In this document: in pieces, positions 1-64,000 of the stretch
Position numbering within the stretch: position 1 is the stretch's first letter
Layout: every line of letters starts with the position of its first letter
From: Entomortierella parvispora E1425
Lineage: Eukaryota; Fungi; Mortierellomycota
Length of the DNA stretch: 64,000 nt
Reading direction: 5' to 3'
Assembly: GCA_020891255.1 (NCBI GenBank)
Contig: BQFW01000011.1
Coordinates: 248,001 to 312,000 of the forward strand
Translations under genes and position numbers: made by a program
Notes under the pieces: generated by a model
What the model was told of the DNA's origin: nothing
Databases searched by the model: none
The model's input: only the letters and a program-made list of their open reading frames with translations

Positions 1-3000
1 GCTGTTCACGGCACTATTTTCCATCTTTCCAACCAGAACGTGGATTCAAAAGTCGCCCAATGGTCTCGCAGACCCATTACCATTGCTGAAGCTTCTCTTC
101 ACCATCGTGACCTTCGTTGTATTTGGCCTGGAAAACATCTCAAAGTCCTGCCACCAGGAGCTGAAGCGCCCCAACGTTGAGAAGGTGGTGCAGGCAAACC
201 CTTCTCCCGAGGCCTCCTCCAACTTCTTTGTCCGTATGACGTTCCTCTGGCTTCTTCCGTTGCTCAACAAGGGTACAAAAAAGACGCTCCGAATGGATGA
301 CATCTGGGCACTGCACCCCAAGTTGCTGTCGTTCCCTCTTTTCCTCGCCAGTCAAGCCAAGATTGATGCCGACGAAGCCATTGCCCGCCAACGCGCCCAG
401 AAGAAAAAGGCAGAACGTGCCGACAGTACCCCCTCCGAACAGCCATACTCGATTGACCTCTACAGTGTCCTCATGAGCACAGTGGGCTGGAGCTTCTGGA
501 GTGCTGCTATCCCTCGCCTCCTCTACATTGCTACATTGTACATCCGACCTGTCTTCTTCACGAGCCTGCTGAATTTTTTATCAAGCTACAGCGCCAATTC
601 GGTGGCAGGTAGTGAGCCTGAAGCGTGGAAAGGCTACGGCTATGTTATCGCCATTTTTGTCTCTGCGGTCCTTAGTGGTATCTTCAACGCCCAGTTCTCG
701 AACATCTGCTTTCAGTCGTCGATGAAGGCCCGAAGCGCTCTTGTTAGTCTGATCTACCGGAAGGCACTGCGTCTAAGCTCGACCAACAAGCAAGAAGGCA
801 TAGGCTCGATTGTCAACCACATGAGCGCGGACGTTGACCGCATCCTCTTGATCTTCACAAACATCTATTTCTTTGCGAGCGGTATTATCGAACTTGCTGT
901 GGTCGCCTACCTTCTCTACCAACAGATCAAGTATTCAATGATTGCTGCCGTTGGCGTCGTGATTTTGATTATCACTGCGTGCGGGGGCATGGCACCTGCA
1001 ATTCGCGCTTCCCAAGAGCTCATCATGGTCCATGCCGACAAGAGAATGAAGCTGATCAGTGAGCTGGTCAACTCCATAAAGTCCACCAAGTTGTACGCCT
1101 GGGAGCAATACTTTGTCAAGAACATTACCGAGTCGCGCTACATTCAACTTCACTTTGTCAGGATTTATTACATTTGGACAGCAGTCAGCGCAACACTGCT
1201 CTATTCTGCCACCACCATCGCCTCGTTTGCTGCTCTGTCCATCTACGCCGCAATCGCCACTCCCGGAATGCCTCTGGATATCACCCGCATGTTCAGCGCC
1301 CTTACCTATATCAACATGATGGGAACTCCGCTCCTCCAGACCAAAACTGCCATCCCCATTATTATTAGTGGCAAAGTGTCGTACACCCGTATCAAATCGT
1401 TCCTCGAATCTGAAGAGATCAACCCCGACAATGTTGTGCGCATTCCACAAGCAGGTGCCTCTGATGTTGCGTACGAGGTCAAGAACGGCACTTTTGGCTG
1501 GTACACCCTTGAAGCCATCAAAAAAACGAATGGGAGGCGCGAGAACGAAGCCAGGGAAAAGGCAGAGAAGGCGACCAAGGAACCAGAGATGATGTTGGAT
1601 AGCGCCTCTCAACTGGACACGGACAAAAGGACAGATGAGGCAACACAGGATTCTTTGGGCCCGGTGCTCCATGATGTGTCGTTCACCGTCAAACGAGGTT
1701 CGTTGACGGCTGTCGTTGGTCGAGTCGGTCAAGGCAAGTCGTCCTTAGCCGGTGCCCTTCTTGGCGAGATGTACAAGTACAGTGGTTCTGTAATTGCCTA
1801 TGGTTCGCTTGCCTATGTAGCCCAGTCCGCTTGGATCCTCAATGACACCGTCCGCAACAACATCTTATTTGGTCACGAGTACAACAAGGAGCGATACCTG
1901 CAAGTAATCAAGGCCTGTGCCTTGATCTCTGACTTCAAGATGCTCGTCAATGGCGACCAGACACTGATTGGTGAAAAGGTAAGCAAAAGTGGGCTGTGAT
2001 CATCATATAAGGCAGATCCAGAGATGAACTTATTAGAAACTGATATTGACATGTTATCGTCTGTTAGGGCATTAACCTCTCTGGAGGCCAGAGGCAACGT
2101 ATTTCTATTGCCCGGGCTGTCTACGCCGACGCCGACGTGTACATTTTTGACGACCCACTTTCGGCTGTCGATGCCCATGTTGACCGTCACATTTTTGAAG
2201 AAGCGATCAGTCAGATCCTCGCTGGCAAGACTCGTATTATGATCACCAATGGAATCCATCACCTTCAAGACGTGGATCAGATCATTGTGGTGAAGCAGGG
2301 AAGGATTGCCCAGGATGGAAGCTACGATGACCTTATTGGTGACACCGAAGGCGATCTTTTCCGATTGGTAGCGGAGAGCAATTTGACTCATGGAGGCGTG
2401 AAGGAGAAGGAGGGTCTCCAGGACCTGTCCGGCAACACCCCGTTTACTGAGGAGAAGGACGCTATTGAAGTTGTCAGCAAAAAGGACAGTGCTCCCTCGA
2501 GTGGTCCACTCAACCCCTCCTCACTCTGCCCCTCTAATCCTTCGCAGCCCCAGCAGGACGACCTCGAACTGGACAAGCATCAAGTCGTTGACGAAGAGGT
2601 GACCAAGGAGGGTGGTGTGAGCTGGGGAGTGTACAAGAACTACATTCAGTGTGCGGGTCCAATTGGCTGCGCCATCTTTCTCTTTATCAACATTGTCTTC
2701 ATTGCGATTCAGTACTGTTTCCAGTTCTGGCTCAAACAATGGGGAAACGACAATGGGAAACCTGTGCCTTCTCATAGTCCCAACTACTGGATCTTGTGCT
2801 CACTTGGCTGGACCTTGGGGTCGGTGGCGTCGCTCGGGTCCATTTATTTTGTATCATACCTCGCACTGGCACGCCGCGCCTCCAAGGTCTTGCATGCGGG
2901 CATGCTCACCCCGTTGGTCCGCTCTCCGATGAGCTTTTTCGACATCACCTCCTCGGGCAAGATTGTAAACAGGTTCAGTCAGGATATCTCTGCGATTGAC

Positions 3001-4359
3001 CTTGATCTTCCAATGAAGTTTGTGGGCCTTCTCTTTGGTATTCTTTTCGTCCTCTTGCAATTCGCGTATGCAATCGCCGCTACACCCTACAGCATCATTT
3101 TGTTGGTCCCTCTCTGTGTGTGCTACTACTACCTGGCAGGATATTACCTGGTGTCATCTCGGGAGCTCAAGCGTCTCGACTCGGCCGCTCGTTCGCCAAT
3201 GTACGCCCAGTTTGCAGAGACGCTCAACGGTCTGGCCACAATCCGTGGATTTAGTGACGGCGAACGGTTTCGCATGCAGGCCAACAAGATGCTGGATCAG
3301 TCGCAGCAAGTCTATTACCTGATCAATCTGACGCAGCTATGGCTCCAGTTGATGCTCGATTTCCTCAGCGACATCGTTCTTGGTTTTGTGGCTCTGATGG
3401 CTGTCCTCCAGCGAGATCCTGCGAGCACTGGACAGTTTGGTATTGTTATTAGTCAGATTGGTACATTGACTGGAATGACTACCGTGATGATGACGGCTTA
3501 CTGCCAGCTCGAGATCGGCATCGTCTCTGTCGAACGTATCCGCGAGTATAACCGGCTTCCCTCCGAGGCTCGCGATGTGATTCCCGACTCCAAGACAGAC
3601 GAAAGCTGGCCGCAGCAGGGTAAAATTGAGTTCCAAAACTATTCCACACGATACCGCGAGGGTCATGATCTGGTGCTCAAGAACATTGACTTGACGATCC
3701 ACTCTGGGGAGCGCATTGGTATTGTTGGGCGCACGGGTGCGGGCAAGTCCTCTGTGACGATGGCGCTCTTCCGAATCATCGAGGCCGCGGAGGGCAAAAT
3801 TGTCATTGACGGGGTCGACATCTCGACCTTGGGATTGCACCGACTTCGGTCTAGCTTGGCCATTATTCCTCAAGAGCCTTTCCTCTTTGGTGGCACGATC
3901 CGCCTCAATCTCGATCCATTTGACAAATGGCAGGATGCCGACATTTGGAGAGCCCTAGAGTCTGCCTCGCTGAAAGACTACGTGTCGTCACTGCCCGAGG
4001 GACTCAACGCACCGATTGAGAATAGTGGCGACAGTCTGTCACTGGGTCAGCGCCAGCTGATGAGTCTGGCAAGGGCGATGCTCAACCAGCACATCCGAAT
4101 CCTCTGCCTCGATGAAGCCACTGCCGCAATTGATATAGAAACGGACAACGCCATCCAGGTGGCGCTTCGCAAGTCGTTCAAAAACTGCACGGTTTTGACG
4201 ATTGCCCACCGGATCAACACCATCATGGACAGCGACCGCATCATCGTCTTAGACCATGGACGCATCGCCGAATTCGGTACGCCCGAAGTGCTGCTGAACA
4301 ACCCTGAAAGCATCTTTTATAGTTTGGTGAAGAAGAGTGAAAACGTCAAGTCGTCCTAA
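1..4359 (+). CDS. ABCC/MRP-type ABC transporter, 5' truncated by the window; exons <1-1978 and 2068-4359
   Basis: Frame is open from the window start. TMD1 and NBD1 Walker A GRVGQGKSS. GT-AG intron 1979-2067 joins IGEK|GINLSGGQRQRISIARAVY..YIFDDPLSAVDAH. TMD2 and NBD2 (GRTGAGKSS, LSLGQRQL, LCLDEATA, TIAHR). Confidence 0.95.
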
Positions 4360-5222
4360 TGGGACCAGCATCGAAACATGGCTAGATTCCGATGTAGACG
4401 ACAGGTTATCTTCTCTAGGGTATCACACATCAACAATAGAATGCTTCAAAACATCTTGAATACCTTGCCGAGACTAAGAAGGGGTTTCGTTTGTACAGCA
4501 GTGGTTCGCGGCTCACGATGTTCAGTATACCACGCGTCGATTGCTCTACCTTCGTCAGCGCCTTGTCTCCTTTAACTTCGCCTTGCATTCTTTTTTTTTT
4601 TTTTTGCCATGCTGTCTTCCATTTACTTTGCCATGCTTTCGTTGTTTTGTGCCTTCAGTGGTAAGATTACAGAAGCACTCACTCCCACAATGAGAGTAGG
4701 GTCATGGACAACAACTCAAAAGATGAGCGATAAATCGATTAGAGCAGGAGCGATGTGCAAAAAAACGGGTTGCGGGGATATTTGTGTGGCTGGACAAAAA
4801 ACTACATGGAGCACGAGTCTAAGAGGGTGGGCTCACACAGCAAAGAGAGACAAGGGCAAGGTGAGGAGGCGAGGTTGCTAAAGCATTGGCAAAGCAGATA
4901 AAGGGGTAATCGGGGCGAAATGGTCTTGGCAAAGTGCACGCAGCTGCATAGTGCAGGTCGTTCTGTGACACTCCCACGCACTGAGTCGAAGACGAAATGT
5001 GCTCAGCTTTGCATCCACGGACTGTCCACGTTGAACTAAAAGACGTCGAACATCCACCCACCAAAAAAGTTGCCTATAAATAATGGGTGATGCACCCACA
5101 TTTTTTTCTTGCACTCATCTTCCAAGCACTCTTCTTCCAAGCACCAGTCTCCCAAGTAACACGCCTTCTACACCCCTTTCCCCCTCTTCCCTCCCTTCCC
5201 CTCCAAGAAACAGCGCCTCAAT

Positions 5223-6848
5223 ATGTTGAACGAAGGACTCCAAGCCAAAACGCCCGCCGAAGGTACTCTCGCTCAAGCGTTCGTCAGCTTTAAAGATCAC
5301 TTCAATGGCCACAAGGTCTCTACGGAGGTACGCATGCTGGAATCCATTCGGGGGTGCCATCCTGAGTACCAAGTGACCCGTGTATCAGAATCGAAGTTCG
5401 ACCTTCGAGGGTATGCAAGAGCGGGCCATGCAACAATCACCAAGGAGGAGGGACACGAGCACTTTGATGCAACACGGTCTTATTCGTCGCCTGGCTCTCG
5501 CCTCGAGAAAACCCCGGGCTTTCTGTATGATACGGTCCGATTTGGTCGATGGAAATACAGTTGGAAATCGTTCGAGTACCTCGTCTATGAAGTCCTGTAC
5601 CAAGATCCACATAGTTCACCTGTCAAGTTGTACTATATTTTGTCTCCTCGGCCCGGTGGAGTTCAATCGTCGAAAAACGTTGCCACAGACGAGCTGCTCC
5701 TGGCCGTAGGAGCTTGGAGTAAGGAGCTCCACAAGGAGATTCATGTGTTCGATAATGGTTATTGGCAGAAGGACGCTGAGCTCTGGAAAAGCATCCAAGG
5801 TTCCTCATGGGAAGACGTCATTCTCAACGAAAATTTGAAAACCAGCTTGATGCGAGATGTCCAAGGATTCTTTGAAAATCAACAACTCTACAAGAAACTT
5901 GCAGTTCCATGGAAGCGTGGAGTCATCCTCCATGGTGTTCCCGGAAATGGAAAGACTATTTCCATCAAAGCTCTTATTAACTCTATGGCGTCACTCGAGG
6001 AGCCCGTTCCTGCCTTGTATGTCAAGTCTTTTGACGCGTGTCAAGGTGAAAAGTATGCGATCCGCTCGATTTTCAGCCAAGCTCGGTCCATGGCACCTTG
6101 CCTATTGATCTTTGAGGACCTTGATAGTCTTGTTCAGGACGAGACTCGCAGTTACTTTCTCAACGAGGTCGACGGTTTGGAATCGAACGATGGAATCCTG
6201 ATGATCGGCTCCACTAACCATTTGGATGCCCTGGATCCTGCCATCTCGAAGCGTCCGAGTCGCTTTGATCGCAAGTATCATTTCCAAATTCCAAATGAGC
6301 AGGAGCGAATTGCTTATTGCCATTTCTGGCAGAATAAGCTCACCAACACCGACATGGTGAGCTTTGAAGACGACCTCTGTCCAATTATTGGAAAGTTGAC
6401 AGAGGGCTTCAGCTTTGCTTACTTGAAGGAATTGTTTGTCATCTCACTACTCGCAGTCGCCCGTGGTGGAACGATCGAAGAAGAAGAGGAACAAGATGGC
6501 ACAGAAAGCAACGCCTCTGTGCATGCAAATGGGGTTGTAGAGCCAAAGGACACTATTGAGACGGAAGATAAAGGTGAAGAAAAGAGTGAATCGACTGAAG
6601 GCAGTGAAACCAAAAAGGAGGTCAAGAAACGAGTCATGCCAGAGGTCGAGATTCCAGCTGCTTTCCAGGACAATATCCTCTTGAAAGTCATCAAGAACCA
6701 GGTCAAAGTTTTGCTGGCAGACATGGACAACACAGAGGACAGCGGTTCATCTTCCGCTAAGAAAACATCTAAAAATCGTCAAGGAGCGCAGGCTGATCGT
6801 CTCAGGGCGATGCAAGAGGCTGCAAGAGCAAGGAGCGGGTGTTGCTAA
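5223..6848 (+). CDS. AAA+ ATPase (single AAA domain, fungal family of unknown function)
   Basis: 541-aa intronless ORF. Walker A GVPGNGKT, Walker B LLIFEDLD, SRH TNHLDALDPAISKRPSRFD. Confidence 0.9.
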   Translation: MLNEGLQAKTPAEGTLAQAFVSFKDHFNGHKVSTEVRMLESIRGCHPEYQVTRVSESKFDLRGYARAGHATITKEEGHEHFDATRSYSSPGSRLEKTPGFLYDTVRFGRWKYSWKSFEYLVYEVLYQDPHSSPVKLYYILSPRPGGVQSSKNVATDELLLAVGAWSKELHKEIHVFDNGYWQKDAELWKSIQGSSWEDVILNENLKTSLMRDVQGFFENQQLYKKLAVPWKRGVILHGVPGNGKTISIKALINSMASLEEPVPALYVKSFDACQGEKYAIRSIFSQARSMAPCLLIFEDLDSLVQDETRSYFLNEVDGLESNDGILMIGSTNHLDALDPAISKRPSRFDRKYHFQIPNEQERIAYCHFWQNKLTNTDMVSFEDDLCPIIGKLTEGFSFAYLKELFVISLLAVARGGTIEEEEEQDGTESNASVHANGVVEPKDTIETEDKGEEKSESTEGSETKKEVKKRVMPEVEIPAAFQDNILLKVIKNQVKVLLADMDNTEDSGSSSAKKTSKNRQGAQADRLRAMQEAARARSGCC

Positions 6849-7231
6849 GTATAACCAGCATCGTCTCTCAAAGAACCATTGTGCACCATGGCCCTCCCAG
6901 GGGATGCCGTGACCCTTGGATTCGCCTGACTTGTTCCTTGTTCTCGGATCCCAATATCATTCCTGATTCTGATATACACTTTCATGGCCTCCTCTTGTTT
7001 GCCCCTCAGTTTGCGCCTTGACTTCCTTGCACATCCTAGGCTAGTCCTTGTCTATTCGTCTTTTTGAATATATCTTTATTACACGTCTCTTCTTTATCTC
7101 TTCGTTAGTCCGGTACTTTATTGTAGACTACGAATCCAAATTTTAGCCGTGTCCAGGCTCATGTCCGACCATGTCCCCTTGTGTTGGGATTGGCTCTAAC
7201 AGCCACACTTCGGGTGTCCATGACCTCTAGG

Positions 7232-7460
7232 GCATGTAAGAAATATGGCTTTCACACCATGTAGCATGGGCTCCCCAGAGCGGTCTTTTCTGCGGATTGG
7301 TTCTAGCGCATGTAAAAAAACATGGCTTTCACACCGTGTATCCAGGGCGTCCCACAGCGGTTTTTTCTACAGATTGGTTCTTGCGCATGTACAAAATATG
7401 GCTTTCACGCCGTGTAGCTTGAGTTGCCCAGAGAGGTCATTTCTACATATTGGTTCGATG
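7232..7460. repeat. Three imperfect ~76-77 bp tandem repeats
   Basis: ATGGCTTTCAC starts at 7245, 7322 and 7398, each followed by similar CCAGAGCGG..TTTTC..ATTGGTTC sequence. Confidence 0.8.
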
Positions 7461-8039
7461 CCGTGTTTGTGCGAAGACCTCTTCTTCGGACATGGGTTCT
7501 CGTATTGTCATTTGTGTCTGGACTTATTCTTCGGTGTCCTTGAACAATCCGGGTTCTGGTGCTATCAGGATTTGCTGCTGTGTCTGGGCCTGCTCTTCGC
7601 CATGCTTGGAGGGCGACGCATTCCTTTGCTCTTCTACTCTCTTTCGGATTCGTAACGGTAGGAGAGCACACTCCAGGATTTCCCTTGTTTTTTTTTGGAC
7701 GAGTCGCTGGCAAGAACTCCTCCTCTACGTTCTGGATCAACAGCTCGTTCCCAGGATCCTTTTGGAGTTCGTTTTGGAAGGCTCTTTAGTATACTCTACA
7801 GCCCATAAAGAATCTTGCTTTCTTCCGACTTTGTCCCCTCTCCTGCTGAAGCAAGGTTTGCTCAGCTACCCTTGTCTCAGAGTCCTCGACCCGTCATGAA
7901 ACAGCTTTGTCAGTAAGTCAAAGCAGACCCGCGCCCTAAGGTGGGACTAAAAGTTGTGAGCAATGTGTCTTTTTTATTTTTTTTTCTTCATCATCATGTC
8001 GCTATAGGCTCACCGGTTGCTCGTGGAGAATCATTCAGT

Positions 8040-8351
8040 ATTGCACACATTGCACCACAAGGGGCTCTGTTGAAATTACTGCGACATATGTCCACTACTG
8101 CACCACAACAGCCTCAAAGCGGTGTTTCTGGTTCTGAAAAGGACAACCATAGTATTCTCATCTTACCCTTTGATGGATATGTATGGGAGATTGACAGCTT
8201 TGACTCTAATGGACCGCTGAATCTTGGTCCAAGTGACTCGAGTTGGACGAAGGTGGCTTCCAATCGATTGCAAATGTCGAGTGACACCTCTACCATCACT
8301 GGAGTCGGGGTGGATGTCCAGTGGCAGCACAAGTGCGCACTAAAAAAATGA
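8040..8351 (+). pseudogene. Possible degenerate ubiquitin C-terminal hydrolase (peptidase C12)-like fragment
   Basis: NHSILILPFDGYVWEIDSFDSNGPLNLG..W resembles the His/Asp catalytic segment (HF...DG..YELDG..GP..G..W) of UCH enzymes. No catalytic Cys segment found. Confidence 0.35.
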
Positions 8352-9583
8352 AAAGGAAAAAGCTAGAACCTACAAGAATGGAAGAATAAACAGTTTCGTA
8401 AAGAGTCGATTCATATCTTGAATGGGAAAGCGTCCGCAAACTCGGACATTCTCGAGAGATCTAGCTCTACTGAAAGCCCACGTATGCCTGACAGGTGCAG
8501 AACAAAGAGTCGAGATCCACTGAGACTGCATCAAGAGTCAGTGATTGAGACTTGTGGATTGTGGATTGTCATGGCGTACGCCAGTTGGGGCGGAAACTGG
8601 CGTCTCCAGTGGGAGTCACAGGTCATGTATCTCAAGCCTCACGACAATCTGTAAAGTGTTCCATCGCTCAGCCGCAAAATGACACGATCATTTTCATAGC
8701 CATGCACCGTAGCCAGAGTTCCATTGATAACCCGTAGCCCAAGGCTCATATTCGAAGTGACGAGAACTTTGGCCCCCAAATATTTTCAGTGTCGATGTCG
8801 GTCCCACTTCGTGTTCTAGCCAAAGTCTTTAGACACTGACCTCTGACGGGTGCAGTAGTAAATGGGCGAGTCCCGCATCGGTTATGAATAAATCAGGGAA
8901 GAAGGAGATAGAAGCAGATAGAAGATGACAGTTGTTCCTGGTCAAAGTAATTGAGGGTGGGAACGATGAGTTAGGATCGGGAGAGGGGTGTACATAAGCA
9001 AAGCAGCATCCGAGGGCATATGGCCAGGGGCATTGAGAGATCATAGGTACAATCATCGCGACCAGGCTTTAGACGAACAGGGATTGGCGCGGAGGGATAT
9101 TGGTCGGGAGTTGAGGCGCTGGTCTAGGGTCTAGGGCAAGCACTAGGCAGAGGTACATTGGGGAAGGCGCGTGCCAGATGACAGCCAAGGTTCGTGACCT
9201 CAAGTCCCAATCTTATCTGGGGTATTTATACTGAGGATTGGGGTGGTAATGGTGGCAACGATAGGGGTCATTGGGACTGTGCACCAAGTCATTTTATTTC
9301 TCGCTGTTTTGGAATTGCGTACTGCATTCCCCCATCTTCCTCACTCGTGTACGGAAATTTATCGCAAAATGCAAGCATATCGATGACTTTTCCTTGGGCC
9401 AGTTTTTCTTGAAACCATGTTATCGCCGCATTGGTTGTTAAATCACATACATTGGTGCCTCTGTATTGTCACTGTTGCACTTTACAGAGTCCATAATCTA
9501 GGCTTACAACAGTTAATATTCAAACCATGATGTATTGCGACAATCGAAAAGATAAAAGACGTTCTAACACGCCAGACTCCATC

Positions 9584-9740
9584 TTCCGCCCCTCCATCGC
9601 GAACTAAACGGAAGCCCCACTAAGAAAAAACCAGTTTTGGCAAGCTATAGCATTCAAACATCAACTACAATCCTGTTTCCACCCCACTTTCCGCCCTTCC
9701 GCCGCGAACTAAACGGAAGCCCCACTAAGAAAGAACCAAT
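9584..9740. repeat. Short direct duplication (~50 bp, 105-bp spacing)
   Basis: TTCCGCCC..CGCGAACTAAACGGAAGCCCCACTAAGAAA occurs at ~9584 and ~9689. Confidence 0.8.
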
Positions 9741-10279
9741 GTATATTTGACAGGATGACTGTAGTTGAAGTTTCCCAGCCCGATTACAATTTATACCAGT
9801 AGGGAAAGCATTAACATTACCTTCGTAACCTTAGAAGGTGGAGAGGGGTACGTCGACAGTAAAACCAGTGGCCGACAAGGAAAGTGAAGAGTCGCCAGAA
9901 GAGACCTCGCTAGAAGAGACCTCCGAGAGGATAGATGGTTGGACGTTGTCGCTGTCGAAGAGGAGAAATAACACGGCGATGATTAGCAGATTAATCTGAC
10001 GGCAGACGCGAGGGTGGCAAAAGTAACGAGTTGCACTGATTGCGTACGGAGAACACGCGATAGCGTGAAGAGGTGTGGCAGCAACGAAGATGTAACTACA
10101 AGGGGAGGAGTTCGATTGAGAAGGGAGGATGAAAGGGGTACAGTACAGTGGCCATGTCCAGCTGAAGAGATACGATAAAACATATTCCAGGAAAAAAAAA
10201 AAAAAAAAAGGGGAGTCGAATCCGTTTTGTGCTCTGATCCTTTGCTGGGGCCTGGAGATAGGAATGCCCTGCGTGAGAG

Positions 10280-11870
10280 CAATTTGCAAAGCGATTTTAG
10301 AGGGATCACAGGCTCAAGCTTTGATTGAACATTGGTCGCCGCTGTCTTCGCAAAACGATTCCGCCCATCATACTCGATCCAGTCGGTCCAGGATGCCAAC
10401 TCCTTCTGTAATGGTGAACAGGGTCGAAGATTTTCGGTGTGGACGACGTCGTGGATCATGTAGAGTTGGATAGTTCCACGCGAAAGTGACGGATTAATAC
10501 TGTGGTCGCAATTTATCGAGTAGTCTGGTGGTGTCAGTTGGGATCGTGATATCGGTGGCACGCAACAAGATTTGGTCACCGATTCGTACTTGTGGACGTG
10601 TGGTCGCTTGTTGTCCTGCTCATCCTGGCGGTCCTGGAACGCTGCAGTGCATCTTGGGCAGGGATGAGGGTTGTTGCCTGCTCTGCGACGTAAGCGTCCG
10701 CACGGTGGGGAGATAACTGCTGGGATTGCTGAGGAGTATGGCTGACAGGCAAGGACGTTGGCCAGTTTTGAAGAACTGTGAGTAGCCAGCGAAGTGCCGA
10801 CCGCATTGCTATAGGCGAACTCTAGCGATGGAAGCAACTGATTCCAGTTGAACGGCTTGTTCCTGACAAGGCGTGAAACAGGTCTTCGGTGCCTTGTTCA
10901 TAATCTCCATCTGTCCATCCGTCTGCGGGTGGCAAGCTGCCGGCAGCGCCAACCTCACATCCAGTCGCTTGTGCCACTCCTGCCAGAACCTGCTTGTAAA
11001 TCGCGTGTTATAGTCCGATATGATGAAAGTGGATAATCCATGCAGTTTAAAGACAAAAAAACTGGTGAGCGACAATGAGAGCTGGGAACAAAGTGAGCGA
11101 GCCTGATGAGCTTGTCGACAAGACCGTGGTGGCGCTAAAGTTGCGATTTGTTGGAGGAAAATGGCCGATGAAGAAGTCCATGACGACTACGCTGATATGG
11201 GATTGGAAGGGCTGCAATAGTCCTGCAAGCAGCTGAGATCCTCTGTTCCTTGGACATTTTTCGCAGGGGGGCGACATGGCGCGGATGTCCTTGGCAACGC
11301 GCGGTCATACGCGTAGCGGCGCAGGCTGTCCTTAGTCTTTTGAAAGCCAAAGTGTCCACCTGAAACTGAGTCGTGGGCATCGTTCAGGAGAGTGAGGCGG
11401 ATGGGATGACCCGAGTAGTGGATCCTCTTCGAAGTAGAGCAGCCCATTCTAGAATGAGTAACCATTGCAGACTCTTCCTCCCTGACAATCCTTCTTGATG
11501 GGTCCAAGTATACGTCATTGTTAAAGAGCATTGGAGGACAGAGATAGACGGAGGTTGTCCTTCACGAGGGCCAGGGTCGCAGTACCCCGAGCAGGCACGG
11601 GTGAGCATGGGCTGCGTTGGGAAGCAACGGTGATTAGCGTGGTTGATGTTGATGATGTTGACAGCGTTGCCTGGTGCTGTCGACGCAGTAGCATCCTGTG
11701 CGCAGGTGGATGACAACCAACGGCTCCTCATGGGAGTAGTTCCGTTCGGTTGATGTCATGTCGGTCCAGGTGGAGCAGCACTGGGCCAATGGCGACACGC
11801 GATGCATCCGTGTCGACGATGGTCATGAGGTCAGGGTCGAAGAAGCGGAGGATGAGCAAATGTGGATTGA
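10280..11870 (-). mobile_element. Decayed Ty3/gypsy LTR-retrotransposon pol remnant (RNase H - integrase), frameshifted
   Basis: Minus strand, in several frames: ILRFFDPDLMTIVDTDASRVAIG (RNase H, ~11760-11850), LLNDAHDSVSGGHFGFQKT (integrase HHCC), AGLLQP..VMDF, HPQTDGQMEIMNK (integrase core), IHDVVHTENLRP (C-terminal). No RT, gag or LTRs recognised. Confidence 0.85.
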
Positions 11871-12147
11871 CAGGAAGAAAAAATAATTTTTTTGTTTGGG
11901 TGTGGGGTCTCTCGCGTCCTGGATCAGGCGAGGCTTGTCTGTCTCATCGGGAAACAGAGCTGGCTCGCCAGAACAACCGTGCAACGTGCAACGGTCCCTC
12001 TTTCGAATCGCAGGTGGACTAATAGCAGGGCATCCCCCATCATTGCAACAAACACTTCATCCATCCACAGTGGCATTGTTATTGTTGTCATAACGAGTAT
12101 TATTATAATATATTTGTATTGGAAGACAAAGACAAAAAAAGGTGCCG

Positions 12148-12522
12148 CTACTTGCGAACGCACAAGATGCCATGTGCACCTTCGTGATCCCCATACACGA
12201 GAGGGTTTTCAGTCATTTTATCCTCGGGATTACAATAGATACCGTCGCCACCCTGATAGTTCTCGTAGAGGGTGCAGCTGTAGAACTCGCTGTTTGCAAA
12301 CTTCACCTGGCAAAGATAATCGTCTCGGTACTGTGTGCACTGACCAATGACAATATCCAGCGATAAATTCTTAAACTCCTTATCACATTGAACAAGCTCA
12401 GCATTAACGACCTCGCGCTGGGCCTGCGCTCCAGGGGGAGGTGCGATGGGAGTGGCTTGAACCGAGAAACTGACAAGGAATAGAGCCGAGGCGATACTCG
12501 ATGCAATGAAGCGGATATACAT
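12148..12522 (-). CDS. Small secreted cysteine-rich protein, 124 aa, unknown function
   Basis: ATG at 12522: MYIRFIASSIASALFLVSFSVQA is signal-peptide-like. Mature part has 6 Cys. Confidence 0.65.
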   Translation of the reverse strand: MYIRFIASSIASALFLVSFSVQATPIAPPPGAQAQREVVNAELVQCDKEFKNLSLDIVIGQCTQYRDDYLCQVKFANSEFYSCTLYENYQGGDGIYCNPEDKMTENPLVYGDHEGAHGILCVRK

Positions 12523-15090
12523 TGTTAAAAATGACTGGGCCAGTGTCTGTGTCCTAGAAGGAGAGCTGTGAGCTAGATTTCGCGGAAGAGATCGATCTGA
12601 TAGGGCGGGCTCCGTAGTTCTTGCGGTGGTTGTTGCGACTGGCAAGACTGTTCAAGGTGAGTCCAATCCTCTTTTATATCGTCTTGATCTCTCTCCTTGT
12701 TCCTCCCTGAACTTTCCCCCTCCGTAATTTTCCACATGCCTTGCTGTTTTCCACCGGTGTTATCGACAGGTGTTGTCTCCAGTGGCAGTCTAGTATCCTT
12801 GGGTGTTATCTCCTGATTTCCCTGCCCTTGCATTCCCTGCCGTTTCGTATCCTTCCCACTCTTACTGTTGCCGTCCCTTTTTTTTTTTTTTTTGGAAATT
12901 TGCTCATTTTGGTCTCTTCATGTCTTTCACCCATGCTGAGGACAGTGCGTTTGCTCTGTCAGGGTCTTTGATGGATGAGACGTAGTATCAATACTTGTTG
13001 TATGGAGACTGCAGGCTCTTGGCCTTTTATATCCAAGATCTTTTTCCAAGAACGGAGACTATTTTTTTTATGAACCCTCTGGCTCTCCTCCCAATACTTG
13101 CTCCCCTCCTTGTTCGGAGATATTGATCCTTGATACATCCCCTTCATCTGTTCAGATACTTTCCTACACACCAACCAACGGTACATGCAGTCTTAATTTG
13201 TCTCTTTCGGGCAGTTGCGGGAAGATTTTGAATTACCCGGGCACGATCTTTGGGTTCACAGACCATGTAGTGGTAACACTTAGTAGTCCAATCCAATAAA
13301 CCGCTCATTGTTTTATTGACTCGTCAAGTTAAATGTTGGCCCCCTTCTAAATCGCTCCCTTCGGCTCATTTGGGTACGCGCTAAACGTCTAGTCGGTACA
13401 ACTCTACCCTCTTGCCCTTATTTTTTTTTTTTTTTTTTTTTTTTGAATGTCCTGCGATGGGTGGAAGTGGCATGGTGGGTCCTGGCAGATGGGAGTCCAC
13501 AATGTTCTCGGCTCGTTCTTCACCCTTGGTATCCATTGGCGTTGCGATCGGTCCCAGCTTGAACATCCGCTCTCTTTTTCATCTCCAAGGACTTTGCTCG
13601 ATGGCTGGGCATGTTCAGCTAAAGCAAGGATGATCGGGAAACATGAATGGAAGAGAGAACCTTTTGGGCAAAGGTAAAGGTATTGGGTGGAGGTACATGC
13701 ACTAGGAACTCGTGTCGCGTCTGATCTGGGTTCGTGATAGCTAAGGCCGACGGAACTGACTTCCGCGTTTGTCCACTGAGGTCGAAAGAAGCATCTGCGA
13801 GTGTGCGTGTTGTTACCCAGACTTCCCGAGTATGATCGTAGACCGAGCAGCTGGTAGAAGATGGTTCTTCATTGGAGTTCCCCCAGATCCTATTCCTACG
13901 AGCTTTTTTCTGATTTCCTCCTGCGAGAAGCTTCACCGGATCGTACGTGCGTTGTGCGATTTGTGTGCCTTCCAGAACTTCGTCCACTGTCACGACGGTT
14001 GTCTACTGTCGAAGGAGCTGAAGAAAGAGAGGAAGCACTTTGACGCTTGCAGAACTGAGCGTGGGAATACGCCCTGCTTTATTTTTGGCGGTTAGCGTAG
14101 GGGGCTGGCACGCCTAGCCCATGCCTCACCCTAATTGTCCGGTAGAACCGAGGAAAAAAATTATCCGCCCCGGCCACGGGTGAGGCATGGGCTGAGCGCG
14201 AGATTGAGAACCGATTGGAGTGTGCCCCTTAAGCATGAGCCCAGCCAAAAATAATGACAGCACAGCGATTCCCATGTGGCTCTCCACCAGAGTTGATTCT
14301 GCCACCCACTGCTCAACTGCGCTTATCGGGCGGGATCGGTGCTTTGAGTTGTGCATGGCCGGAATTAGACACCGATGGATTGGGCTCGGTGTATATATCG
14401 CGTTTGGCTATTGAAGGTAAGGAGTCTATTGTATCCGCCTCTGCCCTCGGAGACGCCTTAGCCCGGCTCTTCACGACATGTTGTAAAGTCACTATTGCCT
14501 GGGAGAAGACCTGGGGGTCCGCCCAAAGATGAAGCAGTGTTGCCAACTGTGGAACAATGCTTAGGCGACTCTAGCCCCTGACTCTTCCGCCTCCGAACAC
14601 GCTTCCGACTAACCATCATCAGGGCGTTACGACTAGATTATCCACTCAAAACAAAGTGAGGGTCCATTTGTAACACCTTTCTCCTCCTACTTTCTTACTG
14701 CACGACGAAGGGTAGCGACATTTATGGCGCAGGGATCTAGCGACCCAGGTCGGCTGGACCCCATGCGGCTTGCTCAGGCTGTGAGATGATGACATGCCCC
14801 AACTTACATTTTAATATGTCCAGTGCAATGAAGCCGAATTGCCTGCAGCGCAGGAGGAAAGTCTGAGTTCAGGCAATCGAGCGCATGCGGATCAACCATG
14901 CTCCAACGAGGAGTAGTGACATACTTTTTTGAAGAATGCACTTGCACTCTGGCGATCTCCCTTCGTAAGGTATATAAAGACGTGCTCGTTCCCTTGAGAT
15001 TCATCGCTTCATAAACAACTTCACCAATACCTGCCTAGCTTGTATCTCCTCTCCACTTCCGACACTTCTTTCGAGCAACTAATCACCAAC

Positions 15091-15927
15091 ATGCTCAAGC
15101 TCCTCTCCCTGACTCACGTGGTCATCCTCATTGCCGTCGCAGTCGCTTCGCCTATCATCCACCACCATTCCGACTCCTCTCCCACCGTCTTCAGAGTCAA
15201 CACCAATGACTCTCCGTCCCAAGGTGGCTTCGACAGCAACACCGACGCCTCCCCTGCCCTCAAGTCGGCCCTAGCCGGGGCCGCGAGCTACAGTGACCGC
15301 CAGGCCATCCTCTTCACCAACCCTCCGGACGCCTCTAATGTCACCTTCACTTTCATCAACAACACCGTTACTGATGGCACAGGCGGTACTATCGCGCTCT
15401 CAACCGTCAATAACTTCCCTGCCCTCATTGGTACCGGGGTCGCCATGGCTGTTGGCTTTGTCAATCCATGTGGGCTCAACGTGCCGCACTCGCATCCACG
15501 CGCCAACGAGTTTCTCACCGTCATCCAGGGCGAGCTCGCTGCTGGGCTGGTCCTTGAGATCAATGAAGGCAGCGGCGGTCATATCGTAGGAAAGCCTGCG
15601 CAAGTCAACGGACCAATCCCGTTGGTCACTGTCAGCCTTTCCAACTACAAAGGCATGCTCTTCCCTCAGGGCGAGACTCACTTCCAGTACAACCCAACGT
15701 GTGAGCCCGCGCTCTTTGTGGCCGCGTTTGACAGCTCGGACCCAGGACGCACACAGATCGCGCGTAACTTCTTCTCCAATATGCCCGACGAGATGCTTAT
15801 CGCGTCTGCGGGAAGCGACCTGGAAGTGTTGGACGCGAAGCGCATTGCCGAATTTCGGGATAAAATCCCGAACTCGTATGCTGTGGTTATGGAAGAGTGT
15901 GCGAAGAGGTGTGGGCTTCTTGATTAA
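15091..15927 (+). CDS. Secreted germin/spherulin-like cupin protein (278 aa)
   Basis: Signal peptide MLKLLSLTHVVILIAVAVA. Germin boxes CGLNVPHSHPRANEF and GMLFPQGETHFQYN retain the H-H-E-H metal ligands. TATA-like GTATATAAAG at ~14970. Confidence 0.9.
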   Translation: MLKLLSLTHVVILIAVAVASPIIHHHSDSSPTVFRVNTNDSPSQGGFDSNTDASPALKSALAGAASYSDRQAILFTNPPDASNVTFTFINNTVTDGTGGTIALSTVNNFPALIGTGVAMAVGFVNPCGLNVPHSHPRANEFLTVIQGELAAGLVLEINEGSGGHIVGKPAQVNGPIPLVTVSLSNYKGMLFPQGETHFQYNPTCEPALFVAAFDSSDPGRTQIARNFFSNMPDEMLIASAGSDLEVLDAKRIAEFRDKIPNSYAVVMEECAKRCGLLD

Positions 15928-16148
15928 GAGCTGCACATTGTTGGTCATGGTCAGTAGATCAAGGACCTAGTATCGAATCTTCAAGGAGGAACACCCTCTT
16001 GTAGACTAAGATTGGCGATTGATACTCTTTTGTTTTATATGGCTGGGGTTTATTAGCAACCATTGTTACCAAGCAGAGGACTGGAATGTTGTTATTAAAA
16101 AGAATTTTTGAATGGCTGTTGTACTGCGAGGAAGCTCCATTTTTCTGC

Positions 16149-16180
<32 letters not shown>

Positions 16181-17334
16181 GGGCGTCGATGCAGTGCGAA
16201 TCTGGTATTAATTGTTGCATCGGCCGCCCTGAGAGATGCTGCTGATGCTCAAATATATCGAATGTGGAAAACGCGCGAGCCATCGTTGAAACTGGTCTCC
16301 ACGGAGCATGAATCGATTGAAAGGACGACAAGACAGATGATGCCTCAGTTGCACCAGTTCGCTTTAGCAACAACCCGCAGCGTTTGGCTGAAGCCTTGGG
16401 AGGAGCTCCAAATCCGCTGCCTTTGAGTTCCTTCGGAGTTGTTGTAGACGTGGGCTGTTTATTGTTGGCTGTTAATCAGAGGCGGGTACTTGCAAGGAAA
16501 AGTGAGAACATGAGGACAGTGAAACGGATGCTCGATCAACAGCATTGGTTGCCGATAGAAACTGGGGATAAACGGAGAACGGTTCAAGACAGCAAAAGAG
16601 CAAGGCCAGAAAGGAGATATAGATAGTGTCAAACCGGTAAGTAGATCGACGTTTCACATTGATGCATTGAGCATGAGAAAGAGATCTGGGATCGTGGCGA
16701 CATATATCAAGCCTGAAATACCTGTGCAGCAAAACAAAACAAAAAAGGACAGTCCAACAAAAAAAGGGACGGGCTCTCTCTACGAAGAGCTAAAGCCAAT
16801 TTTTGCGATTCAGGGCACCAGAGAGCACCAGCAGAGATCACAGAGCAAGTTTGTTCGCGCCTTTCCACCAATCTAAAACCAACTCTGCCTTTACCACAAC
16901 TCTTTCGTTGTTTGCCACCAACCTCGCGGATCGCCACCAATCTAAAACCAACTTTTTGCCTTGCCACTGAGCTTTCGCGCCTCTCCACCAATCTTGATAC
17001 CAGCCTCACGCCTTCCCACCGATCGCTTATCACACACCACCGATCGCTTATCACACACGCACCAGTTTCACGGATCTACCAAACTAGAAAACTGGTCAAT
17101 GATGGCGCAAGGTCCCAACATTGGCGGCGCTAGGGTCATTTAGAGGACTTTTTGAAAGCAATGTCCCGTCCTGGTACCTTCGTACGTTGGCTCAAGATAT
17201 GCCTTTGGTGCATTTGCACGTCAAAGTTGTCTCTCCGTGCTAAAGCCATGTAAAAATCTTCCAGATTGGTGGCACTGTGCTATGATCAAAACGACGAATG
17301 AAGAAGTTCATGAATCGCTGATCGGGAGAGGAAC

Positions 17335-17460
17335 TCCAATGAAGCACCTGCGATCGAGGAAGAATCTCAATGAAGCAACTGCGATCGGGGAAGAACCTCA
17401 GTGAAGCACCTACGATTGAGGAAGAATCTCAGTGAAGCACCTGCGATCGGAGGAAGAATT
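17335..17460. repeat. ~30-bp tandem repeat x4 in the left inverted arm
   Basis: TGAAGCACCTGCGATCG(A/G)GGAAGAA(T/C)CTCA is repeated four times. Confidence 0.8.
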
Positions 17461-17710
17461 TCAAAGAAAGAAGCGCGCGATCGGAAGATTTTTTTTTTTC
17501 TTGGTTGCAAATGTCCACGTTCAATGGGCGTGCGACAAAAACGATCATGATTTAAGGATTCGGGTTCCTCTCCGCGTGTTGCACTACATTATACTCCCAA
17601 AGCTCCCTTCAACACAGTTTATCAGGTGAATACTGCAAAACTATTCTACACAAGAGGGTCTCAGCCCCAAGGTTAACAGTGAAGCAACAGCAAAAGAAGT
17701 AAATTACACC

Positions 17711-18250
17711 CTAATTGGCATTAACGCAGTTATTCTCTGCGAACAAGTCCTGTGTCTGGGCAAGGGTGCTCTCGATGTGGTTGATGTAAGGCTGCGCCTG
17801 GGCCTTGGCATAGACGACGGTGATCTTTCTGAGGATGGTACCAATCAACTCCTTACTTGAAGCATTGATAGTGTCCAGCTTCTCACGAGTGACATCGCAC
17901 TGCTTGGCCTTCTCAACCTCAGCAACACGGCCCTTTACGTCGTTAAAAAGAGTTTTGGAGCTCTGATCAAGCTCCTTGAAAGAGTCGAGAAGAGTGACAG
18001 TATCAGCAAGACCAATGAGGGCTGCATCGTTGGCGGTTATTTGACCGGACGCAATCAAGGAGATGATGTTGTCGGCTGCATCGACAACAGGCTGGATGTT
18101 GCCGTCAAAGGCTTTGACAGTAGTGTCTAACTTGTCAAAAGCAGCTGCGAGATTGGTGATGACATTCTTGACAGGGGTGTCACGCTTAATAATCATGGAG
18201 TAGGCGCCGGACATGGCAGTCAGCATGATGATGGGAGTAGCGAACTTCAT
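17711..18250 (-). CDS. Secreted HsbA / cell-wall mannoprotein (Mp1p)-like helical protein, 179 aa
   Basis: ATG at 18250: signal peptide MKFATPIIMLTAMSGAYS, then a KR Kex2 site. DTPVKNVITNLAAAFDKLDTTVKAFDGNIQPVVDAA and the amphipathic-helix pattern resemble the hydrophobic surface binding protein A family. Intronless. Confidence 0.7.
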   Translation of the reverse strand: MKFATPIIMLTAMSGAYSMIIKRDTPVKNVITNLAAAFDKLDTTVKAFDGNIQPVVDAADNIISLIASGQITANDAALIGLADTVTLLDSFKELDQSSKTLFNDVKGRVAEVEKAKQCDVTREKLDTINASSKELIGTILRKITVVYAKAQAQPYINHIESTLAQTQDLFAENNCVNAN

Positions 18251-19944
18251 GATGGCGGTTATTTGTGTTTTTTGTGTCAGTAAATTAAGAAGAGAGAATA
18301 GTTGACAGACATAAATAATATGTCCATTCGATGACTGGGAAGGGATACTAAAAAAAATGGTCAAACAAAATCAAGGGATGGAGAGTTGAAAGCTGAGAAG
18401 GTCAAGAACTGAAAAGGGTTCTCCCGAAATAAAACTCCTGATGAACATAAAAGCTCGAGGATATATGGACAAGGGGCAACACTAAACAGACAGCCTGAAG
18501 GAGGCACGTTAAAGGGGCAACGAGCAGCCGAAATCAAGGGAAATTCCAACGGAGAAAAAAATCGAGGAGGCACGGAGTCAAAAAAGAGCGGCGCCGTGAG
18601 ACCGAAACCAGGAAATTCCTCCGATCGCAGGGGCTTGATTGGAATTCGCTAGTGCTTCCTCTCCCGATCATCGATTCATGAAATTTCATTTGAGTCGTTC
18701 GCCTGTCGCACGGCGCCACCAATTTATAATATTTTTACATGGTTTTAGCACGGAGAGACAACTTTGACGTGGAAATGCTCCAAGCTCTATCTGAGATCCC
18801 AGGTTACCAACAACGTGGTCAAAAAGCTGCACCAAAGGAATATCTTGAGCCAACGTATAAAGGTACCAGGACGGGACATTTCTACCAAAAAAGTCCTCTA
18901 AATGACCCTTGCGCCGCTAATGTTGGGCCTTGCGCTATCAATTGACAGGTTTTCCAGCTAGGTAGATCCGTGAAGCTGATGCGTGTGTGATAAGCGATTG
19001 GTGGCAAGGCGTGAGGCTGGTAGCAAGATTGGTGAAGAGGCGCGAAAAGTAAGTGGCAAGGCAAAAAGTTGGTTTTAAGTTGGTGGCAAGGAACGAAAGA
19101 CTAGTGGTAAAGGCAACGAGCTGGTTTTAGATTGGTGGCAACACGCGAGATTGGTGGCAAGGCGCGAACAAAGTAGTGGCAAAGTACGAGTTTTGGTGGC
19201 AATGTTTCAGGTTGGTGGTGTCATGTTTACTTCCTCTGTAATCTCTGGTTGTTCTGGTCGAAAAGAAACCCACCATTAGGACAGACTTCAAGCCAGGTTT
19301 TAAATTCAGATGTGCCATGTTTTCCAAGGTAAAAGGTAGTCCGAGTAGGACCCACGGCTGTTATTTTTCTTCCTTCTCTTTTTAGAATATGTTGTGCTTG
19401 TGGTTGTTCTCCGCGGGTCATTTCCTTGCTCGTGACAGCTGGGCTCCAAACACAGACCACAACAAGAAGGACTCCAATAGACTTTAGAAGTAAAAAAAAG
19501 GAACACGCCGCGTTTTCTGCCAGGCTCTCATTGCCCCTCATAGACCGAGGATATAAACAACAACACGCCGCGTTTCTCAACTCGGCACTAGTTTGTTCCT
19601 CTTCACTTATAAGTATAATACATGCCGCACATCGAAGTTCCCACTTTTCTAAATCCCAGTCAACGATCCCACCTTTATCCTCCAGCCAGCTCCTACAAAC
19701 AAGGTGAGAAATCTGCCATTTTAGCCCTGTGTGGTGCAGCTGCCTTCACGGTATCCATCGATATTTTTTTTCCCTCTCCTATTGTGCTTAATCAAAAAAT
19801 CTCTTTCCCCTCAATTGACCCCCCCCCCCCTCCAACCTCTTCCTCGAGCCTCTCCTGTCGTCTCCCTGACTATAGTATTTGTCGTTATTATAGTATTAAT
19901 CACGCTTCTCCTCCAACAACTTGCTTAGAAATTGGTCTCAGACA

Positions 19945-21060
19945 ATGGGCTTTTTGAAGGATCTGAAAAAAAAGGCGGCGGTTCTTGCAAAAGAAGTTGC
20001 CAATGAGATTGGGTCTGTTCAATCTCAAGTAACCTCCAGTCCGTTGAGTGCCTTTCCGTCGGGAATCACCAATGAGATTAAGTCTGTCCAATCTCAAGTA
20101 ACTTCCAGTCCGTTGAGTGCCTTTCCGTCGGGAATCACCAATGAGATTGGGTCTGTCCAATCTCAAGTAACCTCCAGTCCGTTGAGTACCTTTCCGTCGG
20201 GAATCACCAATGCGATTGGGTCTGTCCAATCTCAAGTAACTTCCAGTCCGTTGAGTGCCTTTCCATCGGGAATCACCAATGAGATTGGGTCTGTCCAATC
20301 TCAAATAACCTCCAGTCCGTTGAGTGCCCTTCCGTCGGGAATCACCAATGCGATTGGGTCTGTCCAATCTCAAGTAACCTCCAATCCGTTGAGTGCCTTT
20401 CCGTCGGGAATCACCGATGAGATTAAGTCTGTCCAATCTCAAATAACTTCCAGTCCGTTGAGTGCCTTTGCATCGGGAATCACCAATGAGATTGAGTCTG
20501 TCCAATCTCAAGTAGCTTCCAATCCGTTGAGTACCTTTCCGTCGGGAATCAACAATGCGATTGGGTCTGTCCAATCTCAAGTAGCTTCCAGTCCGTTGAG
20601 TGCCTTTCCGTCGGGAATCAACAATGCGATTGGGTCTGTCCAATCTCAAGTAACCTCCAGTCCGTTGAGTACCTTTCCGTCAGGAATCACCAATGCGATT
20701 GGGTCTGTCCAATCTCAAGTAACCTCCAATTCGCTGAGTGCCTTTGCATCGGGAATCAATGCTGGAGTTAGTCCACGAAGCAGTTCACTTGGAAGTGTTT
20801 CAGTGAGAACAAGCACAGCCAACTCTGCGCATTTTACAGTGAGGAACTATAGTGGTGAAGAACAGCTTGCGACTCTCAGCTACACGTACAATAATTTCCC
20901 TAAACAAGACACATGCTCACTGAATCCAGGAAGCATCTGGACAAAACCAATTGCAATGCCTGACTTGGATAAACCAGTATATGTTGGGTTGGGTACCGCT
21001 TCCGTCCTTGTAACTCTTAACGACCCCCGTAACGCTGATTTTGAAATCAGAGCCAATTAA
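19945..21060 (+). CDS. 371-aa protein with 11 tandem 23-aa repeats and a small non-repetitive C-terminal domain; unknown function
   Basis: ATG at 19945 (MGFLKDLKKKAAVLAKEVA). Repeat consensus NEIGSVQSQVTSSPLSAFPSGIT. The frame is kept through all copies. Confidence 0.75.
   Translation: MGFLKDLKKKAAVLAKEVANEIGSVQSQVTSSPLSAFPSGITNEIKSVQSQVTSSPLSAFPSGITNEIGSVQSQVTSSPLSTFPSGITNAIGSVQSQVTSSPLSAFPSGITNEIGSVQSQITSSPLSALPSGITNAIGSVQSQVTSNPLSAFPSGITDEIKSVQSQITSSPLSAFASGITNEIESVQSQVASNPLSTFPSGINNAIGSVQSQVASSPLSAFPSGINNAIGSVQSQVTSSPLSTFPSGITNAIGSVQSQVTSNSLSAFASGINAGVSPRSSSLGSVSVRTSTANSAHFTVRNYSGEEQLATLSYTYNNFPKQDTCSLNPGSIWTKPIAMPDLDKPVYVGLGTASVLVTLNDPRNADFEIRAN
20002..20760 (+). repeat. 69-bp coding minisatellite, 11 copies without indels
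   Basis: Units start at 20002, 20071 ... 20692 (exact 69-bp period). Confidence 0.95.
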
Positions 21061-21409
21061 AGAAAAAAATCGTTCAAGGGCACAGAGCAAGACGATATCC
21101 TTGTAAGGCATCGATCCTGCCAGCGGTTGTGTGATAATAAAAAAAACACGGTGATAACTTCGAGAGCAGAAATGTCGCGTCGCACGAGCTGCCAAAAATC
21201 TCATGAGCTCTTCCCTCATGCATGGTTCATGTAGTCTGTACACATAGCGTTGTTATTGAAAGAAGTTTCCATCGTAAGATGGGTGCCAGCCAAGCAGAAC
21301 AGAGTAGCAAAGTGAAGAGGTTAGTCTACTTGGTTCACGCCCTTCACAACCACGAAATCAAAAGACAATCCACTGAAGAATAATGACCAGCGAGGTCATG
21401 GAACTGTGT

Positions 21410-22114
21410 TTATTTGCACTTGCCCGTGTTGGTAGATGGCGCAACAAGTGATTCGTCATATGGTTGATCAGGACCCAGAGTGGTCCCAAGAGTTTGGTGG
21501 TTTCCTGCTTGGATAGAAACTCCAAAGTTAATGTAAGACTTGTCAGGAGCCACCACCCAACCCTGAGCCCAAGCCCATGTGCTAATGCCTTTCTTGCTCT
21601 TAAAGTTGAACAAGTTTCTATGAAAGATCTGTTCTAGAAAATAGTTGACGTCCTGTGGATTCACAGCACCACCAAAAATGACACAGCTTGTTGTGTCCAG
21701 GGCGCCGGTGTGGTAGACACAAAATTCTCGGAGCCACGGGATATTGATCGTGAAGGTCCAAAGGGGACAACTGCCGCTGCACTCCGGGCTATGGTACTGA
21801 TCAGTGTGGCATCCTTCGTACAGGTAAAACTCATGGAACCAGATAGGGGTGAGGCTTTTTTGAGATGGCGGGGCAACATTGCGCGAGTTGTCTGGGCCGA
21901 CTGGGGTCCACGCAGCCTTATCGTTGAAAAAAGATCGGTCCGGGTCATGTGGGGTCCACGAGGCATTGGTTGGAGACCCAACCGGGCCAGAATTGACAGG
22001 AGGTGGATAAGGGACAGCGGTCGCGGTAGGTTTGGCCGGGGCAGCGAAAGCTGGTAGAGCCGATAACAAGGTAGTTGCCAAAGAGACAACAGTGATCGTT
22101 GAGAACAACCTCAT
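21410..22114 (-). CDS. Secreted protein of unknown function, 234 aa, Pro-rich N-terminus and Cys/aromatic-rich domain
   Basis: Signal peptide MRLFSTITVVSLATTLLSALPAFA, uninterrupted ORF, TATA-like TATAAAA upstream (~22290). Confidence 0.75.
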   Translation of the reverse strand: MRLFSTITVVSLATTLLSALPAFAAPAKPTATAVPYPPPVNSGPVGSPTNASWTPHDPDRSFFNDKAAWTPVGPDNSRNVAPPSQKSLTPIWFHEFYLYEGCHTDQYHSPECSGSCPLWTFTINIPWLREFCVYHTGALDTTSCVIFGGAVNPQDVNYFLEQIFHRNLFNFKSKKGISTWAWAQGWVVAPDKSYINFGVSIQAGNHQTLGTTLGPDQPYDESLVAPSTNTGKCK

Positions 22115-22813
22115 GGCTGGTATCTATTCAAAGGGTGCGACCATACGAGCAATATAATTGATTTTGTTAGTGGGAGAGTGCAGGGAGAGTCTGGGAAGAA
22201 ATGCAAACGGAAACGTTACCAAATGAAAAGAGAGTGTAGCTGAAAAGAGTGGCGAGGATTTTTTTTCAAGCGTTCCTTTCACGTTTTATACCGAGCAAAG
22301 CTCTCGGCGTGAATCTCACATGCCCCGGGTTTGCAAAATCCTCGATGGGGGCGGGGGATGTTGTGCATTCTTCAGCGCCATAGACCGGTTGGTCTTTTCA
22401 AATCTGGGTAAGTTTCCAATATGGTTAGTGTAACCCACAAGAAAGCACTCAACCTCCTTTTCAACCCAACCATTTGCAATCCGATACGGCACCATGGCAA
22501 AACTGCATGGGCGTATACACTTAAAAAAAAAAGAGAGAGAGAGAGATATCATAATGTGCTCATCCCCCAGGATGGCAGCCAAGCTTCTGTTGGGTTGTGT
22601 GGGAAAGTATGGCAAGATGAGAGTGGGAAAATAACCAGGATACCATCTTTGATGGGGAGGGGAGGTTTTACCATCCTTGTTACGTGAACACAAATCTGAG
22701 CTGCTCTTTTGTCCTCTCTGTGTCTTGTCTTTGTGTCTGATTATTCATGCCTGAGATGGCTCAGCATTGCGATTGGAGGAGTCGTTGAGTGACCGAGGTC
22801 ATGGGCGTGAAGT

Positions 22814-22874
22814 CTGTCTCTCTCTCTGTCTTTCTCTCTGTCTCTCTCTGTCTTTCTCTCTGTCTCTCTCTCTT
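22814..22874. repeat. Compound (TC)n microsatellite
   Basis: TCTGTCTCTCTCTCTGTCTTTCTCTC... tract. Confidence 0.85.
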
Positions 22875-23585
22875 TAACTATTTGACTTGATCATCGATAA
22901 CAGCCTCCTTTCTTCCAGGTCAAGAGAATCTTTGTCTTGATTCTTCGGGCTATTTGGCCATTTCTGAAAAAGTTTTTTTTTTTTTTTTTTTGACGGGCAA
23001 GAAACTTGTGAGGCGCAAAAAAAAAATCTTTGCATTGTGCACCGTTTTACAAGGAGTAATAACCATGACCTAGCCAAATCTGCCAGAGAGTCTGAGAATC
23101 TGGCTTAAAAAGGATGTGATCTGAGCATAGCTTACTCAAAAGCGCGTCTTCCGCGGGTTCGTCTACAGCTTAAGCGGCGACTTCCCGCGATCCACACCAA
23201 TGCATTAAACATCCTATCTTAGCTCCATTCTATCATCTCTCAAGCTCCTGTCGTAACTACCAAGCGGTAGCCATTACCCGATTAACATCACTAGAAATTT
23301 GCCACGAGGTGTCTCTTCTGGTGTCATAGCTAGGACAAGAGGGATTAAAAGAGCATCATCGTCTCCGCTGGTTCACATATGATTGTCCGAGGTCTAATCA
23401 TTGTTCTTTCCATGGTGCACGTCGATCACGGAACCTTTGCTTCTAATGCTCATGAGCTCGGACTAGATACAAGCGCGTTGCCAGACTATTCCTTAGTGTG
23501 CATTGAATTGGGTGAAGGATATGGCCTCAAAGATATGAGAAACAAGGAACAGAGCCTCATCCCAGAAACTGCATCTGTGTACATA

Positions 23586-23904
23586 TAGGCTCGAACCAGC
23601 CCTCTCTCCTCGCTACTTGACCTGCCGAAGGCGGTCATATCCTCGTAGAGGGGCTGGGGGATAATATGGCCTTTTCCTTGTCATAGATATAAAAGGAAGG
23701 GGCGTAAGGGTCTTTACATGCAATTCTTCATGATTTCGAATGAGCCCAAAATGAAAGACGCACAAATCCCATGTAAAGACCCTTAAGCACCTTCCTTTTA
23801 TATCTATGACAAGGAAAAGGCCATATTATCCCCCAGCCCCTCTACGAGGATATGACCGCCTTCGGCAGGTCAAGTAGCGAGGAGAGAGGGCTGGGTCGAG
23901 CCTA
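23586..23904. mobile_element. MITE, 319 bp, 135-bp TIRs, 9-bp TSD (Mutator/MULE-like)
   Basis: TIRs 23586-23720 and 23770-23904 are near-perfect reverse complements (TAGGCTCGA.CCAGCCCTCTCTCCTCGCTACTTGACCTGCC...). Direct repeat GTGTACATA at 23577-23585 and 23905-23913. Confidence 0.93.
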
Positions 23905-24291
23905 GTGTACATAACGGATTGGTGCTGCCCCTCAAGCAGCTGCGGGTTTTCATTAACGAGCCCACGAAAGAAATGCTGTGACGCACTCCTGCGGCGTTTC
24001 AATCTGTGCTCTCTCTTTGTCATTTTCACTCGTTCACTCTCTCGATTAATCGTCACCCGTCCTTCCTCCTTCTCTGACCTTTCCCTTCGCACCCAGTCCA
24101 CTATCCCGCTCGCGGGGGTTGAACCCGGCTGCCTTCTTTTCACGCTTTCTCTCCAGTGCACCACGGTCAGCCGCCTTCTTGCTCGATCTTCCTCTCCCTC
24201 TTCTCGCCCACCTAACACTACATCCCCCATCACTTTGTTACCCTTGTCTTTCATTTCATTCCAAGAGGCCTGCCGATAGAGAGACATACAG

Positions 24292-27186
24292 TTGGATAGG
24301 CTGTTACTCATGAAATACGAACAAAGGAGAGACATATCCGTGCCCCGGATGGCGGTCGAAAAATCGAGGCGAAACACCAGTGTTACCAAGAACGGTTACA
24401 AGGGCAGCAGAGAGGTCGAGACCCAGAAATGGTTACTGGACCATGACGGTGTTGATCGCTCGGGACTTAGTGCAAACTTCGAAAATACCAAGCGCCACGT
24501 TGATCATGGTTTGAGTACGCTTTTGTCTTATGAGAATTGGGAACAATCTCTTCAAAAAAGAAACTGGCAAGTTGCAGCCTTTTACAATGACCTGCGAGCG
24601 TCGCATCTCCCTGCTCGTGAAGTCATCGTCAATCGTTTAGGCCTTCCACGTACTGTTAGGCATGCACCACAGCATCCGAAAAGCTCACAACTACACATTG
24701 TGCTTGTTAATCCACAGGGCAACTTTAACGCTGCTCAAACAGGCATTGGCGACCATGCTGATTTTGGCGGGCAACTGATTTATAATGAAAATCTTGGAAA
24801 AGCGCTCGGTCGCTTGGGAGTCAAAGTCGACATCCTAACCCGTCGTTGGGATAACGGACGATGGGGAAATCAATTCGCGGCACCGAGTGATTTTTATCCA
24901 GGCAATCCTAATGTGCGGATTTTGCGTTTTAATGCCGGCCCAACGGATTCTCGTGGAAATTACTCATTCTTGAACAAACAGGAAATCCTAAAGTATTTGG
25001 ATGAATGGGTCAGCAATGTCATCGCATTCTATAAAGCGGAGGGGGTCTTCCCTCAAGTAAGTGCGGGACACTATGCAGATGGCGGTTTGGCTTCGGTATT
25101 GTTGCAAGAGGAGGCAGGCATACGGGTGGGAACGTTCACCATGCACAGTGGCGGTGCTCAAAAAATGGACGCCTTTCTTCCCAGAGACATTGATCTTCAG
25201 GAACGGCCACTTTCTCAAGATGCTAGCTTTGCAAAGTTTCGCTTTGATCAGCGTATCGCGGCTGAACGTCTAGCCATTGAAACTGCACAGCACATAGTAA
25301 CTAGCACTGGTGAGGAGGTCAGAAACCAGTATGGTCACTTTTTGTACTCGGATGTCATCGATTTAAAAACAAAAAAGGACGACAAGCTTTTTCACGTCAT
25401 ACCCCCTGGAATTGATAACGACATCTTTAGCCCTGATGCGATCTCTGAGGTCCACGCGCAGACAGTTTCCTTTATTGTGGCGTCCATCGAGCACGACATT
25501 CCTCTGGAGCGGCGTGGTCTACCCATTGTCTTGGTGGCGGGTCGACTCGATGCCAAAAAAAATCAGATTGCGACGGTGCGCGCTTTTGCTGAGACACGCG
25601 AGTTACGTCAGAGTGCCAATTTGATGTTGATGCTTACCGGCGGACGCGAAGCATTTGATAACCCAGGCGCCGCTTTTCCCAGCGAACAGCAGGCGGCTGA
25701 GAAGACGATCGCGGAGAAGATCAAAAAAGTGCTTGATCAAGGTAATATGAGGGGCGACTGTGTGATTGTGCCTGGCTTGAACAATACACAAAAAGAGATT
25801 GCCGCGGCCTACAATTATATCGCGAGCCCAGAAATACGGGGAGTTTTCTGCCATGCAGCGCTCCATGAGCCATTTGGCCTGATGCCTCTCGAAGCCGCTG
25901 CCTGCGGACTGCCAGTGGTGGTGACTAAAAATGGTGGGCCGAAAGAAATCTTTCAGAGCGTTGACGGTGAAGAATTCTGTGTTTTTATCGACCCACAACT
26001 ACCTTCAGATATTGCAAAAGGTCTACTACAGGCACTCGTGCCTGAAAAATGGGTGCAGTTACAAAAGAGTGCACTCAGCCGCGTGGCAGATCGTTTCAGT
26101 TGGAATACCACGGCCAGAGAATATTTGAGACTCATGCTCAATACCATTGCCCGCAGCCCCACTGGAGGCCATCCTAAGGCTGACCATGTACGTGCGGTAT
26201 GCTTTGCGCCTTATCCATTGCTCGCCGAATTTACTCGAGCTCCACTGTATGCTAAACTGGAAGCAAGTCGTAGGAGCCTTGGGTCATGGGCCCTTCTGGG
26301 GGCTTTCGATGTCGACTATACAATGTATCATCCTAAGACAGGCGCTGCAGAATCGGCGGCATTGGCCAGGTTGCTGGACGATCACTCCATGACATTGTGC
26401 TATGTGACTGGGGCAGAGGTTAGCCAGGTACTGGCACGCGTTGAACGAGGAGAGTTGCCCATGCCAGACGCTATATGTTCATCAGTCGGTACACGAATGT
26501 ATCTACATCTTGGAAACGGGATGTTTGTGCTCGACCAAGAGTTGCAGGATACCTTCAGGCAGCGTGGTTTCGATAAGGAATTATTATTAAGAGTGTCACA
26601 GGAGCTAGCGGTCAAGCACGGCTTGTCTACTTTTATTCAGCAGCCCGGCAACAGCGGCGATGAACAAGCATTCAAACTTAGCTTCCATTTTTTGGGTAAT
26701 CCTTCTGAGACCGGCCAAGGTCTTGAAGCGGTACGGGAAGCTTTTGCGCAAAGGCTGTCCCAGTTGGGCATCATGTGCAAAGTCGTGGTGTGTGAAGAGG
26801 TGGCATATAACAGGGATTTAACCACTTATCAGGCGAAGAAGTTCTGTCTGGACTTGGTACCGGAAACCAAAGAATTTCCCATCCATCAATTATTAGAAAA
26901 GGTGCCGCGGGTTTGTGTCCTCACGGCAGGAGATAGCGGCAATGACATTGGGTTGTTGTGTGATGTGCAAGTGCCTGGAATTTCGGTAGTCGTTGGAAAT
27001 GCCCACCACGATTTGATCAGCATGGTGCATGCCCGTACTGCAGAAACCAAAAATCCGGCGCAGCGGGTTCTCAAATTGGCCACTGGTGTTCAACGTACCG
27101 TTTATTTTCCAGAAGCATCGAATCTTGGCCCTGCAAGCGTCGCCAAAGGTGTCGAGCTATTGCTTTCTTCAAGAGAGTTTTATTGA
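24292..27186 (+). CDS. Bacterial-type sucrose-phosphate synthase-like GT4 glycosyltransferase fused to a sucrose-phosphate phosphatase-like HAD domain (964 aa, intronless; exact start uncertain)
   Basis: GT domain: HIVLVNPQGNF..DHADFGGQLIY..LGVKVDILTRR, HYADGG, FTMHSGGAQK, RIAAER, QYGH, FHVIPPGID, GRLDAKKN, HEPFGLMPLEAAACGLPVVVTKNGGP, FSWNTTAREY. HAD domain: FDVDYT (26308), YVTG, PDAICSSVGT, FKLSF, LDLVPETK, AGDSGND (26929). Confidence 0.88.
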   Translation: MDRLLLMKYEQRRDISVPRMAVEKSRRNTSVTKNGYKGSREVETQKWLLDHDGVDRSGLSANFENTKRHVDHGLSTLLSYENWEQSLQKRNWQVAAFYNDLRASHLPAREVIVNRLGLPRTVRHAPQHPKSSQLHIVLVNPQGNFNAAQTGIGDHADFGGQLIYNENLGKALGRLGVKVDILTRRWDNGRWGNQFAAPSDFYPGNPNVRILRFNAGPTDSRGNYSFLNKQEILKYLDEWVSNVIAFYKAEGVFPQVSAGHYADGGLASVLLQEEAGIRVGTFTMHSGGAQKMDAFLPRDIDLQERPLSQDASFAKFRFDQRIAAERLAIETAQHIVTSTGEEVRNQYGHFLYSDVIDLKTKKDDKLFHVIPPGIDNDIFSPDAISEVHAQTVSFIVASIEHDIPLERRGLPIVLVAGRLDAKKNQIATVRAFAETRELRQSANLMLMLTGGREAFDNPGAAFPSEQQAAEKTIAEKIKKVLDQGNMRGDCVIVPGLNNTQKEIAAAYNYIASPEIRGVFCHAALHEPFGLMPLEAAACGLPVVVTKNGGPKEIFQSVDGEEFCVFIDPQLPSDIAKGLLQALVPEKWVQLQKSALSRVADRFSWNTTAREYLRLMLNTIARSPTGGHPKADHVRAVCFAPYPLLAEFTRAPLYAKLEASRRSLGSWALLGAFDVDYTMYHPKTGAAESAALARLLDDHSMTLCYVTGAEVSQVLARVERGELPMPDAICSSVGTRMYLHLGNGMFVLDQELQDTFRQRGFDKELLLRVSQELAVKHGLSTFIQQPGNSGDEQAFKLSFHFLGNPSETGQGLEAVREAFAQRLSQLGIMCKVVVCEEVAYNRDLTTYQAKKFCLDLVPETKEFPIHQLLEKVPRVCVLTAGDSGNDIGLLCDVQVPGISVVVGNAHHDLISMVHARTAETKNPAQRVLKLATGVQRTVYFPEASNLGPASVAKGVELLLSSREFY

Positions 27187-27751
27187 ATTTCTCTGATATT
27201 GTTGTCTTCGGAAGAAGGAGAGAGAGTATGATTGACAGGTAAGCAGTTTGAACGTGAGTGCCCAACGCACAAAGGAGCGCGACACATCCATTCCCAGTCC
27301 TGTTAATCAAACCTGCCGCGTCTCAAATGTGCCCCGTCCTTTGTTTTCACGTAGGGCATCAAGTCACCCTCAAGATGCCAACAAGGCTGCCCGTATGCCA
27401 CCGTCTCAGCAGCCGTAATCTCTCCAACATCTCCAGTTTGAGCCGTGTAGTCACCGTATTGCGATTGTAGGGAGAAAGAAGTACCAATAGATGGAGAGAG
27501 AAAATAGGTCAGCCATTAAACAATCGTCCTACAAGTCAAATTCTATGGCCTTGCAAGGGACAGACCTGGTCCAAAACGCCCAGGTGGATACGTATGTAGG
27601 GCATTCATTTACCGCCGCGTGCTTGAGTTTCAAAAAAAAAATCGCTAAGCCCGCTTCCCACGCACACATTCCAGGGAAAAGAGATTTGCTGATCGACTGT
27701 GCACCGAGATTTATTGATCCGCCAACAATGCCCCACAGTACGTCCCGGGCG

Positions 27752-29823
27752 TTACACATAGAACCTCTTCTCCAAATCCTTGATCACCTCCATCCATGGC
27801 GTAATTATTTTCCGGAAGAGTTCACGGATTTCCCTTTTGGTGCTTTCGTAAGGAGCACTATCTCCTGGTGATGCCTTGAACCAGAAGAATTCTGTGTGTG
27901 TCATCCGATCGCCCCCATGTTGGCACGAAATGTCATACTGATTCGCTACAAAAATTGTATGCACGATCTTCTCCAGCAGGTACACAAAACCAAGGCGGTC
28001 ATGATCATGCTTGGTCAAACTTAGGAGTTCCTTGAGAGTGACCTCGGGGAAAGTACAAAGCGGCAATAATTTGACTTTGCAGCTGGTTTTGTACATCGCA
28101 AGAAAGCGGTCTGCGAGTTGTCCTGAATATCCTATTTTGAACCCAACACTTGAATGGAAGTCTTTGGGTGACCAGGAGAAAATTATTATGTTAAAAATAA
28201 TAGCCACACGTGTCTGATGCAAAACTTCAATTCAGTGGTAGGATACGGTACCTTCAATAAACCGCACATCATTAGCCCTAATATCCTCTTTGCATTCCAT
28301 GATATAAACATGTCCTTTTCTGAGACATTCCTCGCGAAGCTTTTGTTGTTTTTTTTTCGTAAATGATCCAATGCCTTCTCGGCCGTCCCCGGAGCTAAGA
28401 AATTGAAAATATGAACAAATAACAGTTCTTAAATTCTTCTTAATTGAAGTATCAAAGTACCCTGTCAAGTCTACATGAAGGTCAGGCCAGTGCTTCAATG
28501 ACATACATTACCACATTACCTCTATTAGGCATAGCATCTTACTCGTACACACAATTGGAAATTACCGTTGAACTTTTCGGCTGTAATGATGGTTTCCTCT
28601 CTCCCTGCAAAGTTGAAAGTAAGGTCTTTGTACTCTCTCCCTTCTTTCTGATCCTTCAAAAGGATGGAGGAGCTTACTTCGAGTCGGGCCAGTAAGGAAG
28701 CAGGCATACCGAAACGATAGAGGTGTCCACGTTGAAGCATGCTTCGTCTGTGTCTAAAGCATAGATAGCCCCATTCGTCCTGCAGAGAGTGCCTCAAACT
28801 ATGGCTTTGTTCCTTGCATCGAATCCCGTCTTTGGAGAACGAGGTACATGTCACTTGCCGGGATTCGCCTTTGCAGTGGAGCTCACAGAAGTCGCCTCTC
28901 TTGGAAACTTTGACGATGCATGAGATACCATTGAGATATGTTCCGCAGCAAAATATACCACTGGTGGCCCTCGGCTCTTGCTGCGCCCTTGGAACTCCTC
29001 TCCTTTCGTCAAAAGATTTGGCCGATAGCGATAAGTCGATGTTTTGAGCTAATACATTCAGATCAATTACTCCATTGACCAAAAGTCCTGGACACCAGGG
29101 CTCAAACCATCGATCACTCCCAGGCACAGGCAACTCTTCAGGAGCGTCATGGGTGAAATTTGAAAAATTGCTGACATTGCTGACTTCTGGTCCGCCTCGT
29201 TTCACAGACTCAACTCCGGCTTGGTTTGGTGATTTGGTTGCAAAAGTCGTCGAGATGTCACCAGGAAAGCCCTCATCGTCAGAATCAGAATCGGATAAAA
29301 CTATGACATTGCTGCTGCTGCTAAGAAGTTTCAGTCTGCTCTGATCCATAGACTCAACTCCAGTTCGATTTGATGACTGCGCTGCAAAAGCTGTCGAGAT
29401 GTCAGTAGGAAAGCTCTCGTCGTCATAATCCGAGTCGGATATAACTATAATAGTGTTGCTGCTGTTGTTGTTATCCGTGTTGCTCTTTGACTTTTGCGGT
29501 ACAGAATCAATTACTTGGATACTGTCATCCGATGGCTCTTTTAGTGGTGGTGCCACCACAGCAGCGGGTATCGGTTTGGCGATTTGGTGGGCTGCACTCT
29601 GAGACTGACGTCGAAAGATTGGTTGGACAAATAAAGCATGGCCGCTGACATATCCCTTGTCGCCCTTGGCCAAGCGCAGTGTTCGATTGATCCTCTTTTC
29701 CTCGTCATTCACGAACACATCGATATATCTGCGAATGTTCATGTAGTTGGGCTTTTTGGGCCAAGCTTGGGCATCGCAAAAGGCCTTTTCCGGGAGGGCG
29801 AAGTAAAAAGGTTTGAAAAGCAA
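27752..29823 (-). CDS. Spliced gene for a T5orf172/MUG113 (GIY-YIG-like) domain protein with upstream Cys/His zinc-finger-like motifs and a Ser/Asp-rich linker; exon limits and start approximate
   Basis: Three minus-strand ORFs in order: CCGTYLNGISC..FCELHC..CTSFSKDGIRC..LCFRH; KGHVYIME; FKIGYSGQLADRF..LEKIVH..C..HTEFF. A plausible GT-AG junction separates the last two. Confidence 0.65.
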
Positions 29824-31383
29824 GGTTATGACGCGTCCTGATTGGCCGATATTTTCACGAATCGAAACTCAAAACTTTCTGTCCCAGCGGCTGCACTCAC
29901 CTCCCAAGAACCAGCCTCAACGGCCACTTCCGTGAGTGCCTTGATATGTCGAGATCTTCGGCGGCGATGCTTCCTGTCTTTACTTTTTTCTAATGATGAC
30001 CCTTTCCCGGCTTTCATGTCGCTGTGATAGAACTCAGGTGGTTAGATGAGAGATTGAGAGAGTCTAAACACCAAAAATGAAAAATGAGGTCTATTATCAA
30101 GACTGCTGGAGGAAAGCCATTACATGCAGATCGGTGTGAAGAGATTCGATGAGGGTACTGAGCGATAAAAAAAAAACAAGAAGGCGAAAGAGGTGTTCAT
30201 GAGAACTCTGGATGGAAATAGATCGTGGAAAGATGGAAGAATGGATGCAACGAAGCGCAAAGGACCTTTGGGCTTTGGCATGGTTGGTTTCTTTATTTCC
30301 AGTGTTGGTAGGAAATAAACAAATGTGGATGCGATCCACTTCCGCACATTAATGGTGCCCTGTTGCACTCGCATGTATGCTCATCACTTGCCCACTTCCA
30401 CATTCTCCGTTCCCCGCCATCGTTCATCCTGTTTAAATCCATTGTTCACTTTATTGGGAACATCGCGCGAATTAGATGACATCATCGCAAACAAGTGCAT
30501 GTCTCCCTTGCGATAGAATCCATCAACAAACACAGTCCAGCCGTATCAAACGAATATATGACTTGGCGAATGAACCTGACCACCCAACAGACAACCTCTA
30601 TGACATCTTTGAACGTCCTTGCGCAGCAGCAAGAAAGCGCGACGAACCAGTATATTGGTGACGTTTCTTCGTGTAACCCCCCTCCCCCATTGAGCCACCG
30701 CAGGCGCGCCAAGATAGACCAGTCATCATGTTCTGGCGCATCGGCGAAAGAACGCCCCGCTGCTCCTGCACGTTTACCTTTTCCAGCCCTGTCCTGCATG
30801 TTGGCTTGATCGCAACGCGGATACGATCCGGCCCTTCGGATACGATCCGGTCATTTCTACAAGCGCAAGGCATCTGAAAACACTCTCTTCACCAAGAAGT
30901 TGACAAAGCAGCCCACACTATCCAGCTGCACTAGCGGGCGGGCAGAGTAGAATAGTATCTTAGATCGTATCCATTCCTCCCGGCAAATCCAGGGCAGACA
31001 GCCCACCAAGAGCGTGCTGAATCCTGTTATTTTCAGCATTCGCCGGGCATGTCATTTCACTTGACACCACAAGGTGTGTGTACGGCAAGGGAACATCTGG
31101 ATAAGGTAAGATCTTGCCTCGCGCCAAGGGAGGTACAAGGATCATAGCGCAGGCGCGTACATCCACCACTGCGCCCAGGCTATAAATAGTGTGTTGGCTT
31201 GAGACACTTTGTTGCTCGCTGGCTGTGGTGGCTCAGCGAAATCCAATGTGACGCTAGCTCGGTACGATCTCTGGGGACTTCGTGACTCCGGGGAAAAAAA
31301 AATAGGGTAGAATATAAAAGACAAGGTGCATTCCCCCAATCTCTGTCTTCACTTTTTTTCAATCGTTTCAGTTCTCCATTCTC

Positions 31384-31451
31384 CTCTCCTCTCACTCGTC
31401 CTCTCCTCTCACTCGTCCTCTCCTCTCACTCGTCCTCTCCTCTCACTCGTC
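31384..31451. repeat. 17-bp tandem repeat x4 in the 5' region of the hydrolase gene
   Basis: CTCTCCTCTCACTCGTC at 31384, 31401, 31418 and 31435. Confidence 0.9.
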
Positions 31452-31463
31452 CTCTGTTCTAAG

Positions 31464-32851
31464 ATGAAAGCTATCAAAACTTGTATCTTCCTCATCTGTG
31501 CCAGCGCTTGTTTGGTAAGAGACAACTCCTCGCAAAGAATAGTATTGCCACAAATCTTCCTCTTCTAACTCTGCTATAGGCAGCCGTTGTTCCTGACTTG
31601 CACAGACGGTCCCAAGATGACACTACTCCAAAGGACCCCATGTATCAATTGAATGACGATCCCGACTTCCACTACGAACTTCTTCGTATCTTGGGGCTAG
31701 CGCCATACGAAGGGTCCGATATCGGCGAGGTTCTCGTCGCCGCAAAGAAGATCAAGCCGACTGACATGCCGAGCTTCGCCGATGCATTTATTGAGCTTTC
31801 TGCTCACGCACATGACGTTGCAAAAGGTATCGATTCACACAAATTTCCAATCTCTGCGCGCAATGCTCTCTTCAAGACGGCCACCTACTACCGCTCGGCC
31901 GACTTTATGTTACATGGCAACTGGTCCGATCCTCGAATCAACTCGCTCTGGAAGAAACACAGGGCTACCTTTGATGCTGCTCTCGCACTGATGCCCATTC
32001 CGGGAAGACGCGTTACCTTGCCTTCCAAGGATGGCAAATTTACTGTCCCGGCCATCTTCTACAGTAGTGGCTCCTCCAAGAAAAGACCCACAATTATCAT
32101 GTGCAATGGCTACGACGGTGCGCAGGAAGAATTGTACCACGTCTTCGCCCAAGCAGCCCTTCAGAGGGACATCAACATCATTACATATGAGGGACCTGGG
32201 CAGCCAACTGTCCGAAGAGAGCAGAACCTCGGCTTCATTCCAAATTGGGAAGATGCTGCAAGCCCAGTAATCGACTATGCCCTCACACTTCCGCAGGTAG
32301 ACCCCAAGTCCATCGCACTCCTCGGATACTCTCTTGGAGGCTATCTCGCAACAAGAGTGGCTGCTTTTGACCATCGCGTCGCAGCCGTTTTCGCCATTGA
32401 CGGAATCTACGACTATGGCAAGACACTGACCGACCCTCTCGACCCCCTGCTCAAGCAGCTCTTCGATGACGGCAAGAAGGATGAATTCGACGATATCTTC
32501 AATAACCATATCATTTCAAACACCAGCATTCCTACATCCGTGCGTTGGGCTATGCAACAAGGGCTTTGGTCATTCCGCACCCACAGCCCTTTTGAGTACT
32601 ACACTCTTGCGCAGGCGTACAGTCTGGTTGGTTTGACAGACAAAGTCAAGGCACCTGTCTTCGTTGGTGATGCCGAGAACGATATTTACTTCCCTGGCCA
32701 GGCAAAGAGCCTTGCCGCGCATCTTGGGAACAAGGCAACGCTCTTTGAATTCAAGGCAAATGATGGCGCCGGGGCACATTGCGGTGTTGGCGCGAATGTG
32801 TATTTGAATCAAGTTATTCTGGACTGGTTTGACGGCGTTTTGAAACACTAG
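31464..32851 (+). CDS. Secreted alpha/beta hydrolase (FrsA / 2,6-dihydropseudooxynicotine hydrolase-like), 440 aa; exons 31464-31514 and 31580-32851
   Basis: Signal-peptide exon MKAIKTCIFLICASACL and a GTAAGA..TAG intron joining in frame. Motifs NGYDG, YEGPGQ, nucleophile GYSLGGY, His in GAGAHCG. Confidence 0.88.
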
Positions 32852-34716
32852 AAAATAGATGCTTGGATCCCACGATCTATGTCAATAAACTTGCAGCCAA
32901 TATCAAATGACGAGAAATCACACTCTTTTGAGCAACATTACTTGACCAGTTGACCGATTCTTAACTGCATTCGACAGACACCACCGTCGAAAACACTGGC
33001 TACAGGCCTCTAGTCTCTCGGATGGAAATAGGGGAGGCGGTAAAAGAGAAGTGCGTTTGTGAAGAGTACTACGTCAGTGGAATGTAAACAGAATGCCCCA
33101 CTGAAACGGGCCTCCCTTTTTTTAGTCGCAATTGGCACGTCTATAGCGCTCAGGACTCTCACGCCCACAACCCTTTCAGCATCCCGCCTTTTTACCCTCT
33201 TCCACCCTGCAACATTTTCCACTCACACCCCAGGACAAACAACCCCAGGACAACACGCAACGTGTGGGTTAAGGCCATTTGATGTTGAGTTGAAGTCGAC
33301 TTATGAGTCAGGCAAAAGTCTATGTCGCACATCCCGAGATCCTCCCACTACCCTGACAAAGCAATGCTTGACGATCACAGAGGCCATTTATTCCTTGACG
33401 AAATCCAGTGTCGGTCGTAGAGGCCAGGTACAGACTGCTGCCGTGCGATATTTTCGTCCAAAGGTGGCCATGTTGGACTCAACTGCGTTACTCTTAGTTT
33501 ATTAATAACTGAGGAAAATTCTAAGGCGCTACCAGCTCCATGGAAAAGCCCGCCAGCCTTGTAGCTTAATAGAATCGCCCCCTCTGTCCGCTCTCACACC
33601 TCCTCCATTTCGGGGAGAGGCAGCTGGAGTTCCTCACCAATTCCGCCCTCAACAATGGGATCTTGTCTTCGCCCAAAGAGGTCTACGTACAAGTGGTAGT
33701 AATGCACAGCGGGATCAAGTTCAAGGTGAACTGAGACTAAATCATAGTTCCCGAATCCCAGTCTGAATAGATCTCTCCTCTGAGGTGACTCTGGGGGTGC
33801 AGTGATACCGTTCTGGTAGAAGGGATATCGTGAAGGTGGGGACTGCTGCATGGAGGGCTGTCTTTTTTTTTTTTGTTTGTTTGTTTGAGGAGGCGGACGC
33901 TGTCAATGTAACGGACAAGGGCGACGAAGTTCCTCTTTGATGTAGTCTGGAGCAGTGGACAACTTGTTCTGAAGAATGGATATTGAGGGCGATCGCTGTC
34001 AGGAACAAGGACAAGAGCGGGCTTCAATGGATATATTGGAGTTGTAGACTGATGAGGGAAAGAAAGTGAGCTGCGAGTCCATTTTATGAGGGGTTACAGG
34101 TGCAGAAGGTGAAGGCTTAATCCCCGCCAAGACAGATGAATCAGTGCCAAGCCGGAAGAGCAACACCCAAAACAGGGTTGAATGGCGCATGCTCAAAAAC
34201 TTCTCATGTGGGTGCTGTCTGGCTCGCGTGTGTAACATGAAGAGTGGTTTTGCCCTGCTTCTCTTCGATACGGAACTCTAAAAAGTCCAAAGTAGAACTA
34301 TTATTCTTTCGCACGCTCGACTGGTGCAGCTTTTGACCTTTTTTTTTGTTCTGGGGAGGGAGTGGTTCATTCTTCACCAGAGAAAACTGTCTAGCACTAT
34401 AGCAAACATCCCTTGGAGAATAAGAAAAGCAGGATGATTAAACGTAGCCGGCAATGGCATTTGCCTGTTTACCTCGTGCAGATGTGAATATCACTGCAGA
34501 GCCAGTTCTCGCGTGGTAGGAATGTTGAAAAATAATGACATCGTACCAAACAAGAGCAAAAAATATATCAGCAAAAGATCTGTTCACATAGAGAGCATCC
34601 ATGGTAAGGCAGAGGAATGAAGCTATCACGAGTGTGTCGTGGAAACCGGGGATGAACCCCATACGAGGGAGGGAGTAGGATATTCACTCTTACTGTTTTA
34701 CTGAAGAAAAAAAACA

Positions 34717-36532
34717 CTATTCGAACTGGTGAGCAACGCTCTCCGAACGATTTCTGATCCAGCGCGCAATGCTGCTTTGGAGCTTCCAGATTGATTTATG
34801 AAACTTGTTGATAGTCCAGCCTCGATTTGTTCCAGGCAAATTGGAGCGGTCAATTGAAAGATCCCATTCAACCTCCTTCTCCAGCTGTGTCTCATACGCC
34901 TTCATGCGCCCTTCCAGCGCCTCACTGTTGAAGACACCTTCGGTAATGGTGCTCAGGATGGTCTCAAACTTCCGGTTGATGTCCTTATTCTTGAGAATGA
35001 GCTTGGACACCAAAGGTTGGTTGTTGAAGACTAGACCATTTTCCCCGTATGTCTTGTATGACGCCTCGGCCTGTAAGCGGTTACCGCCAGAGTTGAAAGT
35101 ATGATCAAAATCCGATGGGATAAACTGCCAGACTTTGCTCTGCGGGTTGTAGTACATGAAATAGTTGTTGCCGTTCCACCAGAAGGCGTCCCAAGCGCCA
35201 GCCAAGTACTCAAGGGCCATCGCTCGCAAAAAACCGTCAAGGTCCAAGCGCTCATTCCAGTAGGCGATTCCTTTGGAATCTTTAGGGTTCCAGTCTTGAA
35301 GGTCCTTCATAAATTCGATGATCCGCTGCATGGGCTCATCTTCGGGGTTGTCACCAAGGACAATGTTTCTGTACTTCAATTCCGGATAGTCAGTAGCTTT
35401 TGGACCCATATAATTCAAGGTGGATTCACGGTGTCCCATTTTGTATAGCGCGCCCAAGTCCGTCTTGTCCTTAATGGAACCACGGTGAACTGTTCGCATC
35501 AACATGGTTTCCTCAATGTCCTCGACCATCTGATAAAACCCCTGTGGCTTGCCATTAACATAGACCCGCGCATAGCTTCCTTGGGAAGTGGGCACGCCGA
35601 TTGAGTTGAGAACATCCAGATACAACCTCTCACGGAGCATGGACGGGTCAGTGTATTCTGCGCGCATCTTGATGACAGATTGATTAAAGAACGGATGCTC
35701 CTCACTCTTGTCAAACTTGACTTCCAGCGACACCTTTTGGTAGATACGCGAATGATGGCCAGATACCTTGAACTTGACTTCGTCCGCGGAGTACACGGTG
35801 TTGGCGTTGATGAATTTGAAACCAGCCTTAATGGTCGTGCGCTTTTCACCCTTTGGGTGGTTCATCATGTACTCAAACTCGTCAGGGTCAACTGTAAAGT
35901 GCATAGTAGCGATTTGAGAGCAGTCAAAGACACTGGCAGAAGGCTCGGGGCGCACATCCTCGTAGACCTGCTTGATGGGAGGCAAGTCGGTGATAGTGAC
36001 CTCGCGACCAAAAAACTCATTCTGTGTGGTGTCTGCGTTTTCCAACTGTCGCATAAATCCCTCGCGCGCGACGGCCTTGTTCCTGCGGCTGAGTTGCACA
36101 TATCGGTAGCTTGGCGAGAGAGAAGAATCGTTGGCGACCTTTGCAGACCACAATGGAAACGAGGATTTGGAGGTCCGCAAAGGGTATAACTTCTTGTCGA
36201 TCTCGACGGCGAACGTGTTACCGGCAGCATCAGGGAAGCCGATGACTTTGTAGGTGACTAAACCTATCAAGGTCGAACGATCATTTGGAGAGAGGAGAAA
36301 AGGAGAAAAAAAAAAAAAGAAACATGGATTGAAGTGGTTGCGCGGAGAGAAGTACAAACTTGTCAGTCTAATATACTAATGCGGCGCTACGGCTCACATG
36401 GTGAGGATGATAAAACAGTGCATCCTTTGCTACGTTGTATGGTGAGGAGATAGATGGAGGGTGGAGTTTCTTACCATCAGCCAATACGCGGGACGCCAGG
36501 GCTAAGAGACCTGAAAGGAGGAGGATTCGCAT
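34717..36532 (-). CDS. cotH: CotH-family (spore coat protein / CotH kinase) secreted protein, 532 aa; exons 36532-36475 and 36257-34717
   Basis: Signal peptide MRILLLSGLLALASRVLA|DVTYKVIGFP after splicing. CotH motifs DPSMLRERLY, VYVNGKPQGFY, WDAFWWNGNNYFMY..WQFIPSDFDHTF. Confidence 0.9.
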
Positions 36533-37639
36533 AGTATGTGAAGGATTTTTCAAGAATGAATGAAAGAAATAAAAGTGGGGGAAGTGGGGGAAGTGGGGGT
36601 TGGGAATATAAATTTAAAGGAAAGGAAGGAGCGACGAGACGAAGACAATGAGGAAGTAAGGGGTAGGGAGGAATCAGGATCTATGATCTATCGTGTGACT
36701 TCAATGTTCTAAGGCGCACTGTTCTAAGGCGCACTGCAAGTATTCCTTTGAGGGACACATATCCATGAATGCTATCGAGCCATCGCAGAGCAGGCAAGAC
36801 CATGTGATCAATTGCTGCTGGTTTCCTCAGAGCACACCATGAAATCAGGGACAGTCCAAAGAAAGGATGCAGATTGCTAGAGTTGGCAACTCGCACAACA
36901 GAGGGGGGAGTATTGTCAATATGTGACTGGTTGTTGGACTGGCCTGGGAGTGAGTGTGGCCATCGTCGCATGCGGAATTGCATCTCTGCATTGCATGAAG
37001 CATCAACATCAGGACGCAACAATGGCAGAAGACAAGTCAAGGAGCAGGATGGAAAGCACGATGACGGGAATCCAGGCGAACGAAGAGCGGGTCAAGGAAG
37101 GACACGAATGCACCCATTAGTCCGCCTCAAAGTCAGGAGCACGTTTTGTACGTGGGTACGTTTTCCCAATTGGGCCTAATTGCGCTGGGATCAAATTCTT
37201 CAAAGGGGATTTCGTGCCCACCTTGATTTGGAAAACGGAGCCCTCCTCCTTCCTTTACCGGCGAAACGAACCGTTCCACATAAACATGAAAACGTTCCAG
37301 CGAAAAAACTTAGAAGACCCGCAGCTTCGCGAGCACGCATCAGAGAGGGACAGGAGTCGTATCGCTGGATTGGGCTTGGCCAGGGCTTCCCCCATGAAGT
37401 GTTTTTTTTTTGTCTTTGATTGAAAGTTAGCAACTGACAGTGAAAATACGAACGAGAAACTCTTTTGTCTGCCATCCATGCATGCAAAGCCCAGCCATCC
37501 ATGCACTACAAAAGAAGATGGTGCGATTCCGCTCGGTGAAGAGCGCGCAGTGTGAAAAATTAACGTACTACAACATGTACCTCTCATCTTTCGCCTCGTC
37601 CCGGGTCCCCAGTCTCGTTTTCATCCTCGTCCCCGACCT

Positions 37640-37735
37640 CGCTCCATCCTCACCTCCTAACCCCTCTCCATCCTCACCTCCCAACCCCTCTCCATCCTCA
37701 CCTCCCAACTTCGCTCCATCCTCACCTCCCCAACT
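37640..37735. repeat. ~21-bp GA/CT-rich tandem repeats at the inner end of the left TIR (mirrored, with extra units, at ~40795-40945)
   Basis: CTCCATCCTCACCTCC(C/T)AA units: four on the left, about six on the right. Confidence 0.85.
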
Positions 37736-37766
37736 GGCCTTCATCCCCCCTGGGACAGTAGCCCAC

Positions 37767-39298
37767 ATGCCAAAAAATAATAAAAAAAATGAGGAGGGTT
37801 CGTCGTCCGAATCCGGTTTACCAAAGATCCACCCGTTATCTACGATCTACCCAGATGGTGGTGAGTGATATCCTTACGTAGACGGTGCAATATGAAGTTT
37901 CACGAAGCAGCTACTAACCGTTTGTTAAAACAAGTCCACAGCGAAAACGGTGGAGGTAACGAATTGTAGTTGGTCATCCAGTTGCAATCCCAATTGTCAT
38001 TTTCCTCTAACTTTAACAACGTGCCCTTGTGTAGGATTGAGTTCCACTGTCGATGCAGATTATCAGTTCGTGGAGCCGTCCTTGCAGAAGGTCTCGAAGG
38101 ATGACGAGCGAGAACTCATGCTGACATGGCTGGAGGTCAAGACTAATTACGCGGCAGTTTATGGCACGCAAAAGACAGCAGTCGGGCCAAAGCAAGAAGG
38201 AGCCCAATCAGCCTGGACTCGGGCTGGTAAAATGTTGGCCGAAAAAGGGCGATCAAAAGAAAAATTCACCACGAAAAGCGTTGCAGCAAAGTTTCGACGA
38301 TACAGATCTGCCTTTTTCGAAACGGCAAGGTACGCCCTAAGCACAGGTGCAGGTTTGGATGAAAAAGACAACTTCGTCACCTTCGAAGAGAAGTTGGAGC
38401 ATCGGTGTCATGGTTATAAGAGGATGCATTCTTTGTTCGGCAAAAGTCCACACCTAAACCCCCCATGCGAAGCAGGGACCTCAGCAGGGAAGGTTTCGTT
38501 TGCTTCAAAAGGCGTGAACATTCTGACTCTCGGTTCGTCGGGATGCGCCTATGACGACGACGAATCTCAGGAAGTGAGTCTGTTAGATGCAGAGGGAGAG
38601 TGCGATGAGCTGGGTCACGAGCTGTACGAGCCACTTAATGAAGATGAAGTTGAGGAAGAGGAAGAGGAATGGGACGAGCCATTAAGTAGGAATCATGGAG
38701 CCTTTCAAGAGTATAGGTCCCAAATCTCGGCGCCATCAACTGCAAGCAGGTCCTCTCAGCCCAAGAGAAGACGCTCTCCTGAATGCTCGGCCACGCCCCC
38801 TCCGAGCAACGACAAAGGTGACCCAAAGAATCCCAAGCCCAACGCTATACGGAAGGACCCCCCAAACCCGACATTATTTCCCGGCCACCAACCAGTAAAA
38901 ACTCCAAATGGCCTTGTTGGAATGGAAAGCCTCCTGGCGGCGAACCGTGAAGGTGCGTTTACTTCTGAGCACTTGATCATTTTCTCATTACATGTCTGTC
39001 TCTTTCTCACACACTCTCTCCCTCCTCTGGCACTCGTTATTTGTGAGAAGACAGGAGAGCAGAAGCGGCAGAAAAACGAAAACAGAAGGAGATCAGAGAA
39101 AGAATGAGGCAGGAGCGCTTTTACAAGAAGCTTGACGAAAAAGCGAAGGAACAGCAGCTGCAAAGAGACCACGAGATTCGCCTTAAAATCTTTGATCAAG
39201 GCTGGGACAAAAACACTGTCGCAGATGTCCTCAAGGGCCTTGGCCTTTTGTCAAGGCCAGAAGAGAACGCCGACGAGAACACTGACGTATTAGAGTAG
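37767..39298 (+). CDS. Harbinger ORF1, putative Myb/SANT-like DNA-binding partner, ~419 aa; exons 37767-37860, 38035-38952, 39051-39298
   Basis: The predicted GT-AG introns join in frame. Helical W-containing segment (LMLTWL..NY..AWTRAGKML..VAAKFRRYR), acidic low-complexity middle and coiled-coil C-terminus. Position opposite a Harbinger transposase. Confidence 0.7.
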
Positions 39299-39365
39299 CC
39301 CCTCCACCTCCATGTACAGTACGTTCTTTCACCATCAGCCATTGTTTACATCACTGAAAAAAAAT

Positions 39366-40765
39366 TTATCTGCCCTGTGCTCTGTTTGTCTCGAGTGTTG
39401 TCTTCTTTAACGCTTCGCGGAATGCTCCACCTCCCGTTGTACCTTGAAAATGGGGATCAAATATTGACGCTACCGGGCGGGCATCCACTGGATCTGTCCA
39501 CTTATCGCCTAGTTTGGCCAACATGTTGTGTAGAACGCTGCAGGACAAGACCCAGAAGCAAAGTTGTCTCATGCTGCGGTCGTTCTGGAGTTGATGCCTC
39601 ATCTCTTTAAGGGATTGCCATCGACCTTTTAGGACTCCAATGCAGTGCTCATTTCGCACTCGAGAGCAGGCCAGATAATAGTTGAAAGCTGTGTTATCAG
39701 GATGATCTGCCTCGGGGGACTTGTAGGCAGGGACACAAAATGTGGTGGCCCCGTAGGCCGAATCAGAAATCAGAAACTGTCCTGGAGAGAAATGGTCCTC
39801 TGGCAATTTATACTGATCCATTCTACTGAAGACTTTTGAGTCTGAAGAAGAGCCAGGGCAGCCGACATGAACAGCGATGATCTCTCGATCCATGTTACAA
39901 ACGATTTGAGCATTGACTGAGTACCTATCCCACCGTCATATTTTTTGCAGTTTAGAAGGACATCCTTTTACGACACTGGAAAAAGAGCACCAGATGAGTA
40001 CCTTTGTTTGCGGTCAAAGTACGCTGTTCCTTCTTGGGCAGGCTTTTGGGACAGTGGAATTGTGGTTCCGTCAATGAAGCCAACACAACCAGGGAAACCC
40101 TCCCTGCGCATCAGCCGACTGTGCTTCTCCCTTTCTTGACTATTGGGCCAACGTATCCAGTCAGGTACCAGGGACACTAGCGCCGTCATTACCCTGTTGG
40201 TGCACAAGACAACAGATCCTGGGCTGATGCCAAAATCACTGGCCAACATATTCTCTGACACCCTGTTACCGTAGTGTCCGAATCGTTCAAGTGTCACCGC
40301 CAATTGCCAAAACGGATGTAGTTGGCGGCACCGTGAGGAGTTCTGGAAAACGGGGTGAGGCCCTATAATGACTGCGATAGCTGAAAAGGAATTTTTATCC
40401 ATACGGAAATGTTGTCGAAATTCACCGTCCGTGTAAGAATAAAACTTGGTTGTGAAAAAGTAGTTGTCGACTTGTCGGTGTGTTATGGGTCTATCAAAAT
40501 ACCGAGATTCTGTAATAGAAACATGGCTAATGTAGATATGCCTCACAAGCTCCCATTCGCGATCAGAGTCACTCTCAGAATCGCTGGTGATGGTTCCATC
40601 CGAACCGCTACTTGAGCTGCTGTCCTCGTCGCTTTCTGAGTCGTTTTCTGAGGTGTTTTCTGAGTCGTGGCTCGAATTGGTATTTATTTCAGCTTCAAGG
40701 ACTCCAAGCAAAAACGCTTGTTCCAGATCTCGCAAAGCTTTCTGACGATCGGAAATTTTTGGCAT
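39366..40765 (-). CDS. PIF/Harbinger (HARBI1-like, DDE_Tnp_4) transposase, 440 aa; exons 40765-40002 and 39924-39366
   Basis: FRQHFRMDK..F, QLAVTL, CVGFIDGTTIPL, spliced FDRKQR|YSVNAQIVC, GCPGSSSDSKVF, LISDSAY, FNYYLACSRVRNEHCIGVLKGRW. No stops after splicing. Confidence 0.92.
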
Positions 40766-42129
40766 GTGGGCTACTGTCCCAGGGGGGACGAAGGCGAGTT
40801 GGGGAGGCGAGGATTAAGGCGAGTTGGGGAGGTGAGGATGGAGCGAAGTTGGGGAGGTGAGGATGGAGCGAAGTTGGGAGGTGAGGATGGAGAGGGGTTG
40901 GGAGGTGAGGATGGAGAGGGGTTAGGAGGTGAGGATGGAGCGAGGTCGGGGACGAGGATGAAAACGAGACTGGGGACCCGGGACGAGGCGAAAGATGAGA
41001 GGTACATGTTGTAGTACGTTAATTTTTCACACTGCGCGCTCTTCACCGAGCGGAATCGCACCATCTTCTTTTGTAGTGCATGGATGGCTGGGCTTTGCAT
41101 GCATGGATGGCAGACAAAAGAGTTTCTCGTTCGTATTTTCACTGTCAGTTGCTAACTTTCAATCAAAGACAAAAAAAAAACACTTCATGGGGGAAGCCCT
41201 GGCCAAGCCCAATCCAGCGATACGACTCCTGTCCCTCTCTGATGCGTGCTCGCGAAGCTGCGGGTCTTCTAAGTTTTTTCGCTGGAACGTTTTCATGTTT
41301 ATGTGGAACGGTTCGTTTCGCCGGTAAAGGAAGGAGGAGGGCTCCGTTTTCCAAATCAAGGTGGGCACGAAATCCCCTTTGAAGAATTTGATCCCAGCGC
41401 AATTAGGCCCAATTGGGAAAACGTACCCACGTACAAAACGTGCTCCTGACTTTGAGGCGGACTATTGGGTCGTTATCATTTTTGAACAAAATACAAGCCC
41501 CTCGTACTCAAGGGAGTTCAACGTTCACATGCAAGGGAAAAGTTGATCACTTTCCTTGGTGGACGACAGCACTGTTCGTGTAGACTGTCGGCAGAATCAG
41601 AAGGTTTGCTAACAGTGCTTGTACCTGGTCGAAGGTTGCTCTACAGGGGAATATGTTCCCTTGGGTAATCTCTACTCGGCGATCTCACCAAACACGCCGT
41701 GTTTCCACGCCGCATCGATGGCGCTGATTGTAAGGCGGAGCCCCGATCCGGTCGTTGTGAGCAAAACGGTCAACGCACAAAGGGCCTGGACTATAACATG
41801 TGCGCGACTAGACCTTATTTGGCAATAAAAGTGTCACACGCCGCTCTGCTCCACTCAAAAACCCAACGCTCCGCTGATTCTCTTGTCCACATTACGCAAA
41901 CATCCACCCTGCCAGTTTGGCACGACTTGAATCTTCTCTACCGGCAATTATAAATAGAGAACACCCTTTCCTCTTCAGCTCTTTCGCCCATCTTTTTCTC
42001 CTTCACCACCACTCCACACACACACACAAACAAAGTAAGAACTATATCTGTTCCAATTGCGACCGTTGTCCCATGTTGATATCGATGCTAATTTCTTTCA
42101 TCTCTTCCCTTGATCAATTCTTCAAAAGC

Positions 42130-42516
42130 ATGAAACTCAGCATCTTGACCAAGCCTTTTGCCCTGTTGGCCGTTGCTGCTTTTGCGAGCGCCACTTGCAC
42201 CTACCAAGGAGCTTATGACTCGAAATATGATCTTGCCATCTTTCCGTCTGATGACTGCACAGGCAATGGCGAATCCTACACTCTGAACGACGAATGTGGA
42301 CAATCGGGAACGGTCCATTATTCTGGTCACTCAATCGAGCTGGGTTCTGAGTGCAACTTCGACTTTTACGATAAAAACGGCAACTATATCAACTACAAGT
42401 CCTCCACCGTTGGCTTGGTCTATGTTGCGTATGGAAACATTGGAACAGAGATTTCCTACTTCAAGTACCAGTGCCCATGCCACGTCGACAAGGCCTGCTG
42501 TATCTTGAAGAAGTGA
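42130..42516 (+). CDS. Small secreted cysteine-rich protein, 128 aa (8 Cys), unknown function
   Basis: Signal peptide MKLSILTKPFALLAVAAFASA. TATAAAT upstream (~41950). Confidence 0.75.
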   Translation: MKLSILTKPFALLAVAAFASATCTYQGAYDSKYDLAIFPSDDCTGNGESYTLNDECGQSGTVHYSGHSIELGSECNFDFYDKNGNYINYKSSTVGLVYVAYGNIGTEISYFKYQCPCHVDKACCILKK

Positions 42517-42975
42517 GCTCCCTTCTTCTAGTTTAAATGCGAAGCCAAGAACATAGCCACCCTCCTCCGACGATTGTTCATGTTTCTCGGTAGTACAGCC
42601 CACGTAGATTTGTATACGCCTCTTGCCTCCAAATTACTAAAACATACTACGAGCTATCTAAATCTGAACCCATCAGTCAGTCCTTGGCCCTGTTTTTACT
42701 TTGCAACCGACTTTTTTTTTTAAAAAAAAAAATTCCACTCACTCACTCATCGTGCCTCTCCTCCTACCAACTGTTCCTGCTTTGTTTATCTTTGGCTTGT
42801 CGTCCTCATCTGCCCCATTGCAGGGCCGTCCCGTATCCAAGGACACAAACCTTCACCCATGCCTTTATTTACCCCTCAGTCTGCAACTCACAATATACAC
42901 CAAGGGTATCATCCACTCTTTACCCTCGTTTGCCTTATCTGATAAAAACAGAATTGTATTATTGGAAAGCATCTA

Positions 42976-45363
42976 CTACACTCCGGACTCCCATTCGCCT
43001 CCGTAAGCACCACACCTATCAACAGACATGTAGGGGGCATTCGTGCCGTCTTTGGTGTAGTAGTTCATGAACCAAGACGGCAAGTTGTAGGCCAGCTTGG
43101 GATGGATACCGCCTTGAAGGAAAATGAAGAGGAAGAGTCCAGTGAAGGCGGCGCCGGTATCCAATGCAGCCGAGAGGATGAAGGTATATTTCGACCACCA
43201 GTTTTTGTGGTAGTGGAAGAGCCATCCCTGCCAGATGAGGCAGACTGCCAAACCGCAGACAACACCAACAATAAGTCCTCCGGGATACTGGGACATGCCA
43301 CCAGCGAAAACAGCAATGTTAAAGGTCGACCACCTTACACTGGGGTATTTCTTGGAGAGGAGCCATTGGATAACAGGGATGACGGCACCAATGAGGAAAC
43401 CCCAATAGATAAAATGGTACTGAGATGACTTGCCGAACATCTTGGCAGGTCCGAAGGCACCGTAGATAAGGGCAGATCCCCAGTAGATCTGGGGACTGAC
43501 TCCAGTCCAGAGATCAGTAGGATCTTTGTCGGTTCCGTCTAAGTAGGGTCGCTTAGTGTTGATGATGATGATCATAGTGATATAGTTGAAAATACCGCCA
43601 ACGAGTGTGCCCCAGACCTGGGCGGTGAACATGGAGCGTGGAGGGATCTTCATGTAAACACCGAGCTTGAGATCTTGAAGGAGAGTGTGGCATTGGTACA
43701 TGGCCATGTAACCGTAGCACTTGAAGGTCATGTTGGCGATTGTTTTGCCGGGGAAGATGAAACCGCAGAGCAGCTGGGTGAGGACGTTAAGACCCGGACC
43801 AGTACCAGTGATGGCGATCATGGCTCCGATGGGGAGTGCCATAAGCCAACCAATGGCAACGGCAATGAGAAGACCATACCAGGGGAGCTGAAGCTCATAG
43901 ACCTCAACGACCATCATCGAGAGCGCAAGCATGATAACGTAGAAGACGGCATACCACAGCTGGGGAACCTCGGGGTAAGCCCTCATCATCTTGTGGTGGA
44001 TATCCTCATCGGAGGCATTGATGGAAGCCTTCCATGTCTTCCAGATATTGGAGCCGTGGAAGCAAATGATGTGAGTGACACAGCCGCCAAGAGCAATGAA
44101 AGAGTACAGGAAAATCATGGCGTACATAGGGGTCATGGTGACTGGGGTGCCGGCGTTGTACTTTTCCTCGTTGATGGTAAAGTCGGGATTCAACATGGTG
44201 TTGATATCGAAAGCCGTGCCGTTCGTGTGGTAGAGTCTGGAGGTCAGAGGGCGGCCAAAGAGTCTGGCGTTGAAGATGTTGTTGAACCAGATGATGGGGA
44301 AGATGATCCAATAGGAAAGAATGATACCACCATACTGGGCGAGCTGAGTAGCGAGTGGCATCCACATGGTGGCGCCACCAATAAAGGTCCATTCGAAGGT
44401 GAGGGAGAGGATACCGACACCACCGCCGACATGGGAGGAAAAGAGAGCCCAGAAATTATAATCAAAGGGCTTGAACCAGCAAATCCAGTCAAAGTAGATC
44501 AACATGGGCGCAAAGAATTGGGGAAGGAACTCGTACAAGAACATGCCGCCACAGAAGACCCAGAAATATTTCATATAAGACCAGCCACGGATCATCGTCT
44601 TGTTCTTGAACTCGTCAGTGTTGTGCATGGCGTTGTAGAAAACAACCTGGACCAAGTTCGACCACCAGACCATCTCAGCAGGATACACAAGGTACTTGCG
44701 GAGGGTGCCAGCCATGCCGTAACCCAAGCACTGGGTGGTTGTGATGAGAATCATAGCCCCCAAGGCATTGATGCGGTAATGAAGGAAGAGATCCATGACC
44801 GACAAAACGTAGATGGCGTAGGCAGATGTGGAAGCGGTGGAGACGGCAATGCCGATCAAGGCATGCTCTTTGATGTTGAATGGACCGGGATTGAGGGAAA
44901 AAGAGTAGCCACCGATGGTCCATTTACCGGTTGGGAGAATGCGAGCCATAATCGTACCCAAACCATAGGAGGCCAAGTTGACGAAGTAGATGGAGAAAGT
45001 ACCGTTGGCCACGCGGAACATGTAGTATTGCTGGATGATGGAGCCCAGGATCGAGAAAAATGTGGAGAGGACCCAGAAACGGAAGGTCAAGGCGATCAAG
45101 GAGGGATCATCAGTGAGAGGTACCACTGTAGGGGAATAGAAAAGTGCAAAGGAAAAGAACACGTTAACATCGGGCACAGACACAGTGCAGTAGACCGAAT
45201 GAAGACCAAATAAACCATGGCATCAAAAACACGTACCAAGACGAACGGCTTCAATCCTGGAGTTTTCTTGCTCAGTCTCCTCGAGAGAAATACTGTCGCT
45301 GATATATGCCTTCTCTATACCAGAGATATCTTTCTCCTTCTCGTATTCGTTTTTTTCGCCCAT
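42976..45363 (-). CDS. OPT-family oligopeptide transporter (PT clade, OPT1/Isp4-like); exons 45363-45237 and 45125-42976
   Basis: EQENSRIEAVRL|VVPLTDDP, TFRFWVL, LNPGPFNIKEHALI, LVYPAEMVW, YPEVPQLWY, DLKLGVYMKIPPR, KYTFILSAALDTG. Confidence 0.93.
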
Positions 45364-48300
45364 TGTAAACAATGAAACGGGATGAGGGTGGTCGACTGAA
45401 GGAGGGGGGGAAGGGGGAAGGGGGAGGGAGGAGATGAGGTTGGTCTGGTGGCAATCTGAGAGGAAGAGAAGGACACCAAATAGACAGCGGGACCAAGGGG
45501 TTTTATAGAAAAAAAAGAGGGTGAGTTTACTTTGAGCCTTTACTTCCAGGGAACGAGGTGGGAAGCGCTCAGAGTGCAGAAGAAGGTTGAGAATTAGCAA
45601 TACTCGGTAACTCTTGGGTAAAGAGCAGAAACCAATAAAGTTGTGCAGGGCGAGTGCTTGTCCGGATGAGAGCCCCCAATGGCCAGCTATTATTCTTGCC
45701 CTCAGATTAAGGCGCAATGCGAGGCCGTGTATTTTGTACATGTGTGTTCATAATCGCTACAATCGAAGCTGAGGATCGGACATACCATCGGTCCAAAGAG
45801 AAAACAACGGCGAGCAGCAGTCTTTTACTGATGGCATTCTTTTTCCTTTGACAAACAACCCGCCGTTGGATTGAGGAAAGGGATTTCACTTGTCATTTCT
45901 GAAGTTTGTAGAGTTCGCCCTGTCGCCTCCTCCCCACCATCTTCACTGTCTAGATATACATCAAGAAAACACATGTCTTGTGCACATCTGATGTGAGGGC
46001 GAGGCACGGTCACAAGAGCCGACTTGCATCTCATTCGATCTCTCTTTCTCACCAACTCCATGGCTTTCACTTTTTTTTACCTTTTTTCTCTCGTACAGGG
46101 GTTACGCGTGTGAAATGTGATCCCCAACGAGTGGCCAGACTCGCTCCATTTCTCTGATGGCATGCTTTTAACATTCTTTCTAGGTTGTCTGAGAAGGCAG
46201 GGCAAAAAAAAAAAAGGTTATTTGTTCCGGGTGGCCATTTTTATTGGTTGCCCGCAATCCAAAGTCACACGCATCGTAGAATTCTCATGTTGCACAGACC
46301 ACGAGAAACCTCGTACAGTACATTGAATAGAATATGCAAGGGACAATCAAATCGTTAGGTTCTCCTCCGACTGACACAAAGAGACCGTCCGAGATGTCTA
46401 GAATGTACCGTCTCTCACCTATCTCCGTTAGAGATGTTGTCAGTCCCATTCAACCCCGAGCCGCCATCCATCCATCGATGAAGATGATGAGAACCTCAAA
46501 GTCGTCTCAATTGGTGTATTCACAGGGGAAATGGTTTTCAGTATAAAGCCGGGTGGTATGGCTCACACGAAGACCAACATGGAAGCGTGCAACGGGCGTA
46601 GAGCATGCCCCTACTTACTGTCTTCAGGGATACCCACAGGCAAGGTATCTCAAGAGATCTGCCCTTACTATAGCCTTATCTCAACGATACCCCTGGTGTC
46701 GCAGTTAGGCTAGTGACGATTATTTTGTTGTCTGAAGAGAAGATACAGATAGGACTTTGACACTGGACCAAGACTGGTATGTACTATGGAAGATGGCCGA
46801 GGATCGGAAGATCTTCCGGAGAAGCGTCTACATCCGATTGCGGCATCAGAATTAAAAAACCGTCAAGTCAAGAATAGCTAAAAATGTTAGACAAACCTGG
46901 CGCTTGTATAGCGTGGTGGCCAACAAGGAAGAAACAGAGGAGGACCAGAGGAATAGGAATAGAGATAGATCGAAAAGGAGATCCGCATGGCAGCTGGACA
47001 AATAAACGAACCCAATCGACGCACAAGGGTTTAATCTCCACTGGACAGGTACACAAGGGCTGTGCACATGGACAGTGCACACTTCCAAAATAAGAAGCGA
47101 CTGCCCCTTTTCTGGGATTGCCCAAGTCAGTCGCGAACGAAATGGGAAGAGATTCTACCGCTTCAAGGTTTCTCGACCTCCGTGCTTGGGGTCTGAAGGC
47201 TTATTTTATTCTGAATTGGCATCATTCCTTCTCATTTTGTCGAGGTAACTACTGAAGGACAAGAAAACATCTGGCCACGTTCTATTGTCGGAAAACGTGT
47301 CCGAGATGCCGGAATCATAGAATCTAATAGCTGCATGTACAATGGCGCTCCCACATTCGATGCTGAAGTAGGAAATAAGAGTGTATGGTGTGTCTGTGTG
47401 AGAAGGTTTTCCCTCAAGCATCTTCTATTTCAGCGGAGCTCTGGAGCTCGTTGTCTCTACGCTTACTCTGTTGTAAGAATCCTGATGGGAATTGCTTCTG
47501 TACGAAAGGTGCTCTTCCTTGGACGAGGTGCCGATTAAAACTCAAGGCACCCAAAACAACAGAATGATGCATCCACCATATCATCTAATCGGTGAAAATT
47601 CAGAGAGTGCTTTCCTGAATGCTCCCAAATCCGATTCATATGAGTCCAACCAGATGTTCCTCCTGTACTCAAGTAGGTCGCCAATATGAAAGGTACACAG
47701 GGCGGATAGAATCAGACCAGTCTACTAAGATCGCCTCTTCTGTACACAACGGCGCAAGGTCCGCTTGAAAGCCACCATTTTTTTTCCCAGAGCTGAAGTC
47801 ATTCTCACATCAACGACATCATTCTGTTCCGATGCATCCGAATGGTCTTCGTCTCTTGTCGATGATCTTTCCTAGAGGCAGGATTAAGTGTCAGTGAGTG
47901 AAGCTGGGTCTTCTTTTCGAAAAGCAAACAATAGTCCTCACTCCTACGCCTTCCAGAACCAAGAACTGCCACTGTTCGACACCGCGACCTTGTATGGCTA
48001 CCCGTCATCCAGCTTCTATTGGTCTACTGACAAGCAATCGCAACATCGGATCGGCCTCACAAAGCGACTAGACCTTCAACTAGACCGCGCCGGACGGACA
48101 GAGAGCAGTTTCTTTATCTCTGCGCGCACCCTCCAGGCGGACGACATCGCAGTCCCAGCCTTGTCGCGAATCCCCTGGCGGCGAACGGCGAATGTCGGCG
48201 ACTCTTTACTCCGGCAGAGGTCGATTGTTCATGTGCAAAAGGAGTTGATGGGCACTGCATGTTCGGTCATACAGAATGGTTTAGAATTAGTTCGTTCTTA

Positions 48301-48422
48301 CGAATGGGCAAGGTCATGCACTAGCCATCCGCCGATACTAAGGAATGAAATGAGTTGAACCAGAGGGATGATGGATGGAACGAGGGCAAGAGGCAGGCAG
48401 GTGAATGGCAAGGTGGGGATGA

Positions 48423-48453
<31 letters not shown>

Positions 48454-48456
48454 GGA
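48423..48456. repeat. (GA)n microsatellite
   Basis: GAGAAAGAGAGAGAGAGAGAGAGAGAGAGGG. Confidence 0.85.
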
Positions 48457-48963
48457 AGAGAGCCTGCAGGGTGCAACAAGAGGGTCTGTGGTTTTGCATT
48501 TGTCTTCCCAAGGAGAAGTACATCGCTACAAACCGATCCCTTGGAGCACACTCGTGCAAACACACCAGCCTGACCCTCGACTTGACCTTTTGGAGTATTG
48601 TTAGAACGAAATAGAGACAGCCACAAAACTTGACTCTAACCCCCCAGTGCACCCTGGTCTGCCCTGAAAATCTTCTGGCCCTAATTGAAAGCACTGTGGA
48701 TGAAGAGTGCGCCTGTTGGATAACCGACTGATGTTTTTGGTGTTGTGCATGTCTAAAGACCGATGTGAGCTGTGCCAGCATATCATATTTGTCAGCTACG
48801 TGCTGATGTGAAGTTCTCTTGCTCTCCTTGTGCGCTTTCGTTATTTGAAGGAAGGGGCACAAACAAGAGGTCCATAGAGTGCACCGCAAATGCAAGTTCT
48901 ATAAACAGTCGTTGATGGCCTCTCACGGAGGGTGCAAGTCGCGACAAACTTTGGGCGGTGGGA

Positions 48964-48966
<3 letters not shown>

Positions 48967-49006
<40 letters not shown>

Positions 49007-49008
49007 CT
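48967..49008. repeat. (CT)n microsatellite
   Basis: Run of CT dinucleotides. Confidence 0.9.
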
Positions 49009-50511
49009 CAGTGCGTTCAGTAGGGGGATCAGGATGAAATACGTCGACTACTGGACAAACAAAAGAGGCGGACAACGAATGGGTACGAGTCGACGGACGA
49101 CACGGGCGACACACCACTGCTAAAGAGACGGACGACAACAAACAAGAGCATCGGACGACCACAAAAAACGGACAGACGGGACCATAAAGAGACACTTCCG
49201 CTTTGTTGTGGTTACGAGGATTTGGCGAAAAAGGGAGGAATTGGGTCATCTGTGCTCAACTTCAGATGCCAAGTGCAAGAAAGAAAAAGAAAAGACAAAA
49301 AGCTCTCAAGAAGTTGGTTCAGCAACACTCTTGTAAAAGCGATCAAGGACCAAGAGTGAACCAGGAGCGCAAGCTTTACGCTCCATAGACCCTCAGTAGT
49401 GCAGAGTCTGCAAGAAGCATCATTGCTAAAGGAACTCGAACCTCCCAACAAAAAAAAGGAAGGGTGTACTTCGTTCATTTCTTTTGTGCCCTTTGTGCTC
49501 GCTTTGGGGAGAAGTTCTTTTAAGAACACAAGAAAGCTCGAGTATCAACATTGTACAAGCCAGTTGAGCATGCGCTTTCTTTTACTTCCGGTGTCACAAG
49601 GTTGAAGGTTCCGAGGGCGAGGGCGTAGACCAGGAAAATCATCTTTCAAATTTCGTTTACACGGGAAACCGCACTTCAAATGAGCTCGGTAAGGCTCTTC
49701 AGGTTCGTAGAGATCATAATGTGCATTGTACTGCACTCGTCAAAGGGGGAGGAGGGGTGGTATCAAGAAATAAACGGCCTTGGAGTCAGCTCAGCACACA
49801 TCGACTCTATCCACTACAACAACCTCCCTTGACATGTGCTGCAGGTCTAAACTGTGGAGGAGCACAAACAAACCTCCTGTCCCTCCATGTCTACTCTAAT
49901 TCCCTTCCCTGTCGCCCGCGCCCTCGCTCGCCGAGAGAAACGCGACAGCTAGTCCCGTCTTTAAGATTTCGACCCCCCGAAAACAACAGCTCAAACCAGC
50001 CAAAACTGCTCAACAGCACAAACAACAACATAACTTTGTTTTACAAGAACTTTGCGCGCGGCGCAAGGGAAGTTGTCCAGTTGCATCGTTGTTCACTGTG
50101 AACACGAGCAGAGTAGCGCAAAAAACAAAGGCAAGGCAGAGGAGAGTGAAGTGATCGAGAACGGCTCTGGAGATTGATGAACTGAGCCCCTCTTTTCTTC
50201 ATTCTCCATATTTGCCTTACAAACCCCCAATGTCAAGCTGTCTGTCTTCATGTCCAAGTGACCTAACTAGCCACCTCACCCGGTTATATAAAGAAGCAAC
50301 ACCTCCCATTCGGTTTTCCTACCATCCTGGTCTTTTGTTCACCCTGTCCTTGATCCTCCTTCCTTCTCCCATACTCTTCCCAGCCCGGGGATCGACATCA
50401 CCCCAACTCCTGTCTTCTAAGATCATTGACCCCACCGTTCCCTACTACAACTGCCTACCTCTCAGCCATCATCTCTTCCCTTTTGTGCAGATCGCCTCCC
50501 GCTTTTGACCA

Positions 50512-53500
50512 ATGGCTTTCGACATCCGTGAAGAAGACGAGGACCATCACCATGATGAGTTCGACGAGTATGAGGATGTGAAGCCGACCGAGCGTCCTAA
50601 ATTCTATAAGCGCAGAAAGTTTTGGTACTTCTGTATACCGAACGCCATTGTAGTGCTGATCGTCGCGGTTATCCTTGCTCTATATGTCATCATGCCAAAG
50701 ATTGCGCAAGGCCTCATGAATAAGGCCACAATTAACTTTGACGCGATTGTAAGACCCTCCATCGACAATCCAAATCCAATACAAATCTTTTCCCCTGCGA
50801 CTTTGTTGTAACTGTGCTTTTCTAACCGAATATATTTTCTTCCGTTTTACATCGCTCACCACAGGACATCACGAACCCGTCTGCAACTTCTATGGACATT
50901 GCTATGGTCGGCAACATGGAGCACACTGGCCCCTTCAGCGCCGATATCTCTTTTCCTGATACTGTTTATGTTTCATGGAATGGCATCGAGCTCGGTACTA
51001 CTGACATCCCCGGTACAAGCAAGGCCTCGTAAGTGCCAGAAAACATATCTGTCCACCCTTTTTACTCATGTATAGCGCAGTCTCAAACAGTCAATGTTGT
51101 GTTGTTTTTCTCCACCTCTAATGAACCCTGTCACTCTTTTTCTTTCATCGCAATCTCGCTTATCAACAGCGGTGGCCACGGGTCTCTCAACTTGGCAAGC
51201 AGCTTCATTGTCACGAATGCTACAGCCTTCACCGAGTTCTCCAGCTACATGCTCAATGCCGACTCCTTTGTCTGGCACCTCCAAGGAAAACTCAACGTCA
51301 AAGCCCTCAGTCATACCGTGAAAGGTCTTACTTTGAGCAAGGATATTACCGTCAAAGGTACACAATGCTCTGCCTAATTTGTTCACTATGTCTCCTTATT
51401 TTCACTCATTGGTCATCCTTTTTTCTTAAATTCACGATCACAATCAATAGCTTTTAATGGCCTCAGCAACATCAAGATTGAGAAGTTCTCTCTGCCCGGC
51501 GATGATCCTAGCGGGAAGGGTATCATTGTTGAGATTGACACTAGCGTGTTCAACCCATCATCCATTCAGATGTACATGGGTTCACTGACCCTCGCTATCT
51601 CGTACAAGGACGTGTTGATGGGATATGTCACCTCGTCGAACCTGACAATGGTTCGCGGTCAACAGACCATGAACATGAAGGGTGTCTTGATTCCTCAGAA
51701 TACAACTGAGGGTCTGGCTGTAACCTCCGAGATGATGTCTCGCTACATTGGCAATATTATGACCAACACCACTGCTACTGGTGTCGATGTCAAGCCCGAT
51801 GGTGTTAACTCGCTCAAATGGCTGTCGGACGCGGTCAAAAACTTGAAGCTGACCGTCCCACTTCAAAGTCCTACCCCTCTCACGCTCATCAAGGCGTTGA
51901 ACCTCGGCGCGTTGGGTCTTGTGTTTACGCCCCCCACTGCCTATGAGCCTATCACGACTTCGACTGGTGTCACCGCCAACTACAGTCTCCCTGACGGATT
52001 TGGCTTTAAAATTCAGTTCCAGCAAGTCTCCAACACATTTGCGCTTTCTCGTGGTGGAGTAACGATCGCCAACTTGAACTCGTCCTACAATCCCTCAACC
52101 TCGGACATGGCTACTAGCACACTGACCTTCAACCTTTTGGCTACACCACTTCTGGTCCCTGACGCGTCCCACGTTGCCTTCCAAGAGTTCAACCGTGACC
52201 TGACTGTTGGAGCCGATCTTCCTTTTGACGTTGTCGGTCAAGCCTCAGTCTATGCTAACACGTCAATTGGTGTTGTAAACCTGGTCAATATCCCCTTTAA
52301 TGCCTCGACACAGCTGAGCGGTCTTCAGAGCCTTGCAAACCCTGCTCCAACCATCACCTCACTTCAAGTTGTTTCTGGATCTACCACTGGCCTAACCATG
52401 GCGATCTCGGTCATCATTGTCAACCCCTCATCGATTTCCTTAAACGCTGGCGATGTTGTCCTTTCTCTCATGTACAAGGGTGTCAACCTCGGAACTGTGA
52501 CGATGCCGAATCTCGCAATTGTTCCCGGTGCCAACACTGTTCAGACGTCGTCGACTATCGATCCCGCAAAATCTCCTGAAGGTATCGAGCTGTTGAACTT
52601 GTATACTAGTGGAGTCGGTGCGCCCGTCAGCATCGCTGGTACTCCAACCAGCACGGCTGTCGAGTCATTGTCTCTTGCCTTTGGCGCCTTGAACATTGAA
52701 ACTCAGATGCCCGGCCTGCAGTCCAAGCTCCTTGCTAGTGCCTCTTTGGTTGTCTTGGATACTACCATCGTCAATGGCCTCGCACAAACTACGGTGACGG
52801 TTAACAACCCATTTGTACCCCCCATGACCATCCTCTCTATTGATTCCAAGATCACGTATGGCGACCTCTCTGTCGGTACTGTCACCTCGACTTTTGCTTC
52901 TCCACCTGTGATCCCTGGAACTGGACAAGGTACCATCACTGCCGCGTTGGCCATGAACACCAATGCCCACGATCTCGTCTCTTTGATCCAAGCCCAGGCT
53001 GTCAAAAACGGTTTGAGCACGGCCGCTTTTGATGGTTTGCTCTCGCTCCAGACAGGGGGCAATCCTCCTGCCAGCCTCTTTGCCGGATTCAATGTTGCCG
53101 ATTTCACGCTCAAGGCCATGGCTGGCCTCGTGGTTGATATCACAATGACCACCACGGTCAAGGTTGGTGATTACCAGGTCACGATGCCTTACGCTCAGAC
53201 AGGGGTCACTACCAACACAGACCAGTCGCTGCTGAAACTTCTCCCTATCGTTGGTACTCCAATTGCCCAGGTCCTCGTCGACCAGTCCATCTTGGCCTTT
53301 GATGCCATCAACATCCTATCACCTACTGACACCAGCTTCCAAACCGACATCAACGGAGCCATCTCGAACACTGGTCCTCTAGATGCTCAGATTGCGTTCC
53401 CTAATCCCGTTGTAGTCTCGTACGACGGCAAGGCTATCGGCTCAATGATGATGCCCACCGTCAATGCAACTGCTGACAAAGGTGCTCCTCTGGACTTGAA

Positions 53501-55562
53501 CGGTGTCGCATTCACGATCACGGACACTACTGCGTACACTGACTTTACTGTCTTTGCGCTTAACAATGCCAAGTTCAACTGGACAATCTCGACGACAGGA
53601 GTTGTTGTCAACGCCGTGGGCGCTCCAATCCCTGGTGTCTCCATGACCAAGACGGTGACCCTTGATGGCTTTAACAAATTGGCAGGTCTCCAGCTTGGCG
53701 TCTACACGATCGACACTATCGATAACGAAGGATTACACTTGAACATTGCAGCTTCCCTCCAAAATCCCTCGACCATTGGCATGGTGATCCCAGTCTCACA
53801 GTTCAACACCATGTATGGCCCAGTGGTTCTTGGACCGGCAGTTGTCAATGGTCTCGCGTTGGTTCCACATAGTAAATCAGATTTCTCTCTGCAAGCCACA
53901 ATCGCCCCCAACGCTGGTCAGGATATGACCCCCATCCTCCAGGGCATCTTCCACAACGCGCTTAGCAATACCTCGACCCCAATGACGGCAGTTGGCACGG
54001 GCGCTCCCGGCGTGGCTTGGTTGGATACAGCCATCAAGAGCCTTACTCTGTCCACTGCCCTTCCTCCTTTGTCTGCGCCACCAATTGGTGCTGTCTCGAT
54101 CGATGCCATGTCGTTGGACTTTGTATGTGATACCTGTGTAACAAAGCCGATTGCTTCTTCAAGCATTACAGCCACGACGAACCTTCCGTTTAAGGTAGCC
54201 CCGATCAAGAAACTGAGCCAAAACATTCAGGTCCTTGACAAGAACAGGGCCATCATTGGTGTGTTGCAGACTCCTTACGCCGACTGTGTGGTCAATGGAA
54301 ACACAGTGTCAACTACGACTCCTCCCTCCGAGCTGGTGATCGACGAGTCAGCCTTGAACGGGATCTACTCCACATTCATTGGGGATCTGGCCAGCGAAGT
54401 GACATATACCCTCGGCCTCCGCGGCACAGCCGATTCCCAGTTGGACCTCGGTCCCTTTGGTACTGTTGAGATTAAGGGCATTCCTCTCGATGTTGAAACC
54501 CCAATGGCTGGATTGAACAACCTCGCAGGAATGAAGTACATCTACCAAGTCAACTCGGACTTCCTTTCACAACCAGGTTTTATTGTTCTTCAGTCGATCA
54601 TCCAGATTCACAACCCCACCAACCTTACCTTGAATTTGGGCAATCTTGACCTTGCCACTGCTGCCACTGGCGCAGTTAGTGGACCGCTCGGCTCCTCGAC
54701 CATTGCCAACTTGACTTTGTCCCCCGGTGATAACATGATCGTTTCGGGAACCGCCTTGGATCAGTCCCTCCCTGCCGGTGCCGCTTTCCTGGGAAGCTTG
54801 TTCGGAGGCACAAACCAGAACCTTGTCTTGACTGGTTTTGACAAGACCTCGTCCAATGCCCAATTGAATGCCGGTTTAGCCGCCATGAAATCCGAATTGT
54901 TCATTCCCGGTGGTCTTGCGGGCTTGACTCTCTCTCAGCCTCCGTACTTAAACTGGTCCCTGAAGACAACTCCGACGACGAACACAGATCTGATTTTAAT
55001 GGCCACTGCCACGTTCCAGACACCCTTCTATGGCTTCCCCTTGCAGATGCTCTCGCCCGGTCCTGGTTTTTCTGTTGCTCAGGTTATCGGCGTCTCATTC
55101 ACGGCTGATGGAACGACGTTGTTCAACTTCTTGGACGATTTGACTTATACCGTCCAGGGTACGGAACAGGTTACCGTCACTTTCGGTGTGCAAATGAAGT
55201 CCTCACCTCTGACGGTAGATGATAAGCCCTTGTGGCAAGATATTGTCAGTTTCGGTCAGACCAACGGCTACATTCCCGTCAACTTCCAGTTGCTTGCCCA
55301 GATGATCTTCGACAACGGCATCGTCAATGACTTCGATCTGTCCAACCTGTCCGTAGGTCTTCCTCCAACCAACATTGCCGTTGGAGCTGATTTTGCAAGC
55401 ATCCTTGGCGCCTTCCCTAACGCTACCCCCAGCGCCACCCCTAGCGCTACCTCTACTGGTGCCGTCCCTAGTACCGTTCCTAGTACCATTCCCAGTGTCA
55501 TTACTAGTGTTATCCCCAGTGCTACCCTCAGTGCTACCCCCAGCGCCACTACCACTGCTTAA
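50512..55562 (+). CDS. Large type II membrane protein with repeated DUF3712 (Tag1-like) beta domains, ~1566 aa; exons 50512-50748, 50865-51028, 51170-51357, 51451-55562
   Basis: N-terminal acidic cytosolic stretch, KRRKFW, then one TM helix. Repeated GFN.L / NPS.I...G.L motifs. Exon lengths sum to a multiple of 3. C-terminal S/T/P/A tetrapeptide-like repeats. Confidence 0.8.
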
Positions 55563-55719
55563 ACACCATGAGAGAAAATGAAAATAAACAAGATGTTTTG
55601 ATGATATCGCGCTTTATACAAGCATCTCTGACTACAGTAGATAACCTATTAGTAATATACCTTCATAATTTATCACGTTGTGAAGGCTTTCGATAATTAT
55701 AGTAAATAGTAAAACACGG

Positions 55720-57877
55720 CTAACACAGGGTTCCATCGCCGCAACCGACAGTTACGTTTCCACCAGCGACATTGCCGACAGTGAGAGCGGCTTTGATGAC
55801 ACCAGCGATACCAATACCGGAGATGAGACCGGCAGAAACAGAGTACATCAGGCGGCCATGGGAAACCTTGCCAAACTTCAACCACAACTGGCCAGCAACC
55901 CAACCGATGAGCATGCAGCAAGGCACGTTGGGTCCAGTGTTGACGAAACCGAGACCAAAGGCGTTGAAGTTGGGCCAGTAAGGTCTCCATGCCTCGGGCA
56001 CAAACTTGACGCGGATAAAGACGTTCAGAATAGCCACGACACCAGCCACAATGGTGAGGATCATGGACTCCTTAGGGATCGTGCCACCACCAGTCAACAG
56101 TCTGCATGTGGCCTCCCAGGCATTGACGGCGGGAGTAGGGAATTGGCACTTCACGCCTTCTACGGGTGCCTGAAGAATACAAGGGTAGGCGCCGGCATAG
56201 AGCAAAAAGAGGGGAATGGCGATAGCGATAGCAAAGACAGAGCCGACCATCTGGGCTCCCAACATGGCACGGGGCGAGGCCTTGGTCAATTGAGCAGTCT
56301 TGAGATCGGAAACCATATCGACAGCCTGGGAGCAAGCGGCAGCAGCAATGTTGGCACACATCAAGTTTGTCTTTTGGACAATATGGATGTTGTCGTTGGG
56401 GATACGAGAGAAGACCAGCTGAGTGACTTTGCCAATGGCGCCGGTAGGGTTGATGTCTGTCTCGCCAGTGGATTGAAGACCGACAAAGGCGAGGAAGAAG
56501 GACAAAATGACCACTCCAATACTGGCGTAGACAGGGACTTCGAAGTTGAAATACATGACCAAGATGGTGAAGAGAGTTGAAATAACCAAGCCACTGACCC
56601 ACCAGGAGGTAGGGATCAACTCGTGCTCTGGCGTGGTATCCTTGGTAACTCTAGTAGTCTCGTGAGTCACAGGTGTCTTCTTGAGCAGCTTGCGAACGAG
56701 GTTACGGCCTTCATGAACGACGACCTGGAACGAAAAGTAGATGGTACGCCAGTTGGCACCGAGTTCCGAGAATGCTGTGAAGACCATGAAGGCAATACCA
56801 GGCCAGATGAACCAGGACTGAGCGGAGGCAACAGAGTTGGGCTTTGCAGCTGAAGTAGGGACGAAACTGAGTTTTCCCCACAAGTAGCCAGAGTCTGTCA
56901 TCAATGGTCCAGCAATACCAAAGGCAGTGATAGTTCCGGCCATGAACGAGAAGACTGTGCTTGCGGGAGTCATCAAACCGGCACCAAAGAAAGCAAAGTC
57001 CCAAGAGAAGTACCATCCCCAGACGGCATCGGCATTCATCATGGCCCTGCTTCCGGCAGCCTTGCCGATGTACCAGAGCACGTGGATATCACCCAAGAGA
57101 CCGGGAATAAAGTGGGCAAGGGTACCCCAGAGCATTGAAATGCCGAAAGCTCCTCCCATGACCATACCGGATTGCTTGGCATCCTTGGCAGCATTGGAGC
57201 CGGCTCTGTGCAAACTCTTGATGGTCTCGGCAGCTGCGCGAGGGGTTGGGAAGACCAAATCTTGGTTGATGACAAAATGTTGGCGGAGAGGGACAGCAAA
57301 GAACATACCAAAGAAGGCCGAGCAAATGGACCAAAGCAACAACGCCACAACATCCTCGCTGGGCTTTTTATCGCCCATAAGACCCATACGGTACATGGCA
57401 GGGATAGCAGTGATAAATCCCGCAGAAAGACCTCCAGCGGCAGTAGCGGCGGTTTGGCAGACAGTGTTTTCCTTTGGTCCAAAAACACCGCCGGTGATCT
57501 TGGTCAAGGCCTTCAAGAGCAAGAAACCAAAAATGGAGCCCCATAAAGCTGCTCCAAAGGTCCATCCGGCTTTGAGACCAGTGTACATGTTACTGGCGGC
57601 AACAACGAGTCCCAAGACGGATCCAACGAGGACTGCGCGCCTACATGTGCAAAAAAAAAAAAAAAGGAGATAAAAGTGGAGGTTTAGAAGGCGAGAAGTG
57701 AGTGCATTCATGGAACAGCACGAGTGGTCAAGTAGGCACATACACTGTAAACTGCTTAGGCTCGTCAACGAACTCATCTTGGTCTTCTTGGAGACTGATC
57801 TTTTCGTCGACACTAAAAGAATCCGACTTTTCTTGGGGAAGGTCGTATTCCGACTTTTCGTTGACGTGTGTGGCCAT
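55720..57877 (-). CDS. OPT superfamily transporter (YSL-like clade); exons 57877-57744 and 57640-55720
   Basis: PKQFTV|RAVLVGSVLG, YTGLKAGW, FGPKENTVCQTAATA, FAVPLRQHFV..LVFPT, GETDINP, DLKTAQL. Confidence 0.9.
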
Positions 57878-59094
57878 TATAAATAAAAGAGCCGGATATT
57901 AAGGAGAGTTGTCGGACTGCGAGTAGATGAGAGTATACAAGAAGACTTTAAAAGAGGCAGGGATGGGGAGGACCAGGGCGAGGAAGAGGATGGTGGTGGT
58001 GGCTATCAACTGGTGAAGTACAAAGAAGAAAACAAAAGAGAAAAAGGAGGGTAGACCGGGAATCTGTTGCCTCTTTATAAGGCAACCGCGATGTGACCCC
58101 CTTTGCCCAGGGATGGTCGTTTGGGGGCTCGAAAAGGAACCCAGTGGAAGCTAAAAGACTGCGAAATGGAAGGCATGGAAGGCATGGAGAAGGGCGACCT
58201 AGATGAAAACAAAGGCAAGAACCAAACAATCTCTCATGACCGACTCCAGGCTCAACCTGGGTGGGTCGCATGAGGGCACCGTCCTGAGATTCTTGCATTA
58301 CTCTTTGAGTTCAGCAAATCGGTTGTGTTCAAGCCTTTTGCCCTTGCCCTTGACAGCGCTTCCACGGAACAAGTCCGAAGCACGACTTTTTGCGGAGCCT
58401 GGATCGTGAGAGGGTGAACCTTTTTAGAGCGCCCACCAACTCTTGGATGTACCTTGCCATGTACCGAGCAGCCCGATTGCGCATCAAAAGCATACCAATT
58501 CAGGACGACAAAGGGACGCTACCCTACCTAGACTGCGAACCTTACGCAAAAGAGAAAGCGCATTCATATTCTCTCGCACGCATGGCTCTCCTCAGCCTCA
58601 CTCTAGATGCCCTGATCAGGCATAACAAACAAACGCCTTACCAACACAGTAACCCTGCGCAGGTTAATGGACTTAGGATTCAAGTGTTGCTGCAAAGCCA
58701 AGACCTTGGGCGTGATTTGTGTGGTGAGAATATCACGCTGGACCAATCAAACAACGCCCCAAATCTGCGCCATGAAATTAACTTTGCTCTCAAGAGACCC
58801 AGGAGTTCGAGTGGCGCCTGTGGGATAATATTCCGAAGGCTGTCAAGTGTTAAAGTGCAGACTAATGAGTGGAAGCCATTGGACAGAGTCCCACCCTCGG
58901 AAGCTTTCCCGCGGCAGATGCGCGAGAAAAGTTCTTGTCTAGATAAAACAGCGTCGTACAAAAAATACTCTGCCCTCTCCCAACGGAGAATTCTGGGAAA
59001 AGACGCATTTTCTCATGTCCTTCCCTGTGAAGGAGCAGCTACAGTACAAAACTCGGGTCGATCGCAGCGTGGGAGATTGTTTTTTTTTCTTTTT

Positions 59095-59099
<5 letters not shown>

Positions 59100-59128
<29 letters not shown>
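59100..59128. repeat. (TG)n microsatellite
   Basis: Run of TG dinucleotides following a T-rich tract. Confidence 0.9.
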
Positions 59129-59131
<3 letters not shown>

Positions 59132-59931
59132 CCCTCTTAAACTCTATTAACCGTCTCTGGGAGTAAGCATCACTCCTGTAATAACCTGTAATAAAGCGCG
59201 CACGCGACATCCTTTATTCACCCTGCTTCTGAACACCAGAGGAAGGCAAGTAGAAAAGAGGGTGGCTATTCTCACGGTGTGCATGGACGTTTAGGGATAC
59301 TAATTAGCTGCAATTATGAGCCTGGAGGATACATCCGGTTCGATGCCTTCAAAGTCTTCAAACTAGCCCAAGTATTCTCCATCACCAGCCCTGACCTGTT
59401 TCCGCTCAAAACTCGCAAGGCCGTACCTTAAAAGAGAAAATAACGGTACTGGTCTTTTGCATAGCATTCATGTTTTTTGATCGTCGATGTCGTCTGACAG
59501 AGGCATCAGGTGAAAGTCTTTATACCAACACTAGCAGCATTACCGGCTCTGTTCTCAGTGGCCTTGGCGCTGCTTTCTTCGGCGCTCCTGGCTTAAGGAT
59601 CTCCATAGGATATGTGGGAAAAGGGTGGGAGGAGCGGGATAGGTTGGATGAGGAAATGGGAAACGGAGATGAGAAGGAGGACTTTGTGGCACCATCATCC
59701 ATTCCAAGACTAAACAATTCAAGCCAATACCGAGGATCAGAAATTCGCGATGATGGGCAGCAATAACTATTTTCCAGAATGCTGGCAGGAAATAAAAACG
59801 GGACAAATGTAGCTAGGGCAAATTGGGGCTGAAGGGAAGGTACACAGTGTCTAATAGGAGCAGGCTCACTTTATTGTCCGCTTGCTCAGATGGACTCTTT
59901 TGGGAACGCGCATGGCTAAAAAGAGTCGGAT

Positions 59932-60195
59932 TTAGCACTGACTGGGCCAGTTGCAGCAGATTGGCATGCCACCAGGGTAGCACCAGGTCGCGCACCTATT
60001 TTTTTTTTTTTTTTTTTTTTTTTTTGCAGAACCGCATGGAGTATGATTAGCAACATCGGACGATGACATTGTCGTGAGAATATGATTATAATATCCGTAC
60101 TGGCATGTCTGTGCCACCGCATCGGCGGGGACAGCAGCGCTGTGGGCGACGCCAATGACGGCAAGGGCTGCAACGAGGACAACTGAGAACTTCAT
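59932..60195 (-). CDS. Secreted micro-peptide precursor, 52 aa after splicing (6 Cys); exons 60195-60101 and 59995-59932
   Basis: Signal peptide MKFSVVLVAALAVIGVAHSA. Intron 60100-59996 (GTACGG...GCTAAT...poly-A-ATAG). Spliced product ends AQTCQCATWCYPGGMPICCNWPSQC*. Confidence 0.7.
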   Translation of the reverse strand: MKFSVVLVAALAVIGVAHSAAVPADAVAQTCQYGYYNHILTTMSSSDVANHTPCGSAKKKKKKKKNRCATWCYPGGMPICCNWPSQC

Positions 60196-61825
60196 GGTGA
60201 TTTTTTCTTGTTAGAAGAGGGCGGTTGAATAAAGGTTGACGATGATGGTGTTCGATCCAGTGGGAGGCATTAACTGCTTTTTATATGTCTGTGGAGGAGC
60301 AAATCTGCACGTCCCCCTCCTCTGTCGAAAAGTTTGAACTCAGGGCGAAGGAACGGCTCTCTTTCCTTTGTGCCCAGGATTTGTGACCAAAAGGTTGCAA
60401 CGGTGAGAAAACGTGTCCCCTGCTTGCAGATTCGACATTCTGATCGCTATTCTCCTCTAGAAACGCCCTCTGTCCTTCGCTTGTTATGTGTTTGTCAAGG
60501 ATGATCAGCGCTGTAATTCGCGATTAAATACCTTGCCCGGATTGTTTACATGTATCAGGATCTTGCAGTCACCATCGAAAGATCACAATCATTGTTCCGT
60601 GGCCACAATCATTCTTTCCAAGATATTGCGCCCCACAAAGACTGGTGTTTTCTGTGGGGGGGCTCCACACAATAACCATATTTTTTTTCCGCGGCGATCG
60701 GTTAACAAACAAATCAACAGAAAATATCGCTATCGATCAAGGAAGACACACCAACTGGAAGTTGTTGCGTCTGGAAATGCGCGAGGGCAGGTTTGCACAA
60801 AAACAATGATTGGCTTGGATAGACGTCAAATCTCTCTGAGCAATAGGGGCGCGCGCCACTCTAGACAATAAGAAACTCAAAGTGAATCTATAGGATGCTC
60901 GTAAGGCCGGAAGACGCGGCTCATGTCTCAATGTTTGCTAGGTGCCTGCGAAAGTTTGGTCGACTTGACTATTATCCTTTAATGTCACGGGCTATTTTGT
61001 GTGTTGTCGCGGTAGCCTGCTTCAAACGGGGAAGCAATCGAGCCTGACGCCATTGGAAATAGTGCAACGGTTGTCTAATAAATGCAGACGCGTGGTACTG
61101 CCAATGTAAAGCAGGGAACATTCAGTTATGTAGACAGGATCTGCACGGATGCTACCGGTAGCGTAGCACGCAGGTCTATTGCCCATGTAACTGTGTGCTC
61201 CTACCGCAAAAGGATCAAAGGAGGTGCATGGTGGTTCGGAATTTTACAAAACACGCGAGGTCGAGTGCCAATGACGCGTGCGATCGGGCCTAATTTGCAG
61301 GGCTGTGAAACCGTGTAATTGTCTCGTTCGTTCCTGTCAAGTTCTGGTCCTCACTTTCGGCTTGCTCTGGCTGCGCTTCTTCCCCTTGCCGATTTCGTGA
61401 CAATTTCACAGACGCTATAAGGGCAGGACCCTGGTAGAGTAGTGTGGAAGGTGAGCCAGGGGAGTTCAGAGATAAACTGACAGCGCTCGGATTGTAGCCC
61501 TCTGGTACAGAACAGCTGGACAAACAGGCCTCTGGGATAGGATGACAGTGGGATGGGTAGGGAGGCAGGAAGCACAAAGGGACGCAAGGAAAAAACGGAC
61601 AAAAAGAAATGGGAGTCAGAAGGAGGGGTAAAAAGAACGTAGGCAGACAGCGCACAGGCCTCAGAAGGCAGGGTGCATGGCTTGCTTCATTGTCATTCCT
61701 TTTCTCGAAGGCAAGGTGGCTTGGGGCACATCAACATCCACCTTTCCTCTATCCCTCTCTCTTTCCTTCTCTGTCCTCCCTTCCTTTCTTTCCCTTCCTC
61801 ATTCCCGCCTTCGTCATCACTTTCG

Positions 61826-63107
61826 ATGCGCATCTTTCTGATTCCGTTGTCGCGGACAACACGGACTCTGCATTGCCATTCCACCGTGCAGCCTTCCTCC
61901 ACCTCGTACCTGAACCGTGCCACGAACTGGGCTGGCAAGAAATGGGAGGAGCTTGGACAAGCAAAAGCCGACACCATGAAGCATCGTCTGCACCGTGCCG
62001 GAACAGGGATGCTGGAAAAGATTGAACACGAAGAGACATTTCTCAAGGCAGTGCCTGCCAAGGAAGACATCTCCATCACCACAGTGGTAATGCTCCGACA
62101 TGCATGATCTAAATCCCCATTCCAAGTTTTCTAGCTTGGATTCACTTGATTGATCCTTGGTTGTCGGTCTGTCCATCTCGTTGCCATAGGTACCGTTCAT
62201 ATACCCAGCTTCGCTCAAGGAAGCCAAGGCACAGGAGCAGGTTCGCCAGCTATTGGCACATCGGATACCTTACCATCGCAAATACATGATCTACTCGGCG
62301 CTTTGGGTCCCTGTCACTTCCCTGTTCACAATCGTGCCCTTGGTGCCCAACATCCCGTTCTTCTACAACGCATTTCGGCTCTGGAGTCACTGGAAAGGTA
62401 AGGCGGGACCCTTTTTGTTCTGGAAGGCTTGGCGCGCTCTTTTCCCGCTCATCTATACATTTCCACCAAGACCACCTCCCAAGGAAACCAAAGCCAGACA
62501 CTAACAATCTTTTTTCGTCAAATCCTTTTGAACCATCACAGCGTACAGCGGCGCCAAGCATTTGGAGTTCTTGGTGAAGAACGGAACCATGACGTTCGAA
62601 CCTAGCCCAGTTTTGGACCAAGGATTACAGCACGACCCCCAATTCGCCGTTTTCTTTAACGGATCATACCACCTCTCCAACACACGGCGATCGGCTTGGA
62701 TGCGAAAGACCGAATTGAGCGATGTGATCTTGGCGGAATCTTCGGGGGAAATCACTCCGACGCTGTCTTCGTCATCGCCAACCCCACCAACATCGTCCTC
62801 TACGTCGTCGCAGGCAACATTGTCTTCGACTAATAATACAGAAAGGCATAGATCCACGGGATCCTCGACACCACGAAAATCAGAGAAGCCAGCAAAGCCA
62901 AAGCCAATGCCCACAAGTGTCGATGATCCGTTGACAATGACAGACCATGTCGTGCGAGAGGGCTTCTTGACCGATGCTGAGATTCAAAGTATATGTATTG
63001 CGTTTGATCGGCCGCCGATGATGACCCGTGAGATTCAACGCGCGCGATTTCAAGAGGCAGAGAAAGTGGTGAAGCGGCTACTGAGTGCCCCACAGGAAAC
63101 AGAATAG
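61826..63107 (+). CDS. Mitochondrial K+/H+ exchange-related protein (DUF2343 / YDL183C-like), 344 aa; exons 61826-62086, 62190-62397, 62542-63107
   Basis: MRIFLIPL start, KKWEEL, IEHEETFLKAVP, IPYHRKYMIYS..LVPNIPFFYNAFRLWSHWK|AYSGAKHL. The splice junctions keep the frame. Confidence 0.8.
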
Positions 63108-63290
63108 ACATCCTATAAACGTGCGGACGGATAGTGGCGCAACCTTTTAGACACATATTTCGACACCACGAAACTGGTGCGAACACCAGCCTTTCTGCCG
63201 ACGTTGTTTGTTGAAAAATGACAAAAGAATGATAGACCCACAAAAGATGGTGCATCAAATGTATTTATTGATAAGCTCAAAATCTAAACA

Positions 63291-64000
63291 CTACTGCCTC
63301 AACGCCGAATCAACTGTGAAGAGACGAGGAGCAATCGACATTGACATCAACTCTTGAACAAGCAACTTCATAGAATAGGGGATGTGGATCTGAGAAATCT
63401 GTGTCGTGTTCTTGCACGATCGACACTCAAAACTGTTCTTGGACAGGGATGCAATCGCCATCAGTCCACAAAGGTCGCAGACATGCACCCGATAAGCATC
63501 CGACGCATCAAACAAACGTTCCTTCAGGAACTGAGCCACTCCGTGAGAGATCATACTATATAGATCAAAGAATATCCTCCAAAGGTTAGCAGGCAAAAAA
63601 AAAACTCTAGCGAGATGTCAGAGAAATAATCGACAAACAAAATAAAACATACCAATCACGTTCCATCTCTCCGAAACGAAGACCTCCGTCACGACTCCTT
63701 CCTTCCACAGGCTGACGGGTAAGGATCTGCACGGGTCCTCTAGCACGCGAATGAATCTTGTCATCCACCATATGCTTCAAACGCTGGTAGTAAGTGGGTC
63801 CCAAGAACACCTGGGCAGCCAATTTGCGTCCGGTGTGCCCGTTGTACATAACCTCAAATCCACGCTGCTGGTAGTTGTGCTTCTTCAGAGCTTCCGAGAT
63901 AGCCTCCACAGTCACGTCCGTAAATGGTGTGGCATCACCCTCACTTCCCTCCAACGTCGATACCTTGGACAGTAGACACTCGACCAAATGCCCGATGGTC
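63291..64000 (-). CDS. RPB2: RNA polymerase II second-largest subunit, 3' end (gene continues beyond the window); intron 63652-63556
   Basis: [71 protein letters not shown]|[35 protein letters not shown]. Confidence 0.97.

Follow-up and report, generated by a model that had tools for sequence, protein, structure and literature searches.

An SPS-like/SPP-like fusion gene of probable bacterial origin in the chromosome of Entomortierella parvispora

Introduction

[quoted passage not shown] In canonical SPS-SPP fusions of cyanobacteria, Bacteroidota and Proteobacteria (TIGR02472 plus TIGR02471, as in the Flavobacterium proteins P0083 and P0091) and in plant SPS, a GT4 domain is followed by a HAD domain of the S6PP family, and a two-step chemistry is presumed. 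Related HAD phosphatases include Synechocystis SPP (1s2o) and Bacillus subtilis NtdB (3gyg). A further point of reference is RipTPS of Ralstonia solanacearum, a type III effector in which a trehalose-6-phosphate synthase bears an added N-terminal translocation domain (PMC4278537). A few Dikarya (Favolaschia claudopus P0115, Mycena sanguinolenta P0118 and Cirrosporium novae-zelandiae P0006) also have GT4 genes of the HoSPS type, with no HAD domain, and for a fungus to carry an SPS-like gene is therefore in itself nothing unique. To our knowledge, however, fungi rely on trehalose, polyols and glycogen and not on sucrose, and we know of none that makes it.

The gene described here lies in the window, i.e. 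the whole 64,000-nt stretch of E. parvispora E1425 DNA that was analysed, and encodes a protein (P0001) with an SPS-like GT4 domain and an SPP-like HAD domain. The protein shares with HoSPS the GT-B fold, a catalytic domain that is collinear throughout and the same acceptor- and donor-side motifs, and it sits in a radiation of single-domain SPS-like proteins of about HoSPS length (40–47% identical), which we take as the HoSPS type; unlike HoSPS, it has an additional 114-residue N-terminal region and a 339-residue HAD phosphatase domain, and it belongs to a separate, long-branched clade. Its domain order is that of the canonical fusions, yet it is 24–28% identical to these proteins, they fall as an outgroup in the tree, and its HAD half comes from another S6PP branch; the SPS-like/SPP-like fusion looks like one that arose independently of them. 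With SPP and NtdB the HAD half has in common the HAD core and the type of cap domain, whereas identity is 17–18% (Foldseek) and the domain is about 90 residues longer. The likeness to RipTPS concerns the bacterial homologues only, which would also be Burkholderiales disaccharide-phosphate synthases and have an extra N-terminal region, once beside a type III chaperone gene; in contrast, RipTPS is a GT20 rather than a GT4 enzyme without a fused phosphatase, secretion of the homologues is putative, and the fungal copy is without the N-terminal region. The Dikarya genes, like the present one, reside in real fungal chromosomes, although they are 44–45% identical to it and the AU test rejects a shared origin with the Entomortierella gene (p 6e-12).

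Results

Chromosomal location of the fusion gene

The fusion gene and its immediate surroundings are as follows.

23586..23904, no strand: foldback (MITE-like) repeat with 140-nt arms that are 96% complementary, approximately 445 bp upstream of the ATG
24292-27186, plus strand: unbroken open frame of the fusion gene in the ORF listing, 964 aa counted from a TTG
27704..29823, minus strand: convergent fungal neighbour with a T5orf172 domain and a 90-nt GT..AG intron (28162-28251), joined to the fusion gene by one X1 contig

The fusion gene is truly part of the fungal chromosome. An X1 contig of 7460 nt spans position 23952 to beyond 28700 with zero differences and includes both the fusion gene and its spliced neighbour; its read depth is 76.6 (left flank, 65.5). 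The earlier note had left room for a contaminant or a misassembly, a reservation that is removed by this depth, equal to that of the fungal flank, and by the single contig on which the ORF and a spliced fungal gene lie together. The flanks carry fungal genes (HsbA, Cupin_1 and CotH, in addition to the minus-strand neighbour), and the GC content of the ORF (0.494) is close to that of the window (0.491), while the bacterial loci lie at 0.54–0.63. The culture from which E1425 was sequenced had been cured of its endobacterium (PMC8759367). On read depth, contiguity, base composition and the curing of the culture, contamination or misassembly was ruled out.

The foldback repeat is present in high copy number, and the short-read assembly breaks there, at the left edge of the insert. 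The region around the fusion gene is rich in transposable elements. The GC3 of the fusion gene (0.48) lies slightly under the range of the neighbouring fungal ORFs (0.49–0.69), and its codon usage correlates at 0.35 with these ORFs and at 0.54 with that of P0002 from bacteria. No match of at least 80% to the fusion gene turned up in four runs labelled as the same species; the right flank was found in one of them, where the T5orf172 neighbour is kept at about 88% and similarity ends at 27743. The gene has been seen in one strain lineage only.

Layout of the coding sequence

Two in-frame ATGs are found in the ORF, at 24310 (an alternative start) and at 24349. P0001, the protein as found in the database, lies on a 2.1-Mb contig, is 100% identical, comprises 945 aa and starts at 24349, and this start is used here.

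24349..27186, plus strand: likely CDS for the fusion protein with its SPS-like and SPP-like halves (945 aa, then a stop), start as in P0001
24349..24480, plus strand: fungus-specific N-terminal 44 residues; homology to the bacterial proteins begins at 24481 (tblastn, alignment)
24481..24690, plus strand: conserved pre-catalytic linker containing VAAFYNDLRASHLPAR, common to the bacterial fusion proteins (alignment, tblastn)
24691..26166, plus strand: GT4 glycosyltransferase domain with GT-B fold, H. orenii SPS type (residues 115-606 of P0001)
26167..27183, plus strand: HAD-IIB phosphatase domain, S6PP family (residues 607-945 of P0001)

The gene had been described as intronless, and the frame is indeed uninterrupted; from residue 45 onwards it runs collinear with the bacterial proteins as far as the C-terminus. 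The two-domain layout proposed at the same time is borne out by Pfam matches to Glycos_transf_1 and S6PP, and every motif that had been quoted is present in the translation (VNPQGNF, ADFGGQL, GHYADGGL, LHEPFGLM, FDVDYT as DxDxT, YVTGAE, ETKEF with its Lys, and GDSGND).

The GT4 half

The motif residues of this half (P0001 numbering) are given below.

DFGGQ: G140, Q142
HYADGG: Y242
HSGGAQK: H266, S267, K272; followed by R302
GRLDAKKN: R399, K404
HEPFGL: E507; followed by E515

Pfam Glycos_transf_1 matches residues 405-582 (E 5.7e-16), and the resemblance to HoSPS that had been claimed is real, as 2r60 is the top PDB match (E 4.5e-97; query 134-617 versus chain 8-458). The best NCBIfam models for the domain are all SPS or SuSy. 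The SPS equivalog TIGR02472 is matched at 212.5 bits, below its cut-off of 576, which is equally missed by the HoSPS-type protein P0116 (296) and the SPS-PfkB protein P0050 (288), while the canonical Flavobacterium fusion P0091 (548) falls just below it. The fructose-6-phosphate contacts of HoSPS, which we take to be G33, Q35, Y128, S152, K157 and R180 (a list that reportedly goes back to Chua et al. 2008), each align with an identical residue of the fusion protein. In TeSPS, H158 and E331 are needed for activity, and R249, R253 and E339 are ligands of the nucleotide phosphate and ribose (PMC7264703); their counterparts in P0001 (H266, E507, R399, K404 and E515, respectively) are invariant in the alignment, K404 being Lys as in HoSPS. 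These matches support the view that the GT half is a bacterial-type SPS-like GT4 domain in which the predicted catalytic His, Glu and Arg/Lys residues are kept.

The HAD half

The four HAD motifs (P0001 numbering) are located as follows.

Motif I, DVDYT: D654, D656
Motif II: T687-G688
Motif III: K841
Motif IV, GDSGND (G861-D866): D862, D866

Pfam S6PP (PF05116) matches residues 672-920 (E 1e-18; 68.3 bits against a gathering cut-off of 20.3), and D654, D656, T687, G688, K841 and GDSGND occupy invariant or near-invariant columns among 75 relatives. The TGA form of motif II, about which the earlier note was cautious, proved harmless: among these HAD-subfamily relatives the residue after TG is N in 34, A in 12, R in eight and V in seven. 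The Tyr of motif I is unusual, as the relatives carry Asn, Asp or Gly there. The AlphaFold (AF2) model of the HAD half (pLDDT 92.2) has Synechocystis SPP 1s2o as its top PDB fold in Foldseek (E 3.5e-14, TM 0.69 by target), at 18% identity in that alignment. By sequence, the best PDB match is NtdB, a kanosamine-6-phosphate phosphatase (E 0.0014), and the NCBIfam SPP equivalogs are not reached (TIGR01485, 37.6 bits against a cut-off of 183.65; TIGR02471, 25.3 against 209.75). The stand-alone HAD relatives are uncharacterised, and some adjoin unrelated GT4 genes. The evidence supports a HAD half that is, to judge from its motifs, a catalytically complete S6PP-type domain and a divergent family member, unlike the canonical SPS-SPP tail. 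Of the SPS-SPP fusion that had been proposed, the SPS-like GT4 and S6PP-type HAD domains therefore stand, whereas the HAD domain is not a canonical SPP tail, given its 18% identity and its scores below the NCBIfam cut-offs.

This divergence bears on the product. An enzyme of the same origin and architecture might use a different donor or phosphorylated acceptor (e.g. GDP-mannose to give mannosylfructose-phosphate, or another ketose- or polyol-phosphate), the HAD domain then removing the phosphate. Such a reading, which we consider fairly unlikely, draws on the moderate similarity of the GT domain to HoSPS types and its scores under all equivalog cut-offs, on a HAD half that is distant from SPP and by sequence nearer to NtdB, on the uncharacterised HAD relatives and their varied GT4 neighbours, and on the long, well-supported branch that sets the fusion clade apart from other HoSPS-type proteins. 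Against it, sucrose enzymes are the best matches at every level, the HoSPS acceptor-contact motifs (DFGGQ, HYxDGG, HSxGAQK and the Arg of RRI, with the contacts taken as above) are retained, and the gene for a more distant bacterial homologue, P0114, is followed 11 bp downstream by a GH68 levansucrase/invertase gene (E 3.9e-97). The GH68 family acts on sucrose.

Homologues and bacterial origin

Close homologues of the fusion form two clusters only, both bacterial and 67–70% identical, one of them in an Oxalobacteraceae MAG (GCA_040384025.1). These nearest relatives constitute a very rare clade of fusion proteins of approximately 1040–1070 aa from Pseudomonadota and are not Halothermothrix-like. 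In a HAD profile search of GTDB, the fusion was found in one of 185,579 prokaryotic species representatives, namely this MAG; beyond GTDB, the architecture occurs in a handful of metagenome contigs. LeuA on the MAG contig is 89–91% identical to that of Janthinobacterium and Massilia, and the P0002 contig is classified at phylum level only (Atlas). Among plasmids (PLSDB) no close relative of the fusion was found, the best match being from Nostoc (40% over the GT half).

In the GT-domain tree, which was built without HoSPS itself and with canonical SPS-SPP fusions as an outgroup (separating branch 100/100), P0001 is sister to P0002 and P0003 (100/99) and nested with them among P0114 and P0005 (100/99). 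At least three genomic contexts are represented among the four bacterial sequences that enclose the fungal gene, and the AU test rejects a clade of bacteria only (p 0.003). Horizontal acquisition, as the earlier note had suggested, is thereby upheld. With a length of 0.29, the fungal branch is roughly double the bacterial branches (0.13–0.17). Overall, the sister clade of the fusion proteins consists of the Dikarya HoSPS-type proteins.

The opposite direction, i.e. an old fungal gene taken up by bacteria, would suit this fungal sister group and the GC3 of the bacterial homologue genes (0.55–0.59), which lies below that of their own neighbours (0.69–0.84). For bacterial contamination or a chimeric assembly one could cite the absence of introns, the 70% identity to bacterial proteins and a left junction within a repeat at which the short-read contigs stop. 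We consider all of these readings highly improbable: the fungal gene lies inside four bacterial sequences, and depth, contiguity with a spliced fungal gene, fungal-like GC content and the cured culture speak against a contaminant.

The strain's own Mycoavidus endobacterium was considered as the source. The homologue search returned no named Mycoavidus match and the culture was cured, and the present endobacterium was therefore ruled out as donor.

The N-terminal extension of the bacterial proteins

New here is that the bacterial versions have an N-terminal extension which is missing from the fungus and is found once behind a CesT gene. The extension comprises 136–167 Ser/Pro-rich residues, in place of which the fungal protein has its own 44, and the fungal DNA on both sides of the ORF holds no trace of the bacterial N-terminus or of donor flanks. 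It has no match in Pfam, and its look-alike scores in Atlas are 0.53 or less and amount to noise, although N-termini of T3SS effectors are among those listed. An ORF of the CesT family of type III chaperones (E 9.9e-12) ends 19 bp before P0113/P0003; no CesT-family gene adjoins P0002 or P0114. A TTCG-N16-TTCG (hrpII-type) box lies 60 bp upstream of P0002 and is found neither upstream of the CesT/P0113 pair nor of P0114, and is thus not a consistent signal. An MFS sugar transporter gene lies downstream of P0002.

Since a CesT gene precedes one bacterial homologue, the donor gene may have been that of an injected effector. The bacterial progenitors would then be type III-secreted 'sugar-farming' effectors, later captured by Entomortierella minus their secretion/chaperone-binding N-terminus, a proposal that we regard as unlikely. 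Oxalobacteraceae-like soil bacteria would inject an SPS plus SPP sucrose factory into a eukaryotic cell, possibly a fungal hypha; host UDP-glucose and fructose-6-phosphate would be turned into sucrose, to be harvested via the neighbouring sugar transporter or levansucrase; and Entomortierella would now run the captured enzyme for itself.

Transcription and selection

24051..27139, plus strand: unspliced X2 contig read as mRNA, 3089 nt without a joint, depth 10.8

This contig implies a pyrimidine-rich 5' UTR of about 300 nt, and its depth is about one third of the neighbour's. We infer that run X2, the single source of the expression evidence, is RNA because of its patchy cover, a loose end of Illumina adapter and a joint of GT..AG type within the neighbour; the run index lists none as RNA. 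From this culture an RNA library has been reported (PMC8759367); the RNA-seq data of the strain have the accession DRA013164 and its Nanopore reads DRA010776. Transcription of the fusion gene is supported to the extent that X2 is RNA. Between P0001 and P0002, dN is 0.195, dS 1.17 and dN/dS 0.17, and by this estimate the fusion gene is evidently under purifying selection.

It could be argued that the gene is an evolutionary passenger, transcribed but physiologically inert, or with one of its two activities lost, as it is known from one strain lineage, in a TE-rich region, with a longer branch, a slightly low GC3 and a codon usage nearer to that of P0002 than to that of the fungal ORFs. We consider this improbable in view of the intact 945-codon frame, the low dN/dS over a dS of 1.17, the retention of all catalytic residues of both domains, and the transcript contig.

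Discussion

An SPS-type enzyme is joined to a matching phosphatase, and the gene may therefore make sucrose. We think it probable, with some reserve, that a working gene of bacterial descent, gained by horizontal transfer, is present here and makes sucrose, its presumed product, in two fused steps. The donor would have been a soil member of the Burkholderiales, akin to those Pseudomonadota in which the two close homologues were found, one of them the Oxalobacteraceae MAG. Both enzyme domains would have arrived together as a single unit; after transfer, the first 136–167 bacterial residues would have been lost, and the new 44-residue N-terminus, the pyrimidine-rich 5' UTR and fungal transcription gained. 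In the cytosol, the GT4 domain would use UDP- or ADP-glucose to glucosylate fructose-6-phosphate. From the sucrose-6F-phosphate so formed, the HAD domain (nucleophile D654, acid/base D656) would strip the phosphate, releasing free sucrose and rendering the reaction irreversible. As to substrate, product and physiological role, the simplest assumption would be that the sugar serves as a compatible solute or is one which the fungus does not easily use again; the roles named in the earlier note (osmolyte, cryoprotectant or carbon currency) are likewise putative.

The architecture, with a HoSPS-type GT4 domain, a divergent S6PP HAD domain and, in bacteria, an N-terminal extension, is very rare, and the transfer from bacterium to fungus is clean and datable (dS about 1.2). 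The probable donor family, that of Janthinobacterium and Massilia, is known for life on and with fungal hyphae. If the effector proposal were true, the bacterial proteins would be to family GT4 what RipTPS of Ralstonia is to GT20, and the fungus would have domesticated an effector of its bacterial associates; a real CesT link would suggest that bacteria and fungi interact through a new class of effectors which produce metabolites. For the fungus itself, a Mortierellomycete with a transcribed gene for both predicted steps of sucrose synthesis allows a direct test of whether fungi make this sugar, with one protein and one metabolite.

A transcribed gene of the fungal chromosome

ORF listing confirmed a single open frame at 24292-27186(+), of 964 aa if counted from a TTG codon. 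Since the host is a eukaryote, the start must be ATG 24310 or ATG 24349, the latter being the first codon of the public protein copy (P0001, 945 aa, on a contig of 2,100,617 bp). Nearby ORFs encode fungal families (HsbA, Cupin_1, CotH and alpha/beta hydrolase), and two further features lie beside the gene:

23586-23904: foldback/MITE-like element; arms of 140 nt each (96% complementary) around a 39-nt loop
27704-29823 (-): T5orf172-domain fungal gene; 90-nt intron at 28162-28251, seen spliced in run X2

The E1425 assembly comprises 19 contigs with a GC content of 49.4%, and the sequenced line, which had been cured of its endobacterium, yielded Nanopore and HiSeq DNA data as well as TruSeq RNA data (PMC8759367); the GC content of the window is 0.491. 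The ORF is present in two 2021 runs from one sample. Linkage to the flanks, on which the earlier note had made its reading depend, is established for the right side by one 7460-nt contig of run X1 that extends from 23952 to past 28700 with zero differences and at a depth (76.6) near that of the left flank (65.5), the sole break in the short-read assembly here being the high-copy foldback repeat. The fusion gene is thus a fungal chromosomal gene. The foldback element, which is high-copy in the E. parvispora genome and very deep in run X4 of the same species label, marks the left edge of a strain-unique region. In the related run X6, the T5orf172 gene is found at approximately 88% identity, with similarity stopping at 27743, some 560 bp beyond the fusion-gene stop. 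Additionally, a 249-nt contig of the mine-drainage metagenome X3 matches the ORF at 26217-26465 with three differences, which places the gene, or the fungus that carries it, in an environment beyond the sequenced culture.

No run in the index bears an RNA label, and X2 behaves as RNA-seq, as read from its contigs: these sum to 24 Mb, leave intergenic stretches uncovered and include an Illumina adapter loose end, and one contig of the minus-strand neighbour omits 28162-28251, whose ends (CT..AC) correspond to GT..AG on the minus strand. Expression of the ORF, which the earlier note had left to RNA data, is borne out in this run by a 3089-nt contig spanning 24051-27139 with no joint; provided that X2 is RNA, this contig is taken as the unspliced mRNA, whose 5' UTR would measure approximately 300 nt. 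The depth was 10.8 over the fusion gene versus 28.8 over the neighbour.

Domain organisation and catalytic residues

All motifs quoted in the earlier note were found in the translation, and the Pfam domains Glycos_transf_1 and S6PP were identified. In NCBIfam, the N-terminal half was matched best by the models of sucrose-phosphate synthase (SPS), plant SPS and sucrose synthase, and the tail by sucrose-phosphatase (SPP) models, each with a score under its equivalog cut-off. For SPS (cut-off 576 bits), the fusion clade scores 212-235, a failure that is uninformative because proteins of the Halothermothrix orenii type (HoSPS) score 296 and 288 and also fall short. The proposed likeness to HoSPS holds, its structure (2r60) being the closest solved one (E 4.5e-97, P0001 residues 134-617).

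Thermosynechococcus SPS has two essential residues (H158 and E331), two that bind the UDP phosphate (R249 and R253) and one that binds the ribose (E339; PMC7264703). These residues (chain 6kih, with a 3-residue offset) align with H266, E507, R399, K404 and E515 of P0001, which are invariant across the fusion clade; HoSPS likewise carries a lysine where P0001 has K404. The fructose-6-P contacts of HoSPS, which we take to be G33, Q35 (DFGGQ), Y128 (HYGDGG), S152, K157 (HSLGAQK) and R180, are matched by identical residues in the P0001 alignment to 2r60.

A profile search with the HAD half among 1.84 billion representatives yielded 473 relatives, nearly all of them stand-alone, uncharacterised members of the S6PP family with lengths of 300-400 aa. 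Across 75 aligned sequences, complete or near-complete conservation falls on precisely the HAD catalytic positions, all of which the fungal protein retains. The earlier caveat that motif II reads TGA proved harmless, since the residue after TG varies within this subfamily. By sequence, the first PDB match was the B. subtilis kanosamine-6-P phosphatase NtdB (E 0.0014), with SPP at just E 0.28; by structure, the AlphaFold model (pLDDT 92.2, pTM 0.91) had its best match in Synechocystis SPP (E 3.5e-14), ahead of NtdB and the trehalose-6-P phosphatases. That the fusion protein makes a disaccharide other than sucrose is a minor, though appreciable, possibility.

Acquisition from bacteria

At more than 60% identity to P0001, a search of 5.8 billion cluster representatives yielded just two clusters: P0002 (70%, 1072 aa, three peat or soil metagenome contigs) and P0003/P0113 (67%, 1040/1055 aa, MES2743439.1, labelled 'MAG: Pseudomonadota bacterium'). 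These are followed by the fused P0004/P0114 (42%), the GT-only P0005 (45%) and the fungal, GT-only P0006 (45%), while all further relatives are at or below 40%. The contigs of P0002, P0113, P0114 and P0005 are plainly bacterial, with tightly spaced genes (CysS, SBP_bac_3, GGDEF, UvrD, LeuA, EgtB/EgtD-like, flagellar). The LeuA encoded on the same contig as P0113 shares 89-91% identity with that of Janthinobacterium, Massilia, Rugamonas and Duganella, and this MAG therefore belongs to the Oxalobacteraceae; it was also the only match of the HAD-half profile among 185,579 prokaryotic species representatives. PLSDB plasmids contained no close relative of the fusion protein. The N-terminal 136-167 residues of the bacterial proteins are without counterpart in the fungal protein, homology beginning at 24481, and none was found in the fungal DNA upstream of the ORF.

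The GT-domain tree (IQ-TREE, LG+C20 PMSF, 69 rows) had canonical SPS-SPP fusions as its outgroup. In it, P0002 and P0003 together form the sister group of P0001 (100/99), and this trio joins P0114 and P0005 (100/99); the sister group of that clade is a fungal trio of Cirrosporium, Favolaschia and Mycena (96/85). As the earlier note had supposed, the GT domain falls among SPS-like enzymes, both groups lying within a radiation of single-domain SPS-like proteins that the search with the GT domain had retrieved, which is taken to be the HoSPS type and represents it among the tree rows in place of HoSPS itself. AU tests, with groups chosen after the tree was seen, rejected both a clade of the four bacterial sequences without the fungus (p 0.003) and the placing of every fungal sequence in one clade (p 6e-12). 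The proposed horizontal acquisition from bacteria is thereby upheld, P0001 being nested among bacterial homologues. For the HAD half, the relatives rank in the same order (74, 70 and 38% identity), and the fusion therefore moved as one piece.

The fusion gene and that of P0002 share 73% DNA identity (dN 0.195, dS 1.17, ratio 0.17), and dS between the two bacterial copies is 0.71. These values indicate a donor fairly closely related to the P0002/P0003 bacteria and a gene under purifying selection; a passenger or partly inactive gene is improbable. Four further runs with the same species label held no ORF match of at least 80%, one holding the right flank at approximately 88%, with similarity ending at 27743; this absence, judged on contigs, is suggestive only.

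In the fungal sister clade (with Mycena sanguinolenta), the HoSPS-type GT4 genes without HAD are intronless on a Favolaschia claudopus chromosome (L012 8001-9440) and intron-containing on that of Cirrosporium novae-zelandiae (L013 8001-10834), as the latter's 2834-nt span encodes 667 aa. Separately, a large family (P0007-P0064; Rubrobacter, Chloroflexota) fuses HoSPS-type SPS to a PfkB sugar kinase (approximately 820 aa), probably a one-gene coupling of fructose phosphorylation to sucrose-P synthesis.

A possible effector role in bacteria

In the Oxalobacteraceae MAG (GCA_040384025.1), the P0113 fusion gene is preceded, with 19 bp between them, by a gene for a CesT-family type III chaperone (E 9.9e-12; L008 9548-13168; L001 1618-5292). 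The bacterial fusion proteins start with a Ser/Pro-rich extension, which matched no Pfam family, and the GC3 of their genes (0.55-0.59) is well under that of adjacent genes (0.69-0.84); at the P0113 locus, the values are 0.59 and, for the adjoining leuA, 0.84. Ralstonia RipTPS, a disaccharide-phosphate synthase that became a type III effector through the gain of an N-terminal domain (PMC4278537), provides a precedent for reading the bacterial fusion proteins as effectors. Counting against this are the lack of a chaperone gene beside P0002 or P0114, a promoter-box test that was inconsistent across the bacterial loci and the noise-level scores of Atlas look-alikes of the extension, and we consider an effector function rather unlikely. 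A TTCG-N16-TTCG sequence (Ralstonia hrpII-box type) lies at L002 4680-4703, 60 bp upstream of the P0002 start, where approximately 0.9 chance matches are expected per whole 14-kb contig.

Sucrose as the probable product

In plants, cyanobacteria and some bacteria, SPS, SPP and fusions of the two are textbook enzymes, and a few Dikarya already have annotated SPS-like GT4 genes. In the literature searched, no description was found of a fusion of HoSPS-type GT4, divergent S6PP HAD and N-terminal extension, of a Mortierellomycete that carries and expresses it, or of its link to Oxalobacteraceae and a type III chaperone. The bacterial loci hint independently at a sucrose link: in a flagellated bacterium, the 1043-aa homologue P0114 has, 11 bp downstream, a GH68 levansucrase/invertase gene (E 3.9e-97; L006 5947-10585, also L007), possibly an operon making sucrose and then polymerising or cleaving it, and an MFS sugar transporter gene lies downstream of P0002. 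For the fusion gene, the analysis shows architecture, catalytic residues, ancestry, integration and transcription; the substrates, product and role of the fungal protein we infer as follows: NDP-glucose and fructose-6-P would be joined to sucrose-6F-P in the GT-B cleft, and the tethered HAD domain would hydrolyse this to sucrose, which we regard as the probable product of the fusion protein.
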